The notes: generated from the sequence alone by a model not told the origin. A DNA stretch of 64,000 nucleotides from Thermoplasmata archaeon (GCA_020348445.1 CP070751.1:3184341-3248340); one strand, 5' to 3'; positions 1 to 64,000 are shown, counted from the stretch's first letter. Numbers and translations are program-made.

Positions 1-3000
1 ACACTTTGGATCCACCCTGCATTTGCTAATGGAGCAATATTTAAGACAGTTACATAGACTGTATAAGTTCCACTATCTCCATTGTCGTCTGTGACGGTCA
101 AGGTAACCCTGTATATTCCTCGGTATGAATAGGTATGGGTAACCAAAGCACCGGATGCAGTGCTGCCATCATCAAAGTTCCAATAATAGGATAAAAATGG
201 CATATCAGAAGGGGTATCGTAGCCATAACCCTCGAAGATAATCTGTTCATCCTCATTTACCATCTTATAAAAGTCTGCATCGGCTTTTGGTGCGGGATTA
301 ATTACATTCACAAGTAAGGTATCAGTTGTGTAAGAACCATCCACATCTGTCACAGTCAATGTAACAGTATAGATCCCCTCATCCGTATATGAATGGGTCG
401 TATATACTCCAGAGCCGAATGTACCGTCACCAAAATCCCAGGAAAATATCAAATCAGGTAGATCGGAGGGAGTGTCAGAGTAATCGGCTTTGAATAATAA
501 TATCTCATCCTCGTAGGCTGTCCTATCGGTTCCTACTTCGATTATTGGCGCGGTATTCTCTACTGTCACCAAAACGAAATCCAAATCGATTAGGCCCTCA
601 TTGTCAGTGACTTTAAGAATTATCGTGTAGGTTCCTGCGATGGAGTAACTATGGGATACGAAAACTCCAGTATCTGTAGTGCCGTCCATGAAATCCCACT
701 CATAAAAGAGCACGATCCCGTCTCTGTCTCTGGAATTTGATGCATCTATGTTTATTATATCATCCTCATTTACGATTTGATCTACTCCTGCATCAGCAAT
801 TGGAATCCAATCCTCGGCAAGCAAAGCATGAGAATAAGCTCTATCGTATTTATCAATGGCTTGGAGATATTGGCCATTTGCAGCAAATGCCTGGCCCTGG
901 TAGAATTTGTTCCAGGCTTGCTTGATATCATTTACCTCCATACCCACATGGGTTTCGGTCTCGATTATCAACATCTTTACTGCTTCTTCTATTGCCTCTG
1001 TCAGATCTATCACGATATCTGATGTCGGTGCTCCATAACTCCCTGCATCTTGCAAATGCGCAACAGCGCTTTTGACATTTACAAAGGAATCCTGAAGCAG
1101 TCCATCACCTGCTTTGTCCTGCGCTAACATCAGCTCATCCTTTGCCTGCTGCAGTTCAGCCAATGCCTCTTTAGAATAGGGACCTGTCAATAATGAGTCT
1201 ATATCGGAAACTGCCTGAAGAAGAGCGGCGTCGTATTCTCTTGGCACCCACTCGCCCTCTGCTCTTTCGGCCTCCGTATGGGCGTTCTTGTACTGCTCCA
1301 TGCCATTTTCGTAATCACCTGAAGCGATTCTACTTTGTGCATCTGCATATATCGCCCAAGCATCGATCACATGGATATTATCTGATTCTGCCTGTATCTC
1401 AGCGATGATTATCGTATTTTTTACCCTATCATTCACTGCAGAAAGTAGCAAATCAATGATATAATCAGTTGGAACCTCACTGCTCACCATCTCAAGATTA
1501 TGTATTCCCTCTTTCACATGCTCAAAGGATTTCACAAAGTCAAACTCTGGAGATTCTATTGTAGGGGCAAAGAACAGAGCCTCGCTTATCTCTTCGAGAG
1601 CCTTCAAAAGTGTAGCATCCGTTGGATTTCCACCAGAAGGATCTGAAATCAAACTCTCAACCTCAACCTGAGCCCACCGCAATCTGCTTTCGTAGGTCTC
1701 AAATACACTGACGGAATTGCTTATGGTCGCAGAAAGTGGTGCATTGCTGAGCTCTGAAGAATCGTGGCCGCAAATAACCAGCAACTCAAAGTCCAAGTCT
1801 ATGGAATCGTCCAATGGAAAATCGCTTGGAGGAGTAACACAAAGGAAAACACTACCTATACCTCCTGCTGGAACTGAAATACTTGATACCGGAAAGCTCA
1901 ACCAAGTAGGATCAATACTAGTGGTTAAAATAATATCATAACAGTCATCCAACGTTCCTGTATTTTTTATTGTTATAATATAAGTAGCAGTTTCACCAAC
2001 TAGAATATCGACTTGCTCGCTGATTTGTACCTCAAATGAATGCCTGTGAATAAATACCTGTATGTTTGTGGTATCGGCAGCACCGTCATCATCAGTTACA
2101 GTCAATGTTACTGTGTAAATTCCAGCATCCATATATGCATGACTCACAGTTGCACCAACAGCATTAACTCCATCACCGAAATTCCATGAAAAGCCCAGGA
2201 TTAGCTGGTCCGATGGGGTATCCACACCACTTCCTGAGAAATCTAATATGTCGTTCTCTAATATGGTGGGAAATGGTGGAATTATTATTATTGGATTCAC
2301 CTTTGGATTCACATTTTCTACTGTAACCGTAAGTGTGTCTTTGCCGAGTAGCAAATCATCATCCAAAACCTCAAGGGTGACTAGATAAATACCTGAATTT
2401 GGATAAATGTGGCTTGGATTCGGACCTGAACCTGTTGTGGAATCTCCAAAGTTCCAATTGAAACCCAAGGATTGAATATCAGAGGGAGTGTCGAAAGCTC
2501 TGCCTTCGAAGATTATCTCCTGATCCTCGTTTACAACCATATCTGCTCCTGCATATACCATAGGTTGACCATTGCTAACTATCACATTCATATTGTCCTG
2601 CCCAACAGCTCCATCGTCATCTGTAACTGTTAAAGTAACATCGAACATACCGTTATGTTGGTAAGTATGGGTAACAGATCTACTTGTTTTATATGTTCCA
2701 TCTCCTAAATCCCATTCATAGTTTATTGTCGGTAGATCAGATGGAGTGTCGGTAGCACTTCCACTAAGGAACACAAGCTCATCCTCGTAAACGGTTCTGT
2801 CAGTTCCTGCATAGGCGACAGGGGCAACGTTATTTACTGTTATTGTCATTGTGTCAGAATCACTCTCCCCATCATCATCAATTACGGTTATCTCTACAAT
2901 ATATACACCTGATTTCGTGTAAATATGGGAGGTTGTTTCCCCGCTTCCTGATGCACCATCCCCGAAATCCCAATGATAGCTTAATATTGGTTGATCAGAG

Positions 3001-4028
3001 GCTGTGTCTGTACCTAATCCAGTAAAGGTTACTGTATCATCCTCATTCACTATAAGGTCTGAGCCAGCATTTGCTATTGGAGGTACATTTTTTACTAGAA
3101 CAGTCAAGTCGTCCTCTCTTACAGAATTCTCATTATCTGTCACCATCAGCTTTACGAAGTACAATCCTGAGTGGGTATAAATATGGGTTGGATTTATACC
3201 ATTTCCGATGCCACCATCACCAAAATCCCAATCATAGGTTAACCAGGGATGATCAAGAGGTGTATCCCAGGTTCCACTTCCATCAAAAGTTACAGGGCTA
3301 TCTTCATCTGTTATAATATCTGCCCCTGCATCTGATATCGGTGGATCGTTGTGCACAACCACCTGTATAGAATCTGAGGATTTTGAGCCGCTGTTATCAG
3401 TCACTATGAGAATCACATGTCTTATGCCTTCCTGATCATAAGAGTGGATGGGGGATAATCCCTGCCCTATTGTTCCGTCCGCAAAGATCCATTCGTATTT
3501 TTCTATATAACCGTAATTAGGGCCTTCGGGACTACCGGGATCATAGGAATTGGAAGCGTCGAACTGTATATCTTCATTCACATCCACAATAACTTCCTCG
3601 GTTACGACACTTACACCATCCAGAATAATACCAGCAATTGCTACTGGGGGTATGTTGACACGGACAGATATGTTATCATAACCATATGTCCCTTCATTAT
3701 CTTTAACTCTTAGTTGGACTTTGTATATGCCACTTGATGAATAAACATGACTTATGATCATGCCATATCCTTGTTTACCATCTCCAAAGAGCCACTTGTA
3801 TTCAACGATACTCCCACCATCAGGGTCGTTCGAGCCTCCACCATCGAAAATTACTTCCTTAAATACATCTACTTGTTTGTCGCCACCAGCGTCTGCATCT
3901 GGGCTTATATTTCCTGCTGACATTTCTTTTAACTGCAAATCAACATTTGCAGGTAATATCAGCATTGCAACAACAATTAACGTTCCTACTGCCTGGCCTA
4001 ATCTCTTACTATTTATTGATAGTTCCAT
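1..4028 (-). CDS. Giant secreted PKD-repeat surface protein, partial (runs off the window start); paralog of 55323-61559
   Basis: Not in the ORF track. Manual translation from ATG at 4028 (SD AGGAGG just upstream) gives MELSINSKRLGQAVGTLIVVAMLILPA (signal-like), 7 PKD repeats (W.FGDG, H.Y...G.Y.V.L.V.D), an Ig-like domain, a helical region (TYESRLRWAQVEVESL...) and more PKD repeats. Open to position 1. Confidence 0.9.
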   Translation of the reverse strand, partial: MELSINSKRLGQAVGTLIVVAMLILPANVDLQLKEMSAGNISPDADAGGDKQVDVFKEVIFDGGGSNDPDGGSIVEYKWLFGDGKQGYGMIISHVYSSSGIYKVQLRVKDNEGTYGYDNISVRVNIPPVAIAGIILDGVSVVTEEVIVDVNEDIQFDASNSYDPGSPEGPNYGYIEKYEWIFADGTIGQGLSPIHSYDQEGIRHVILIVTDNSGSKSSDSIQVVVHNDPPISDAGADIITDEDSPVTFDGSGTWDTPLDHPWLTYDWDFGDGGIGNGINPTHIYTHSGLYFVKLMVTDNENSVREDDLTVLVKNVPPIANAGSDLIVNEDDTVTFTGLGTDTASDQPILSYHWDFGDGASGSGETTSHIYTKSGVYIVEITVIDDDGESDSDTMTITVNNVAPVAYAGTDRTVYEDELVFLSGSATDTPSDLPTINYEWDLGDGTYKTSRSVTHTYQHNGMFDVTLTVTDDDGAVGQDNMNVIVSNGQPMVYAGADMVVNEDQEIIFEGRAFDTPSDIQSLGFNWNFGDSTTGSGPNPSHIYPNSGIYLVTLEVLDDDLLLGKDTLTVTVENVNPKVNPIIIIPPFPTILENDILDFSGSGVDTPSDQLILGFSWNFGDGVNAVGATVSHAYMDAGIYTVTLTVTDDDGAADTTNIQVFIHRHSFEVQISEQVDILVGETATYIITIKNTGTLDDCYDIILTTSIDPTWLSFPVSSISVPAGGIGSVFLCVTPPSDFPLDDSIDLDFELLVICGHDSSELSNAPLSATISNSVSVFETYESRLRWAQVEVESLISDPSGGNPTDATLLKALEEISEALFFAPTIESPEFDFVKSFEHVKEGIHNLEMVSSEVPTDYIIDLLLSAVNDRVKNTIIIAEIQAESDNIHVIDAWAIYADAQSRIASGDYENGMEQYKNAHTEAERAEGEWVPREYDAALLQAVSDIDSLLTGPYSKEALAELQQAKDELMLAQDKAGDGLLQDSFVNVKSAVAHLQDAGSYGAPTSDIVIDLTEAIEEAVKMLIIETETHVGMEVNDIKQAWNKFYQGQAFAANGQYLQAIDKYDRAYSHALLAEDWIPIADAGVDQIVNEDDIINIDASNSRDRDGIVLFYEWDFMDGTTDTGVFVSHSYSIAGTYTIILKVTDNEGLIDLDFVLVTVENTAPIIEVGTDRTAYEDEILLFKADYSDTPSDLPDLIFSWDFGDGTFGSGVYTTHSYTDEGIYTVTLTVTDVDGSYTTDTLLVNVINPAPKADADFYKMVNEDEQIIFEGYGYDTPSDMPFLSYYWNFDDGSTASGALVTHTYSYRGIYRVTLTVTDDNGDSGTYTVYVTVLNIAPLANAGWIQS

Positions 4029-4579
4029 ATTTTAACCTCCTTTACTTCGCTAAAAAAGTCTTTAAGAATTCTTTCGCAGCCTATGTTCACTCTTTTATTG
4101 TTCATTATACCTCCCCCCTTATATTCTGGCCCAATGGCTAGGTAGATAATCTTATTCAATAAATCTGTGCTTCATTACCTTCCCAGCGGTCATTTCACAT
4201 CGCGAATTGAGAGTTAGTTTATGTTTCATGGTATTTTTACTTTATTATAAAAGACGATATAAATAAAGATTGGTACATTTTTTTGCGTTTTTCATCTGTT
4301 GGAAACCTCAGAGAATCTTCTGGTTTAGCATTAAAAACCTCAAATTCGTTGATTTGAAAAATCTGCTAGACACACCATTTAAACTGAGCCTTCCAATAAA
4401 CATATTGCAGGCATCATATACATCTTTAAAACATTATTTTTGAAGGCCATCTCATGGTTGAATCTATAATATTCAACCATAGGGGTATAAATATAACAAA
4501 ATACATACCCCCTTTAAGGTAAGGCTTATCTATTGATATAACAACTACTGTTGAATCATAAAATGGAGAGTGTGATTGC

Positions 4580-4843
4580 GTGAAGATGGACGAGAAGGTT
4601 CTGCCGATAATACATATGCTTTACGATAGATACAATAGGTACCATAATGTAATTGTGACGAACGAGCGTATAAGAAAGGTCATGGGGACCACAAGAAAGG
4701 GCAGGGCAAATAAAAAGGTCTTGGAATATCTTTATAAGCTCGAGATTTTAGAACCGTATTACGATAACGAACCCATAGATACCACAAAGGTCTGGAAGGT
4801 TAACATTGAAAAGGTCGAAGGTTATCTTGAAAGTGCGGGTTAG
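4580..4843 (+). CDS. Small basic hypothetical protein, possibly winged-helix
   Basis: 87 aa ORF with GGAG upstream; helix-turn-helix/wing-like spacing only, no family recognised. Confidence 0.5.
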   Translation: MKMDEKVLPIIHMLYDRYNRYHNVIVTNERIRKVMGTTRKGRANKKVLEYLYKLEILEPYYDNEPIDTTKVWKVNIEKVEGYLESAG

Positions 4844-4948
4844 AGTCTCGTATTTGTTTTTTTCTTAAATGAAGTTCGCATGCCGTAATTGGGCCTAATG
4901 AAGAATGGACAGCGAAGGCTACCTGAGGCCCTCATATTGGTGAGAGTC

Positions 4949-5485
4949 ATGTCAGAAAAAGGACTGAAGCATGGTTTGGTGCAGGTGTACACGGGAGATG
5001 GCAAGGGAAAGACCACAGCAGCACTTGGTTTGGCTTTGAGAGCTTGCGGCCACGGACTCTCGGTCTTTATGATACAATTTATGAAAGGAGATATAGAATA
5101 TGGTGAGTTAAGAGCCGCACAATGGATTCCGAATCTCACCATAGTACAATATGGAAGGCCAAATTTTGTGGATAAGAAGAAACCGAAAGAGGAGGATATT
5201 CAATTTGCCCGGGAAGCTCTTGCACATGCAAAGGATGTCGTCCAAAAGGGTGAACATGACATCGTGATCTTGGACGAATTGAATGTGGCTATTGATTACA
5301 AATTGGTTGATATTGAGGTAGTATTGACACTAATAGACAACAAACCCGCGAACGTGGAGATCGTCATCACGGGCCGTAATGCCCATGAAAAAATCCTCAA
5401 GAAGGCGGATTTGATAACCAGTATGGAGAATGTGAAGCATCCATTTGAAAAGGGTACAATAGCAAGAAAGGGTATCGAGCATTGA
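4949..5485 (+). CDS. cobO: Cob(I)alamin adenosyltransferase (CobO/BtuR)
   Basis: GLVQVYTGDGKGKTTAALG, QFMKG, ILDE, ITGR, HPFEKG motifs; start moved to ATG 4949 behind a GGTGA SD. Confidence 0.95.
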   Translation: MSEKGLKHGLVQVYTGDGKGKTTAALGLALRACGHGLSVFMIQFMKGDIEYGELRAAQWIPNLTIVQYGRPNFVDKKKPKEEDIQFAREALAHAKDVVQKGEHDIVILDELNVAIDYKLVDIEVVLTLIDNKPANVEIVITGRNAHEKILKKADLITSMENVKHPFEKGTIARKGIEH

Positions 5486-5509
5486 TGTTCTATCCTTGAA
5501 GGTGAAAAT

Positions 5510-6235
5510 GTGGCTGATAAAAGTATAGCCAAGGCCTTTCGCCGGAAAATAGGACCCTATGAGGGTATTTTGACAAAAACCGATTTGAAAGTTGGAGAAT
5601 CATCCCTTTTAATGAATCCATCCAGGGCGAGAATATTCGAATTAATATGTAACTTTCCCGGAAGCCACCTTCGTGCGATTTCCAGAAAAACGGGATACTC
5701 TGTTCAAAACGTGAGATGGCACTTGAGAAAAATGAGGGACGCTGATTTGATCTCAGAGAGCTCGCTTGGTAGAAAAAAAATCTACACTCCTCTGAGAAAT
5801 ATAATAGATTCAGAGGAGTGCAGGATTCTTGCTTTACTGAATAGAGATGATACGAGACGAGTTTATCTTGCTATCGAAGCGCAGCCGAAGAAGACTCAAA
5901 GGGAATTGTGTGATATCTTAAACACCTATCAACAAATGCTCTCGTTGATACTCCTTTCGCTTGAAGATTCAGACCTTGTAACCGTCGAGAGAATTGATAA
6001 AAAGAAGGTTTATTCCGTCACCGATAAAATCGAGAGGCTTAAAGAGGCTTTTTACGAAAAAAGCGATTTCTATCAAAAGGCGTTGATTTCAGCCCTCGAG
6101 GCTGACAGCCTCAATCCTAGAATCGAAAAAACCGATGCTGATACCCTTTCGATAAGGCTAGAAATCGGAGGAGGAGAGGCATCCATTTTAAAAATAAATA
6201 GGAATCCTTTTACGACGATTCTTAAAATTAAGTGA
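5510..6235 (+). CDS. Tandem winged-helix (ArsR/MarR-like) transcriptional regulator
   Basis: Two wHTH units (PGSHLRAISRKTG..VRWHLRKM; PKKTQRELCDIL). Confidence 0.75.
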   Translation: MADKSIAKAFRRKIGPYEGILTKTDLKVGESSLLMNPSRARIFELICNFPGSHLRAISRKTGYSVQNVRWHLRKMRDADLISESSLGRKKIYTPLRNIIDSEECRILALLNRDDTRRVYLAIEAQPKKTQRELCDILNTYQQMLSLILLSLEDSDLVTVERIDKKKVYSVTDKIERLKEAFYEKSDFYQKALISALEADSLNPRIEKTDADTLSIRLEIGGGEASILKINRNPFTTILKIK

Positions 6236-6238
6236 TGA

Positions 6239-6784
6239 CTACACCATTATAGCATGCCTTCCCCGCATGCTTTCCTCGGTCTCGCCCAGCTTTGCCATGA
6301 GCACTGATATCACCCCATCCAAGAATATCATGGACGCGTCCTCAAATAGCGTTCCTAATGGAGCGAGGCCTGTTTCTCTTGTCTCATCATCAATTGGAAT
6401 GCAAACAACGATATTTGCGCAATGGGCCAATTTAGATTTATTATTTGAGGTCACCACAACCACCTTTGCCCCCACTCTTCTCACTATATTTCCAGTTTGA
6501 ATGGCCGACATTGTTTCTCCAGTGTTGGAGATTATTACAGCAGCATCTTCTGCCTCCACTATGGGCGTGATGGTCTCGCCTATGAAATAGGCTTTTAATC
6601 CAAGCTGCACCAATCGCATAGCAAAACCCTTCCCAACATGACCAGATCGTCCTACACCATAGACAAAGACCTTCTTAGCTTTCAAAATATAATCGATAAC
6701 CTCATCGATCTGAGCAGAATCATTGTTTGATAAAACTTCCTGTAAAGTGTTTGTTATATACTTAACAGACTGGGTAAAGCTCAT
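6239..6784 (-). CDS. phi: 6-phospho-3-hexuloisomerase (SIS domain)
   Basis: VYGVGRSG, FAMRL, ISNTGET, APLGTLFED motifs. Confidence 0.85.
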   Translation of the reverse strand: MSFTQSVKYITNTLQEVLSNNDSAQIDEVIDYILKAKKVFVYGVGRSGHVGKGFAMRLVQLGLKAYFIGETITPIVEAEDAAVIISNTGETMSAIQTGNIVRRVGAKVVVVTSNNKSKLAHCANIVVCIPIDDETRETGLAPLGTLFEDASMIFLDGVISVLMAKLGETEESMRGRHAIMV

Positions 6785-7980
6785 TTCTTCTTTCCTCCTT
6801 TTCCTCCTTTCCCCGCTTTTTTCTTTTTAGCTACTTTGGCTCCCTTTTTCTTTTTGCTACTTTTGGCTCCTTTTGTCTTTTTGGCGCCCTTTGCGCGTTT
6901 TACCCCTTTTGTCTCTTTGGCCTTTTTAACCACCTTGGCTTTTTTGCTCTCCTTCTTTGCTGCAGCTCTCATGGCCTTTGCCTCCCGCCTCGTCAGCACC
7001 CGCTCCAATATGACCTTCATATACATGGCGTCATGCTCTAGAAGAGGAGAACCGGAAATTATCGTTATGTTGATGTTATTATCGAGGATACACTCTGCCA
7101 AGGGCTCGAATTTTAAATCGCCCTTTTTAATTGGTGTGTATCTATTTTCGTTTCCATTTTCGTATTCCACACCAGAGAAATGCGAGTACAGGTTGTCTTT
7201 TGTTGCCTTAAGTGCATTATCGAAGATCTCCTGGAAATCTTCCCGCTTTTTAAGGCTGCCATTTCCTCTGGCATGAATGTGTGCAAAATTTAAAACCGGT
7301 ATTACACCAGAAACCCTCTTGCATACGACTAAAACCTCGTCCAAATCACCGAATACTTCCTGTTTTCCGCTTGTTTCAATGCCTATCTGCGATATGAAAT
7401 CCCGTTTTTTATACCAATCTCGGAGTTCTCGTACATTGTTGATCAATCTTTCGGATGCCTTCTTTTTAGTGTACCTTCCATACAATCCCAGGTGTGTTAC
7501 AATAACTTTAGCGCCGATTTCATTTCCAAGTATCCCGCACCATTTGATACTGTCCTTGCTCTTTTCTGTAATATCTCCTCCACCTATTAAATCCATATAG
7601 TATGGAGTATGAATCGAAAAGAAGATATCAAGCTCCTTCGATATATCTTTTAGCTCCGCCAATTCGCTGTAGTCTTTGACGATTCCTGACGCCAAGGAAC
7701 AGCGGACATCACCTGGCTTGAATTTTACGTCCGGATTTATTATCTTTTCCCTGTTCTTTTTGCTGGGATGTTTCCTGAAAACTTCCACGACCAGTTCGCC
7801 CTCAATATCCCTGGGTGTAAGTCCAACCTCTTCTTCTGAAACATAGCGCTCAACCAGGTTCACCCTGACGAATTGAACTTCTATTGCTGTAAGGCCAAGG
7901 GTGTGCACATCCTCCAAACCGTCCCTGAGTGTCCTCCCCTTGCACGAAAGCGGTATCCCCCCAGGCCCAAAACGTATCAT
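6781..7980 (-). CDS. Endonuclease IV/AP-endonuclease-2 TIM-barrel protein with degenerate metal site and Lys-rich tail
   Basis: IRFGPGGIP, SIHTPYY, THLG, ETSGK..FG, FAHIHAR motifs; C-terminal ~60 aa K/A/G-rich. Confidence 0.8.
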   Translation of the reverse strand: MIRFGPGGIPLSCKGRTLRDGLEDVHTLGLTAIEVQFVRVNLVERYVSEEEVGLTPRDIEGELVVEVFRKHPSKKNREKIINPDVKFKPGDVRCSLASGIVKDYSELAELKDISKELDIFFSIHTPYYMDLIGGGDITEKSKDSIKWCGILGNEIGAKVIVTHLGLYGRYTKKKASERLINNVRELRDWYKKRDFISQIGIETSGKQEVFGDLDEVLVVCKRVSGVIPVLNFAHIHARGNGSLKKREDFQEIFDNALKATKDNLYSHFSGVEYENGNENRYTPIKKGDLKFEPLAECILDNNINITIISGSPLLEHDAMYMKVILERVLTRREAKAMRAAAKKESKKAKVVKKAKETKGVKRAKGAKKTKGAKSSKKKKGAKVAKKKKAGKGGKGGKKK

Positions 7981-8428
7981 GTTTTCACCCAATACCTGCT
8001 TACCCTTTGAAACGGTAGGTATGTAAGGTATATTATATAAGGGTTTTCAAGTCCTATATAAATGTTCCGAATACCCCATCTCAAAGGACTTATTCATATT
8101 TTAGTACTATAACGTCCATTTACCACGCTGTTTCATAGATTCGGGCGTAAACTCGCATATTCCTTGCTTTATATAACTCCATAATCTAACAACCTCAAGA
8201 AAAGAGAGGATTGGGAGATGGTAGAAAGAGCGAGACTCTAGGAGGTACCACAGGGTAAGAGAACAAAAACCCCAATGGTAAGAGATATGCTCATGATTCT
8301 CCCAAATCCTTCCAAACCCCCATAAACCTATAACTATTTAAAGTTTTTTTTTATAATGGTAGATTCATGGAAAATTATTAACAAAATCGTATTTTCACTT
8401 TCAAATAAAATAGATTAAAAATGTCATT

Positions 8429-9106
8429 CTAAGCATGTTTAATTTTACTTTGGGGTAGTACCTTATTTTCTACCTCATTATCCTCCCTATCCCACATCTC
8501 TTCAAAGAATTCGTACTCAAAGTGACATTCTTCCCCATCACGATATTCATCCCACTCGTCGTGAATTACATGTAAAGTTATTATAACCTCGTCGCCCATG
8601 TCAAACTCATCCGTTAAATCACCTTCAAAATAAAAATCCGGGCCATCGCCCAATTCGATAAAAGTTTCATCATCAGAGTTGTCATAATCCATTTCAGTTA
8701 TCGTATCCTTGAGATTCATCGTATCCCCTGGATTTAAGGATTTAAATTGGAAGGAATAATACCGATCATATCCTTGATAATCGTATTCTTCGTCAATTTC
8801 AATATCTCCCTGTAATTCGTCAACTGACATCGTGATACTCTTGCCTCCTCCACCCCCTCCGCCTCCGCCTCCCATTAAAAACACCAGCACCAAAGCCACG
8901 ATAATTACTGCCACAACAGCGATACTTACCAATAAAATGGGTACACTTGATGATGGTTCTGAGGGATAATATTGAGGCTGGGGGGGATATTGTTGAGAGT
9001 ATTGTTGATCATATAGAGGCTGTTCTAATGGTACTGGTACCCCGCAATTCGGGCAAAATCCCAATCCTTGGGCAACCTGGATTCCACAGTTTTGACAGTA
9101 GGGCAT
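8429..9106 (-). CDS. Zinc-ribbon membrane protein with acidic extracellular domain
   Basis: CQNC..CPNC, P/Q/Y-rich linker, one TM helix, poly-Gly linker, acidic beta-rich domain. Confidence 0.8.
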   Translation of the reverse strand: MPYCQNCGIQVAQGLGFCPNCGVPVPLEQPLYDQQYSQQYPPQPQYYPSEPSSSVPILLVSIAVVAVIIVALVLVFLMGGGGGGGGGGKSITMSVDELQGDIEIDEEYDYQGYDRYYSFQFKSLNPGDTMNLKDTITEMDYDNSDDETFIELGDGPDFYFEGDLTDEFDMGDEVIITLHVIHDEWDEYRDGEECHFEYEFFEEMWDREDNEVENKVLPQSKIKHA

Positions 9107-9269
9107 CTCCTTACCTCGTTTTTTCCTATTACTTTCTAGCCATATATAGTTTTGCAGGGGTTAAAGAATCTCGAGAAGCTAGGTGATCAAGATTCAATAT
9201 AAAACCGAAAATAAATGGAATTTATTATGATGCGCCTCTACATTGTATGGCGAACACGAACCTGCATTT

Positions 9270-10472
9270 CTATTTTATCAACACATCCTCCATTTCTGTG
9301 ATCTTCTCTGGCCTTCCCTTCTTACTTGCCCAGGTATTCTCCACGCCCACAGCACCCACTTTAGGAAATAGGAACTTAGGCTCGATGGCCACGGTCATAT
9401 TCTCCTCTAATGTAAAATCAAATCCTTCGGCGATCACCGGCAATTCATCCAGCTCAAGGCCCACGCCATGCCCCAGGAACCTGACCTTGGAATTGCCAAA
9501 TCCCATGAAATAATCCCCAAATCCGGCATCCGAGGCCATTTTTTGCGCCATATCGTATATTTCCCTAAGATTCACATTAGATTTGAACTCCTGAATTACT
9601 GCTTCTTGGATTTGTAGGCTCAAATCCAAGGCTTTAAGAAGTTTTTGGTCCAATTCCCCAATATAAAAGGTACGGGTGCAGTCAACAACATATCCGTTGT
9701 ACGCACTAACCATATCGATAATAATGGGCTCTTTCTTTTTTATCTTCTTTGGTGATGCGCCGCGGGGTGCAGCGGGGCACGGGCCCATCCCACCCAAAGG
9801 TGCATCCATATAGTTGGAGATCGCTCCGCTTTCTCCAGATAGAATAAGACCATAGAAGCATTCCTGGTTCCATTTCCTCATTCTTATTATTCCCTGATGG
9901 CCTTTCTTACGCAGTATGATCTCGGTTTCAGCTGCAAGCTCGATTTCTGATTTGCCTTCTGCAAGTAAATTCGGGACCTCCTCCATAGCACCTTTGAGAA
10001 TCTTCCCAGCTTTTTTCATGGTCTTGATCTCGTATTCGGACTTCACCATTCTGATCTTCCTTATTGATTTGGATGCATCTATGATTTCGGTGCCAGAAAA
10101 AGTACCCTCGAGCTTCCTGAATATGGCCACTGGCATCACATCCAGTTCAAGGCCAATTTTAGAAAGGCTAGTAAATCCATGCTCCTTAATTATCCCTGGT
10201 ATCTGGCTATAACTTTTAAAAGGAACAATATTATCCAATTCAGATTCTTCCTGCGCTCTTTCCAGGCTCTTTCTTACCATAAAAATTGGCGTTCCATCCA
10301 CTGGGATAAAAATAACACCGTTTTGCACAGTGCCTGAGAAATAGAACTTGTCAGCCTGCTGGAGGATCATAACCCCGTCTATATTCTCAGATGTCATCTC
10401 ATTTTGTAGTCGGGATACCCTTTTTACGATCTCCTCTTTTGGAGTCTTTGGGTGGGAAATAATATTATTCAT
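9270..10472 (-). CDS. Xaa-Pro aminopeptidase (M24B)
   Basis: Creatinase-like N-domain; D...D, GHGVGLELDE, EP, GVEN metal ligands. Confidence 0.92.
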   Translation of the reverse strand: MNNIISHPKTPKEEIVKRVSRLQNEMTSENIDGVMILQQADKFYFSGTVQNGVIFIPVDGTPIFMVRKSLERAQEESELDNIVPFKSYSQIPGIIKEHGFTSLSKIGLELDVMPVAIFRKLEGTFSGTEIIDASKSIRKIRMVKSEYEIKTMKKAGKILKGAMEEVPNLLAEGKSEIELAAETEIILRKKGHQGIIRMRKWNQECFYGLILSGESGAISNYMDAPLGGMGPCPAAPRGASPKKIKKKEPIIIDMVSAYNGYVVDCTRTFYIGELDQKLLKALDLSLQIQEAVIQEFKSNVNLREIYDMAQKMASDAGFGDYFMGFGNSKVRFLGHGVGLELDELPVIAEGFDFTLEENMTVAIEPKFLFPKVGAVGVENTWASKKGRPEKITEMEDVLIK

Positions 10473-11238
10473 TCTTATTATCCTCTAGTATCTTGCCCAG
10501 TATCGCTTCAACGCCTGTGGCTGCATTTGATTTTTTGGGCAGTAGAAGGAGGCTCTTTCCCTGGGCATTATAACTTTCAACCTCGGTATCTCCAAATATT
10601 ATATATACAGCATCAAATCCTTGTTCATCTGCAAAATTACTATCAATTGTCCCTTCACCTATTACCCTATTTACAATCAATACATATTTTCCGATTTTAA
10701 GTTCCATGGCCTCAGCAAGCTTCTTTATCCTTCCAGCTGTCTCAATCCCTATCTTGGATGCATCAGATACAACGATGAGAACATCCATGGCCTTCGTGGT
10801 TCTCCTACTCAAATGCTCCATTCCAGCCTCGTTGTCTATTACTATGAAATCGTAGTTGTCAGTGAGGGTATCGACATAACTTCTCAGGATGTTGTTGATG
10901 TAGCAGTAACAGCCAGGGCCCTCCTGTCTCCCCATGACAAGGAGATCGAAATTCTCTGATTCAGTAAGAGCCATCCGAACCTGATATTCCACATAATCAT
11001 GTTTTGACATGGACTGGGGTAAAGAGTCAACAGCTTTTACAATATCTTCCCTTAAACTGCCGATTGTATTTTCAATTACCACACCAAGCTTTTGATTCAG
11101 ATTGTAGTTGGGATCTGCATCAACAGCCAGTATAACCCCTAGTTTCTTTTCAATAATTGCCTTGATAAGAAGGGCAGATACCGTGGTCTTTCCCACTCCT
11201 CCCTTGCCTGTAACTCCAATTATAAATGTCAAAATCAT
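10465..11238 (-). CDS. CooC/AcsF-type nickel-insertion ATPase
   Basis: GKGGVGKT, DADP..NL, GPGCYC, DNEAGMEHLSRRT. Confidence 0.92.
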   Translation of the reverse strand: MILTFIIGVTGKGGVGKTTVSALLIKAIIEKKLGVILAVDADPNYNLNQKLGVVIENTIGSLREDIVKAVDSLPQSMSKHDYVEYQVRMALTESENFDLLVMGRQEGPGCYCYINNILRSYVDTLTDNYDFIVIDNEAGMEHLSRRTTKAMDVLIVVSDASKIGIETAGRIKKLAEAMELKIGKYVLIVNRVIGEGTIDSNFADEQGFDAVYIIFGDTEVESYNAQGKSLLLLPKKSNAATGVEAILGKILEDNKNE

Positions 11239-11258
11239 CTACCTCTCGAAGATACTTT

Positions 11259-12299
11259 TCATAATCCATATTTTTCTCTCATTTTTCCTGATACTTCCTT
11301 TAAAATGGGGAATGCTTTTTCGGCAGCGAAAACGGTGGACGGGCCAAGGCCGCATGAGGGTGTAATTATTGAAGAGGAAAGGATTTCATCCAAGGATATG
11401 CCCTTTTCAGAAAGAGTTTTCATGTTGTTTTCAAGACGTTCTGTCAGGCTGTCTGCGCTTTCCTTAGCCAAGTCCTCTTCAAATGTTGGTACGATTCCCC
11501 AGGCAATTATTCCACCAGATTTGATGAAATCTATTACCTTTTCCGAGTACAGAAACAGGTTTTTTGCATATCCATAGGCATCGAAGTTCAACACCTCGAT
11601 GTTTGTATCAAGAACCAAGGACCAGTCCGTGTTTGCACAGCAGTGTATGGCTTTGATTCCTTCTATTCCATCAAGCACCTCGTTCATATGTGCGATTGCC
11701 TTGTTTCTGTCTATGCTTGCAAAGGCCGAACCTATCATGGAAAGATAAGGCTCATCAAGGAATATCATGGTTCTATCACAAAGTCCTTTTAGGGTCCTTT
11801 GCTGCCATCTAGCCAACATCTTGAGATTCTTGATCATCAGGTCCCTGTAAAAATCGTTGTAGTAAATAGGCTTCCGATTCTCATCTGTTACCTGAAAGCC
11901 AAGACTTATGGGACCAGTAATCTGACCTTTGAATAATTTAATATCACCCAGTCTATCCTTCAACTCAAGTATCTCGTACAACCCACGGAAGTAATCCTTC
12001 TGATATGCAAAGTAGTCAACATTCTCAGCCATTATCTGCGATAAGAAATCCTCCATGTCTTTGGGTTCATGGGATGTGTTCAAAAAAACCCGTTTTTTTT
12101 CCTCGTCAATTACAACTCCAGGTAAATTGTATACGAACTGAGCGTACATGTTCTCCTTAAATGAGATATTGGAAAGCTGGGGCCAAAAGGGTATCTCAGA
12201 TAGATTGTTCAATATGAGATCGCAAGCCTCAAGTGAAGATGTGTGAGGCAGGCTTCCTACGCCAGTGGGAAGGCATGATAAATCCGATACCATGTTCAT
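11259..12299 (-). CDS. Core (single-barrel, cobalamin-independent type) methionine synthase
   Basis: GVGSLPH, KGQITGP, DEP, IHCC zinc motif, WGIVPT, TPSCGL. Confidence 0.8.
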   Translation of the reverse strand: MNMVSDLSCLPTGVGSLPHTSSLEACDLILNNLSEIPFWPQLSNISFKENMYAQFVYNLPGVVIDEEKKRVFLNTSHEPKDMEDFLSQIMAENVDYFAYQKDYFRGLYEILELKDRLGDIKLFKGQITGPISLGFQVTDENRKPIYYNDFYRDLMIKNLKMLARWQQRTLKGLCDRTMIFLDEPYLSMIGSAFASIDRNKAIAHMNEVLDGIEGIKAIHCCANTDWSLVLDTNIEVLNFDAYGYAKNLFLYSEKVIDFIKSGGIIAWGIVPTFEEDLAKESADSLTERLENNMKTLSEKGISLDEILSSSIITPSCGLGPSTVFAAEKAFPILKEVSGKMREKYGL

Positions 12300-12471
12300 T
12301 CTCCTTGTGTAATTGCGCAGAAAGAAATGAGCTGGTATAAAGGTTTTGGGAAGAGAAGAATCCCTATTATCGATAAATGGAGGACATATATTTATTTACC
12401 TTCGATATCCAAATAATTGCGTCGAAATTAATATAAATAAAAACAACATACCCTGGATGCGAGGGCTGAAC

Positions 12472-13437
12472 ATGCCGTTCTGTGAGAAATGTGGAACCCA
12501 GATTGCGCCGGATGTTAATGTCTGTCCAAATTGTGGACAGCCGCAGGTAGTTACTCCCGCTGCGGGAGCACCACCCCAACCTCAACCGCAACCCCCACCT
12601 CAACAAATGGCACAACCACCGTATCCCGGACCACCAGGAGGACCTCCCCCAGGGGGACCTGGAGGTCAAATAGGGTACGGAAGAATGAAGATAGATGAGG
12701 CGATTCGACAGCGATCCGAATCCGACAGGTTGATGACCCCTCTTTGGGCATTGGCTCCGTTGATAGCTTGGATAGTTATGGTAGCTGTCATTTTCCTTAT
12801 TTTAATTGCAGCCTATTCAGGTATCGATGTAGATGATACCGAAGAAGCAGAGAAAGCCGGTGAAGATTTTCTTTGGGCATTTGTAATTACGGTTGCGGTG
12901 GGATTCGCGGTTTTTGCCGCAGTTGTACTCTATCCCTGGTATTTAATGATCAAGCGTAGAACAACCCATTTTCAAAGGGAGCGTCATTTAAGAGAGGGTA
13001 TCATCGAACTTATCGGTGAAAAGGGCGCACAAGGCGTTCCAGTATCCACAGAAATGGCCACTTTAAATAGCCTTCATGCCGAGGCCAACTCGGACGAGGT
13101 TGAAAGAAGCCCGATTCTCAATATCATTATCATGATCATACTTCCTTGGGTCGGAGCCATGTATGTTCTCTATTTCCTAATGAAAGACATCTTCAAGCAC
13201 CACAACAGGGATATCGCGATTATGCAACAGACCCAGGCCGTTGCACAGAAAATGGGACGGGCTGTTGTGGTTCCTTCCTGGCAATCCCTTCCGCCAAGGA
13301 ATTTCGGGGTATATCTGATTCTCTCATGCTGCATTCCGTTATTTGGAATTTATTGGCAGTGGGTTATTATCAAGGACTACAACGACCACTTCCAGACACA
13401 ATGGAGATTCGAGGACCAACTTCACGTGTTATACTAA
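12472..13437 (+). CDS. Zinc-ribbon, Pro-rich, DUF4234-like membrane protein
   Basis: MPFCEKC..CPNC start at ATG 12472, Pro/Gln/Gly linker, three TM-hairpin units each ending in an H-containing amphipathic helix. Confidence 0.75.
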   Translation: MPFCEKCGTQIAPDVNVCPNCGQPQVVTPAAGAPPQPQPQPPPQQMAQPPYPGPPGGPPPGGPGGQIGYGRMKIDEAIRQRSESDRLMTPLWALAPLIAWIVMVAVIFLILIAAYSGIDVDDTEEAEKAGEDFLWAFVITVAVGFAVFAAVVLYPWYLMIKRRTTHFQRERHLREGIIELIGEKGAQGVPVSTEMATLNSLHAEANSDEVERSPILNIIIMIILPWVGAMYVLYFLMKDIFKHHNRDIAIMQQTQAVAQKMGRAVVVPSWQSLPPRNFGVYLILSCCIPLFGIYWQWVIIKDYNDHFQTQWRFEDQLHVLY

Positions 13438-13457
13438 GAAAAATATAGAGGTAGATT

Positions 13458-14900
13458 ATGTATCCTCAATCCCCCTATCCCGTTTCATCGCAATTTGGGG
13501 GAACTTATGCACCATATGTTAGTCCCAAAAGACCAATTGTCATTCCGTTTCTCTCCAATGGATTCCTATTTGTCCAATCTATAACAATACTGCTTTCTGT
13601 CTTGGCAGGAATGACCCTATTCTTTTACAATTTCTCTTTCTGGCAGGTAATGTTAATTTGGATCATCATAGGAACGGTGAACATCCTAAACCTACCTTTT
13701 CTTATAGGGTCATGGGAGAAGCTCGACGAGCACTATGAAACAGAACTTCAATATGTAGTGTCTCTTCTCGATAAAATTAAAAAAGAGCACATGTATCGCT
13801 CGCAAAATCGTGGAGGATGGGATTCATATTATGGTGACATCGCTGGTATTCAATTTCAGATCAGCCCACTTCTGAACCGACAGCGCATTCCAAAAGAAAT
13901 GAAATATATCATTACCCTTTTGTTCATTACCCCGATTTGGCCTGTGGCTTTCTACCTTATCCATCATAAGATGATGGCGGAATTGAGGAAACATGATCAT
14001 GTCCTAAATGAGGTATATAGAGAGCTTGAATCTGCAGGCCGGAATCTTGGATTAGAAATCATCACACCCTATATGGCCCACGGAACAGTAACTAAAAACC
14101 GCGAACTTTATTTATACGGCTTCATTGCCGCATTCTGTATCATCGGCTATCTTCTTGTCTTCTATCATCCCAGCTCAGGTTTCTTTGGACTTTTCTGGTC
14201 TTACATGCTAATAAGGGATGTTAATGATCATTCCCAAAGACATTTGGATAAAATCGAGGTATACAGGGAATACGACTTGCACGTATCGGTGCAAAATTCT
14301 ATCTCTACTAAAGAAATAGGTAACCTATCAAATCTAGACATACAATCGAGGACTCAAATCCTTCAACCTTACCGTAGCACAGGTTATTCTCCTATGTTGC
14401 TTTATATCGTTTTCGTGACGGGGGCAACCTCAGGATTTATTGCAATGTTTACAAATACAATATACATGCTCTTGGGTTTTCCAATAGGTTTGTTTTCTGT
14501 TAATTTGTTTTTATTATTTGTTGTAACAATTATAGCACCCGTTGTGGAGGAGAGCAGTAAAATATTCGCACTATGGATCCTAAAAACAGAAGAGGAGACC
14601 AGATTCAGAACTATCCATTGGGTTCTAATGGGGGTTGTTGCAGGTTTAGGTTTTGCCATTTTGGAGGATTACGCCTATTTTCAATCATTTTGGATCCAAT
14701 ACTCCCCTCACGGCTCCTACCTAATACTCTTGATGCGCCTATCATTTCCTGTCCATCTTTTAGCCAGTGCCACAGCTGGGTTCGGAGTCGCGGAATGGAA
14801 ACGAACAGATAATCCACGTCTTTTCATCTTCTGGCTCATTGTAGCCATGTTCATCCACGGAACTTATAATCTATTGGTTACAATTGGGGTGAGTCAATGA
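13458..14900 (+). CDS. PrsW-family intramembrane metalloprotease with N-terminal DUF4234-like repeats
   Basis: APVVEESSK, GLGFAILED, PVH, HGTYN PrsW motifs in the C-terminal ~170 aa. Confidence 0.85.
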   Translation: MYPQSPYPVSSQFGGTYAPYVSPKRPIVIPFLSNGFLFVQSITILLSVLAGMTLFFYNFSFWQVMLIWIIIGTVNILNLPFLIGSWEKLDEHYETELQYVVSLLDKIKKEHMYRSQNRGGWDSYYGDIAGIQFQISPLLNRQRIPKEMKYIITLLFITPIWPVAFYLIHHKMMAELRKHDHVLNEVYRELESAGRNLGLEIITPYMAHGTVTKNRELYLYGFIAAFCIIGYLLVFYHPSSGFFGLFWSYMLIRDVNDHSQRHLDKIEVYREYDLHVSVQNSISTKEIGNLSNLDIQSRTQILQPYRSTGYSPMLLYIVFVTGATSGFIAMFTNTIYMLLGFPIGLFSVNLFLLFVVTIIAPVVEESSKIFALWILKTEEETRFRTIHWVLMGVVAGLGFAILEDYAYFQSFWIQYSPHGSYLILLMRLSFPVHLLASATAGFGVAEWKRTDNPRLFIFWLIVAMFIHGTYNLLVTIGVSQ

Positions 14901-15145
14901 TGTTCAAATCATCCAGCTTTCGGGAGCTTGCCAAGGTTTGGTCTGTTCTGTTCCTATGGTACGGAATCGGATGGATGTTGTTTCCCACATTGTTGGATAT
15001 GGTGGCCGAGGAGATAGGAGAGAGCTTGAAACTAACGTATCCGGCTCTTCCCTGGGTCATGGCAGCCATTTGTTTTGTCATGGCAGGTTTATCTTTTTTC
15101 TTGATCTTATATCTGCCAAAAGAAGAGAGGGGTGAAGATCAATAA
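14897..15145 (+). CDS. Small two-TM membrane protein
   Basis: ATGA overlap with the PrsW gene; two hydrophobic helices. Confidence 0.65.
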   Translation: MMFKSSSFRELAKVWSVLFLWYGIGWMLFPTLLDMVAEEIGESLKLTYPALPWVMAAICFVMAGLSFFLILYLPKEERGEDQ

Positions 15146-15219
15146 ATCCCCTTAGATTTAATTAACGTGCTCGTATATTACGCTTTATACGGATACAAAC
15201 AGATTCGGGGGCTTCTTTA

Positions 15220-15747
15220 TTGACGAAAAAGGAAGAAATCCATGATTTCCGGTCATTTTTGGGGAATATGAAACCGATTCTCCTATCACATCATCCACCT
15301 TGCCCCCAATTTGAGAACGATGTATATCGCATTGGAGATAGGAGATATTGCCTTGGTTGCTTTACGTCTTACCCTATCGCAATTATCAATGTACTACTTG
15401 GAATATTTGGAGTGATAAGCCTCATAACCTTCCATTATATCATTCTTGGAATACTATGTGGGTCATTTCAGTTTATCAGCCTTTTGCACAGATCAAAAAA
15501 GAAGGGGGAAAAGGTGGTAATTAAAACCTTACTGGGTCTTGGCTTTGGTTTCACAACCCTGGGAATATTCTCCTTGCCTTTTCATTGGACTTTCAATACA
15601 ATGATATTTATTATCTGTGTTTGGATTGCAGGCTCCCTTTCATTTATCAGAGTTAAAAGGATGATCAAGGTATGCGATGATTGCAAAGAAACAAGTTCCA
15701 TTGCAGATTGTACATATCTAAAAGAAATTGGTGTGTTTCAGAAATGA
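15220..15747 (+). CDS. Cys/His-containing membrane protein (DUF2085-like)
   Basis: HHPPC...YCLGC motif, four TM helices, C-terminal CDDC...C. Confidence 0.6.
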   Translation: MTKKEEIHDFRSFLGNMKPILLSHHPPCPQFENDVYRIGDRRYCLGCFTSYPIAIINVLLGIFGVISLITFHYIILGILCGSFQFISLLHRSKKKGEKVVIKTLLGLGFGFTTLGIFSLPFHWTFNTMIFIICVWIAGSLSFIRVKRMIKVCDDCKETSSIADCTYLKEIGVFQK

Positions 15748-15749
15748 GC

Positions 15750-16424
15750 CTATATCAATCCGCTAATCAGATCCCTTGTCGCGGCTTCCACGTCTTTTGC
15801 TTTTACGATACCCGAAGCCAGTAAAATTCCTTCCGAACCAAGTTCCAATGCCTTTTTCACATCCTCGCCATTTTTAACTCCTGCACCACAGAGCACCTTC
15901 ACATTTGGTGATACCGCCTTTACCGCATCCACAGTTTTCGAAACGAGTTCAGGCTGTGCCTTGGAGACTGAAATATCCCCTCCGATGAGCTCAGGAGGCT
16001 CCACTGCCACGAAGTCTGGGGAAAGAACAGATGCTGCCCTGGATGTCTCTAAGTTGTTTGTACACACGCATGTAACAAGGCCAACTTCTTTGGCCCTCCT
16101 CACGCATTCTTCAATATCTGCCAGCCTTAACCTATGTTCAGAATGATTTATCAAGGTTCCCACGGCACCAGCTTCCTTTACAGCTTCAGGAAGGATATAC
16201 CCGGTATGACTTCCAAAACCAATTGGATCGATGTGCTGTGAAAAGACAGGAAGAGTACATTCCTTTGCAATAACAGCAATATCTGTAGGACACACTGCAA
16301 TCCCAACGTTTGCCTTTGTATCCTCGGCTACCTTTTGTAGCATCCTCGTGAGTTCGAGAGCATTTTTTCCATATCCTTTCTCGTATGTTTTGTAATTCAC
16401 GATAATAATGGGTGTGGCGATCAT
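15750..16424 (-). CDS. tpiA: Triosephosphate isomerase, archaeal type
   Basis: VNYKTY, NHSEHR, AVEPPELIGG, CGAGV, LASG. Confidence 0.97.
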   Translation of the reverse strand: MIATPIIIVNYKTYEKGYGKNALELTRMLQKVAEDTKANVGIAVCPTDIAVIAKECTLPVFSQHIDPIGFGSHTGYILPEAVKEAGAVGTLINHSEHRLRLADIEECVRRAKEVGLVTCVCTNNLETSRAASVLSPDFVAVEPPELIGGDISVSKAQPELVSKTVDAVKAVSPNVKVLCGAGVKNGEDVKKALELGSEGILLASGIVKAKDVEAATRDLISGLI

Positions 16425-16588
16425 CTCAATCCCAAGTGGAAATGAAGTTAGGATAGTTAAAGGTTTATGGTTCATATGGATCCTTTTTCATTCCCTTCTA
16501 TCTTCTACTATATTTTAAGTACAAATGTGGATGAAAAATCCTTTATCAAATTTCTTTATTAAGAGAAAAAAAATAATTCGCTTCTTAT

Positions 16589-18124
16589 CTATTCAGGTTC
16601 AACCTCGACAATCTCCCCATCTCGACTATCACTCTCGGCAAGTGGCTTCTCATTAATCCAATCGTTCAAACGGATCAAGATAGCTAAAGCTACTCCCCAC
16701 TGCAGGACGATGGTGGCAAAACCCTCTGGCTCAAGAGGATTCCACCAAGAATCGGGGTGAAGAGATATGGATTGTGAGAAGAACCACAACATCAAGAATC
16801 CGAACTGTAAAGGAAACAGATACATTATGTAAACCCACCATTTCCCAATATACAGGTCGTTCCACTCGGTGTTTACGAGAGTCTCCCTGAAATGATCAAT
16901 GCCGTACTTCAATACGGCAAAGAAGACGAACATACCACTGACTATAAGCCCAAAGGACCAAACGTGATCCTGGTTTTTAAAGGCCGCGGGAATTCCACCC
17001 TCCAAGACAATTAATGCTGAGGGCAATCCAAATATGAAAATACATGAAGAGGTAACTGTCAAGGATTTATTTCTGCTCCAGCCGTGGTCCATGAAATTCC
17101 TAACAGTTATCTCAAAACCTGATATCATGGATGTGATTGCAGCAAATGCCATGGCCAAGAAGAAAACTCCTGCTATCACCAACCCGCCTGGCATCATGGT
17201 AAAGAGCCTAGTAAGGTGAATGAAGGCCAATCCCTCGTTTCCTGATTTCATGACCCCAATTGCTTCAACATTTGTGGACGATAGAGCAAAGACCGTGCAT
17301 ATTACCGCAATTCCTGCAATGAGCGAGGCAGCATTGTTTCCAAGGCCTGCGATCACCGCATTTAAGGTGGTATCTTCCTTTCTCCTCATATAGACAGCAT
17401 AGGTTATGGCCATTCCAAAACCCGCACTCGTGGAAAAAGCACTTTGACTCAGGGCTGAAACCCAGGTTTCGGCTCTGCCAAGGTGTTCGGGTCTTACAAT
17501 GAACATGTACTTCAATCCATTAAGGGCTCCCGGGAGAGAAAGCGCCCATAAGGCAGCAATTATCAGAAGTACGAACATCGAAGGTATCAATATCTTGTTT
17601 GTTCGCTCGATTCCCTTGGCAATTCCCTTATACACCACGAATGTGGAAATCCCGATGGCCATAAGCTGGAAGAAAACAACCTGGCCTGGAGATGTGATGA
17701 AACCTTCCCACATAGCCTCCGTATCCACTCCCGCCTTAAGTTCCCCTGAAAATGCAACTGTGAAGTACTTTAAAACCCATCCCATGACCACGGCATAATA
17801 GAACATGATTATGATGTTGACAAGCATCATCCAGGCGCCCATCCAGGCGTATTTCTTACCTGCGAACTTTTTAAAGGCGCCAATGGTCCCGAACCTGGTA
17901 TTCTTGCCAATGGTGAACTCGGCAATAAGAAGTGGAATTGACCAGGAGAACAAGAACAAAAGCCAGGGTATCATGAAAGCCCCGCCGCCGTTCACAGCCG
18001 TCTCCCTTGGGAACCTCCAGATATTTCCTGTTCCAATAGCCGCTCCCATGGCAGCGAAAATAAGCCCCCATCTCGAACCCCATTGTTCCTTTGCCTGCTT
18101 CCCCTCGACCATCGGTTCACCCAA
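16589..18124 (-). CDS. Sodium-dependent NSS/SNF family amino acid transporter
   Basis: WGSRWG...GAAIGTGNIWRFP...NGGGAF signature; about 12 TM. Confidence 0.93.
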   Translation of the reverse strand: MGEPMVEGKQAKEQWGSRWGLIFAAMGAAIGTGNIWRFPRETAVNGGGAFMIPWLLFLFSWSIPLLIAEFTIGKNTRFGTIGAFKKFAGKKYAWMGAWMMLVNIIIMFYYAVVMGWVLKYFTVAFSGELKAGVDTEAMWEGFITSPGQVVFFQLMAIGISTFVVYKGIAKGIERTNKILIPSMFVLLIIAALWALSLPGALNGLKYMFIVRPEHLGRAETWVSALSQSAFSTSAGFGMAITYAVYMRRKEDTTLNAVIAGLGNNAASLIAGIAVICTVFALSSTNVEAIGVMKSGNEGLAFIHLTRLFTMMPGGLVIAGVFFLAMAFAAITSMISGFEITVRNFMDHGWSRNKSLTVTSSCIFIFGLPSALIVLEGGIPAAFKNQDHVWSFGLIVSGMFVFFAVLKYGIDHFRETLVNTEWNDLYIGKWWVYIMYLFPLQFGFLMLWFFSQSISLHPDSWWNPLEPEGFATIVLQWGVALAILIRLNDWINEKPLAESDSRDGEIVEVEPE

Positions 18125-18136
18125 AAAGATGTGAAA

Positions 18137-20017
18137 TTACGCCCTGCTTTTCCTCTTCTCTGCATCTATCGCCATCTTAAGTGATTTCCCCAGTCCTGTG
18201 TAGATGATTCCGAATATAAAAGCCATCATCATTACCATGGCAGCTATGGCCCCAAAGGTGTCGCCAAGGCTGATGTCTACGAAATATGAATATGGATCAT
18301 GCTGGCCATATTTGGGTGAAAATACATAAATAATACCATCTTGGCTCACAGCCTCAATATAATTTGCTTTGGCTTCGAAATAATAGTAGACATGATTGCC
18401 TCCACTTTGGCGGGGGATGGTGGCTCTATAATGATTGCTATCCCTTTCTTTCATTGGCATTTTTTTCCACTCAGCTGATTCGCCCACCTTGTAATATAAA
18501 TAAATAGAACCCTTTTCCAGATTTTCGATATTTGATACCTCAACATCTACAGTGTAGGTAAAATCAGAATTTGTGATTCTTTTCTTTTGGGTATGGTTTA
18601 TCATTGGTAAAGAGATGTCCAGAGAATCTATGTATCTCTCCCTTGCCACCTCTATCATGGGAGCCATCTCAGTAAGATAAAGTTGGGAAGGTAGGATCAT
18701 CATGCTTATGTTTATTATGTTAGCTTCTTCAACCTTGTAACCGTCATCATCGTTTCCAAGTTCAAACGTATAAACCATGATATTATGGGAACCGTAAAGC
18801 CAATCGTCGAGATCGCCGCTTGTGGGGTAAAGATCGACACCCTGAATAACCTCGTAACCATTTGATTCTGACATTTCATTGCCCAAATATTGAAACAGGC
18901 CGTCATTGGGTGTCGGTTCAGAATCAAATCCCCAAGGATAGAGTATCATCTCTCCAAAACAGTGATAGGATATCGCAGTTATGACATCTGTCTTGTCATC
19001 ATTATTCCAGTCCAATAATTCCACAAGATTGCTTATTGCCAAGGTTTCCGGTTCTGATAATCCTCCGTCCGGGTCTTCATCTATATTACCGTCATTGTCG
19101 TCGTCTCTACCGTTCACGGGATCCTCATCAACGTTGTTGGGGTCGTTTATCCACCTGAATATCCCAGGCCGGTATTCTTCCCGAATCCAGCTATCACCAT
19201 CATCGTCATATCCGTCCTTTGGCCCCCTGTATTCACTTGCTTGGGGATTTGGTGTGTCCATGGTCTGTCCGGTCTGGGGATCGTAGGGACTTCCCCACAT
19301 GTATGGGTAATTTCTATTGGTATTCACACCACTTGTGGGAACATTCTCCCCATATAGGCCTGGAACCGTATCCCTCCCATTCTTCCTTGTATCTGCTACA
19401 ACTCCGTCAGGATTTTGCATAGGCACAATCCATATCTCCCTATTGTCCACAAGCCATGTTACTCTACCCTCGATTTCGTCCTCATCCACCTCCCCATCAC
19501 CATCATTATCGACACCGTCAACTGTATCCTCATTTACTTGGCCATCATTATCATTATCAGTGGGTGGCTTACCATAATTCTCAGCAAGATAGAACAGATA
19601 GTACAATGACACCTCAAATGATGTCCATTCATTACCGTGATGTGCCCCCATTAACAAGATAACTGGCTCGCTGGGATCACTGTAATAATCAGGTTCTCTA
19701 TCTACCCCGTCCGATACCTTAACGGCCCATACCTTATGCCCATCCCATGTCTCGCTTGGAATTCCTTTTCTGTTCTCGTCGATGGTTGCGGTGAGGTCGT
19801 ATACCTTCACTATTTCCGGATGGTTGGCCTCAAGATGGCCAAACGCCTCCATCATGGAGTTATATGTGAAATACTCCTGAAAATATTCATCAAAACCATT
19901 TTCATTTTGTTTATTGTCAACATCTCTTGATTCGTAAGCTGTCGCATCTGCCGTATTCGCGAGGGCAATAAGAATCACCAGTATCGCTAAACCACGCCTA
20001 ATCATGGGTCTCAACAT
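18137..20017 (-). CDS. Membrane-anchored M14 zinc carboxypeptidase with acidic Ca-binding inserts
   Basis: Signal peptide, HHGNE, NRN, YH, TFE catalytic motifs, C-terminal TM helix. Confidence 0.9.
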   Translation of the reverse strand: MLRPMIRRGLAILVILIALANTADATAYESRDVDNKQNENGFDEYFQEYFTYNSMMEAFGHLEANHPEIVKVYDLTATIDENRKGIPSETWDGHKVWAVKVSDGVDREPDYYSDPSEPVILLMGAHHGNEWTSFEVSLYYLFYLAENYGKPPTDNDNDGQVNEDTVDGVDNDGDGEVDEDEIEGRVTWLVDNREIWIVPMQNPDGVVADTRKNGRDTVPGLYGENVPTSGVNTNRNYPYMWGSPYDPQTGQTMDTPNPQASEYRGPKDGYDDDGDSWIREEYRPGIFRWINDPNNVDEDPVNGRDDDNDGNIDEDPDGGLSEPETLAISNLVELLDWNNDDKTDVITAISYHCFGEMILYPWGFDSEPTPNDGLFQYLGNEMSESNGYEVIQGVDLYPTSGDLDDWLYGSHNIMVYTFELGNDDDGYKVEEANIINISMMILPSQLYLTEMAPMIEVARERYIDSLDISLPMINHTQKKRITNSDFTYTVDVEVSNIENLEKGSIYLYYKVGESAEWKKMPMKERDSNHYRATIPRQSGGNHVYYYFEAKANYIEAVSQDGIIYVFSPKYGQHDPYSYFVDISLGDTFGAIAAMVMMMAFIFGIIYTGLGKSLKMAIDAEKRKSRA

Positions 20018-20159
20018 GGTATTACGTTACCTATGCTATAACTTTTTGCATGGAGTTTAACGAATTCTGGAATAAAATTTCAATGGATTTTTATCTCCGG
20101 CACAAGAGGTTTCAATATTAATCCTCACACTGTTAATTTAACCAACAACAAAATACACT

Positions 20160-20894
20160 TCAAACCCAGGGTCTTGCCAAATCCCAATAATAATCGAATA
20201 TCGCTCTCACCCATGACCGGAATGATTCGTCCTCACCTACAATTCCCATACTGTAGTCCACTTTTCCATCCAAATCCCGCAACGCCACCCCCGCGATTTT
20301 ATCGTTCATCTTCAGTCCGCACGGTACCTCTTTTAGGGTTTTTATTTCGAAGCTCTCATCGATTCTGTTTTCATATTCGGGGGGAAGTTGAATATCTTTT
20401 GGATATATCTTTTTGAAAACCACGCCCTCATCATTTTTTTTACAGTCGATAGGGACCAACGCCCTCATCATTTCATCCGACATCACGTACACGTATTTTT
20501 TAGCATTAACGCTTGCTTCTTTTATAGCTGACGATGTTTCCAGTGTGCCTGAACTGAAACCGCCTTTTGCCATGGAGTTGAACCAGTGTAAATGATCAGG
20601 GAGCTGTGAAAGATCATGATTCAGAAAATAATCGACATTTTTAAGGAGAAAATCGAAGTTGGATACCTCGGTAAGAGTTATTGTGGCAAACGTTGTGAGG
20701 TTATAACTGCTCTCACTGTCCCTTTCAATCAACCTTGCGTTTCCCAGCCTGTCCAAATGCCTTGAAACCTCTGCAGTAGTTATATCCAGCTTCTTTGATA
20801 GATGTGAAAGTCGCATGGGTTTTTCCTTGAGCATATTTAGGATTTTCAATCGCTCAGGATGCGATAGCTCAAACATGAGTTTATGACTTTCCAT
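20160..20894 (-). CDS. ArsR-type wHTH regulator with C-terminal DUF1724-like domain
   Basis: ELSHPERLKIL..L..EVSRHL wHTH; WVRAIFDYYW end. Confidence 0.8.
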   Translation of the reverse strand: MESHKLMFELSHPERLKILNMLKEKPMRLSHLSKKLDITTAEVSRHLDRLGNARLIERDSESSYNLTTFATITLTEVSNFDFLLKNVDYFLNHDLSQLPDHLHWFNSMAKGGFSSGTLETSSAIKEASVNAKKYVYVMSDEMMRALVPIDCKKNDEGVVFKKIYPKDIQLPPEYENRIDESFEIKTLKEVPCGLKMNDKIAGVALRDLDGKVDYSMGIVGEDESFRSWVRAIFDYYWDLARPWV

Positions 20895-20987
20895 GAACTA
20901 ACCCCTAATTAGTTATGGTCTCCCCAGGTTATTGGTAACGGTTTTTATACATATATAAATTTATCTCTCGAAATTAGGGCTTTTACT

Positions 20988-21392
20988 CTATCTGACAATG
21001 AGAACTGGCCTGTTTGCATATCTTGCCACTTTATCGGCAACGCTGCCTAATTGGAACCTGCCGATTTTGCTGATACCCTTGTGCCCCACCACCATCAGAT
21101 CACAATCCCGCTCAAAACCCATTTTCAAAATCTCATCCGCGATATCTCCCTCCCTTAACACACCTTCTGCTACTATGCCCTTTCTTTCCAGTTCAGACAG
21201 AAGCTCATTTAAGGATTCTCTTGCCCGAAACAGGCTGACTTCCGGTTCTATATCTGCGAACTCCTTGATTGTTGCCGAGGGAACCACTGTGATCACAACC
21301 AGCTTATCCTCTGGTTTCATCAGATTTAGAGCATGGTCCACGGCCTTCTTCGCAGTCTCTGAGCCGTCGTATGCAACCAGTATCTCCCCCAA
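20988..21392 (-). CDS. Universal stress protein
   Basis: ILVAYDGSE, DLMVVG.KG, LGSVADKV..PVLIV. Confidence 0.93.
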   Translation of the reverse strand: MGEILVAYDGSETAKKAVDHALNLMKPEDKLVVITVVPSATIKEFADIEPEVSLFRARESLNELLSELERKGIVAEGVLREGDIADEILKMGFERDCDLMVVGHKGISKIGRFQLGSVADKVARYANRPVLIVR

Positions 21393-21518
21393 ATTGCTCC
21401 CCAGGGATTAATCCAAGTTCCATTACTTAATTGTTGTGATATAAGGATTTTGGAGCCTGATAGTGATATTTGACACTATGAAAGATTCATTTCTTCCATG
21501 TAATGGAGACTAGGGCTT

Positions 21519-21707
21519 TTAGTGGCGGTGTGTATGCCCACATCCGCATCCTGGTTGTTGGGATATTCCTAGATATTTTTCTGGATTTGCATCGAATGCG
21601 GTTTTGCATCCAGCCATACAAAAATAATAGGTTTTACCATTGTACTCAGATTTGTGCTGAGCTGTTGCTTCATCCACATTCATCTTACATACTGGATCAA
21701 CTGCCAT
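21519..21707 (-). CDS. YHS/TRASH-domain metal chaperone
   Basis: DPVCKM..YYFC..C..F..NPEKY; C-terminal GCGCGHTHRH. Confidence 0.9.
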   Translation of the reverse strand: MAVDPVCKMNVDEATAQHKSEYNGKTYYFCMAGCKTAFDANPEKYLGISQQPGCGCGHTHRH

Positions 21708-21733
21708 TATCTCTTCACCTCCTTTTGCGTCTT

Positions 21734-24337
21734 TTATGTCAATTTTGCGAATTTTAACGTTGCGGCATTGGTCACAACAGATAAAGAACTTGCCGACATT
21801 GCCGCCGCAGCAACTATGGGATTTAAGAGACCAAATGCTGCTATGGGAATTGCACCTGTGTTATATCCTAATGCCCAAAAAAGGTTTTGTTTTATCTTCC
21901 TCATGGTGAGTTTGCTGAGTTTCACCGATTTTACCACATCCATCAGGTCATCCTTTATTAAAACTATACCTCCCGTTTCTTTTGCCACATCAGATCCACT
22001 CCCCAAAGCGATGCCGATATCGGCCTGGGCAAGGGCAGGGGCATCGTTAATTCCATCCCCCACCATGGCAACGACCTTTCCCTCACCCTGGAGGTCTTTT
22101 ATCACTTTAGCTTTTTCACCGGGAAGAACATTCGCTATCACCCTGTCTATTCCGACCTTCTTTGCTACAGCCTTGGCTGTGATTTCGTTATCCCCAGTGA
22201 GCATGACTGTTTCTATTCCGATTTTCTTTATCTCAGATACAGCTTTAGCGGAATTTTCCTTGATCGTATCTGCAACGGCCACGATGGCAGAAATGCTGCC
22301 ATCAACTGCAAGTATCATGGCCGTTTTTCCCTCGGATTCAAGTACCTTCATGGTTTCTTCTATTTCTTTGGTGTTTATTCCATTGTTCTTCATCAGACGC
22401 CTGTTTCCAAGTAAGATGGTTTTTTCCTCGAAAACCACTTTGATTCCGTGTCCAGGAACAGCCTCAAAAAGTGATGGATCGGGAATGTCCAGGCCTCTTT
22501 CTTTGGCACCCTTTACAATGGCCTCACCCAGTGGATGTTCAGAGCCTTTTTCAGCCAGTGCTGCGTATTTCAACGCGTCATTTTCCGTTAGTGAATCTGT
22601 CACAATCACATCTGTAAGCGCAGGTTCTCCTTTTGTTAAGGTTCCGGTTTTGTCAAATACCACAACCTGTAGATTTCTTGCATCCTCAAGGTACTCTCCA
22701 CCTCTAATCAATATCCCCCCCTCTGCGCCTTTACCCACACCAACCATCAATGCAGTGGGCGTGGCAATACCTAAGGCGCAGGGGCATGAGATAATGAGGA
22801 CCGCCACAAAGAACAGTACTGCGTTTGCCCATGTCCCCACAATGATCCAGGCAATGAATGTCAGAATACCCGCAAGTATTACAGCAGGTACGAAGTATGC
22901 CGCGACTTTATCAGCGTATCTTTGAATTGGTGCACTTGACACTTGGGCCTCTTCCACCATTTTAACTATCTGCATGAGCATTGTCTCTGAGCCGACTTTT
23001 GTTACCCTGAACTTGAATGATCCGAGCTTATTAATTGTGCCACCTATGACCTCATCACCTGATTTCTTCTCAACTGGTATGCTTTCACCTGTGAGCATCT
23101 TCTCGTCAACCGAGGATGTTCCATTAATAACCACACCATCTGTGGCTATGGCCTCTCCTGGTTTCACCAGGACTAAGTCTCCTAGCTTTAGCTTTTCAAC
23201 AGGAACTTCAACTTCTCTTCCGTTTTTAACCAATGTTGCCATCTTGGGCTTCAGATCAAGAAGGTTTTTTACTGCAGCGGAACTCTTTCTTCTAACGACG
23301 TCCTCCATATATTTTCCCAGAAGGATGAATGCAATGATCACAGCCGCTGTATCAAAATAAACCTCGCTTTCTGTACCGGGAAGGATGTCATAAGCAACAA
23401 ATTGATCAATTACTATTATGGTACTATAAATATAAGCAGCCAGGGTTCCTATGCTGATTAGAAGATCCATGTTGGCCCTGCGATGTTTTATTGCTTTTGC
23501 GGCTCCAACATAGAAACTCTTTCCACCTATGAATATAATCGGTGTTGTGAGAATTAACATCCAGACTGCACCATTAAACCACGGTAGAAAATCAAATGGT
23601 ACCCATTCAATGATGGTAACACCTGCTGCAAGACCAATGAACAATCCCAGCCTGAATACACCCAGAAGGATAACTCCAGTTATTGCCACCGAAACACGTT
23701 TTTTCATATCCTGCAATTCTTTTTCAGGATCCTCGAAGGTCTTGGCACAGCTTTCCATACAGAAATAATAGGTCCTTCCTCCGATGACTCTTGTAATTGC
23801 TTTCCTTTTATCCACCTTCATTCCACAAACTGGGTCTATTGCCATGTACTTGGCTTCCACGTCCTCCTCCTTTGGCATGCCCTTCATAATAACCTTAGCC
23901 TTTTCTTCGATGGTTTTTAGCCCGGCTTCTTCAACCTGTTTTCTGAATGTATCTGCACAAGATTGCATGCAGAAATAGTAGGTCTTTCCCCCGATAACTT
24001 CCTTAATTGCAGTCTTTTTATCCACTGTCATGCCACAAACGGGATCTATTGCAGTATCAGTTTCAGATTCTGCTGTGGGGGGCATTTGACTCATGTCAGG
24101 GTGCATGTCATAGGCTTCGTACCCTGTTTTTTTCACAGTTTCCTTGATACTGTCCACATTAACTTTTTTAGGATCGTATTTAACAAGTGCAGTTTTATCA
24201 ACTAAATTAACTCCTGCAAAATCCACACCATCCATTTTTTTAAGGTCTGTACCGATAGCTGAAGCACATGAGGTGCATGTCATACCCTTGATTCGAAGCT
24301 TGACTTCTTTTTGCTCCTCTTTTTTCTTATTTTCCAT
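21734..24337 (-). CDS. copA: Cu(I)-transporting P1B ATPase with HMA and two YHS domains
   Basis: GMTCTSC, two DPVCGM units, TGES, CPC, DKTGT, SEHPL, GDGINDAP, YN..IP, MSASS. Confidence 0.95.
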   Translation of the reverse strand: MENKKKEEQKEVKLRIKGMTCTSCASAIGTDLKKMDGVDFAGVNLVDKTALVKYDPKKVNVDSIKETVKKTGYEAYDMHPDMSQMPPTAESETDTAIDPVCGMTVDKKTAIKEVIGGKTYYFCMQSCADTFRKQVEEAGLKTIEEKAKVIMKGMPKEEDVEAKYMAIDPVCGMKVDKRKAITRVIGGRTYYFCMESCAKTFEDPEKELQDMKKRVSVAITGVILLGVFRLGLFIGLAAGVTIIEWVPFDFLPWFNGAVWMLILTTPIIFIGGKSFYVGAAKAIKHRRANMDLLISIGTLAAYIYSTIIVIDQFVAYDILPGTESEVYFDTAAVIIAFILLGKYMEDVVRRKSSAAVKNLLDLKPKMATLVKNGREVEVPVEKLKLGDLVLVKPGEAIATDGVVINGTSSVDEKMLTGESIPVEKKSGDEVIGGTINKLGSFKFRVTKVGSETMLMQIVKMVEEAQVSSAPIQRYADKVAAYFVPAVILAGILTFIAWIIVGTWANAVLFFVAVLIISCPCALGIATPTALMVGVGKGAEGGILIRGGEYLEDARNLQVVVFDKTGTLTKGEPALTDVIVTDSLTENDALKYAALAEKGSEHPLGEAIVKGAKERGLDIPDPSLFEAVPGHGIKVVFEEKTILLGNRRLMKNNGINTKEIEETMKVLESEGKTAMILAVDGSISAIVAVADTIKENSAKAVSEIKKIGIETVMLTGDNEITAKAVAKKVGIDRVIANVLPGEKAKVIKDLQGEGKVVAMVGDGINDAPALAQADIGIALGSGSDVAKETGGIVLIKDDLMDVVKSVKLSKLTMRKIKQNLFWALGYNTGAIPIAAFGLLNPIVAAAAMSASSLSVVTNAATLKFAKLT

Positions 24338-24375
24338 TCCTAATAATCCTCCTCTATCCGCTCCAATTAAACTCC

Positions 24376-24846
24376 CTAACTTCTTATATCTTTTTTCATT
24401 CTTTGGTAATCTTCCCTTGTTATCTCGCCCCTTGCGTACCTCTCATCTATAATGGCATTTGCACTTTTTTGAAGGGGTCTATCAACTACCTTGTCTTTTC
24501 GGATTATCAGGTATATAACCAAAAATAGTATTCCTATCCAGGGCAGTATGACAAGTATAAACCATAAAAGGCCGCTCATTCCCCTTTCTTCTGCATCCTT
24601 ATAGACCAGGAAGGCAATGACAAGAAATACGAGCCATAGTCCAATCATCCAAAAGCCCATAAAGGGCATTCCCCACCAATCCATATCCATCATATGGCCA
24701 TCTTCCATGTGATCATCGTCTCCATCGGCTATTGCTGTCCCAGTAAATAGAAGAATAATACCGAGGATTACAAATGAAAATAGTAATATTGTTCTTACCC
24801 CAGTATATTTCTTTCTTCTTCTCATATTTTTCTCATATTCAAACAT
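24376..24846 (-). CDS. SHOCT-domain membrane protein with His/Met-rich loop
   Basis: DHMEDGHMMDM loop, TM helices, ERYARGEITREDY SHOCT motif. Confidence 0.8.
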   Translation of the reverse strand: MFEYEKNMRRRKKYTGVRTILLFSFVILGIILLFTGTAIADGDDDHMEDGHMMDMDWWGMPFMGFWMIGLWLVFLVIAFLVYKDAEERGMSGLLWFILVILPWIGILFLVIYLIIRKDKVVDRPLQKSANAIIDERYARGEITREDYQRMKKDIRS

Positions 24847-24974
24847 TTTATCTCCTCTATTTGTAATTCTCCATTGATTTATTTATATTTATTAAGTTTT
24901 CAAATTTATGTGAAGAGCATATACAAATTTCTTATAAATTCCTGGTATGATTGTTCTTCCAGGAGGTCATATGC

Positions 24975-25106
24975 TTAATGTCCTTCATAACCTCCACAAT
25001 AGTTATGTTCATTTGATTTGACCAAAATTTTCTTTTTTTTCTCGATTTCGTCCATATCGTCAATTTCTTCTTTTTTTCGGTTGTGTGAACCGCTACAGCA
25101 GTGCAT
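24975..25106 (-). CDS. Putative 43-aa His/Cys metal-binding micropeptide (not in track)
   Basis: Manual translation MHCCSGSHNRKKEEIDDMDEIEKKKKILVKSNEHNYCGGYEGH; SD GAGGTGA shortly upstream; first gene on the cop strand. Confidence 0.55.
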   Translation of the reverse strand: MHCCSGSHNRKKEEIDDMDEIEKKKKILVKSNEHNYCGGYEGH

Positions 25107-25233
25107 TTTTCTTCACCTCACAATATACATAAACCTCCCTCCCTTTTGGATTGTCGATATGTAAAATATAAAAAATAGGAGATTGAAATTGACAAACGTA
25201 AAGTTTAATTAGAGAATATTTTATGTATGTCTT

Positions 25234-25833
25234 ATGAAACTCGAAAAAGTTGATGTAGAAATCCTTAAAATCCTTGAAAAGGACGGCAGGGCCTCTTTTA
25301 GAGATATTGCCAAGAAGGTTGGTGTCACAACTCCCACGGTGAGCAACAAGGTCAGCATGTACGAGCAGATGGGAATAATAAAAGGTTTCAGTGTAAATGT
25401 TGACACAGAAGCCTTAGGTGAAATAAGTATTCTTTTATCTGTAAAATGCAAACCCTCGGATGTCCCCAAAACAGCCGAGAAATTAAAAGAAGCAGAAGAA
25501 GTACGAGAGGTGTACATAGTTGGGGGTTCCTGGATTTGGGCTAAGGTCACATTAATTGATAACACCCATTTGAACCAGTTCATCTCGGAACTCACGAAAA
25601 TGGAGAAAATCCTCGATTACGAATACAAGACCATTGTTAGCACCATAAAAGAGGAGTCCAGAGCGGTTTTGTCTGAGGGTGTTAACGCCGTTTTGAGCTG
25701 TTTCTACTGCCGAAAACCCATGCACGACAAGCCCGTGAAACTGAAAATGGATGGGAAGGACCATTTTGTTTGCTGCAATACCTGCGCCAAGGAGTACAAG
25801 ATTAAATACGAGAAATTGAAAGAGGGCATCTGA
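25234..25833 (+). CDS. Lrp/AsnC regulator with C-terminal TRASH domain (archaeal CopR/CopT-like)
   Basis: DGRASFRDIAK HTH; CFYC...FVCCNTC; divergent from the cop genes. Confidence 0.88.
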   Translation: MKLEKVDVEILKILEKDGRASFRDIAKKVGVTTPTVSNKVSMYEQMGIIKGFSVNVDTEALGEISILLSVKCKPSDVPKTAEKLKEAEEVREVYIVGGSWIWAKVTLIDNTHLNQFISELTKMEKILDYEYKTIVSTIKEESRAVLSEGVNAVLSCFYCRKPMHDKPVKLKMDGKDHFVCCNTCAKEYKIKYEKLKEGI

Positions 25834-25869
25834 GGATGTGGCCTTATTGTAAAAACCGAGGGCTAATTC

Positions 25870-26754
25870 ATGTTCCCTGATCACTGCAAGGAAGTGAGTC
25901 TAAAAAGGGTTTTGTTCCCCCTTACAAAGGACAAAATAGAAGAGAACTTGATAAACAAATCCGCCTACAAGAAAACGAAGTTCATGGTTCTCAATAACGG
26001 TAATGACTGGGCTGTGGTGAGCATACAAAAACCGGAAGGCAAAACCCTATTTTCGAAGATAGAGAACATCGAAATAATTTCACTTCCCGATTCAACTAAG
26101 TACGTTGAGGATCCCAAAATCGATGTCCTTTCACCCACGAAAATGTTGGAAAAAGCAGAAGAAATGGGCACCAAGACCCTTGTTATAAAGGGTAAATTCG
26201 AGCATATTTCATTTATTCATGAAGAGAAGATGCAGCCTGTGAGGGTATTGGAAGTTGTGCCCCCAGAGCCTCCTAAACTAGTAGAATTGGTGAAAAAGGT
26301 CCTCTATTCTGGGAACGTTAATAAACCTGTGAAAATTGTGCCAGATATCCTTGATCTCAGCGAAATTGCCCAAAAAAGTGGGAAAAAAAAGATAATTTTC
26401 CCATGTCATTCCTCAGGACTTAAAGGTGATGGCGATTCCTTATACCTTGATCAGAGTCCTGAAATTCATGAAGATTCTGATGAACTGGTTCTTATAGGTT
26501 GTGATCTTTCCCTAAAGATCTTCAAGACTTTATATAAGAAAGAGCCAGAATTTTACAATTTCTGCCCCAAAAAAAAGATTTTAGAGCAATCACAGAATAT
26601 CCCCACTATCACAAAATGCTGCGAGCAAAAAGAGGGACATGAGCGTGTTGAAAATGTGGCAATCGTTCCTTGGGGGGCCACTGCAAAAGAGGTGGAGGAG
26701 GCGCTATTAGACATTTTGGGGGATGTAGATGCTCCGAGACCTTCACCACAATAA
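25870..26754 (+). CDS. Conserved Cys-containing hypothetical protein
   Basis: 294 aa with FPC, LIGC, FCP, KCC motifs; directly behind the regulator. Confidence 0.75.
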   Translation: MFPDHCKEVSLKRVLFPLTKDKIEENLINKSAYKKTKFMVLNNGNDWAVVSIQKPEGKTLFSKIENIEIISLPDSTKYVEDPKIDVLSPTKMLEKAEEMGTKTLVIKGKFEHISFIHEEKMQPVRVLEVVPPEPPKLVELVKKVLYSGNVNKPVKIVPDILDLSEIAQKSGKKKIIFPCHSSGLKGDGDSLYLDQSPEIHEDSDELVLIGCDLSLKIFKTLYKKEPEFYNFCPKKKILEQSQNIPTITKCCEQKEGHERVENVAIVPWGATAKEVEEALLDILGDVDAPRPSPQ

Positions 26755-26897
26755 AATCCTTAATATTTACCCTTTATCTGCAAGCAAAAACCTTTTAATA
26801 TGGCATTGTACATATGCTTTCCACACCAAAAAATCACCAAATTTAAGTTAAATAAAATCCAAAAAAACCTCGAATTTCCTGATTTGGAGGAGATAAT

Positions 26898-27419
26898 ATG
26901 GCGAATGAGGCTGTCGACTACAAAAGGGAATATGAAAAGGAGCAGGAGCGCCTGACCAAACTATGGGACGCCTACGAAATCCAAGAAAAAGATTTTGAAC
27001 AGGCCAAGGAGAAGATAAAAGTTCTCGAGGATGTAGTTGAGGAGAAGGAGCGAATAATAATCAGTTTGAGACAGGTTGCTGAGAACAGGGATTCGGAAAT
27101 AAGAGATCTGGAAATCAGGCTCTCTTCATTGGAAAGGGAAAATGCGGATTTCGAGCCAAAAATGAAGGAACTGGAAAAGGAATTGAAAAAACAGCGGGAT
27201 CAATTTGCTAAACTATACTCATTGGCCGAGGAATTGGATGAGGAACTGAGATATGCGAGAAAGGAAATCGAAATCAGGGACGATTGGTTCAGGGATCATA
27301 TAAACGTATTCAAAAGCATGTGCAACGCCATCTCATCCAGAGAGGAAATCGTGCGAGAAACAGCATTGAAAAAGTCAATTACATCTCCAAAGGGTGAATT
27401 TTCAGATTTAGAGATGTAA
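26898..27419 (+). CDS. Coiled-coil protein
   Basis: SD GGAG; heptad-rich, E/K-rich 173 aa. Confidence 0.8.
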   Translation: MANEAVDYKREYEKEQERLTKLWDAYEIQEKDFEQAKEKIKVLEDVVEEKERIIISLRQVAENRDSEIRDLEIRLSSLERENADFEPKMKELEKELKKQRDQFAKLYSLAEELDEELRYARKEIEIRDDWFRDHINVFKSMCNAISSREEIVRETALKKSITSPKGEFSDLEM

Positions 27420-27859
27420 ATCTTTCATATTATTTTACCCATCTTTGGGAATATATAATTGAAAAAAATACCTCTTTTAGTGCAGACTCTTAATCACATT
27501 GTAATGAAGAGAAAAAGCTCTTTTTTCCCAACCAAAGGGCCCGAACTATTACTCTGGCATGGAGATTGCGCTATTTGGGCACTCGTCAACGCATGCCTCA
27601 CAGTCCACGCATTCCTCTGGATCCACCTTGGCCTTCTCGTCATCACCGATTGCTATGGCCTCTGCAGGACATGACTCGACACACGTTGCGCAACCGTCAC
27701 ATTTCTCCTTGTCTATTAATACAACCATTTAAGCAACTCCTTTTAAGCGTTGGGGGGATGGATAATATCATTTATAATGATTTCTCTGTGCTTTGGGTAG
27801 GTTACATATTCGCAAACTATCGCAACTCTTATCCCTCACAACAATATATCTTGGATAAT

Positions 27860-28813
27860 ATGTATAAGATTCCTTCTATCCTCACTGCTGACGAGATCAT
27901 AGACAAGGCATTTAAAAAGGCGAAAAAGGTTCAGGTTGTTGTTAAGGGCAAATCCAAAAAAGACAACAAAATTGCTATAGCCAAGGTGAAAGCCGTGAAA
28001 AACACCATTTCCTCCTCCCTTAACAGGTATGTAAAATCCTTTCCAAGCTTTGATACTATACCTCCTTTTTATTACGAACTCTTTGATGCCTCAATCGGTG
28101 TTGATGCACTTAGAAAATCCCTCGGGGCTTTGGACTGGTGCAGAAAAACCATCGAGAATATCGCAGATGAGACCGTAGCTAAAATAAGGCGCTCTGATAA
28201 CAGGGAATATATTAAAGCACAGAGGACCTGTTTCTTTGGCAGGTCTTCATCGGTGATAAAGCAGATATCAAAAGACCTGGATTTTCTGAATAGAGCAAGA
28301 CGCAAGTTACTTTCTGTACCCGAAATATATCCAGAAAAACCCACCATTGTCATTGCAGGTGCACCCAATGTGGGTAAATCACTGCTTGTTACGCAGATAT
28401 CATCTGCCAAACCCAAGATCGCATCCTATCCTTTTACCACAAAGGGCATCTCGGTGGGGCACTTTGAATCAGAGGGAATAATCTACCAAGTCATAGACAC
28501 CCCAGGTCTTCTGGATAGGGAGATGGAGAAAAGAAATGAAATGGAACAAAAAGCAATTTTGGCCTTAAGACATTTGGCCAATATCATCGTTTTCGTAATA
28601 GACCCTTCAGAATATTGCGGCTATACTATGGATTCCCAACTTAGGATACTATCAGATATCAAAACGCGTTTTAGGGAAATTTCTGTAATCGAGGTGGAAA
28701 ACAAGGTCGACATCGTCAAATTGGATACCTCCCGTTTCAAAATCTCGGCTCTAAGGGGGGATGGTGTTATGGAATTGAAAGATATAGTCGTTTCGAATTT
28801 GAAGGGAATGTGA
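27860..28813 (+). CDS. NOG1-family GTP-binding protein
   Basis: IP.IL..DE..DKAF N-terminus; GAPNVGKS, YPFTT, DTPG, NKVD; start moved to ATG 27860. Confidence 0.92.
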   Translation: MYKIPSILTADEIIDKAFKKAKKVQVVVKGKSKKDNKIAIAKVKAVKNTISSSLNRYVKSFPSFDTIPPFYYELFDASIGVDALRKSLGALDWCRKTIENIADETVAKIRRSDNREYIKAQRTCFFGRSSSVIKQISKDLDFLNRARRKLLSVPEIYPEKPTIVIAGAPNVGKSLLVTQISSAKPKIASYPFTTKGISVGHFESEGIIYQVIDTPGLLDREMEKRNEMEQKAILALRHLANIIVFVIDPSEYCGYTMDSQLRILSDIKTRFREISVIEVENKVDIVKLDTSRFKISALRGDGVMELKDIVVSNLKGM

Positions 28814-28882
28814 AATTGGAGTATCAAACATGGGTATTTTCGTGGAAAAATTTAAATTGAACTCTTTCTCTCTACTCTTTTA

Positions 28883-30391
28883 ATGCCGGGCCGAGATTAC
28901 TGGTTTGACGAAGTAGGCGCTAGAGATAAGTATGCTGTTTCTGGTGACTGCCAGGAACTTGAATTCACCCACGGCATCGAGGTAGAGTACATCCTTGTTG
29001 ATAAGAACGGTAAGAAACTCTCACATGCTGAATTTGGGGAGATTTACAACTTTATTCTTACAGAATGGCTTAGAGATGCCTTGGAACACAACATTCCGAG
29101 ATTCTATGATGTAAAGACCTCTTCTTTGGAGATTGCACCTTCGAGAAACTCCACTTACGATGCCCTTTATGTTACCTATAAGGCAAGAGGTAAAAATGTC
29201 AGGGTTGAGCTAATATCTGTTGATAGAAATGTTGTGGAATGGCCCCTTGTGGAGATTGCCACTCCCCCATGTGAATCCTATTACGAACTGGGATGGTGGT
29301 CATCAACACTGTTAACCCTAATCAACTTTCGTCTCAATCAGGAAGGATACAAGAACCATATAATGCCATTTGGAGTCAATCCTTATGAAGAACTGGAGAC
29401 CATCACACAGACCGATTCGTTTCCCACATGCGGAGAGCATCACCATATAAAGTTGATTGATCCACAGACCATGGGTCTTGATGAAAGAGCATTCTTTACA
29501 AATTTTTACCATCTTGTAAGGTTCTTCACAGCGTATTTAATACTGCTTTCGGCCTGCTCGCCCTTTGCCTCTAGGGGATTATGGGGACGGTTTCGTGCTG
29601 ATGACCCAGAGATGCCTTTTCCTAGATGTGTGAGAAGTATTAGGGTCCTGTATAACAAGAAGCACCTTTGTAACTTCCAGGAGGGCGAATACATGCCCTA
29701 CCTCGAAAAGGGATGGCTGGATAAGAAATACTTTGTGGAAGAGTTCAAAGCACAATCCAATTCCTACCGAACAGACACCCATTTCCTTGATGTTGATCCC
29801 ATATCAAAGGCAAACCACACCACAGAAATAAGGTTCTTTGATTCGCAACCCAGTGTGGCAAGAAGAGTGGGCCTTGCCGTTCTCATACAGATGCTGGCCA
29901 GAAAGGCAAAGAAGCTAGTTGTCGAGGATGAGGACAATCTTCTCGAGGTTTTAAAGGAGCCAAATGAAACTCTGCACGCCCTGAAGAAAACGGCCTGTGA
30001 GGGAGGAAATTGGTTTAGACCTTCAAAGGATCCCATCTTCGGGGAACTCTCCGATAAACTCAAGCTTAAAAAATCGAGAATCGAAAAGAACATTCTTTCT
30101 GATCTGGCTTTGGGCATGATGTACATCATCAGAACAGAAATAAAAGAAAGCAATGTCATCTATTCCCATTTCTTGGATCCCATCCGTCATTCCATCTACG
30201 GAATGGATGGAAACGGCATCTCCCCTGCCCAATACTGGCTTTTTACCTATATCAACTTGGAACAGAACATAAATCCAGTTGTTGAAAAGATTCTCGATGC
30301 TTCTAAACGAGGAATGAATATGTGGTATGATCCAATTGTAAACGAACCGATATTCATGAACAACGGATTCAAAACTCGAGGTGATCGGTGA
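28883..30391 (+). CDS. Glutamate-cysteine ligase type 2 (GCS2)/carboxylate-amine ligase superfamily protein
   Basis: GIEVEY, VEIATPP, CGEHHHI, RSIR, TTEIRFFD match the ExE / E / GxHxH / R / ExRxxD catalytic set. Confidence 0.8.
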   Translation: MPGRDYWFDEVGARDKYAVSGDCQELEFTHGIEVEYILVDKNGKKLSHAEFGEIYNFILTEWLRDALEHNIPRFYDVKTSSLEIAPSRNSTYDALYVTYKARGKNVRVELISVDRNVVEWPLVEIATPPCESYYELGWWSSTLLTLINFRLNQEGYKNHIMPFGVNPYEELETITQTDSFPTCGEHHHIKLIDPQTMGLDERAFFTNFYHLVRFFTAYLILLSACSPFASRGLWGRFRADDPEMPFPRCVRSIRVLYNKKHLCNFQEGEYMPYLEKGWLDKKYFVEEFKAQSNSYRTDTHFLDVDPISKANHTTEIRFFDSQPSVARRVGLAVLIQMLARKAKKLVVEDEDNLLEVLKEPNETLHALKKTACEGGNWFRPSKDPIFGELSDKLKLKKSRIEKNILSDLALGMMYIIRTEIKESNVIYSHFLDPIRHSIYGMDGNGISPAQYWLFTYINLEQNINPVVEKILDASKRGMNMWYDPIVNEPIFMNNGFKTRGDR

Positions 30392-31847
30392 TTCAATGCT
30401 TATCCTAAAGGACGAGTACGATGTGATCCACAATTTCGTGCTACTGGATGCACATACGCACCTTAGAGTTAACAAGTTAGAGGGACTTGTACCGTCCGAG
30501 TTCGTCAGAAGGTATTCCAAAGTCGTAAAGGACGTTGTCCGCGATATCAAAAAGAGTCCAAAGGAGTATCGATATCATTTCCCATGGAAATTGAAGAATA
30601 TATCCACAGATTATTACCAATTCTGTCAGAGGGACATATATACAGTTTTTCACCCCGGGGAGGAACTGAGCAAAGCACCTGAAAAATACTCTTGCTTTGA
30701 CTTCATAATCAGTTTCTCAGCAAATCTAACCTCACCTCTTCCCCGAGATTACAGAAACGCAAATTCCAGGGTAAGGGAGACCCTGATAGAAAAATCTCCT
30801 GATGATAATTCTCCTCATAATAACTTCCGTTTCATAGGTTTTGGAAGACTGGATCCCAATCACAGTGATTCACTGGATACCTTCGACAACGTGTGTCAGT
30901 TGGGATTAAGAGGCTTAAAACTTCATCCAAAGGAGGAACAATTCGAGATAAATGATGCGAAAACAAAATATATTCTTAAAAGAGCGGCAAATAATAATAT
31001 GCCTATTATTTTCCACACACAAGATGGAATGGCCAGTAATATCGAGGAAGTGGTGAATGAAACAATTTCCGATTTCATCGATGCAGATAAAACCGACTTG
31101 ATACCAAGGCTGAAAGTAATATTAGGCCATGCCCCTTGGAATGGTGTTGGGAATAAAAAGTTATACAGGGCCCTTTCCCATCCAAATATATTTGGCGAGC
31201 TATCAACCCTGAAACCTGATAGCTATGAGGATTTCTTCTCTTCTGCAAAAAAAGATGTTAAATATGAGCGCATATTCGATGTGAAACAGCTGTCAGAGCT
31301 GGATAAAAAAACAGTAGAAAGGTTGTATTTTAATGCATTCGGTTACAACAAATTGAATTACTGGTCCAGCAAACTTATGTTCGGATCAGATACACCTTAC
31401 CCGCCCTCCCATGGAGCCACCCCTTTAATCAAACACATGCTTAGCAAAAGATTTGTCGGCAATGCCTCAGATATTCAGAATATACTGGCTGTTAGTGCTT
31501 TAAGGTTGATTCCCCCAATAGCCAGAGCCAATCCCCAAATAACCAGGGAAAAGGCCACAACAAGCGGACAATATCATCCTATGCAGCTGGAGATTCAAAA
31601 AAAGGATTCCAAAATCCTGGGTATGGATCCCATTCTTGAGGTGTTTCCGAAAGTGAGAATAAGCGGTGCTGTCTTCAGCTTTCTAAAGAATGGAGATGTT
31701 GGAAGCTATTTGTACAAATCACTCTTCAGCCCAAAGAAGCCATTGAATACGGTGATCCCAAATCCGATAAACCTGCCGTATTCATCCATGACCACCAGTA
31801 GAGTAAACATGACAAGGAACATCGAGATGAGCCTTGGAGAAGAGTAG
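30381..31847 (+). CDS. Amidohydrolase (Amidohydro_2-like TIM barrel)
   Basis: LDAHTH, GLKLHP, IFHT, ILGHA, MFGSDTPY; overlaps the ligase stop by 11 nt. Confidence 0.82.
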   Translation: MIGDSMLILKDEYDVIHNFVLLDAHTHLRVNKLEGLVPSEFVRRYSKVVKDVVRDIKKSPKEYRYHFPWKLKNISTDYYQFCQRDIYTVFHPGEELSKAPEKYSCFDFIISFSANLTSPLPRDYRNANSRVRETLIEKSPDDNSPHNNFRFIGFGRLDPNHSDSLDTFDNVCQLGLRGLKLHPKEEQFEINDAKTKYILKRAANNNMPIIFHTQDGMASNIEEVVNETISDFIDADKTDLIPRLKVILGHAPWNGVGNKKLYRALSHPNIFGELSTLKPDSYEDFFSSAKKDVKYERIFDVKQLSELDKKTVERLYFNAFGYNKLNYWSSKLMFGSDTPYPPSHGATPLIKHMLSKRFVGNASDIQNILAVSALRLIPPIARANPQITREKATTSGQYHPMQLEIQKKDSKILGMDPILEVFPKVRISGAVFSFLKNGDVGSYLYKSLFSPKKPLNTVIPNPINLPYSSMTTSRVNMTRNIEMSLGEE

Positions 31848-31904
31848 ACTCAATCGCTTTTTTCATATTGGTTTCGAAAGTATTATAAACAAATTTAGAC
31901 TTTC

Positions 31905-33296
31905 TTGTTTTCGATGACACTGATTCTCAAAGCTACTTTAAAGGACGGGATTGATTCCTGGCTCATTAAGATCAATACAAAAGTGGCTCAGGAAAACAAT
32001 ATCAAAAGAAACGACATATGCGAGGTTTTTAACAGGGACAGAGGCAGCTCCCGGCATCTTAGGGTGAGGGTGGACGGTAGAATAAAATCAAACTTTGCCA
32101 TAATCAACAGGGAGACTGCTCAATTGGAGGGTGCTGCAAACAACGACCAACTGGAGATTTCAAAGGAAGAACCAGTTGAGGCCAAGGAACTGCTTGTGAG
32201 GGTGGAGATGGAGGGTGTGGAGCGCGAGGAGCAGATCAGGATCATGAGCGAGATAAATCAGAATCAGGGCGAGATTATACATAAATTCTTTAGAAAAAAG
32301 AAACCGGTTTTCAACCAGGGCCTTAAGATTTTTTGGAAAGAAAAGGACTTGAACCTTAAAATATTGAATGTGGACCCCTTTCCCTACGCTGCCTATGTTC
32401 CAGGTACGAAGGTCAGGGTAGCATTGACCTCACCCTTTAATGGTATTCTCATGGTGGATACGTCCGGTTCCATGTACAAACAGCTCATTCCCAATGAACC
32501 AGGAACGCTTAGACTCTCAGATGATCCTATTCTAAACGAACTAATGGAGAATCCAAAATATTCTATGCTCAAAGACGTGATAAATGCAATCGAGAATGAT
32601 TCGCAGGTGCCGAGGCTGTACGGTGCCCTGGGTGCAGTTCTACTCTATTTCTCTGAGAAGGCTGAGAGGGAGCTTTCTGAAAAGGTGGGATTGATAAGCT
32701 ACTCCAACAAGGCTAGGGTGGCAAGTTACAAATACAACAATGACAACAGGCTCTGGTTGCAGGTGGGAAAAGGCGGTATAACCAACTCCGATCAATACAA
32801 AGAGATGTTGGTAAAAACGCTTTTTAACTGTATAGGTGAGAACACCAAAAAGGTCACACACGGATACAATGCGTTCGTTGAGGCTTGGAAATTGTACAAA
32901 ATGATGTCCAAGGAAGGAAAGCCCCTTCCCACGATGATCGTGATATTATCTGATGGGGAGTTCAATGGAGACAAGGGTAGCTTCGCTAAATTGGAGGATG
33001 TTCAAAATGTCTCTGATAAGGTTATGGACCTCATCAACAAGGGATTTACTGGCGATAAAAGGGTCGTGATAAATGCGGTTTATATAGGCGATGACCAAAG
33101 TCCCAGGGGCCAGATAGCAATCGACACCTTGAAGAATATTACACAGGTAACCAATGGTGAATTGATCCAACCAAATCAACTGGTGGAACTTGCTAAATTC
33201 TACGAAAACGCAGCTCGCTCATTGGTATATGACCTGGGTACCAAGGAAGAATTTGATGAAGAGGATGAAGAGGAAGAAGAGGAAGTTGGGGAATAA
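31905..33296 (+). CDS. CDC48/VAT N-domain-like plus von Willebrand A fusion with acidic tail
   Basis: N-terminal ~175 aa resembles the double-psi barrel + CDC48_2 pattern (KEEPVEAKELLV; ILNVDPFPYAAYVPGTKVRV); MIDAS VDTSGS and ILSDGE; EEFDEEDEEEEEE tail; no AAA domain. Confidence 0.7.
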   Translation: MFSMTLILKATLKDGIDSWLIKINTKVAQENNIKRNDICEVFNRDRGSSRHLRVRVDGRIKSNFAIINRETAQLEGAANNDQLEISKEEPVEAKELLVRVEMEGVEREEQIRIMSEINQNQGEIIHKFFRKKKPVFNQGLKIFWKEKDLNLKILNVDPFPYAAYVPGTKVRVALTSPFNGILMVDTSGSMYKQLIPNEPGTLRLSDDPILNELMENPKYSMLKDVINAIENDSQVPRLYGALGAVLLYFSEKAERELSEKVGLISYSNKARVASYKYNNDNRLWLQVGKGGITNSDQYKEMLVKTLFNCIGENTKKVTHGYNAFVEAWKLYKMMSKEGKPLPTMIVILSDGEFNGDKGSFAKLEDVQNVSDKVMDLINKGFTGDKRVVINAVYIGDDQSPRGQIAIDTLKNITQVTNGELIQPNQLVELAKFYENAARSLVYDLGTKEEFDEEDEEEEEEVGE

Positions 33297-33344
33297 GAAC
33301 TGCAGAGCATAGATTAGGGTCCAAGTTCTGAGTGGAAAATATAT

Positions 33345-33752
33345 TTACTCTGTTTCTGAGCCTGTTTCTATAACTGTCATGAATCCACAGACATCACAGA
33401 CTATGGCCTCATCCACTGTGAAGTCGCCCACCTTCTCTGCGGTGTCCTTGATCATAACGTCCCCGATATTCAAATTCTCATACTCTTTCAGTGTCCCTTC
33501 TTTACAAAGGCTGCATTTTTTATCTGTATCTTTTCTGGGTTTTCCTGAGGTTCCCCTGAAGTATATGGATTTACAGGATTCGCACCGCCAGGGGTTGATC
33601 TTGTAGTGGATGTTGTAGATATGGGAGACCATATCTTGTGCCAGGTCCAAATCGATATTCGCAAAGTCTGTTAGGGGTAATGTGCTCATGTCAAGCTCTT
33701 TCACACTTTCCTCGGCTCCGCACCTTATGCAATTGTAGGGCATTTTGACCAC
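33345..33752 (-). CDS. Double zinc-ribbon (YgiT-like) protein
   Basis: CIRC, CESC, CSLC, CDVC. Confidence 0.8.
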   Translation of the reverse strand: MVKMPYNCIRCGAEESVKELDMSTLPLTDFANIDLDLAQDMVSHIYNIHYKINPWRCESCKSIYFRGTSGKPRKDTDKKCSLCKEGTLKEYENLNIGDVMIKDTAEKVGDFTVDEAIVCDVCGFMTVIETGSETE

Positions 33753-33862
33753 AGATATACATTAGGGCTTTTATATAAATATATTTTGCCCAGCATTAAT
33801 ACAAAAAATGGATAAAAAAAGGGCAAATCCATTATATATTTATTAAGTTGAAAAACCGGCTA

Positions 33863-34273
33863 TTAATCCTCGATTTCCTTACCAGTTTCCAACACCCTCA
33901 AAAATCCGCATTTGTCGCAGACGAGGGCCTCGTCGATGGTCAGTTCGCCCACCCTCTCGAAGGTATCTCTGACAACAAGCTCCCCTATCGCCGCATTTTC
34001 AAATTCCGCGTACTTGCCTTTCTTGCAGAGCTTGCATTTGAATTTTGTTTTATTTCGCACATTATCTCCCCTTCCCCGGAGCAAAACGCTCTGGCATGCT
34101 TCGCATCGCCACGGAGGTAAAATATACAGCACATCCAGGGTATGTTTCGGGTCCTCTGTAAATATGTTGATATTGGCATAGTCGAGTTGGGAAAACGCCT
34201 CAGTGGAAAACTCCTTGACGCTCCCTTTTTTTCCGCATGTGGGACAATCGAAAGGCATTATTTCACCATTCAT
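33863..34273 (-). CDS. Double zinc-ribbon (YgiT-like) protein, tandem paralog
   Basis: CPTC, CEAC, CKLC, CDKC; alignable end to end with 33345-33752. Confidence 0.8.
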   Translation of the reverse strand: MNGEIMPFDCPTCGKKGSVKEFSTEAFSQLDYANINIFTEDPKHTLDVLYILPPWRCEACQSVLLRGRGDNVRNKTKFKCKLCKKGKYAEFENAAIGELVVRDTFERVGELTIDEALVCDKCGFLRVLETGKEIED

Positions 34274-34339
34274 GTATCGAGGAGTATTTATTAAAAGTTT
34301 TTGAGTTGATTAAAAAGGTAAAAGGAGTGCGAGGATTGG

Positions 34340-34417
34340 GTGTGTCCGAGATTAAGATTGAAGTCGAATACTAACATAACTCGTACACAAAGCCATTTTG
34401 CGTGTGTCCGAGATTAA
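34340..34417. repeat. 16-bp direct repeat GTGTGTCCGAGATTAA, two copies
   Basis: Exact copies at 34340-34355 and 34402-34417. Confidence 0.85.
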
Positions 34418-34569
34418 TAGATATTATTGGACCTAAACATTCCCGAATTTCATTATAACGAAGTTGAGGGTGCGAGGGCCTCGTGTTCAAGTTATGCTTA
34501 TACTATGTTCGTATCTTAAGCTTGAACACAAAACCCACGCATCTTTGATTGTTGAATAATAATATACGA

Positions 34570-34653
34570 TGCGAGGGTTGGGATTTGAACCCAAGAACCT
34601 CTATGGACAGGACCCTCAATCCTGCGCCGTTGACCAAGCTTAGCTACCCTCGC
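34570..34653 (-). tRNA. tRNA-Leu (anticodon GAG), CCA not encoded
   Basis: GCGAGGG/CCCTCGC acceptor, CAGGA-TTGAGGG-TCCTG anticodon arm, long variable arm, GGTTCAAATCC T-arm. Confidence 0.95.
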
Positions 34654-34720
34654 ATTAAGGCGGATTACAGCTGATAGGATAGCTAAGCTCGCTCCCGAAG
34701 ACAAACCTATGGGTTGTTAA

Positions 34721-34820
34721 GGTGAAGGGTTGGATTCTCCAACCCTGGGCCGCAGGATATGTTTTTATTTCCGAGGGCTAAGATGGGGCCCTTGGCCGCA
34801 TCTGGCGTAGCTACCCTCGC
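34721..34820 (-). pseudogene. Degenerate tRNA-Leu-derived structured element
   Basis: Begins with the same GCGAGGGTAGCTA as the tRNA; keeps GG.CAA.GGC, TCCTG and TTGG..AATCCAACCCT blocks in order; no valid anticodon arm. Confidence 0.55.
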
Positions 34821-35102
34821 ATTTGAGGTAGTGATTAACCCTAATGGATAAGGTTGTTTAAGTCAATTGCTGTTGGTTTTTGTATTGATTTCTGGGTGGG
34901 TGCCCTTAGGCTTAAGATATCAGCTCATAACTACATAACCTAAGGGCAAAGTGGACTATGAATTAGTCATATAGGAAATGGAATAGGCCACGATGGAGGG
35001 GGTAGTGGAAGGAGGGGAGTCTAGGGAGGAGTGGGCACTAGATGTTGTAAAGAAATCCAATACCACAAACTACAAATCGATTTATCCCTATACGGGAAAT
35101 TC

Positions 35103-35780
35103 ATGCCCGAGCAAGAAGAAAAGGAGCTGAAATTCGAGTTCATAAAGGCCTTCAGCTTACCTGATGCATGGTACCAGTGCCTAACCAGAATCTTTGAAAG
35201 CGGCCATGAATACACAATAGACAGGGGAAGCTATGAAGGTCAAAAACGCTTGGAATTTGATTACATAACAGTGCAGATCACCCATCCATTTGTCAAGCCC
35301 CTGGTACCTGACATCCCAGAAGGACTTGGCGTTCCGCCTCCGTCCTCAATTGAGTATGTGGAGAAGTACCTGGAGAAGATCATTACCTCTGTAAAAAGCC
35401 CTGAGGAGGATTATACATACGGAGAGGACCTGGAGAGGCAGATTCCCCATGTCATAGAGATGTATAAAAGAGATGGCTTTGGAACAAACCAGGCCTACAT
35501 GGCCGTGGGAAATGCAGATTCCCTGCTTTTAAATGACCCACAATGCCTTAGGGGAGTGGACACCAGAATCAGGTACGGCAAGCTCAATTTCATGCTGTAT
35601 TTCAGGTCCTGGGACCTGTGGGCGGGCTTTCCTTCTAATCTGGCCGCTCTTCAAATGGTAAAGGAGTACATGGCAAAGGAGGTAGGGGTTGAGGATGGGG
35701 AAATCATAGCCTCAAGCAAGGGCTTGCACCTCTACGACTACGCCTGGGATATGGCAAAAAAACGTCTTAGGAAAATCTAA
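35103..35780 (+). CDS. thyA: Thymidylate synthase, short archaeal-type
   Basis: YTYGE, PQC, YFRSWD...N, HLY motifs; start moved to ATG 35103. Confidence 0.82.
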   Translation: MPEQEEKELKFEFIKAFSLPDAWYQCLTRIFESGHEYTIDRGSYEGQKRLEFDYITVQITHPFVKPLVPDIPEGLGVPPPSSIEYVEKYLEKIITSVKSPEEDYTYGEDLERQIPHVIEMYKRDGFGTNQAYMAVGNADSLLLNDPQCLRGVDTRIRYGKLNFMLYFRSWDLWAGFPSNLAALQMVKEYMAKEVGVEDGEIIASSKGLHLYDYAWDMAKKRLRKI

Positions 35781-35798
35781 AATCCATTGAAAAAAGAT

Positions 35799-35835
35799 AC
35801 CTACTTGAAAACCGGATGCTGATTTCCAAGTAGGT
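35799..35835. terminator. Hairpin downstream of thyA
   Basis: ACCTACTTG / CAAGTAGGT 9-bp inverted repeat; followed by a T-run when read on the minus strand. Confidence 0.45.
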
Positions 35836-36174
35836 GCGGATTTTGCCCACGCCGCTCCTAAGTTCCTTTTATAACAAATATGTGGGGTTGGGTACTCAGA
35901 AGTGCGATATTTGAGATTAATACTGTATCTACTACTTAACGGTTTTAGAACAATTTTTGAACATTATTAGGGATACTATCCCAAATTGTACAAGATTGTT
36001 AATGCAAGAATTAAGATTTTTTTTATCTCGGCACTTTTACAATTTCTTTTAAAAAGCCAGGCATGACTTTTTGGCTTCTACTTTCATTTTCCTCTGCCTT
36101 TCATCTTTAATAATAATCCCCCCTATAGTAACCTTTGCCTACATAGAAGAAAAACGGTAGGAGGTGTAAAACGC

Positions 36175-36291
36175 ATGTTTATTGTGCCCAAAAATAGAGG
36201 TTATGTCCTTCTGACATCTTTCCAGGCCTTAAGACATCTGGCCATGGAAACTGTTGAGGAGTACTACAATGGCTGGAAGCTGATTGAATAA
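36175..36291 (+). CDS. Putative 38-aa small protein (not in track)
   Basis: SD AGGAGGTG upstream; MFIVPKNRGYVLLTSFQALRHLAMETVEEYYNGWKLIE. Confidence 0.45.
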   Translation: MFIVPKNRGYVLLTSFQALRHLAMETVEEYYNGWKLIE

Positions 36292-36376
36292 TGATTTTAA
36301 TTGGAATCATCTAGACTTATTTTCCGTAATATAATCTCATTATATTAGCTGAAAACACGGTTAAAACAAATTCCCC

Positions 36377-37150
36377 TCAACTTGCTTTAAGGTCCTCTTC
36401 AAAAAAGCTCTCGTCCACAATGAGCACATTCTTTGGTGCGTGTGCGCCATCGATGAATCCGAACCAGTAGACCACGATACCCTGCCCAAATATTTCTGTA
36501 TATGCCTTAAGCTGTCTTTTGGTATTTCTTCGAATTTCAGTCTCGTCACCGAAGCTGGCTTTTGACTCGATCCATTTTATGCTCATTCCATTTGTCTGAA
36601 GGGGTTTGGAAAGGAGTGCATCAGGAGTTTTTGAATACTGGCCCTTTAACTCGTTTTCAGTTTTATATTTCAAGTTCTGTTTGTCCAGCCACTCACAAAG
36701 CCTCCGCTCCCCCATTTTACCTCTTTTATACTGCATCTCGTTTCCCTCGGGGGAGTACACTATGTCTTTTTCAACAATCTCTGATATCTCCTTTCGCATA
36801 CGGTTATCCTTGATATTTTCGGGATTTTTAACTAAATCCCAGAATCGTTTTCTTGTGATGTTGTTTTCCAAAAGGATCAGATATGCCGTTAAAATAGGGG
36901 GAAATTTTAATTCCCGGGAAAGAGAAAGAAATGATCTACCCTCATTCCATTTTTTAAGGAGGCTCTTGGCACGATGTTTCACCTTATAAAAGCGTCTTGT
37001 AGCCAATCTTACGGTCTTCTGGGTGTAGAGCACCAAAACCAATTCCCGATCCAGGCCGGTGTTCTTTGCTACTCGATCAATATCACCCAGGTTATTGAGT
37101 TCATCGTACAATCGTTTGTATTCACTTTTTTTCATCGAAACACTTTCCAA
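36377..37150 (-). CDS. C15orf41/CDIN1-like (TPD domain) PD-(D/E)xK nuclease
   Basis: GE..L..W, KTPDALL, WIESKASFGD, QL..Y...FG.G.VVYWFGF. Confidence 0.85.
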   Translation of the reverse strand: MESVSMKKSEYKRLYDELNNLGDIDRVAKNTGLDRELVLVLYTQKTVRLATRRFYKVKHRAKSLLKKWNEGRSFLSLSRELKFPPILTAYLILLENNITRKRFWDLVKNPENIKDNRMRKEISEIVEKDIVYSPEGNEMQYKRGKMGERRLCEWLDKQNLKYKTENELKGQYSKTPDALLSKPLQTNGMSIKWIESKASFGDETEIRRNTKRQLKAYTEIFGQGIVVYWFGFIDGAHAPKNVLIVDESFFEEDLKAS

Positions 37151-37314
37151 ATAAAAAGTGCATTTGCCTATTTTCTGGTCGTAGATTTAGATATGAGCTT
37201 AACGTATAAGAATATTTCTGGTTATTTATCTTTCTAATCCTTTCACTCACCCCCCTCCCGCAAATATATAAGCAGACACAGCATTGGGGTTGTGAGACAA
37301 TTCCTATATAGAAA

Positions 37315-38652
37315 ATGGAGGAATCTGAAATGAAAGAAAATGAAGATATTGCACCCCATGTTGAGGATATCGCAAGGGTGCTAGGTGACAAAGTTGATAA
37401 AGAAGAAATAGACAGGGAGTTGAAGCAGTACTTGAAAGAATACAGGATACCTCTTTCCACTGCAAAGCAGATGCTTGTAAAGAAGTACGGTGGTGCACCA
37501 TCGAATCTGGGTCTTGGTGTATTCAAAACCGTAGAGCAGCTTACACCCAACGAGCCCAGCGTGGATTTGCTTTGTAGATTAATCTCAGTGAACCACAAAG
37601 ATGTGGAAGTGGGCGGAGAGAAGAAACCCATAGTATATGGTATCCTTGGAGATCAAACAGCCAGTGTTCCGTTTACAGCGTGGGAGGTAGGTGATTGGCA
37701 GTTTCAGAAGGGGGATGTGGTTCGTGTCCGCAACGCCTACACAAAGGAATGGAAGGGGCAGCCACAACTTAATTTCGGCGAGAGAACGAATATAGAACGG
37801 GAATCAAAGGATGCACTGCCGAACTTCGCACCCACACCGATCTCGGATCCAAAGAAATATGAGGTCAAGGACCTTAAGGGGGGAATGAGCAACATATCCC
37901 TTGTTGCTAGGGTGCTTTTTGTTGAAAAGCGTAATGTGAATGTTGGTGGAGAGGAAAAAGCCGTTTTCTCGGGAATAATGGCAGATAAGAGCGGTAAGGT
38001 ACAGTTCTCGGCATGGCACGACTTCGGGCTTTCAGAAGGTGATGTGATCAAAGTGGAAGGCGGCTATGTGAAAAACTGGCGGGGAATTCCCCAGTTCGGC
38101 TTCGATGAGAGAGTAAAATTTGAGGTTTTGGATACAGATAAGATGCCCCCACTAGACGAACTTGCAGAAAGACACGTCTATCAGATAGGAGAACTCATCG
38201 ATAGGGGCGGAGCAATCGATGTAGTCGTTGAGGGTGTTATAATTGACATCAAGAGTGGAAGCGGATTGATATTCAGGTGCCCGGAGTGCAAGCGAGTGCT
38301 CCAAAAAGGCGTTTGCAGAATCCACGGTGAGGTTGAGGGTAAAGCCGATTTAAGGATCAAGGCTGTGCTGGATGATGGAACCGGCGCGTTAACTGCTGTA
38401 TTGGGTAGAGACATAACTGAAAAGCTCATTGGAAAAGATGTAAAGGAATGCAGGGAAATCGCCAAGAAGGCCATGGATCAGAGTGTGATTGCGGATGATC
38501 TCAAGGACCTTCTTATCGCAACGCCCATCAGAATCTCGGGTGATGCGTCCTTCGATGATTTTGGCATCATGTTGATAGCAAAAGATGCACAAATGATGAG
38601 TATCGACGTGCAAAAAGAAGCAAAAACCATGCTCGATGAGCTGGAGGTGTGA
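37315..38652 (+). CDS. rpa: Replication protein A, large subunit (OB folds + zinc finger)
   Basis: Repeated OB folds (GILGDQTASVPFTAW; DKSGKVQFSAW), CPEC...C.IH, KAVLDDGTG. Confidence 0.9.
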   Translation: MEESEMKENEDIAPHVEDIARVLGDKVDKEEIDRELKQYLKEYRIPLSTAKQMLVKKYGGAPSNLGLGVFKTVEQLTPNEPSVDLLCRLISVNHKDVEVGGEKKPIVYGILGDQTASVPFTAWEVGDWQFQKGDVVRVRNAYTKEWKGQPQLNFGERTNIERESKDALPNFAPTPISDPKKYEVKDLKGGMSNISLVARVLFVEKRNVNVGGEEKAVFSGIMADKSGKVQFSAWHDFGLSEGDVIKVEGGYVKNWRGIPQFGFDERVKFEVLDTDKMPPLDELAERHVYQIGELIDRGGAIDVVVEGVIIDIKSGSGLIFRCPECKRVLQKGVCRIHGEVEGKADLRIKAVLDDGTGALTAVLGRDITEKLIGKDVKECREIAKKAMDQSVIADDLKDLLIATPIRISGDASFDDFGIMLIAKDAQMMSIDVQKEAKTMLDELEV

Positions 38653-39536
38653 TCATGATCGCAAGAGAGGTGGCATGGCGTATTTTTGCAGGCGAATACA
38701 ATTCATCCATCCATGTGGAATCAGGGGTGGGGGAAAGGGCACCCAGCTACGTTGTCACGCCCTTGGGAGCAAAGGTAAATCGGCTGTTTGTTGTGGGTGT
38801 GGTAACGGATGTCGAGAATATCGGTACTGATACTGAACCCATGTGGAGGGCAAGACTCGCTGATCCCACAGGAGTATTCTTTCTCTCCGCCGGTCAATAC
38901 CAACCAGAGGCTGCACAGATACTGTCCAAACTCAAACCTCCTAAGTTCGTTGCAGTTATAGGGAAAAGCCGTACCTATTCTCCAGAGGAGGGAGTGATAT
39001 ACGTTTCCATAAGGCCTGAAACCATCAAAGAGGTCAATTCAGAACTTAGGGATTTTTGGGTGTTGAACTCGTGCAGGAGCCTCAAGAAGAGGCTGGAAAT
39101 CGTAAGCGAAGCAATGAAGATGGAAAAGCCAAGCATCGAGAACATAATCTCCCTTGGTGCGGACAGAAACCTTGCCGAGGGCATTATGTCAGCAATCGAG
39201 CACTACGATTACATCGACATCGCTAGGTTCAGCAGCATGCTCCAAGACGGTCTAAAACACCTTCTACCCGAGCATCAAGAAATCGACGGGGGAGAAGGAG
39301 TAGAAGCAGAAGAGCGGCAAAACAAGGAGTCCGAAGACAACATCGAGAACGAGGAGAAATTCCTTGAGATCATAGAAGAATTGGACAAAGATGTTAAGGG
39401 CGCCGCCTGGGAGGAAATCATGGAAATGGCCCAAAAAAAGGGATTGAGTAGGATACAGATCGAGGAAACCACAAATTCCCTATTGGACAAGGGCCTGATA
39501 TACGAACCTGTGCTTGGTAGGATTAAAAAGATATAG
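38649..39536 (+). CDS. RPA-associated protein (OB fold + C-terminal winged helix)
   Basis: REVAWRIFAGE..., LADPTG, LLDKGLIYEP; overlaps the rpa stop codon. Confidence 0.88.
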   Translation: MIMIAREVAWRIFAGEYNSSIHVESGVGERAPSYVVTPLGAKVNRLFVVGVVTDVENIGTDTEPMWRARLADPTGVFFLSAGQYQPEAAQILSKLKPPKFVAVIGKSRTYSPEEGVIYVSIRPETIKEVNSELRDFWVLNSCRSLKKRLEIVSEAMKMEKPSIENIISLGADRNLAEGIMSAIEHYDYIDIARFSSMLQDGLKHLLPEHQEIDGGEGVEAEERQNKESEDNIENEEKFLEIIEELDKDVKGAAWEEIMEMAQKKGLSRIQIEETTNSLLDKGLIYEPVLGRIKKI

Positions 39537-39550
39537 TTAATAGAATAACA

Positions 39551-40528
39551 TTATGTCCGTGCAGCCCACTCCTTTAGAGGGAAGGTTTCACCGCAGCTTT
39601 TGCATTCTACACCATCAGTGAGTTCTTTTTCGCATGCATCGCATTTTTCCTTTCCGTATAAGGCCATGCTTCCACAGTGAGTACAAGGCAGAACATAGGC
39701 CTCTGAAGTGACACACCAACCAAAGTTCTGGATGTTATTGCATGATGGGCATGATTTCTTCTCTACTTTCAATTTGGTGCCGCATTCAGGGCACATGTTT
39801 CTTACCTTTGCCACTTTTTTCTTCAAGACCTTTGACTTATCGAAAATGAATTTCGTTGCAGGAGATTCTGGCAAATCTTCAACGGTCCAGTTCAGACTTC
39901 TGTCCGGAAGCCAAAGAATATAGACCAAAAGGAAGGCAATTATTGGTTCAAGTACCATATAAAATTGAATTTCTCCCCCACCCGAATCCACCCAAAGAGA
40001 CCAGCTGATAATTGATAAAACTGAAAAGGCCATGAAAAACATCACGCTGATACTCCAGAACCCAAGGGGTAGATATTCCTCTTTTTGAGCAACTGTATCT
40101 CGCGTCTTTTTTACGCTCTGGACGATGTGAAACGCCATATAAAACGCAGCTATTATGAAGAAGATACCAATCAAGATGGGAAGGGATATTCCAAAGACGT
40201 TTAGGTAGTCATACCAAAAAAAAAGGAGTATAACACCGAAAGCCGAGATACCATAACAGGCATATAATAGAAAACTGTAGGGCCAGGTATTTGGAAATGC
40301 GAAATATATGCAAAGAAGGGCACCGCCACCCAATGCAGCCCACAAAACAGCAGAAATAAGACCGGGCTGTAAACCAAAATAAAGGGATAAAAGCACGCAT
40401 ACAAAGGTTGCTATAACCAGTTGATCTTCGGTTTTATCCAGGGAAAGAAATCCAGCTCCCTCAAACTTTACCATTAATATCGGCGAGTATACCGATAAGA
40501 TTGTATTAATGAATTTCGGTGAAGGCAC
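39551..40528 (-). CDS. Multi-TM membrane protein with C-terminal zinc ribbons
   Basis: About 6 TM helices then CPEC, CPSC, CTHC, CDAC, CKSC. Confidence 0.75.
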   Translation of the reverse strand: MPSPKFINTILSVYSPILMVKFEGAGFLSLDKTEDQLVIATFVCVLLSLYFGLQPGLISAVLWAALGGGALLCIYFAFPNTWPYSFLLYACYGISAFGVILLFFWYDYLNVFGISLPILIGIFFIIAAFYMAFHIVQSVKKTRDTVAQKEEYLPLGFWSISVMFFMAFSVLSIISWSLWVDSGGGEIQFYMVLEPIIAFLLVYILWLPDRSLNWTVEDLPESPATKFIFDKSKVLKKKVAKVRNMCPECGTKLKVEKKSCPSCNNIQNFGWCVTSEAYVLPCTHCGSMALYGKEKCDACEKELTDGVECKSCGETFPLKEWAART

Positions 40529-40715
40529 TTTTTACAAAAAAACTGGTGCCACTCAGATCGCCCATCACTCATCATCTTTCAGATCGGCGTTCTTCTTCAT
40601 CGTGGCATAATACGTATGACTTAGAAGGAGATAGATTTTACTATGATGTAAAATGCATATAATCTCTGATTTTAAAACATTGGGAGCAACCGAAAATATG
40701 GAGATGTTAAGAATG

Positions 40716-41603
40716 CTATTTGAGCTTCCCAGTCAAGCCACGCAGCTCCTCAAACTCGTCCTCCAGGATGTCCAAGGCAAAGGTCAAAGCTTCCTTCGCC
40801 GTCAAAGACCCGTCTGTCTCAAATTGGAAAATGAACTTCTTATCATCCCCTGATACCTTGATGGCACCAAGGGAGCAAACCTCCTCGCATTTTTTGCACA
40901 TGTTGCAATTTTCAATATCGGTGATCACTATTTTCTTGTCTTTTATGGCGAGAACGTTTTTTGGACAGTTGGAAATGCAAGATGCACCCATATCGCACTT
41001 ATCATGGGAGATATTTATCTCAGGGTAGTACTGATAACCCACTGCCTGGGCTGTCTGCCATTTTGCATGTAGACTACCGGTGCCCAATTCTGCTGTTGCG
41101 TAAAGAAGCAAGGCCTGGCTTTTATTCAACTTCACAATCGGTATTTTTTTGTCGATTTGGAAGTGCTCTGCATATTTCTTTTCAGAAAGTCCTTCCACCT
41201 TTTGTACAACCAGTTGCAGTTCATCTGCGTAGACAGTGACACTTTTCTCGTCATCCTCTTCAGAAGGTCCCCTTTTATTGAGGGAGTACATGATGGTACA
41301 GTTTGGACAACCCTCTCCTTTGCACACACAGTCCTCTCTGAAAACGAAAACACCAAGATCCGTGGGAATTGGAATCATCCCCAGTCTATGGGAAATAATC
41401 TCGTCAAATAAGGGTGTCACACTCTCATACTCTTTGCCATGTTCATCTCTGATGGGCCCAAGATGAAATTCAACAGTAGAAATGGCCATCTTTGGAACAT
41501 CGGCGATCAATGTCCTTCTCAATGCATTGACAACCGGAGGAGATATGTCAGAGATGATGAATTTGGCACTCGTGTCCGTTAGTTCTAAAATATCAAACTT
41601 CAT
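40716..41603 (-). CDS. rpoD: DNA-directed RNA polymerase subunit D (Rpo3) with Fe-S domain
   Basis: NALRRTLIADVP, DEIISHRLGMIP, HAKW, ferredoxin-like Cys cluster. Confidence 0.96.
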   Translation of the reverse strand: MKFDILELTDTSAKFIISDISPPVVNALRRTLIADVPKMAISTVEFHLGPIRDEHGKEYESVTPLFDEIISHRLGMIPIPTDLGVFVFREDCVCKGEGCPNCTIMYSLNKRGPSEEDDEKSVTVYADELQLVVQKVEGLSEKKYAEHFQIDKKIPIVKLNKSQALLLYATAELGTGSLHAKWQTAQAVGYQYYPEINISHDKCDMGASCISNCPKNVLAIKDKKIVITDIENCNMCKKCEEVCSLGAIKVSGDDKKFIFQFETDGSLTAKEALTFALDILEDEFEELRGLTGKLK

Positions 41604-41685
41604 TGTATTTCCCCTTTATTATCACAAATCATTGAACGTCCTATCAATGATAAATATATTACTGTTTTTGCTCACACTCGGATCA

Positions 41686-42069
41686 TCAGACCCTTCTACC
41701 CCTTCGTCCACCTTTCTTTTTGGTGCCGTCATGGGGTATGGGAGTAACGTCCTCTATCCGGCCTATTCGAATCCCTGCCCTTGCCAGCGCCCGAATAGCC
41801 GCTTGTGCTCCCGGACCTGGTGAAGTTGATTTGTTGCCTCCAGGAGCTCTAATTTTAATGTGAATGTTGTTAATACCTTTTTCCTTGGCTGCATCGGCAG
41901 CTTTCTCAGCAGCCTTCATGGCGGCATAAGGTGATGCTTCGTCCTTTGCAGCCTTGACAACCATGCCGCCTGAGCAGCGGGTAATTGTCTCTGCACCAGT
42001 TAAATCAGTTATTGTGATGATGATATTGTTGAAGGAGGCATGGATATGGGCTATTCCCCACTTGACCAT
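41686..42069 (-). CDS. rps11: 30S ribosomal protein uS11
   Basis: [39 protein letters not shown]. Confidence 0.98.
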
Positions 42070-42848
42070 TAGGCTTCACCCCCGGCCTTGGATTTTTCGC
42101 TATCGGGTTTGTCCTTTGGCTCCTTTCCCTTTCCCCCCTTCTTCTTGGGTTCCTCACCCTTCTTATCTTTCCCCTCGGATTCCTTTTCTTTGCCCTTTAC
42201 TTCCTCGGTTTTCTTCTTCTGGTCTTTTTCCCCAATTGCGCCCTTCTTTTGGGTTGGCTCGATCTCATCGACTTTCTCGGTTTCCTTCTGCATGGTAAAT
42301 TCCCTTGATACTCTTTCTATATGCTCTGCTGTGGGTCTTGCAGGGTGTAGCTCGCTTGCAAGTGGTGAATATGGATTGTAGGCAATACTTGGCTCTTCGT
42401 TCTTTTTTACCAAATAACCAGGTACCGTAACCATACGCTCATTTACTGTGGCATGGCCGTGAACAATAAGCTGTCTCGCTTGTTTTGGCGTATATGCTAG
42501 GCCCTTTATATACACCAAGGTCTGCAATCTACGTTCCAGCATCCTCTCCACATCCAAGGCCAAAACATCATCCAAAGTTGCATCCTCCGGTAGGACTCCG
42601 AGATTGGCGAGTTTTTTCAAGAGGCCTTTCCTCTCCTTTTGTGCCTGCATATCACCCAATCGAAGTCTGGCGAGGAGGGTTCTTGCCTGTCTTCTGTAAT
42701 TTCTAAGTTCGGACTGTGCCTTCCAGAGCTCGCGTTTGTTTTTAAGACCGTATTTCTTTAAAAGTTCGTTCTCCTCCTTGATCCTGGTCCCTTGCCAGGG
42801 ATGCGATGGTGTGTCATATTTTCTTCTTGAGAATTTTGGATCACCCAT
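42069..42848 (-). CDS. rps4: 30S ribosomal protein uS4 with long charged C-terminal extension
   Basis: [29 protein letters not shown]. Confidence 0.97.
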
Positions 42849-42893
42849 TTATTCACTTTTCCTTTAAGACCTACTTTGTCCCGATTCTCTTTT

Positions 42894-43418
42894 TTATTTG
42901 GCCTTCTGCGCTTTTTTCACCACTCCAACGGTCAGTCCTGTCCTACCATGGGCTTTGGTCCTCTGCCCCCTCACCTTCAGGCCTTTCTCATGCCGAATTC
43001 CCCGGTAACATCTGATTTTCTTCAGTATGTTGATGTCCTCTTGGCGTCGCATATCCATCTCTGAGCCCAGAAGATGTATATCCTCCCCAGTCCAGGTATC
43101 CCTTTGCTTATTTAAAAGCCATCCCGGTGTGTGTTCCGATAGCTCCAAAACATATTCTTCTAATTTTTCTATATCTTGATCTGATAAGTTGCCTATCTTC
43201 TCGTCCCTGGGTAATTTAGTTAGCTTGAGTACCACCTCTGCCACCCTATCCCCAACCCCTTTTACGGCAGTTAAGGCATGAACCACAGTCTTGTTACCAT
43301 CCAAATCAGTGTTTGCTATTCTGACAATATATTTGAAGTCGTCTGGTTGATCCTCATCTTTCTTAGACTCCTTGACTATTTCTTTTGGAGCTGCGATTTT
43401 TTCATTTTCGTCTGCCAA
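42894..43418 (-). CDS. rps13: 30S ribosomal protein uS13
   Basis: YIVRIANTDLDG, YRGIRH..GL.VRGQRTK; TTG start. Confidence 0.97.
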   Translation of the reverse strand: MADENEKIAAPKEIVKESKKDEDQPDDFKYIVRIANTDLDGNKTVVHALTAVKGVGDRVAEVVLKLTKLPRDEKIGNLSDQDIEKLEEYVLELSEHTPGWLLNKQRDTWTGEDIHLLGSEMDMRRQEDINILKKIRCYRGIRHEKGLKVRGQRTKAHGRTGLTVGVVKKAQKAK

Positions 43419-43745
43419 ACCTTATCCTCCAGGTATATAGAATTATTTGGAAGGCAAGATGCCCTTAAGTGATTTTTATTATTTAAGGTTATTGGGATTG
43501 GATGTATCAGTTTCTTGAATATCATTGAATAAAACTCGTAATTACACCCATCACCTCCCCCAAGAAAGTGATTATCCAGTTATAACATATCTACTTTACG
43601 GTATTTGTTTGTCATGTGATCAATGAAAATCCCTTGAAAGAATATTCATCTATATAGATTCTTTATTAATATATAGTGAATATATTCTATATAAGCTAAT
43701 TAATTATACTGGGTACCCTTTTCTATCATTAGGTTTTGAGTCTTC

Positions 43746-45065
43746 ATGAACAATAAAGAAGATGATAATAATCCTGATTCAAAGGACGAGTGTATTGAGG
43801 ATATAGTACTGAAATCTGAAGAACAGACTTCTCAACCAAAGAAAAAAGTCCGGGTCTTAAAGGACGATTACATCCCAAGAAAGCCAAAATCTAAGTTAAA
43901 AGCGGGCTGGCTGACACTGAACAGGAGAATCTCCCCATACCTTAACCACAGATACACAAGGGCGTTTATCCTCATTCTCTCCGTCTATTTCTTCATCGTG
44001 GGAATAAAAACCATGAGCGGCGGCTTCAAGGACATGGGTAAGGGATTCTCGGAAGGGTTGATAGAAAACGCTTCAAATCCTTTGGTGGGATTGTTCATTG
44101 GTATCTTTGCCACATCTGCAATTCAAAGTTCCTCTGCAACTACCTCCATGGTGGTGGGAATGGTGGCTGCAGAGCCTAGATTTCTTCCCATGGCCATTCC
44201 AATCATCATAGGCGCCAACATTGGTACTTCTGTTACGAACATGATAGTCTCCTTTGGTCATATCACGAGAGGTGCCGAGTTTGAAAGAGCATTCTCAGGA
44301 GCTGTCGTACACGATTTCTTCAATGTGATTGCTGCAAGCATTCTCTTCCCTGTTGAAGTTATAACCCAGTATTTATGGGGGGGTAAAGGTCTTCTCCAAA
44401 GAGCCTCAATGTATCTTGCTGAGAACTTCGTAGGAACTGCCGGAGTAGGGAAATTCACACTTATCAATGATATCGTAAATCCCATTGTAAATCCCATCAG
44501 AGATTTTTCCAAGGGTGCTGGTATACAGTGGCTTTCAGTACTTGTTGGAATCATAATCCTCTTTTTAGCCTTGAAGTTCATAACAAGCTCCATGAGAATA
44601 TTGATTGAGGGCAGATTACAGATCATCATCAGCAAGTACCTTTTTAAAACCACTTTAACCAGTTTCGGCTTCGGGATTCTACTAACGGCATTGGTTCAGA
44701 GCAGCTCTATAACGACCTCCCTCGTGGTACCCCTGGTTGGTGGCGGAGTCTTGTCTGTTGAGCAGATTTTCCCTTACACCCTGGGAGCAAATGTGGGAAC
44801 CACTGTTACTGCTCTTTTAGCTGCTTTCGTGGAATGGGGCAGCGCAAGCCAGGCCGGTAGTGCTGTTGCGGCATTGTCCATTGCCTTTGCACATCTTTTG
44901 TTCAACGTGATCGCAATATGTCTTATTTATCCATTTAAAAAGCTGCCCATAGGCATGGCCAAAAGATTGGGGGGTTATGTGGTTAATAACAAAAAAATGG
45001 CGGTAATCTATATAATCGTTGCATTCTATATAATACCGGGATTGGTAATACTACTTCTGAGGTGA
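43746..45065 (+). CDS. Na+/Pi cotransporter (NptA family)
   Basis: Two QSSS repeats with GANIGT / GANVGT. Confidence 0.93.
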   Translation: MNNKEDDNNPDSKDECIEDIVLKSEEQTSQPKKKVRVLKDDYIPRKPKSKLKAGWLTLNRRISPYLNHRYTRAFILILSVYFFIVGIKTMSGGFKDMGKGFSEGLIENASNPLVGLFIGIFATSAIQSSSATTSMVVGMVAAEPRFLPMAIPIIIGANIGTSVTNMIVSFGHITRGAEFERAFSGAVVHDFFNVIAASILFPVEVITQYLWGGKGLLQRASMYLAENFVGTAGVGKFTLINDIVNPIVNPIRDFSKGAGIQWLSVLVGIIILFLALKFITSSMRILIEGRLQIIISKYLFKTTLTSFGFGILLTALVQSSSITTSLVVPLVGGGVLSVEQIFPYTLGANVGTTVTALLAAFVEWGSASQAGSAVAALSIAFAHLLFNVIAICLIYPFKKLPIGMAKRLGGYVVNNKKMAVIYIIVAFYIIPGLVILLLR

Positions 45066-45072
45066 GAAAAGC

Positions 45073-45756
45073 ATGTCATTTAAAAGAATATACGATGCGT
45101 TGACAAAGGCCCCCCTCCTGGAAAAGGCGTATAATGATGCATGGAAGATGCACGCACTCGTAAAGGAGATGTTCGAGGAGTCCTCAAAATGTTTAATTGG
45201 GTGTGACATAAGTGTGGCAAAAAAACTCTCCTTGGAAGACAAGCGTATCAACAAGGCCGAGAAGAAAATCAGAAGGGAGGTTATGGAATACCTGGCAGTG
45301 ACAACGGCTCCCAACCTCAGTGCCTCATTGATTTTAATAAGCATAGTTATTGATTATGAAAGAATTGGAGATCTCTGCAAGAACATAGCCCAGGTCTGCA
45401 TAGAATATCCTGCAGATTTTGATGACGAAGAATATGTTAAGGATATTAACGAAATTAAAAATAACCTCTCGAAAATGTTTGATTTAACTTTAGTAGCAAT
45501 AGAACAATCTGATACCGAGAAGGCCAAGGAAGCCATTGGAATACATGACAATATTAAGGAGATTCACAACAGTATAATTAAAAGATTGAACGAAGACGAG
45601 AAGATTTCCACAACCAATGCCATAAGTTATGCATTGTTAACAGGGTACTTCAGAAGGATCAATGCCCACCTAGCTAATATTTGTACGGGTGTGCTTTACC
45701 CCTTCCCTGCTTTGGGCTTTGGATATGAGGTGGGTGGAGATTTGGATGGGCCGTAA
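45073..45756 (+). CDS. PhoU-domain phosphate regulator
   Basis: DKRINKAE, ERIGD, RINAH..NI helical repeats; follows the Na/Pi transporter. Confidence 0.85.
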   Translation: MSFKRIYDALTKAPLLEKAYNDAWKMHALVKEMFEESSKCLIGCDISVAKKLSLEDKRINKAEKKIRREVMEYLAVTTAPNLSASLILISIVIDYERIGDLCKNIAQVCIEYPADFDDEEYVKDINEIKNNLSKMFDLTLVAIEQSDTEKAKEAIGIHDNIKEIHNSIIKRLNEDEKISTTNAISYALLTGYFRRINAHLANICTGVLYPFPALGFGYEVGGDLDGP

Positions 45757-45774
45757 GCAGTGGTAGTGCCTTTT

Positions 45775-46131
45775 TCATCCTGATAAATTAAAATCATTGC
45801 CAAGATCCAGCTTTCCCTGACAAAGGACTTTTCCATCCAAAACCAGTGCAGGAAGTGTGTCGATCCCCAGCCTCCTCATTCTCATTCTCGCCTTGAATTT
45901 TTTCCATTTTACAATTGCCCTTATTCTGCTGTCACTTTGGGAGGGAATGACCATTTCATAACTTTCTTTGTTTTTCCACACCAAGTGTTTTGCATACCTC
46001 AACATCTTCCTGCTTTGCTCAGTTTGTTTTGGTATGGGTTTTAAACAGCAGCTTCCTCCAGATGTTTTTGGAATAGTGAAAATAACCTCAGGAAAGAATT
46101 CCAATTTATGTTTGGATTTTGACATTTTCAA
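45775..46131 (-). CDS. Small thioredoxin-fold-like protein with vicinal Cys-Cys
   Basis: GGSCC; LGIDTLPALVLDGKV cis-Pro strand typical of the Trx/glutaredoxin fold. Confidence 0.55.
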   Translation of the reverse strand: MKMSKSKHKLEFFPEVIFTIPKTSGGSCCLKPIPKQTEQSRKMLRYAKHLVWKNKESYEMVIPSQSDSRIRAIVKWKKFKARMRMRRLGIDTLPALVLDGKVLCQGKLDLGNDFNLSG

Positions 46132-46241
46132 TCACTGATTTTGTTGTAATGTTAATTAATTAATTCTTCATATATATTGATTTATTGTATTACAATTCAT
46201 GTAAATTATCAGAATTTATTTTACAAATGTAATTCATTCCA

Positions 46242-48053
46242 TTATAAACTCGCGGTAGAAACATAAATCCATACAAGATATATTCCAACTACGATCAAAA
46301 CAGCCCCACTTATTTTCTTAATGACTTCTGTGTACTGGGATAATTTCTGGGCTGCACCGGCTCCGAAATGGGCTATGGCAATGGTAATACTTATCATTAA
46401 TACGGCTGCCACTAGATTATAGAGAATTAGAACAGACAATCCAAATATTAATCCAGCATTCAATGCAGCCACTAAAACTGCAATAAAAATGGGAGCAGTG
46501 CACCCCGCAGCAGCGGCCCCATATCCTAAACCGTATAAGAACAATCCTCCATAGAATCCCGATTCTCCTCCAGTGGTAGTGGGATCGCTAGATTCACTGA
46601 CCTCTCCATCCTTGGATTTTTTCTGAAACTTGCTTCGCAGCTTTGCCCAAAAGGCCTGAATCGGTCGTATGATCTTCCAGTATTGAAAGGGTGTGAGTAG
46701 AAGTCCTCCCAGTACTATCAGGATGATTCCCACAATAAGTCCAAAAACAGCCACTCCCTCCAGTATGGAAGTTCCAGCAAGGATAACTACTATGCCTAAA
46801 AGTAAACTCACGATTATTATACCAGCAGCCGAGATGGTCCCAGCCATTGCAGCTCTTCGCAGTGGTATCTTTCCCCCTTCCTCGGCTCCTTTTTTGAGAT
46901 AGTATGCTAGATATCCCGGAAGCATGGGAAATGCACAGGGAGAGAAGAAGAATGCAAATCCAGCTAAAATTGCCAGGGAAACATAACTTGCCTCCTGAAT
47001 GGCAATTGCCTCAGCTTCACCTGATATTGCATCATCAAGTTCTTTTTTCAGGGTGCTTACATCTTCGACTTCGCCTTCGAATGTGGCATAACCATCACCA
47101 TTGATGATTATGATCTTTGGAATGAGTTCAGCACGGTATTTGAGAATCAGATCATCAGTATCCCGTGCAATGGCCCAATCGATATTGTGGGAATCCCTGT
47201 AATCCTGGAGCATCCCGTCTGTATCATCCACCAAGATATCCACACTTATAAAAACAACTTCATCTTTATAATCCGGATATATCTCCTTAAGGTTCTTCTC
47301 AACGATTTTACATCCTTTGCAGGGAATGGACATCATGTCCAATATAACGACCTTTCCCCTAAAATCCGTGAGATTGAAAGTGTTGCCGTCTATGTCAGTC
47401 AATGTGAATCCAGGTGCCTCAGTAACCTCACTCGGGCTGAGGAAAAGTACACCCATTACAATAAAAATCAAGATAAAGATAACTAAAATTATAGCTTGCA
47501 TCTTCTTATTCATTGGTATAGTTTTATCCTTCCTCTTGACGTGTTTTACAACCAAGAACACAAGGATAACTACAAGAATGACTATAAGAACCTGCATGGC
47601 CAAATTACTTTCAGTTGGACAGGGTGGAGCTTCACCGCCCTCAAGGCTCGTGTTTATATCTATGTAATGATAATCTTCCCCTCCTAAAGGTGAATATTCT
47701 TTACTGCCATCATCATATGTTACTGTGATGTTTATGCCAAGTAATGTTACCCCTTCAAGATCCCTTGTTATAATAGTAGAATAAGTGTTGTTCTCCCCCA
47801 GGGTTAAATTGTGTAAATCAGGATAACATCCCTCTTCGGGTTCGATTTGACAGTACAGCATATTGACCTTTGTAATATTTGATGTGTCATTTACCTGTAC
47901 ATACACGGTAATCTCATCATATGAAAATGGTTTTTCTGGATAATAGGTAACGCTCCTAATATTTGATTCGGCACTCACAGATGGAAGGAATGACAGGGAA
48001 ATCATTAAAATTATGAAGACCCAAAACGGCACTAACTTTTTTACACAACTCAC
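46242..48053 (-). CDS. Ig-like + redoxin (CKGC) + CcdA fusion
   Basis: Signal peptide, beta-rich domain, two TM, FTLTDIDG..FRGKVVIL..CKGC, FSPCAFPMLPGY, GCTAP. Confidence 0.88.
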   Translation of the reverse strand: MSCVKKLVPFWVFIILMISLSFLPSVSAESNIRSVTYYPEKPFSYDEITVYVQVNDTSNITKVNMLYCQIEPEEGCYPDLHNLTLGENNTYSTIITRDLEGVTLLGINITVTYDDGSKEYSPLGGEDYHYIDINTSLEGGEAPPCPTESNLAMQVLIVILVVILVFLVVKHVKRKDKTIPMNKKMQAIILVIFILIFIVMGVLFLSPSEVTEAPGFTLTDIDGNTFNLTDFRGKVVILDMMSIPCKGCKIVEKNLKEIYPDYKDEVVFISVDILVDDTDGMLQDYRDSHNIDWAIARDTDDLILKYRAELIPKIIIINGDGYATFEGEVEDVSTLKKELDDAISGEAEAIAIQEASYVSLAILAGFAFFFSPCAFPMLPGYLAYYLKKGAEEGGKIPLRRAAMAGTISAAGIIIVSLLLGIVVILAGTSILEGVAVFGLIVGIILIVLGGLLLTPFQYWKIIRPIQAFWAKLRSKFQKKSKDGEVSESSDPTTTGGESGFYGGLFLYGLGYGAAAAGCTAPIFIAVLVAALNAGLIFGLSVLILYNLVAAVLMISITIAIAHFGAGAAQKLSQYTEVIKKISGAVLIVVGIYLVWIYVSTASL

Positions 48054-48062
48054 TTTCGCACC

Positions 48063-48620
48063 TCAAATAAGTCTCTCTACCTCTTTCGATAGGGTCTGGA
48101 AAGACGTTTCGCCCTCATGATAATGCCTGATTATACCCTCTCTATCTATGATTACTATGGTTGGAGTATATCTTACGTTGTATTTATTTTCTACATCGTC
48201 CGTGTCTCTTGCAAAAGTCCAATTATCACCGTATTTTTCGCGAAAAGTGCTCAAATCTTCGTTTGAATCGCTGTTATCAATGGATATTGTCATAATAACC
48301 AATTCTTCAGAAGGGTATCTGTTATATACACCTTTTAGATGCTCCATTTCGCTGATACAGGGAGGACATGTGGTGGTCATGATATCCAATATTATGACCT
48401 TACCGAAATTGTCTGAAAGTTTAATCTCTTCTCCATCAATACTCTTCAGATTGAAATTAGGAGCTTTTTCTCCCACAAGATCTATAAAAAAAGGGCGTAT
48501 CAATATATAAGCCAAAACGATGATTAGAATGATCACGACTATTATTATGATATTCCCTTTTAAAAACTGCTTTACCTTGTTGGCTTTTAAATTCTCTTTA
48601 TCAGGCTCCTTTTCATCCAA
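48063..48620 (-). CDS. Membrane-anchored TlpA/redoxin
   Basis: TM helix, APNFNLK, TTCPPC, YNVRYTPT. Confidence 0.9.
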   Translation of the reverse strand: MDEKEPDKENLKANKVKQFLKGNIIIIVVIILIIVLAYILIRPFFIDLVGEKAPNFNLKSIDGEEIKLSDNFGKVIILDIMTTTCPPCISEMEHLKGVYNRYPSEELVIMTISIDNSDSNEDLSTFREKYGDNWTFARDTDDVENKYNVRYTPTIVIIDREGIIRHYHEGETSFQTLSKEVERLI

Positions 48621-48776
48621 GAATGAGCACCTAAGGGATAAAAACGCTGTTTATTGGATATAAGTTTTACCTAGGTAAAAAAATCCCAAATGATTATCAG
48701 CCTAGATAACAACAAGGTATAATTTATCTACTCAGAGTTATATAGGAAAAACATTATAGCCAATGCTCTCAGGGAT

Positions 48777-48965
48777 TTGGGGCCCAAGAGCGTAAAAGAA
48801 GATGAGGACATGACTTCACTAATACCTCATGGAAAGGAAGTTTCTGTGGTGCACCTCAATTCAGACTGGGGTTACTTGGCTTATATTGAGAAATGTTTAG
48901 ATAAACACGGAGAGACTACCTACAAGGTTGTTAGAGTACCCTTGGAAGATGGATTTAAAAAATAA
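48777..48965 (+). CDS. Small hypothetical protein
   Basis: 62 aa ORF in an otherwise empty interval; protein-like composition. Confidence 0.4.
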   Translation: MGPKSVKEDEDMTSLIPHGKEVSVVHLNSDWGYLAYIEKCLDKHGETTYKVVRVPLEDGFKK

Positions 48966-49145
48966 CAGAATGTGAATCCATAATAATAACCGTTTTTACG
49001 ATTTTTTCTTTTAATCTGGAGTTTAAATATCACTATCATTTCGACAGTAATGGGCAATTTGGGGCCTGATATCTTTATTATGGGAATTTCCTGTCCTAAA
49101 CAACCCGCAATCATTTTATTGTACAATTTCCTTAAACCTCAATGT

Positions 49146-49223
49146 GGCCCAGTGGGGTAGCTTGGTCGATCCTATGGCGTTCGGGACGCTGTGACTCCGA
49201 TTCAAATTCGGACTGGGCCACCA
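49146..49223 (+). tRNA. tRNA-Pro (anticodon CGG) with encoded CCA
   Basis: GGCCCAG/CTGGGCC acceptor, TGGCG-TTCGGGA-CGCTG anticodon arm, TTCAAAT T-loop, ACCA end. Confidence 0.92.
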
Positions 49224-49251
49224 TTCTAATTTTTATACAATTATATTCATG

Positions 49252-49319
49252 GTGGCCCATTCGTGTTTTGGCTTAAGACCCAAGCAAATGATAGTATAAC
49301 CAAAACACGGACTGGGCCA
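49252..49319 (+). other. tRNA-Pro acceptor-mimic hairpin / att-like duplicate
   Basis: Starts GTGGCCCA as at the tRNA 5' end and ends CGGACTGGGCCA (12-bp copy of 49209-49220); arms form a ~19-bp stem with one bulge. Confidence 0.7.
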
Positions 49320-49428
49320 ACATATCATAATTTGCAGATTTAAATATGTAACCTATAACATCTCGGGCGTTTTAAAGAAACAATAAAATATGACGAAGTG
49401 GTTAACCAATTGTTAGGGGGGATACAAC

Positions 49429-50655
49429 ATCAAGCTGACTGTCAACGAACGAATACTTCTACATCTTAGAAGGTACTACTCCGCTAAAAAGGATGTGGAG
49501 GCACCCCAGGCCGTAACCCAAAAGGGAATAGCAGACGCCATTGACATCAGGGTAACGCATGTCCCAAGATCTGTTAAGAAGCTGGATGAGGAAGGTATGA
49601 TATATGAAAGTGTGATGCACATAGAGGGTATGGACAAAAGAAGGAAGGCCTATTTTCTCACAGACAAGGGCATGTATCACGCAAAAGAAATCAAGAGAAA
49701 CCTCGAGGAAAGGAGGATACCACTGAGAGATTCTAAAGGCAAGATCAAAGATGTGAAAATCAATGAACTAGAGGAAATCACAGGTGTGAAAATCGATATT
49801 TTGGATTTGCTGAGACTTATCGATAAGGGGGGAATATTAAATCAAAAATCCATGGAACTGTTTGCAAAAAGCGAAAAAAAAGTGGCTCCTGAGAAGAAGA
49901 CAGGACTCTTTGACTTTCCGCACAGGATTACTCAACCAAAGAAGTTTGTGGACAGAAAAAAGGAGATAGATACATTACTGAAATGGATAAAAAACAAAGA
50001 TGTGGTTCTCATCTCAGTCAATGGAAATACAGGTATTGGTAAGACCTCTCTTGTTGGGAAGGTGTTATCAAAACTTGAAAAAGACGTCAATGTATTTAAT
50101 TACGATTTTAAAAAAGGGGAGGATTTCGATGATTTAACTGAATATCTCTCCGAGTTTTTGGCTAGGTTGAACCGAACAGAGCTAAAATCCATCTTGAAAT
50201 CAAAGAGAAGAGGACAAAGAGACGTTTTAAAGGGAACAATTAATTCCATTACCGATACAAATGCGATTTTGGTTTTAGATACCTTGGATCAAGCCGATAA
50301 AACATCGAGAAAATTTATATCCACCTTATCCCAAGAGTTGAATGGGCTCACCAATGTAAAGATAGTTACAATACATGATGGCAAAAAAGCGCTCTTCATC
50401 GAAGAGGTGCTGGATTCTGCGCAATTCCGTACCTTGGAATTAAAAGGGTTGGATAGAAAAAGTGCAAAGTCTCTTTTGGGGATAAAAAAACTTGATTTGG
50501 AGGATTTCGAAAGAATTTTCAGATTGACTGAGGGCAATCCTCTGGCATTGAAACTGATAAAATCCGAGGATGTAAGCAATCTTAAAAAAACAGGTAGGTT
50601 CACTTCTGATGAATTGACTCTGATAAAATACCTCAAATCCCTTGAGAAGTTATAA
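49429..50655 (+). CDS. wHTH + STAND/NB-ARC-like ATPase lacking a TPR sensor
   Basis: TQKGIA..HVPRSVKKL wHTH, FVDRKKE, GNTGIGKT, LVLD, GNPLAL; frame extends upstream of the track start to ATC at 49429. Confidence 0.8.
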   Translation: MKLTVNERILLHLRRYYSAKKDVEAPQAVTQKGIADAIDIRVTHVPRSVKKLDEEGMIYESVMHIEGMDKRRKAYFLTDKGMYHAKEIKRNLEERRIPLRDSKGKIKDVKINELEEITGVKIDILDLLRLIDKGGILNQKSMELFAKSEKKVAPEKKTGLFDFPHRITQPKKFVDRKKEIDTLLKWIKNKDVVLISVNGNTGIGKTSLVGKVLSKLEKDVNVFNYDFKKGEDFDDLTEYLSEFLARLNRTELKSILKSKRRGQRDVLKGTINSITDTNAILVLDTLDQADKTSRKFISTLSQELNGLTNVKIVTIHDGKKALFIEEVLDSAQFRTLELKGLDRKSAKSLLGIKKLDLEDFERIFRLTEGNPLALKLIKSEDVSNLKKTGRFTSDELTLIKYLKSLEKL

Positions 50656-50677
50656 TTTAGTTAATTTAGACCTTAAT

Positions 50678-51367
50678 TTATATCGCCTGGCCAGCTTGGA
50701 ATTCAGCGTCTTTGAATTCTAGCGTGAAGTATCCGGTATTGTGATTCACGCCCCTCATTTTTACACATCTAATACGACGGGAAACATCCACTTCATTGAC
50801 TCTTTCCATGGTCAAGAGAATGATGCCGTCAGCCAAGAACTCCTCTGGATATACCATGGTGGGATCAGGGGATATCTCAGCTATGATGAATGTGGTAACT
50901 TTCAAGTCTCTCAACCACTCAAAGAAATAGAATAGGTAGGCTCGTTCGTCCTCAATCTTCGATATCATTTCCACTACAGGCAATGAATCTATGACAAGCA
51001 TATCGAAATTCAGGCTATCTTTCAGGTAAATAAGGTGTTTTTTCAGAACATCGAGCCATGGCCGCTCTTTTGTCATGTCCACCTCTTTTCGTATCTTCGC
51101 CATATCGAGAATCGTTAGTTTGAGATCCTCGATATCGTGCTGCCCCAAACTTTCGATCTGAAACAGTAGGTTTTCCCTGCTCTGCTCCAATGAAACATAA
51201 ATGCCCACAGAACCTTCATGTTTGATATTATTGTACAGAATGTTGTATGCCACAGATGATTTCATTGTGCCTGGTGTCCCTGATACGAGAATCAAATGGC
51301 CCTCTGGAATCCCTCCACCCAATTCCTCATCAAAACCCCTGATATAAGTCTTGTATTTACGCACCAT
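50678..51367 (-). CDS. RAD55/KaiC-like RecA-superfamily ATPase
   Basis: GFDEELGGGIP, GTPGTMKS, LVIDS, ADGII.L, KMRG. Confidence 0.88.
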   Translation of the reverse strand: MVRKYKTYIRGFDEELGGGIPEGHLILVSGTPGTMKSSVAYNILYNNIKHEGSVGIYVSLEQSRENLLFQIESLGQHDIEDLKLTILDMAKIRKEVDMTKERPWLDVLKKHLIYLKDSLNFDMLVIDSLPVVEMISKIEDERAYLFYFFEWLRDLKVTTFIIAEISPDPTMVYPEEFLADGIILLTMERVNEVDVSRRIRCVKMRGVNHNTGYFTLEFKDAEFQAGQAI

Positions 51368-51732
51368 GAAATCCACCATTACTTTAAGAGATGTCAAATT
51401 ATATAATTTTTTGTAGGAAATAAGAGCATAATCATAGATTGTCAAGGTTTTTAAAAGAAATATGCTCCATTTATTGATACTTTACTGCCATCTGTACCCC
51501 TCCCTATTTTCATAAGAACCGTTACTTGAATTATAATACAATCAAAATAGATTAACTCTGACATATGTAATTGGTAACAGACCTGATAACAATCACTGCT
51601 AATTCATATTACACTGATAACAAATCGTGTACAAAAAGGCTTTTAAAGGCAATAAATTATTCCCCTCATACCTCAGTGTTTTGCTTTCTGTTTGAAATAC
51701 TGGGTGCACAATCTCGCTAGAAGGGATGCTCA

Positions 51733-54060
51733 ATGGAAACCTTAAATATAGAGATTAGCAATGGTACTCTCGGTATGAAGGAAGGACAAGATAGAAGTTC
51801 AAAGAAAAAATCCAAATCAAAAAGATTACCACTTACAGAAAATGCCATCAAGGTATTGGAAAGAAGATACCTAAAAAAAGACGAGAGCGGTAAACCAATA
51901 GAGAAACCTGAGGATATGTTCCACAGGGTTTCTGAGAATATCGCCCAAGCTGATGCCACTTATGATGAGAAAGCCGATGTCAAATTCGTGGAATCAGAAT
52001 TCTATGATATAATGAGCAAACTGGAATTTCTTCCTAACTCCCCAACACTCTTTAATGCAGGAAGGGAGCTTCAGGAGCTGTCTGCATGTTTTGTTTTACC
52101 TATTGAGGACTCCATGGACAGCATATTCGAGGCAATAAAGAGCACTGCACTGATACACAAAAGCGGGGGAGGAACTGGCTTCTCTTTCTCCAGGATCAGA
52201 CCTAAAAACGATGTGGTCAAATCTACAAAAGGCGTTTCCTCAGGACCGATTTCATTTATGACGGTCTTTGATGCCGCAACAGAGACTATAAAGCAGGGAG
52301 GCACAAGACGTGGTGCGAACATGGCAATCTTGCGGGTGGACCATCCTGATATCATGGAGTTCATAACCTGCAAGGAGGATAATGACAAACTCAACAATTT
52401 CAATATATCTGTTGGAATGACAGAGGAGTTCATGAAGGCTGTTGCAGATAATAGGGATTACGACCTGGTAAATCCCCGCACCAAAAAGGTGGTAGAAAGC
52501 CTAAATGCCAAGAAAGTCTTTGATAAGATCGCTGAGATGGCATGGAAAAACGGGGAACCTGGCATCGTATTTTTGGACAGGTTGAACAGGGATAATCCAA
52601 CCCCAAAATTAGGTGAGATAGAAAGCACGAATCCATGCGGGGAGCAGCCTCTTTTACCCTACGAATCCTGCAATCTAGGTTCAATTAACCTATCGAAGAT
52701 GGTGACCGATAAAGAGATAGACTGGAAGAAACTGGAAATTACTGTGAAATGCGCCGTGCACTTTCTTGATAATGTGATAACAATGAACCACTTTCCCCTG
52801 GATAAAATAAAGGAGATGACAGAGGCCAATAGGAAGATAGGTTTAGGATTAATGGGATTTGCTGACACGCTCATAATGTTGGATATACCATATAATTCAA
52901 ACGAGGCCATTGACCTGGCCGAGAAGTTGATGTCATTTATCAGTAAGAAGGCCAAGGAAATGTCGGCAGAACTGGCAGTGCAGAGAGGCCCATTTCCCAA
53001 CTTCGAAGAGAGCATATACAATGTTAATGGGCAACCCAAATTAAGAAACGCCACCACCACCACCATCGCACCTACAGGAAGCATAGGCATAATCGCGGGC
53101 TGTTCCAGCGGAATAGAACCGCTGTTTGCAATCTCCTACATCAGGGCTAACGTGCTTAATGATGAGGAACTCATTGAGGTCAATCCATTGTTCGAGAAGA
53201 TAGCAAAAGAAAGAGGTTTTTACTCAAAAGAGTTAATGGCCAAGATAGCGAAAAAAGGCTCTGTCCAAGGAATGGATGAGGTTCCAGAGAATGTCCAGAA
53301 AATCTTTGTAACTGCCCTTGATATCACCCCAAAGTGGCATATCAGGATGCAAGCAGCATTTCAAAAGTACGTTGATAATGCAGTTTCGAAGACCGTTAAC
53401 TTTCCCAACAGCGCCACGACCCGCGACATCAAGAAGGTCTATCAACTGGCGTACGAACTTGGCTGCAAGGGTGTGACAGTCTACAGGGACGGAAGCAGAG
53501 AAAAGCAGGTATTGAACATAGGATCAGTTAAGGGAAAGCCGCAGACTGTAATCAAACCCAGACCAAGACCCATGATGATGCAGGGCACGACGATGCGAAT
53601 CGATACCGGTTGTGGGAAACTGTATGTGACCATAAACGAGGACGAGCAAGGTTTATTTGAGGTGTTTGCCCAGATGGGTAAGTCAGGCGGCTGTGCTATG
53701 TCCCAATCCGAAGCAGTGGCCAGACTTATATCCCTGGCTTTAAGAGCGGGTGTGGATAAAGATGCAATTCTCAAACAGCTAAGAGGTATAAGATGTCCAG
53801 CACCCCTCTTATCAAAAGGAGGCGTGGTGCTCTCCTGTCCAGACGCCATGTCCAAGGCCATCGAAAGGCACATTAAAAAGAAAAGGGATATTGGTGAGGA
53901 AGACATTATAGAGCAGGCCACAACATTGGACAACTTCGTTGAGCACAAGGAAGGAAGCAACGTGGTTGGAGTATGTCCCGACTGCGGAGGACCTCTGATA
54001 TTTGAAGAAGGATGTTCAAAGTGTTTAAATAGGAGCTGCGGTTATACCAAGTGCGGATAA
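51733..54060 (+). CDS. nrdJ: Adenosylcobalamin-dependent (class II) ribonucleotide reductase
   Basis: PNSPTL.NAG, SAC, GGGTG, QGG.RRGA, TNPCGEQ, TIAPTG, KGVTVYR, SCPDA domain, terminal CPDC..C..C ribbon. Confidence 0.96.
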   Translation: METLNIEISNGTLGMKEGQDRSSKKKSKSKRLPLTENAIKVLERRYLKKDESGKPIEKPEDMFHRVSENIAQADATYDEKADVKFVESEFYDIMSKLEFLPNSPTLFNAGRELQELSACFVLPIEDSMDSIFEAIKSTALIHKSGGGTGFSFSRIRPKNDVVKSTKGVSSGPISFMTVFDAATETIKQGGTRRGANMAILRVDHPDIMEFITCKEDNDKLNNFNISVGMTEEFMKAVADNRDYDLVNPRTKKVVESLNAKKVFDKIAEMAWKNGEPGIVFLDRLNRDNPTPKLGEIESTNPCGEQPLLPYESCNLGSINLSKMVTDKEIDWKKLEITVKCAVHFLDNVITMNHFPLDKIKEMTEANRKIGLGLMGFADTLIMLDIPYNSNEAIDLAEKLMSFISKKAKEMSAELAVQRGPFPNFEESIYNVNGQPKLRNATTTTIAPTGSIGIIAGCSSGIEPLFAISYIRANVLNDEELIEVNPLFEKIAKERGFYSKELMAKIAKKGSVQGMDEVPENVQKIFVTALDITPKWHIRMQAAFQKYVDNAVSKTVNFPNSATTRDIKKVYQLAYELGCKGVTVYRDGSREKQVLNIGSVKGKPQTVIKPRPRPMMMQGTTMRIDTGCGKLYVTINEDEQGLFEVFAQMGKSGGCAMSQSEAVARLISLALRAGVDKDAILKQLRGIRCPAPLLSKGGVVLSCPDAMSKAIERHIKKKRDIGEEDIIEQATTLDNFVEHKEGSNVVGVCPDCGGPLIFEEGCSKCLNRSCGYTKCG

Positions 54061-54137
54061 ATCAACTCGCAATAAAATTATATCAGTCTTTACCTATACG
54101 GGGGTATAAATAACATCATAATATTCACGGTGTATTC

Positions 54138-54620
54138 ATGAAGAGAGTGGCGAAAGTCCGTTTGAGGGAGCTGAAAGGGTCTGGGTATACCTGTCCTGTT
54201 TGCAAAGAGGGGGAGCTCATCGAGATCAAAAGCGAAAAGAACTTTGGCAACATCAATATAAAGTTCAAAACCCAAGATAAGATAGGTTTTGAGTTTTCCT
54301 GCGATATCAAGAACAACTATTTCTTTTTATGCAAAAACGAAAGATGTAGGGCCAGGTTTGAGAGAACCTCCTGGCGGAAAGGAGAGAAGAAGGTGGGACC
54401 TCCGTGCCCCACCGGCAAATGTGAAGGCTCATTGAACACATATAAGAACGTTCCCGTTGCAAAGGTACATCCCAAAAAGGATGCTGATAAGGTTGTCCTG
54501 ATAGTTGGTAAAAACGAGCCTCTATACTTTAAGATAATTTCAGGTCAACTTTCATACGATGAAGCTGGAATTTGCACAAAATGCCACGTTGTCGGGCCAA
54601 AGGAGATAGATTTAAGGTGA
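54138..54620 (+). CDS. Double zinc-ribbon (YgiT-like) protein
   Basis: CPVC, C...C, CP..C, G.L.YDEAGICTKC. Confidence 0.78.
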   Translation: MKRVAKVRLRELKGSGYTCPVCKEGELIEIKSEKNFGNINIKFKTQDKIGFEFSCDIKNNYFFLCKNERCRARFERTSWRKGEKKVGPPCPTGKCEGSLNTYKNVPVAKVHPKKDADKVVLIVGKNEPLYFKIISGQLSYDEAGICTKCHVVGPKEIDLR

Positions 54621-54626
54621 AATTGG

Positions 54627-55169
54627 ATGATAAAAGCAAAGAAGACACCATACACATGCCCTGTCTGCGAAAGTAAGAAGTACAAGCTGCTGGTAATTAT
54701 GGGGTCAATGGACTATGGGGATGTGAAGGTGCTCTTAAATCCTGCTGAGGGATCTGAAAGAAAAGTCTGGTTGGAGTTCGATATTAGGGAAAATAATTTT
54801 TACTACTGTGCAAACTGTAAGATGCGGTTCAGCAGAGTGGATCCCACCAAACTCCCAAAATACAAAGGAAAAAGGATTCCTGGGATATTTTCTGAATGCA
54901 TACTAAAGGAATGCAGGGATAAATATGGCGGGAGGCTTGGAACATACAAAGAAGTGGTGGTGGGAGAGATCTATGTAAAGGGCGAGGATCCAAGGATCAC
55001 GAGACGAAGGAAACGTATCAGGGAGCTTCTGCATAAGGCGGATTTAGAGGAGATACCAGACGCAGTTGACAATTTTTTAAAGGAATTCTCCGGCGAGTTC
55101 ACACTTGATCAGGCAGGAATATGCAGCGAGTGCGGGATCGTCGTGCCAAGAGAAGTCGATTTGAAATGA
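54627..55169 (+). CDS. Double zinc-ribbon (YgiT-like) protein, tandem paralog
   Basis: CPVC, CANC, C...C, GEFTLDQAGICSECG. Confidence 0.78.
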   Translation: MIKAKKTPYTCPVCESKKYKLLVIMGSMDYGDVKVLLNPAEGSERKVWLEFDIRENNFYYCANCKMRFSRVDPTKLPKYKGKRIPGIFSECILKECRDKYGGRLGTYKEVVVGEIYVKGEDPRITRRRKRIRELLHKADLEEIPDAVDNFLKEFSGEFTLDQAGICSECGIVVPREVDLK

Positions 55170-55322
55170 TTTGTTTTAATAAAAAACAAATTGATCACAA
55201 TTGTTATATATAATACAAAATCTCCTATTATATTGACGAAATCGGTCATATTTTCAAGGTTTTCCGTAATAAATATTAAATATCCATGATTCTATATTAT
55301 CATCCCATTAGGAGGGAGTTTA

Positions 55323-58300
55323 ATGGTAAAAGATACGAGATTTAGAACTTTAAAGAGCGTGAGCGCGATTTTTGCAGTGTTTTGTGCTGCAGTCCTGGTT
55401 TCTGCGAGCTTTGCAGGCGTTGTAGAAACGGAGTTCACAGAGACTCAGGATTCAGAAGAACAACAGATATCAGATGTTGTGAAAGACCAAACAGAACTGG
55501 AGGATATGGGAACAGAAATGTGGGGTCCCGTGCTTCTTGGGCCAAACGAACCTCCTGTTGCCAATGCCGGACCTATGATAACTGTGGATACTAATGAAGT
55601 TGTACAGTTCGACGGCTCTGATTCGAATGACCCTGACGGTTCCATTGTCAGTTACAAATGGTACTTCCAGGATGACAGCACTGGATCCGGAGTGAATCCC
55701 ACGCATTCATACACAAAAGAGGGTTTCTATAACGTGATTCTTGTTGTGGAGGATAACAATGGGGCAACTGATCAAGATTCTGTTCTCATCACGGTCCATA
55801 ATGTGTATCCAGATGCACATACAAGTATAGATGTGACTGCGTATGAGGATGAGCTTGTTACCTTCGATGCCAGCGGTTCCCTGGATACTCCATCAGATCA
55901 GTCAACTCTAACCTATGTATGGGACTTTGGAGATGGCTCTATTGGAGTTGGAAAGATCATGACTCATACCTATACCATATCAGGATTGTACACTGTCATA
56001 CTTTCAGTACTGGATAATGATGCAGTCCTTGACAGAGATATCATGACGGTTTCTGTTGAGAATCTACCACCTGTTGCGGATGCAGGACCCGATCAAATTG
56101 TCGACGAAGACAGTTTGGTATTATTTGACGGAAGTGGCTCAACCGATACCCCCTCGGATCTACCGGGTCTTAGTTATTCATGGGACTTTGGTGATGGTCA
56201 CATAGGAACAGGTGTCAGTCCGAGCCATCTCTATTCCAGAGAGGGAACTTATACAGTCTATCTTACAGTTCATGACTGCGGTGATTGTGTCAGTGATGTC
56301 GACTCTCTGATAGTTATAGTAAACAACTTGCAGCCCGCCGCAGATGCAGGACCAGATCAAACTGTCAATGAAGATCAATTGGTGTTCTTCAGTGGCGCAG
56401 GTCAGGATTCGGCATCGGACTATCCTATACTTTCATATGCCTGGAATTTCGGTGATGGTACAGTAGGCTTTGGAAAAAATCCCACCCATGCATTTCAGGA
56501 TCAGGGAACATATACAGTTACCTTAACCGTTGTAGATGACAACGGAGAGTTTGGTCAGGATACCATGTTCGTTACAGTTGTGAACTTGGGACCTGTGGTG
56601 GATGCTGGACCTGATGTGGAGGTAAACGAGGATGTCCCTGTTCAGTTCATGGGTTATGCCTATGATACTCCATCCGATGAACAGTCCTTCTCATATTCAT
56701 GGGATTACGGGGATGGCAGCACTGGATCTGGAGAATATACCACCTATACATACACAACCCAAGGAACGTATACAGTTACTCTAACAGTTATGGACGATGA
56801 TTCGGAGATCGGCACAGATACCTTGACCGTAACTGTCAAGAACATACCACCCACGGTGGTCGTTACTTACACATCACCATGTCCAATTATTATTGCGGGT
56901 GATATGCTGACTTTCGATGCTATGGTTTTTGACTCTCCGTCCGATATGGCTACCCTGACATTCACCTGGGACTTTGGTGATGGTACTATTGTGACAGGAG
57001 CACCCCCTGTTACACATGCATACGCAAACCCCGGTATCTACAAAGTCACCTTGACAGTTACAGATGATGATGGAGCTGTTGGGCAGGATATTGTAGTAAT
57101 TGTTGTAGAGGAGCATTCAATGGAGTTGGAAATCATTCCATTAGTGTACGAAGTAATGCCTGGCGAGACTGCTGAATACATAATAATTCTCAGAAATACT
57201 GGGACCATAGATGATGCCTATACCCTCACACTCACAACGTCTACAGATCCATTGTGGGCCGGTTGCCCGCCTTGTAAATTCCATCTTGGAGTAGAACAAA
57301 TTTTAGTTCCGGCAAAGAGCGAGAGAAGGATAGCATTGCCTTTCACGCCACTCGAAAACCTTCCATTGGATGCTGATACCACACTTGGATTTGAGGTTAC
57401 TGCTACCTGCGTTCATCAAGCCAATGAGGTTAGTAATGCCCCCCTGTTTGATTCTGCAGGTGATGACCTAATAATTATCGCAACATATGAAAGCAGATTG
57501 AGATGGGCCCAGGTTGAAATCGAGAGCCTGATTACAGACTTCTCTGGAGGCAATCCCACAGATGCCACGCTTTTGAAAGCTCTGGAGGAGGTAAGCGAGG
57601 CTCTGTTCTTTTCATCAACATCTGACTCCCCGGACTTTAACTACGTGATGTCCATTGAACATGTGAAGGCTGGCCTTCATAACCTGGAGACAACAAGTGG
57701 TTCAGTTCCAACAGGTGTAATCATTGATCTATTATTGATAGCAGTGGACAATATGGTAGAAGATACAATTACCACAGCAGAAATTCAAGCAGGACCAAGT
57801 AACATCCATGTTATGGATGCTTGGAATCTTCATACCACTGCTCAGGGAAGGATCGCTGTAGGCGATATCGAAAATGGAATGGAGCAGTACAAGAACGCAT
57901 ATATGGAAGCTGAAAGGGCCGAGGGCGAATGGGTACCCCGGGAATATGCGGATGCTCTTACGCAGGCAATAAGTGACATCAATATTCTGCTTTTAGGCCC
58001 ATATTCTGCACCAGCATTAAATAAATTACAGATGGCAGAGGATGAGTTGATTGCGGCACAAGGTAAAATCGGGTATGGACTGATGAAGGACTCATTTATA
58101 AATGTAAAAAACGCGATTCAGCATCTTCAAGTTGCAGAAACCCAGGGTGCACCCACAGCAAGCATTATGCTGGATCTAACAAATGCAATAGAAAGCACAA
58201 CTGAGATGTTGATAACCGAGACCGAGACACATGTGGGCATGGAGGTAAACGACATAAAGCAAGCATGGAGCAAGTTCTATCAGGGCAAGTCCTTTGCCAT

Positions 58301-61300
58301 GGTAGGTCAATACCTCCAAGCCATAGATAAATACGACGGAGCCTACAAACATGCCCTTTTAGCAGAGGACTGGATTCCAATTGCAGATGCAGGAGCAGAT
58401 CAAACTGCAATCGAGGATGATGTGGTTTACTTTGATGCATCAAACTCAAGGGACAGAGACGGTATTGTGCTCTTCTATGAGTGGAACTTTGGGGACGGAT
58501 GCACTGAATATGGAGTCTTTACAAGTCATGCCTACAAGGATGCTGGACCTTACATTGTGACGTTGTTGATAACCGACAATGAAGGTCTCAAGGACATTGA
58601 CACAATGGTCGTAACTGTTCACAATGTTGCCCCAACTGCTGATATCGTTTTGAATTATCTTCCAGCGAGCTCTTCACCACCCAATACCGTGTATATGGAT
58701 GATGTAATACTCTTTGATGCGATATACTCAGACACTCCATCTGACCTACCGGGCTTGATAATTAAGTGGGATTTTGGTGACGATACAATTGGCTTCGGTG
58801 CTCATATCCACCATGCTTATACGGCCCCAGGGACCTTTTTGGTGACTCTCACTGTCTTTGATGAGGATGGTGATTTCGGATCTGCAACTGAGATAATCAC
58901 TGTAAAAAATGTCATTCCAGAGGCAGTAGTCACCTTTTCCCAGATCGCTTTCGAGGATGAGGTCGTGTATCTAAGTGGTTACGGCCATGATTCTCCCTCT
59001 GATATGGACACCCTAACCTACTCCTGGGACTTTGGAGACGGTACAACTGGGATGGGCAAGGATGTTATACATGTGTACACTGACGAAGGAATCTATACTG
59101 TGACCCTTACTGTAACGGATATTCATGGAGGTTCGGGTTCCAGCACCATCACTGTCTCTGTTATAAATCCACCTCCTATGGCAGATGCTGGATGGATACA
59201 ATATAGTAAAGAAGACAGCACAGTGAATTTCCTTGGTACTGGTTCGGACACTCCCTCAGATAAATCCTCTTTGACCTATTCTTGGGAATTCGGCGATGGG
59301 ACAAGCGCAAGTGGAGCTGCTCAATCCCATGTCTACTCACTCTCGGGAGCGTACATGGTAACCCTGACCGTAACTGATGATGACGGGGACATAGGTGTGG
59401 ACAGAATACCTGTTTTTGTGGAGAATGTGGAGCCAACTGCAAATGCTGGACCCGATCAGATTGTAAATGAAGACGATGTTGTGGTCTTTGGTCCGGGCGG
59501 CTCGGACTCGTCTTCAGACATTTCATCCCTCCAGTATTATATGTGTGTATGCCCAAAGTGCGTGGGATTAGGAACCTCCCACATCCATGTTTACAATCTA
59601 AAAGGTGTATACACTGTAATCCTCACGGTTGTGGATGATGATGGAGCAGAGGCTTACGATGAGATGACAGTTACAGTTAACAACGTTGCACCTGTTGCCT
59701 ACGCAGGATCTGATGTGACAGTGAATGAGAATGAACTCGTATTCTTCAGTGGCTCAGCAACAGATACTCCCTCTGATCATCCATTGCTCGAATATGCATG
59801 GGACTATGATGGAGATGGAGATACAGAGGCATTTGGAAGGGAGGTTATGCACGCCTTTGAATCTTCAGGTACATACACGGTAACTCTGATTGTAACCGAT
59901 AATGATGGCGCAGTAAGTACAGATACAGTTACAGTAACAGTGGACAATTTGGTACCAACTGCCTACGCAGGACCCGATCTTGTAGTCACTGGAGGAGCAA
60001 GGTATTTGGATTTCCATGGATTGGGCTTTGACACTCCCTCAGATCAATATTCGCTTGCGTACTCCTGGAATTTCGGAGATGGAGGAACTGCAACTGGGGA
60101 ATATGTAAGGCATCTTTACAGTTCAGGAGGAACCTACACCGTAACTCTAACTGTGACAGACAACGACGGTGCCACTGCTACAGATACTGCCATAATAATG
60201 ATACTGCTCGACTCTGATGAGGATGGATTACCTGACTACTGGGAGATTTTATACGGACTCGATCCAAATGATCCAGATGGAGACAATGGCGGGCAGGGAG
60301 ACCCAGACGGTGACGATTTGACAAATCTCGAGGAATACGGCTATGGCACACATCCAAAGAACCGCGATACAGATGGTGACAGTCACAACAACAACTTCTG
60401 GGACGGAGCAGAAATCGCTTACTGGTTATCTAAGGGAAAGACAGATGATCAAGCAGGAACAAACGCCAATACCTGGGATGTCGATGGAGATGGTATGCCG
60501 GACGGATGGGAGGTGTGGTACGCACAGAACCCGGCATCTGGAGCAGCCTACAATCTGCTAAATCCAGATAATTACGGGGATAGAAATCAAGACCCTGATG
60601 GGGACGGGCTGACAAATATCCAGGAGTATAATGCTGGTACAGATCCCACCAACCCAGATACAGATGGCGATGGAATGCCAGATGGCTGGGAGGTAACATA
60701 CGGACTCAATCCCCTCTGGTATTGGGATCGCTACGGGGACATGGATAGCGATGGTTTGAACAATATCAAGGAGTACCAGCATGGCACAAATCCCACTAAT
60801 CCTGATACTGACGGCGATACCATGGCCGACGGCTGGGAGGTTACTTATGGATTGGATCCCACTTCCCCCGGAGATAAAAATGGAGATTCTGATGACGACG
60901 GCCTGAAAAATTACCAGGAATACGCTCTTAGGGGAAAGGGTGCCAAACCAAATTACAAAGATCTATTTGTCGAAATAGACTATATGTCAGGGCACAAACC
61001 CCGGGATTCTGTTCTGGATTACATAGAAGACTACTACTCAGATCGGGGAATTCATTTGCTCTTTGAAGTTGATGAGCAGGTTCCCCATGACAGCTCCATG
61101 ACAAGTGCCGAATGGGATTCCTATCATTCCACATACCTTGATAATGTTGGTACCCATAAACATGTGATTTTCATGCACAAATATCATGACGGTTCACTCG
61201 GAGTATGCACATTACCAATACCCGATGATCAAACTATAATTGCAGATCAGGAATGCGAGGATTGGGTGCTCCAACATAATCTCATGCATGCGGCAATTGC

Positions 61301-61559
61301 GGCTCTCATGGGCATAATAGCCGGCGCCATATACTATGCACTTATGCATATAACAGAATGGCAGGCAGAAGCAGTGGTTCTTATGCATGAACTCGGGCAC
61401 TCTATAAACATTGTTGATTTCAACCCGTATCCAGTCGAGGATTACTGCTCTGACAAATCCTGTGTAATGGCGCTTGGGAATTACAAGAATTGTAAGAGTA
61501 ACCCCGGCTACTGCAGCCATCACTGGAGCCAAAGAGATCTTTCCCCTGTTAAGCAATAG
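55323..61559 (+). CDS. Giant secreted protein: 13 PKD + Ig + helical repeats + TSP3-like Ca repeats + C-terminal metzincin protease
   Basis: Signal peptide; PKD repeats; DxDxDG(L/M)xD/N repeats; HELGH and SCVMA Met-turn. Confidence 0.93.
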   Translation: MVKDTRFRTLKSVSAIFAVFCAAVLVSASFAGVVETEFTETQDSEEQQISDVVKDQTELEDMGTEMWGPVLLGPNEPPVANAGPMITVDTNEVVQFDGSDSNDPDGSIVSYKWYFQDDSTGSGVNPTHSYTKEGFYNVILVVEDNNGATDQDSVLITVHNVYPDAHTSIDVTAYEDELVTFDASGSLDTPSDQSTLTYVWDFGDGSIGVGKIMTHTYTISGLYTVILSVLDNDAVLDRDIMTVSVENLPPVADAGPDQIVDEDSLVLFDGSGSTDTPSDLPGLSYSWDFGDGHIGTGVSPSHLYSREGTYTVYLTVHDCGDCVSDVDSLIVIVNNLQPAADAGPDQTVNEDQLVFFSGAGQDSASDYPILSYAWNFGDGTVGFGKNPTHAFQDQGTYTVTLTVVDDNGEFGQDTMFVTVVNLGPVVDAGPDVEVNEDVPVQFMGYAYDTPSDEQSFSYSWDYGDGSTGSGEYTTYTYTTQGTYTVTLTVMDDDSEIGTDTLTVTVKNIPPTVVVTYTSPCPIIIAGDMLTFDAMVFDSPSDMATLTFTWDFGDGTIVTGAPPVTHAYANPGIYKVTLTVTDDDGAVGQDIVVIVVEEHSMELEIIPLVYEVMPGETAEYIIILRNTGTIDDAYTLTLTTSTDPLWAGCPPCKFHLGVEQILVPAKSERRIALPFTPLENLPLDADTTLGFEVTATCVHQANEVSNAPLFDSAGDDLIIIATYESRLRWAQVEIESLITDFSGGNPTDATLLKALEEVSEALFFSSTSDSPDFNYVMSIEHVKAGLHNLETTSGSVPTGVIIDLLLIAVDNMVEDTITTAEIQAGPSNIHVMDAWNLHTTAQGRIAVGDIENGMEQYKNAYMEAERAEGEWVPREYADALTQAISDINILLLGPYSAPALNKLQMAEDELIAAQGKIGYGLMKDSFINVKNAIQHLQVAETQGAPTASIMLDLTNAIESTTEMLITETETHVGMEVNDIKQAWSKFYQGKSFAMVGQYLQAIDKYDGAYKHALLAEDWIPIADAGADQTAIEDDVVYFDASNSRDRDGIVLFYEWNFGDGCTEYGVFTSHAYKDAGPYIVTLLITDNEGLKDIDTMVVTVHNVAPTADIVLNYLPASSSPPNTVYMDDVILFDAIYSDTPSDLPGLIIKWDFGDDTIGFGAHIHHAYTAPGTFLVTLTVFDEDGDFGSATEIITVKNVIPEAVVTFSQIAFEDEVVYLSGYGHDSPSDMDTLTYSWDFGDGTTGMGKDVIHVYTDEGIYTVTLTVTDIHGGSGSSTITVSVINPPPMADAGWIQYSKEDSTVNFLGTGSDTPSDKSSLTYSWEFGDGTSASGAAQSHVYSLSGAYMVTLTVTDDDGDIGVDRIPVFVENVEPTANAGPDQIVNEDDVVVFGPGGSDSSSDISSLQYYMCVCPKCVGLGTSHIHVYNLKGVYTVILTVVDDDGAEAYDEMTVTVNNVAPVAYAGSDVTVNENELVFFSGSATDTPSDHPLLEYAWDYDGDGDTEAFGREVMHAFESSGTYTVTLIVTDNDGAVSTDTVTVTVDNLVPTAYAGPDLVVTGGARYLDFHGLGFDTPSDQYSLAYSWNFGDGGTATGEYVRHLYSSGGTYTVTLTVTDNDGATATDTAIIMILLDSDEDGLPDYWEILYGLDPNDPDGDNGGQGDPDGDDLTNLEEYGYGTHPKNRDTDGDSHNNNFWDGAEIAYWLSKGKTDDQAGTNANTWDVDGDGMPDGWEVWYAQNPASGAAYNLLNPDNYGDRNQDPDGDGLTNIQEYNAGTDPTNPDTDGDGMPDGWEVTYGLNPLWYWDRYGDMDSDGLNNIKEYQHGTNPTNPDTDGDTMADGWEVTYGLDPTSPGDKNGDSDDDGLKNYQEYALRGKGAKPNYKDLFVEIDYMSGHKPRDSVLDYIEDYYSDRGIHLLFEVDEQVPHDSSMTSAEWDSYHSTYLDNVGTHKHVIFMHKYHDGSLGVCTLPIPDDQTIIADQECEDWVLQHNLMHAAIAALMGIIAGAIYYALMHITEWQAEAVVLMHELGHSINIVDFNPYPVEDYCSDKSCVMALGNYKNCKSNPGYCSHHWSQRDLSPVKQ

Positions 61560-61610
61560 GAAAATTTGGTTTCCTAAAATTGAATTGAACAGCCACTTAC
61601 TATGTAGACT

Positions 61611-62243
61611 TTGTTAGTGAGTTCCATGGAGAAAGAAAGAAAGGTATTGATAATCGTACTGATCGCTTTTGCGATAGTAATAGCATCGATAGGTTATTTT
61701 GTATATTTAATAATAGAAGTTGAGACTGTAGAAAGAAGCCAATCATACGAATATAAATTGGAGATAATTCCTGATGAGACCGGGGAATATACAGTGTACG
61801 TCCCAATTGTGATCAATGAAGATAAATCGATTTCAGAGCTTATGGATGACCTCCATATAACAAAAGGTGATGCAACATATGAGATCATTGAAACAGAACA
61901 TGGATGGGCCCTTAAAATCGTATCAAATACAGAAGTAAGTATCGAATCATCCATAGATGAACCTATTTCTTTCCCGTATCTCAGCATGTTGAACGAATCC
62001 ATTGAAAGAAAAGAAGCTCATAGCGAAGTGAATTTCTGGGTTTTTTATGATAAACTAGAAGGGGAAGGGAATATAACCTTAAGTGTCCACCTTTCTACAG
62101 ATTCAGAAAGAGTTTGGTATAACGGTTTGGGTCTAGAAAAATGGAGCAGCGGTACTCATAGAGAGGAAAAAATAGATGAAGTGACTGTAACTTCCGGATG
62201 GCAAAAGGTTCCTGGTTATATCTCGATTGAGGTTTCAAATTAG
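61611..62243 (+). CDS. Single-TM anchored extracellular beta-rich protein
   Basis: N-terminal hydrophobic helix, soluble ~175 aa domain. Confidence 0.75.
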   Translation: MLVSSMEKERKVLIIVLIAFAIVIASIGYFVYLIIEVETVERSQSYEYKLEIIPDETGEYTVYVPIVINEDKSISELMDDLHITKGDATYEIIETEHGWALKIVSNTEVSIESSIDEPISFPYLSMLNESIERKEAHSEVNFWVFYDKLEGEGNITLSVHLSTDSERVWYNGLGLEKWSSGTHREEKIDEVTVTSGWQKVPGYISIEVSN

Positions 62244-62437
62244 ATTGACAAAGGGTGGGAAAGGAGAAAACATATGCTGAAATAAACTTATGAAAGGAAA
62301 GTTATTTATTTAACTAGTATGTTAAAGTCTGGGGTGTAATTCATGACAAGGCTTATCTTACTGGGTAATTGTTTGAATATGATAATCCTCTTATGTAAAT
62401 CATCTCTATATACAATAGTCAGGAGGCGATGATTTAT

Positions 62438-64000
62438 ATGAGAAGGGCAATTGGGATATCACTTGCTTTGATTATCTTGCTTAGTGGATTGTATCTGGTA
62501 GCACAAACTCCAAGTGCCACACCATATACCACACCTGATACTGGGGTGACTTGGTACATGGACGACTTGGTGCTAAATTCTGGCGGGACCGTTATCGGAG
62601 GTGGTGGTACTTATGTTATCACGGACCACGTATACATATCCCCAAGAGACACCATAATCATTCAACCTGGAGAGATCATAAAATTCGATTCAGGTGTAAA
62701 TTTAACAGTAAACGGAACACTGATTGCAGACGGGAATGGAGCCAATATGATAACATTCACATCAAACGCATCCAGCCCTGGTGCAGGGGATTGGGGGTGC
62801 ATCATATTTGAAGATACAAGTTCAGATGCAAATTGTATAATAAACTATAGTACGATTGAGTTCTCAAACTATGGAATTTTATGCGAACATGCCTCCCCGA
62901 CTATCACGAACAACACCATAACAATGAATGCACTTTTTGGAATGGTCTTAAATGCTTCCTCTCCTTTAATAGAGAATAATACTATCTCATCCAATTTGTA
63001 CGGTATCGTATGTGGTTACCCTTCCAAACCCGTAATTAGAAACAACCAAATTTTAGACAATTTTATAAGCGGTATTTTCAGCACCGATTCTAATGCCGAA
63101 ATCGATGGAAACACCATCTCAGGGGGCATGTCTGCCATCTTTTGTGCATTTGGCTCACCTGACATCAAGAATAACACATTATCGAGCATGGCCCCCTATT
63201 CTATCCTCGCAGTTAATGTCACTGATATCAATGTCACAGACAATACCTTCATCGACTCCCAAATGATAATATATAATTCATCTATAAATAAAATGTTGCT
63301 CGTGGATTCAGTTGCAACCACAGTGAACTGCACATATCCAATACCAACTCTTGATATAGATTCCAATTCGATTCTCATTGTTCAGAACTACCTGCATGTA
63401 AAGGTAATTGATAGCGGAAGTGCCCCAATGCAGGGTGCATGGGTGAATGTAACTGATAATGGAGATCAGATATATTCAAGACAAACAGATGCTGATGGGT
63501 ATTGTCTGTGGTTCGAGGTAACAGATAGGGTATACTATTATGGAAATAGCCCTACAGAGAATATTACCGGAATTACCGTCGAAAATGGTACCATGTCTTT
63601 TACTTGCCTTACAAGCGCCGACCCATCTGACATCGACATGTTTTTGTCTCATGTGGAAATCTTTCAAGGCTCTCCTGATTATGGTATCAATTTGGTATTT
63701 GGCTGGAATCTAATATCGATACCATTTATTCAATCTGATACTAACATTAATTCTGTTCTGTCCACTATTTCTGGGGACTACGATGCCGTGCAGTGGTACA
63801 ATGCAAGTGATACAGCTGATCAGTGGAAACACAATCGACCAGGAAAACCATCCCAACTAAACGATCTGAATGACATAGACCATACCATGGGATTTTGGAT
63901 ACATATCACCGATATAAATGGCGTTCTATTTCTTTATCCCGGAACCGAACCTGTAGTTAACCAGAATATCAACCTCCGTTCCGGTTGGAACCTCGTGGGT
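62438..64000 (+). CDS. Secreted right-handed beta-helix protein, partial (runs off the window end)
   Basis: Not in track. SD AGGAGG; MRRAIGISLALIILL signal; repeated I.NNTI / N..GI beta-helix turns; GWNLISIP and GWNLVG modules; open to 64000. Confidence 0.9.
   Translation, partial: MRRAIGISLALIILLSGLYLVAQTPSATPYTTPDTGVTWYMDDLVLNSGGTVIGGGGTYVITDHVYISPRDTIIIQPGEIIKFDSGVNLTVNGTLIADGNGANMITFTSNASSPGAGDWGCIIFEDTSSDANCIINYSTIEFSNYGILCEHASPTITNNTITMNALFGMVLNASSPLIENNTISSNLYGIVCGYPSKPVIRNNQILDNFISGIFSTDSNAEIDGNTISGGMSAIFCAFGSPDIKNNTLSSMAPYSILAVNVTDINVTDNTFIDSQMIIYNSSINKMLLVDSVATTVNCTYPIPTLDIDSNSILIVQNYLHVKVIDSGSAPMQGAWVNVTDNGDQIYSRQTDADGYCLWFEVTDRVYYYGNSPTENITGITVENGTMSFTCLTSADPSDIDMFLSHVEIFQGSPDYGINLVFGWNLISIPFIQSDTNINSVLSTISGDYDAVQWYNASDTADQWKHNRPGKPSQLNDLNDIDHTMGFWIHITDINGVLFLYPGTEPVVNQNINLRSGWNLVG

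Follow-up and report, generated by a model that had tools for sequence, protein, structure and literature searches.

Three co-oriented genes form a real, conserved module in a 64,000-nt stretch of a Thermoplasmata archaeon genome (GCA_020348445.1, CP070751.1:3184341-3248340; hereafter the window), encoding a divergent YbdK/GCS2-type carboxylate-amine ligase (gene 1), an Amidohydro_2 hydrolase (gene 2), and a protein in which a Cdc48-type N-domain is followed by a vWA domain (gene 3). A natural fusion and structure prediction strongly support the product of gene 3 as a partner subunit of the ligase. The three proteins might work as one machine, which would place an amide mark on a macromolecular client and take it off again, with ubiquitin-like (Ubl) domains as docking adaptors, and we put the probability of this reading at roughly 0.45. 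No published description of a ligase-amidohydrolase-Cdc48N/vWA module was found, and the module is apparently undescribed so far.

Genomic Organization

The three open reading frames (ORFs) were confirmed at 28883-30391 (502 aa), 30381-31847 (488 aa), and 31905-33296 (463 aa), and the 11-nt overlap and 57-nt gap originally described between them are valid for the longest ORFs. The longest ORF of gene 2 begins with a GTG at 30381. Because the orthologues begin with MLILKDEY (gene 2) and M(T/S)LILK (gene 3), gene 2 likely starts at ATG 30396, 4 nt past the gene 1 stop, and gene 3 likely at ATG 31914, 66 nt past the gene 2 stop. The first TATA-like box (Table 1) is possibly the promoter of a gene 1-gene 2 unit, and the T6 run may be an archaeal terminator signal. 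The second TATA-like box suggests a separate promoter for gene 3, which fits the finding that gene 3 is unlinked from genes 1 and 2 in one family (f10). The two zinc-ribbon genes might be accessory genes of the module; C-terminal zinc ribbons are also present on some gene 3 homologues (P0096, L039).

Table 1. Coordinates of the module and of adjoining features in the window.
Feature	Position	Strand	Basis or remark
TATA-like box ATTTAAAT	28850..28857	+	26-33 nt 5' of gene 1 ATG; read from sequence
Gene 1, divergent YbdK/GCS2-type carboxylate-amine ligase, 502 aa	28883..30391	+	Profile, motifs, model
Gene 2, metal-dependent hydrolase of Amidohydro_2 with a presumed TIM barrel, 483 aa from ATG 30396	30396..31847	+	Pfam, invariant residues
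T6 run	31858..31863	+	11 nt 3' of gene 2 stop; read from sequence
TATA-like box TATTATAAA	31881..31889	+	25-33 nt 5' of gene 3 ATG
Gene 3 N-domain, residues 1-172, complete Cdc48/p97-type (double-psi barrel + beta-clam)	31914..32429	+	Model
Gene 3 vWA domain, residues 173-445, intact MIDAS site	32430..33248	+	Model, conservation
Gene 3 tail, residues 446-460 + stop, poly-acidic, disordered	33249..33296	+	pLDDT below 50
Two paralogous zinc-ribbon proteins, ~135 aa each, convergent with gene 3	33345..34273	-	Conserved beside gene 3 in L003

Conservation of the Module

Among 401 Thermoplasmata genomes, genes 1, 2, and 3 are present in 27, 25, and 24, respectively, and 19 genomes carry all three, which bears out the expectation that the trio co-occurs elsewhere. 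The matches are confined to four families (f1, f10, f16 and, for genes 1 and 2, f17), and the genes are absent from the other ~30 families of this set. The trio stays together across three gene orders, and the adjacency of genes 1 and 2 persists down to 25-30% identity; in f10, these two are adjacent while gene 3 lies elsewhere in the genome. The ligase is fixed and vertically kept in f1 (5/5 genomes) and f10 (7/7), where it is surrounded by housekeeping genes (NOG1 GTPase, or rps12-rps7-EF2). A Cdc48N-vWA gene is also linked to a gene-1-type ligase on an Asgard contig, and gene 3 homologues without a nearby ligase occur as well (L080, L082, and the P0244 locus). None of the gene neighbourhoods compared holds a proteasome or Cdc48 gene as a conserved neighbour.

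The Ligase and the Amidohydrolase

The gene 1 product has no match in Pfam even at E 10, including PF04107, and matches the NCBIfam YbdK models only weakly (2e-5, 22-23 bits), far under their cut-offs. Some distant homologues in its family pass PF04107 (26 bits versus a cut-off of 21), many homologues have precomputed PF04107 matches, and the family profile retrieves E. coli YbdK (1r8g) at E 9.5e-14 as its sole PDB match by sequence, with the ExE, HxH, and TxExR blocks aligned. All 39 sequences compared retain E33, E35, E124, H186-188, R296, T313, E315, and R317, which upholds the GCS2-type catalytic motif set that the original prediction had recognised. The model (pLDDT 89.7) has its best fold match in YbdK (1tt4 and 1r8g; E 3e-12 to 1e-10, TMt 0.71-0.73), and the nearest folds comprise YbdK, plant GCL, GshF, and GshA. 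YbdK (E 3.3e-12) and GCL are closer to gene 1 than Dop (E 2.9e-5) or PafA (E 6.3e-5), and the family profile, searched at E up to 1, found neither Dop nor PafA. Part of the predicted gene 3 interface (residues 362-381) lies on a helical C-terminal extension of ~150 aa. Motifs and model strongly support a YbdK/GCS2-type carboxylate-amine ligase that is ATP-dependent and catalytically intact, and no second gene of the gene 1 type is present in the window's genome. Its relative in the soda-lake lineage f16 has a membrane anchor and an N-extension domain, and another relative of 2786 aa carries HhH and SAP motifs.

Gene 2 belongs to Amidohydro_2 (PF04909; E 1.3e-8, 35.4 bits versus a cut-off of 26.4), the majority of its known enzymes being small-molecule decarboxylases, lactonases, and hydratases. 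D18, H20, H22, K175, H177, H207, H245, and D332 are invariant in the family, and the metal-dependent amidohydrolase motifs previously noted are thus present together with the Pfam assignment; as for gene 1, the invariant motifs indicate catalytic competence. By comparison of these residues with FluG and 2QPX (PMC6478659), the HxH, K, H, H, D pattern would fit a two-metal site with a carboxylated lysine. The profile search returned only ACMSD and LigW-type matches at E about 0.1, with no detectable match to the FluG-like structure 2QPX, and a C-terminal extension of ~100 aa is without an assigned fold.

The Cdc48N-vWA Protein and Its Link to the Ligase

Gene 3 itself has no match in Pfam (neither CDC48_N/CDC48_2 nor VWA nor IML1), and VWA is matched by f16 and other homologues. 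Residues 1-172 of its model (pLDDT 87.6) can be overlaid on 3qq7, a p97 N-domain, with Z 18.8 and rmsd 2.7 over 163 aligned residues, the match to 5glf_E has a TMt of 0.76, and Atlas Cdc48 clusters match residues 1-174 at rmsd 2.6-2.7. According to this model, the N-terminus is a Cdc48 N-domain with the double-psi barrel that had been predicted, its membership being structural only. The vWA fold that follows spans residues ~172 to ~437-445 and resembles TFIIH p44, 4fx5, and ITIH1 (Z 21-22), ArnB (Z 20.8 at 28% identity), and Rpn10 (Z 19.7), and all 37 sequences compared share its MIDAS residues D182, S184, S186, T315, and D347, so that the MIDAS vWA domain first seen in the sequence is also retained. 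Both Cdc48N and MIDAS-vWA domains are protein-binding modules. The acidic tail, which ends in VGE, is found in f1 and f10 and is missing in f16, and its sequence is not conserved. Between two of the genomes, gene 3 is 77% identical and the ligase 64%.

The ligase and the adaptor are joined in a natural fusion (P0160/P0253), in which Cdc48N-vWA (residues 5-408, E 1.9e-30) is followed by a gene-1-type ligase (446-905, hhalign E 4.8e-78). Co-folding of genes 1 and 3 scored 0.75 versus 0.00 for the best control, a score that expresses model confidence rather than a measurement; the controls passed. Of 80 solved complexes, 58 reached this mark, as did 2 of 110 mismatched pairs, although these counts apply only approximately because we used alignments of our own. 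The runs share at least 80% of contacts, with a partner pLDDT of at least 84, and the prediction is unlikely to reproduce an already solved structure because we know of no solved YbdK-Cdc48N complex. The N-domain, including the conserved FNRDRG loop (residues 39-44), and part of the vWA domain are predicted to clamp onto the ligase beside the invariant R296 and on a helix-loop specific to the family (362-381). None of the confidently placed contacts involves the MIDAS site, which may be free.

Ubiquitin-Like Domains

In f16, the trio shares an operon with two Ubl-domain proteins (PF00240 at 4.9e-8), whose second domain is homologous to the N-extension of the f16 ligase (hhalign 93.5%, E 2.2e-7), and in a further relative (P0103) a Ubl is fused to Cdc48N-vWA. 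The Ubl comes first in the f16 proteins, with further domains C-terminal to it and C-termini that are not conserved. Because a tag needs a free, conserved C-terminus, the module-associated Ubls look, from their sequences, like adaptors and not like conjugated tags. Homologues of the f16 Ubl-CTD proteins are absent from the window's genome, so Ubl adaptors are not universal, and the only Ubl gene there belongs to an E2-type ubiquitin locus that is unrelated and 1 Mb distant. A coarse and weak test showed no conserved small ORF between genes 1-3 or next to them.

Possible Function of the Module

Three features suggest a macromolecular client, namely the Cdc48N and MIDAS-vWA modules, the f16 Ubl proteins, and the second domain that these share with the ligase. 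In the proposed working, the N-domain and part of the vWA domain of gene 3 would clamp onto the ligase, and the free MIDAS metal could capture an acidic residue of the client, which would probably be a protein or peptide. Next, a carboxylate would be activated by the ligase as acyl-phosphate and joined to an amine, giving an amide or isopeptide-type mark, while gene 2, presumably coupled translationally to gene 1, might remove the mark or prepare the substrate. The Ubl domains could serve as docking adaptors, tying the Cdc48N-vWA protein to the ligase as UBX domains do on the p97 N-domain.

Several observations count against such a mark and point to small-molecule metabolism, in which genes 1 and 2 would make and process a gamma-glutamyl-type or other small amide for salvage or signalling, as has been proposed for FluG. 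Gene 3 would then be a subunit that regulates or scaffolds the ligase, much as GCLM serves eukaryotic GCLC. YbdK, GCL, and GshF, the structures nearest to the ligase along with GshA, are all small-molecule makers, and only YbdK is found in the PDB by sequence; relatives of gene 2 mostly work on small molecules, and genes 1 and 2 remain adjacent in f10 despite the distant gene 3. In FluG, moreover, an amidohydrolase that has the same pattern as gene 2 (H, H, K, H, H, D) is joined to a gamma-glutamyl ligase of the GS superfamily, a fusion interpreted as metabolic (PMC6478659). The ligase-less gene 3 homologues and the absence of a Ubl-CTD homologue from the window's genome also weigh against a protein mark. 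However, one would not expect a metabolic enzyme to come with a Cdc48 N-domain, a vWA domain bearing a MIDAS site, and recurrent Ubls. The fusion of the ligase to the adaptor and their predicted binding, the membrane-anchored f16 ligase sharing a domain with Ubl proteins, and the giant relative with HhH and SAP motifs also speak against a metabolic role. We regard small-molecule metabolism as possible but doubtful.

The original interpretation was a pupylation-like pathway, in which a small protein tag would be ligated via its carboxylate to target lysines, gene 2 would de-tag, and gene 3 would read the tag and hand targets to Cdc48/VAT or the proteasome. The ligase-adaptor fusion, the co-fold, and the recurrent Ubls, present in the f16 operon itself, agree with it, as do the membership of PafA and Dop in the same superfamily and among the fold matches and the likeness of the vWA domain to that of Rpn10. 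The ligase is nevertheless YbdK-like, matching PafA and Dop far more weakly and not at all by sequence, and the Ubls are adaptor-like, being N-terminal to another domain with unconserved C-termini, in P0103 too. With only the unrelated E2-type locus as a Ubl gene in the window's genome, no conserved small ORF between the genes (by the weak test), and no proteasome or Cdc48 gene as a conserved neighbour, this pathway is improbable. A conflict or defence role, with the vWA adaptor as the sensor of an invader protein and the ligase as the responder, finds some footing at the P0160/P0253 fusion, which adjoins several DNA methyltransferases, Mom, SLATT, TGT/QueC/QueF, and a TIR protein; vWA proteins are also reportedly common in NTP-dependent conflict systems. 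Fixation of the ligase in f1 and f10 amid housekeeping genes, as well as a gene 3 better conserved than the ligase, which is unlike fast-evolving defence genes, makes a defence role very improbable.

Comparison with Known Systems

YbdK/GCS2 proteins (PF04107; E. coli 1r8g, Salmonella 1tt4) share their fold and ExE/HxH/TxExR blocks with gene 1, whereas gene 1 lacks a Pfam match, is ~130-150 aa longer, with a helical C-terminal extension, and is accompanied by a Cdc48N-vWA partner that looks obligate and by a coupled amidohydrolase, two companions that YbdK is not known to have. Pupylation (PafA, Dop, and Pup of Actinobacteria) likewise pairs a GS/GCL-superfamily ligase with a hydrolytic enzyme, and by analogy the module could form an amide bond on proteins and cleave it again. 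Unlike Dop, a ligase paralogue, the hydrolase here is an unrelated TIM-barrel Amidohydro_2 protein beside a single gene-1-type gene, and neither a Pup-like tag, a small disordered protein with a conserved C-terminal GGQ/GGE (coarse small-ORF test), nor a proteasome link (neighbourhoods compared) was found. FluG and the SCO6961-SCO6962 pairs, as here, couple a metal amidohydrolase with H, H, K, H, H, D to an ATP-dependent carboxylate-amine ligase of the same superfamily (PMC6478659). The FluG ligase is, however, of the GSI and not the GCS2 type, and no vWA, Cdc48N, or Ubl partner has been described for it.

The N-terminal region (NTD + SABA) of DEPDC5/Iml1, a component of GATOR1/SEACIT whose partners are NPRL2/3 and not a ligase, has the same domain order as gene 3. 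DEPDC5/Iml1 are the top Foldseek matches of gene 3 over ~440 columns (E 2e-12, TMq 0.40-0.45), although the overall rmsd is 9-10 Å and the match may be domain-by-domain only. DEPDC5 combines a Cdc48/NSF-type N-domain with a subsequent vWA/Sec23-trunk-like domain (PMC8534245). In the absence of sequence similarity (no Pfam IML1 match), the modelled resemblance is architectural only. The N-domain of gene 3 also matches that of p97/Cdc48, and Ubls accompany the module as UBX domains accompany p97-N, whereas no AAA ring follows it in gene 3 and Ubl binding to the N-domain is presumed; its vWA domain resembles those of Rpn10 and archaeal ArnB. Beside E1-type ubiquitin/SAMP and PafA-Pup, the module might tentatively represent a third independent kind of prokaryotic protein modification, common to Thermoplasmatota and Asgard, in which a YbdK-type ligase on a Cdc48N-vWA adaptor writes and a TIM-barrel amidohydrolase erases, the adaptor being perhaps a prokaryotic forerunner of the DEPDC5/Iml1 N-terminus.

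Predicted functions of the three proteins

Direct sequence searches of Pfam, NCBIfam, and the PDB returned nothing usable for genes 1 and 3 (for gene 1, no Pfam match and only weak YbdK matches in NCBIfam), and profiles and models alone were informative. The profile of the 39-member gene 1 family matched YbdK (1r8g, E 9.5e-14) with the ExE, HxH, and TxExR blocks aligned. YbdK was also the best fold match of the AlphaFold model (pLDDT 89.7, pTM 0.93; E 3e-12, TMt 0.72), followed by plant GCL, GshF, and GshA, and then by Dop and PafA at 3e-5 to 6e-5. Residues E33, E35, E124, H186-188, R296, T313, E315, and R317 are invariant among the 39 family members. Based on the profile match, the fold ranking, and these invariant motif residues, gene 1 is predicted to encode an active-looking YbdK/GCS2-type ligase without specific PafA likeness; the GCS2-type assignment in the original prediction stands. 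To our knowledge, the physiological role of YbdK-type ligases is still unsettled. When extended fusions of gene 1 were sought with a length window starting at 1377 aa, above the fused forms of ~960 aa, only a giant of 2783 aa emerged. The giant ligase protein at L043, 2786 aa long, carries the gene-1-type ligase domain at its end and HhH and SAP motifs farther upstream; its genome, G280, possesses an additional hydrolase/vWA pair on contig C20.

Gene 2 encodes an Amidohydro_2 protein (35 bits, above the Pfam cut-off) with invariant D18, H20, H22, K175, H177, H207, H245, and D332, in agreement with the metal-dependent amidohydrolase first proposed. The same metal-ligand pattern has been described for the amidohydrolase half of FluG and for 2QPX (PMC6478659). 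Against the PDB, the gene 2 profile yielded only marginal ACMSD/LigW matches (E about 0.1-0.2).

The model of gene 3 (pLDDT 87.6) superposes on the p97 N-domain over residues 1-172 (Z 18.8, rmsd 2.7, 163 aligned; TMt 0.76), adopts a vWA fold over residues 172-437 (Z 21-22; Rpn10 19.7; ArnB 20.8 at 28% identity), and ends in an acidic disordered tail (residues 446-460). With MIDAS residues invariant among homologues, the expected Cdc48-type N-domain joined to a MIDAS vWA domain was recovered. Asgard relatives of gene 3 exist, and an ESM Atlas cluster of 117 proteins, mostly Asgard, matches it over 405 residues (TM 0.74/0.81). No ligase gene was found near the gene 3 relatives at loci L080 and L082 and at the locus of P0244. 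At L082, the relative P0100 is clustered with a 3943-aa protein, a T2SSE-type ATPase, and another vWA protein; therefore, the Cdc48N-vWA family serves other systems as well.

Gene layout and neighborhood

The start codons of genes 2 and 3 given in the table are likely because orthologues begin with MLILKDEY and M(T/S)LILK; with these starts, 4 bases separate the gene 1 stop from gene 2, and 66 bases separate the gene 2 stop from gene 3. TATA-like AT-rich boxes can be read 25-33 nt upstream of gene 1 and of gene 3, and a T6 run lies 3' of gene 2, which together suggest that genes 1 and 2 may share one transcript and gene 3 may have its own.

Coordinates of the three genes, their neighbors, and related loci (positions without a handle refer to the window)
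Feature	Position	Strand	Remark
Gene 1 ORF	28883-30391	co-oriented with genes 2 and 3	ORF call
Gene 2 longest ORF	30381-31847		likely start ATG 30396; ORF call and orthologue starts
Gene 3 longest ORF	31905-33296		likely start ATG 31914; ORF call and orthologue starts
Coiled-coil protein, 173 aa	26898-27419	+	upstream of NOG1
Zinc-ribbon paralogue pair	33345-34273	-	four CxxC each
Gene 3 homologue with C-terminal zinc ribbons	L039:852-2345		another such homologue is P0096
Locus of the ligase-hydrolase pair in f10	L001:5109-14488		pair 65 nt upstream of rps12
Fused Cdc48N-vWA-ligase	L081:8001-10889; L083:10001-12907		962/968 aa; contig end in both samples
Giant ligase protein	L043:7236-15593	-	
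Cluster of P0100	L082:1-17299		
Eukaryote-type ubiquitin gene and adjoining Ubl-E2 fusion	G000:C1:2153840-2156533		about 1 Mb upstream of the window

The coiled-coil protein shares 86% identity with its counterpart at locus L058, where the ligase shares 73%. The zinc-ribbon pair is kept beside gene 3 in family f1, and zinc ribbons are fused to some gene 3 homologues; their combination with the gene 3 vWA domain recalls the ArnA zinc finger and ArnB vWA domain, and also Sec23/24. The window's genome, G000, is a single 5.16-Mb contig, far above the other sampled Thermoplasmata (mostly 1-2.5 Mb), with an estimated completeness of only 82%.

Distribution and association of the three genes

Among 401 Thermoplasmata genomes, gene 1 was found in 27 (families f1 4/4, f10 7/7, f16 14/44, f17 1/5), gene 2 in 25 (4/4, 6/7, 13/44, and 1/5, in the same order), and gene 3 in 24 (3/4, 6/7, 14/44, and 0/5), with G000 excluded from these f1 counts; none of the three occurred outside these four families. 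Three unpublished genomes within the sample (G097, G211, and G301) contribute only to the totals for genes 1-3 and for Dph6. All three genes are present in 19 genomes, the ligase with one partner in 8, and a single gene in 3; given the kinship among genomes, this pattern is worth about three observations at the level of lineages. MAGs with a completeness of 53-95% make up the 11 genomes with an incomplete set, and for two of these, G067 and G177, the gene that the genome search had missed was seen at the locus itself (L049, L044). The named sources of homologues are Thermoplasmata or Methanomassiliicoccales MAGs. The original prediction would have been refuted had the trio not co-occurred elsewhere; it does co-occur in other Thermoplasmata, with three gene arrangements keeping the genes together.

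In f1, the order is NOG1, gene 1, gene 2, and gene 3 (L003). In f16, which consists of soda-lake MAGs including one Candidatus Natronoplasma, two genes for ubiquitin-like (Ubl) proteins and then gene 2 form a row divergent from gene 1, which encodes a longer, membrane-anchored ligase and is convergent with gene 3. In f10, genes 1 and 2 lie upstream of rps12-rps7-EF2 and gene 3 is located elsewhere in the genome; in this family, the pair sits between Dph2 / a BPL_C protein and the rps12 operon. The proximity to rps12-rps7-EF2 or to the NOG1 GTPase could reflect a translation link or chance. Replacement of Dph6 (diphthine-ammonia ligase) by gene 1, a candidate prompted by the f10 locus, was rejected, since Dph6 (PF01902) is present in 389/401 genomes (f1 5/5, f10 6/7, f16 42/44).

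Two proteins, P0160 and P0253, join Cdc48N-vWA (residues 5-408) to a gene-1-type ligase (446-905, hhalign E 4.8e-78). On an Asgard contig, L084, a Cdc48N-vWA gene and a gene for a gene-1-type ligase (hhalign E 1e-34) are two genes apart; the 357-aa gene between them was considered as a gene 2 homologue and is not homologous. The neighbors of another gene 1 homologue (L004) showed no homology to gene 2 or gene 3.

Co-folding of the products of genes 1 and 3 scored 0.75 (best control 0.00), with contact agreement of at least 80% between runs and partner pLDDT of at least 84; the co-fold mark is reached by 58/80 solved complexes and 2/110 mismatched pairs, a rough guide here as our own alignments were used. 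The predicted interface involves residues 37-46 (FNRDRG loop), 70-75, and 152-157 together with vWA 195-198 and 251-254 of gene 3, and 171-178, 244-248, 295, 297, and 362-381 of gene 1. MIDAS residues are absent from the confident contacts. The interface motifs of both partners are kept in f1 and f10 and are changed together in f16. We put the probability that genes 1, 2, and 3 work together at about 0.9.

Ubiquitin-like domains

In both small proteins of the f16 arrangement, an N-terminal Ubl (PF00240, 4.9e-8) is followed by a ~65-aa C-terminal domain that contains a WLxxNIG motif and is homologous to part of the f16 ligase N-extension (hhalign 93.5%, E 2.2e-7). A homologous Ubl is fused ahead of Cdc48N-vWA in P0103 from a Thermoplasmatota MAG (hhalign 93.3%, E 2.7e-7). 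The N-extensions of gene 3 relatives are mostly non-Ubl, with a clear Ubl in P0103 only and perhaps in P0111, and Pfam detected no Ubl in any of them. Because another domain follows in every case and the C-termini vary, the module-linked Ubls are read, from their sequences, as probable docking adaptors, not conjugated tags.

The f16 Ubl family is absent from the window's genome, where the only matches were ubiquitin and a Ubl-E2 fusion of an E2-type locus about 1 Mb off. There, a eukaryote-type ubiquitin gene, whose product ends in VGG followed by KDE, adjoins the Ubl-E2 fusion with an HPN...C active-site motif, which suggests a putative E1/E2-type ubiquitin system in this genome.

Possible substrates of the module

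We tentatively favor a macromolecular client, at somewhat short of an even chance, for three reasons: the accessory parts are without exception protein-docking modules; fusions or tethers connect the ligase with such modules in several independent ways; and the MIDAS is a carboxylate receptor, which fits the activation of carboxylates by the ligase. Its main competitor, a FluG-like small-molecule pathway in which gene 3 would be a regulatory subunit, is favored by the nearest relatives of both enzymes, and we consider it possible, if rather unlikely. The pupylation-like system of the original prediction, taken strictly, has been weakened and now appears improbable: the ligase is YbdK-like, the hydrolase is non-paralogous, and a tag is lacking (a noisy scan for Pup-like small ORFs revealed none).

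The fused Cdc48N-vWA-ligase is surrounded by three N6/N4 methyltransferases, Mom, SLATT, TGT, QueC, QueF, Ogg-HhH, and a ThsB-type TIR protein, a setting that looks like a viral or defence island. These surroundings are the sole pointer to a defence role, which is very improbable for the module, as the f1 and f10 copies are fixed, conserved, and in a housekeeping context.

If the ligase does mark proteins, the module would represent an unrecognised reversible modification system, composed of a ligase of the glutathione type and a docking module in the style of Cdc48, in archaea close to the eukaryotic stem. Even with a small-molecule product, an obligate Cdc48N-vWA subunit together with Ubl adaptors would be unprecedented for a GCS2 enzyme, and YbdK-type ligases would gain a testable context. 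No description of the combined ligase, amidohydrolase, and Cdc48N-vWA protein was found in the literature. With its small, soluble, and well-predicted parts, the module lends itself to direct tests of binding and activity on recombinant proteins.

Finally, the best whole-length PDB match of gene 3 is DEPDC5/Iml1 (about 440 columns, E 2e-12, TMq 0.40-0.45). The NTD of DEPDC5 is NSF-N-like and its SABA domain is Sec23-like (PMC8534245). Gene 3 would be a prokaryotic counterpart to the NTD-SABA arrangement of DEPDC5/Iml1, with relevance to how the GATOR1/SEACIT complex arose.
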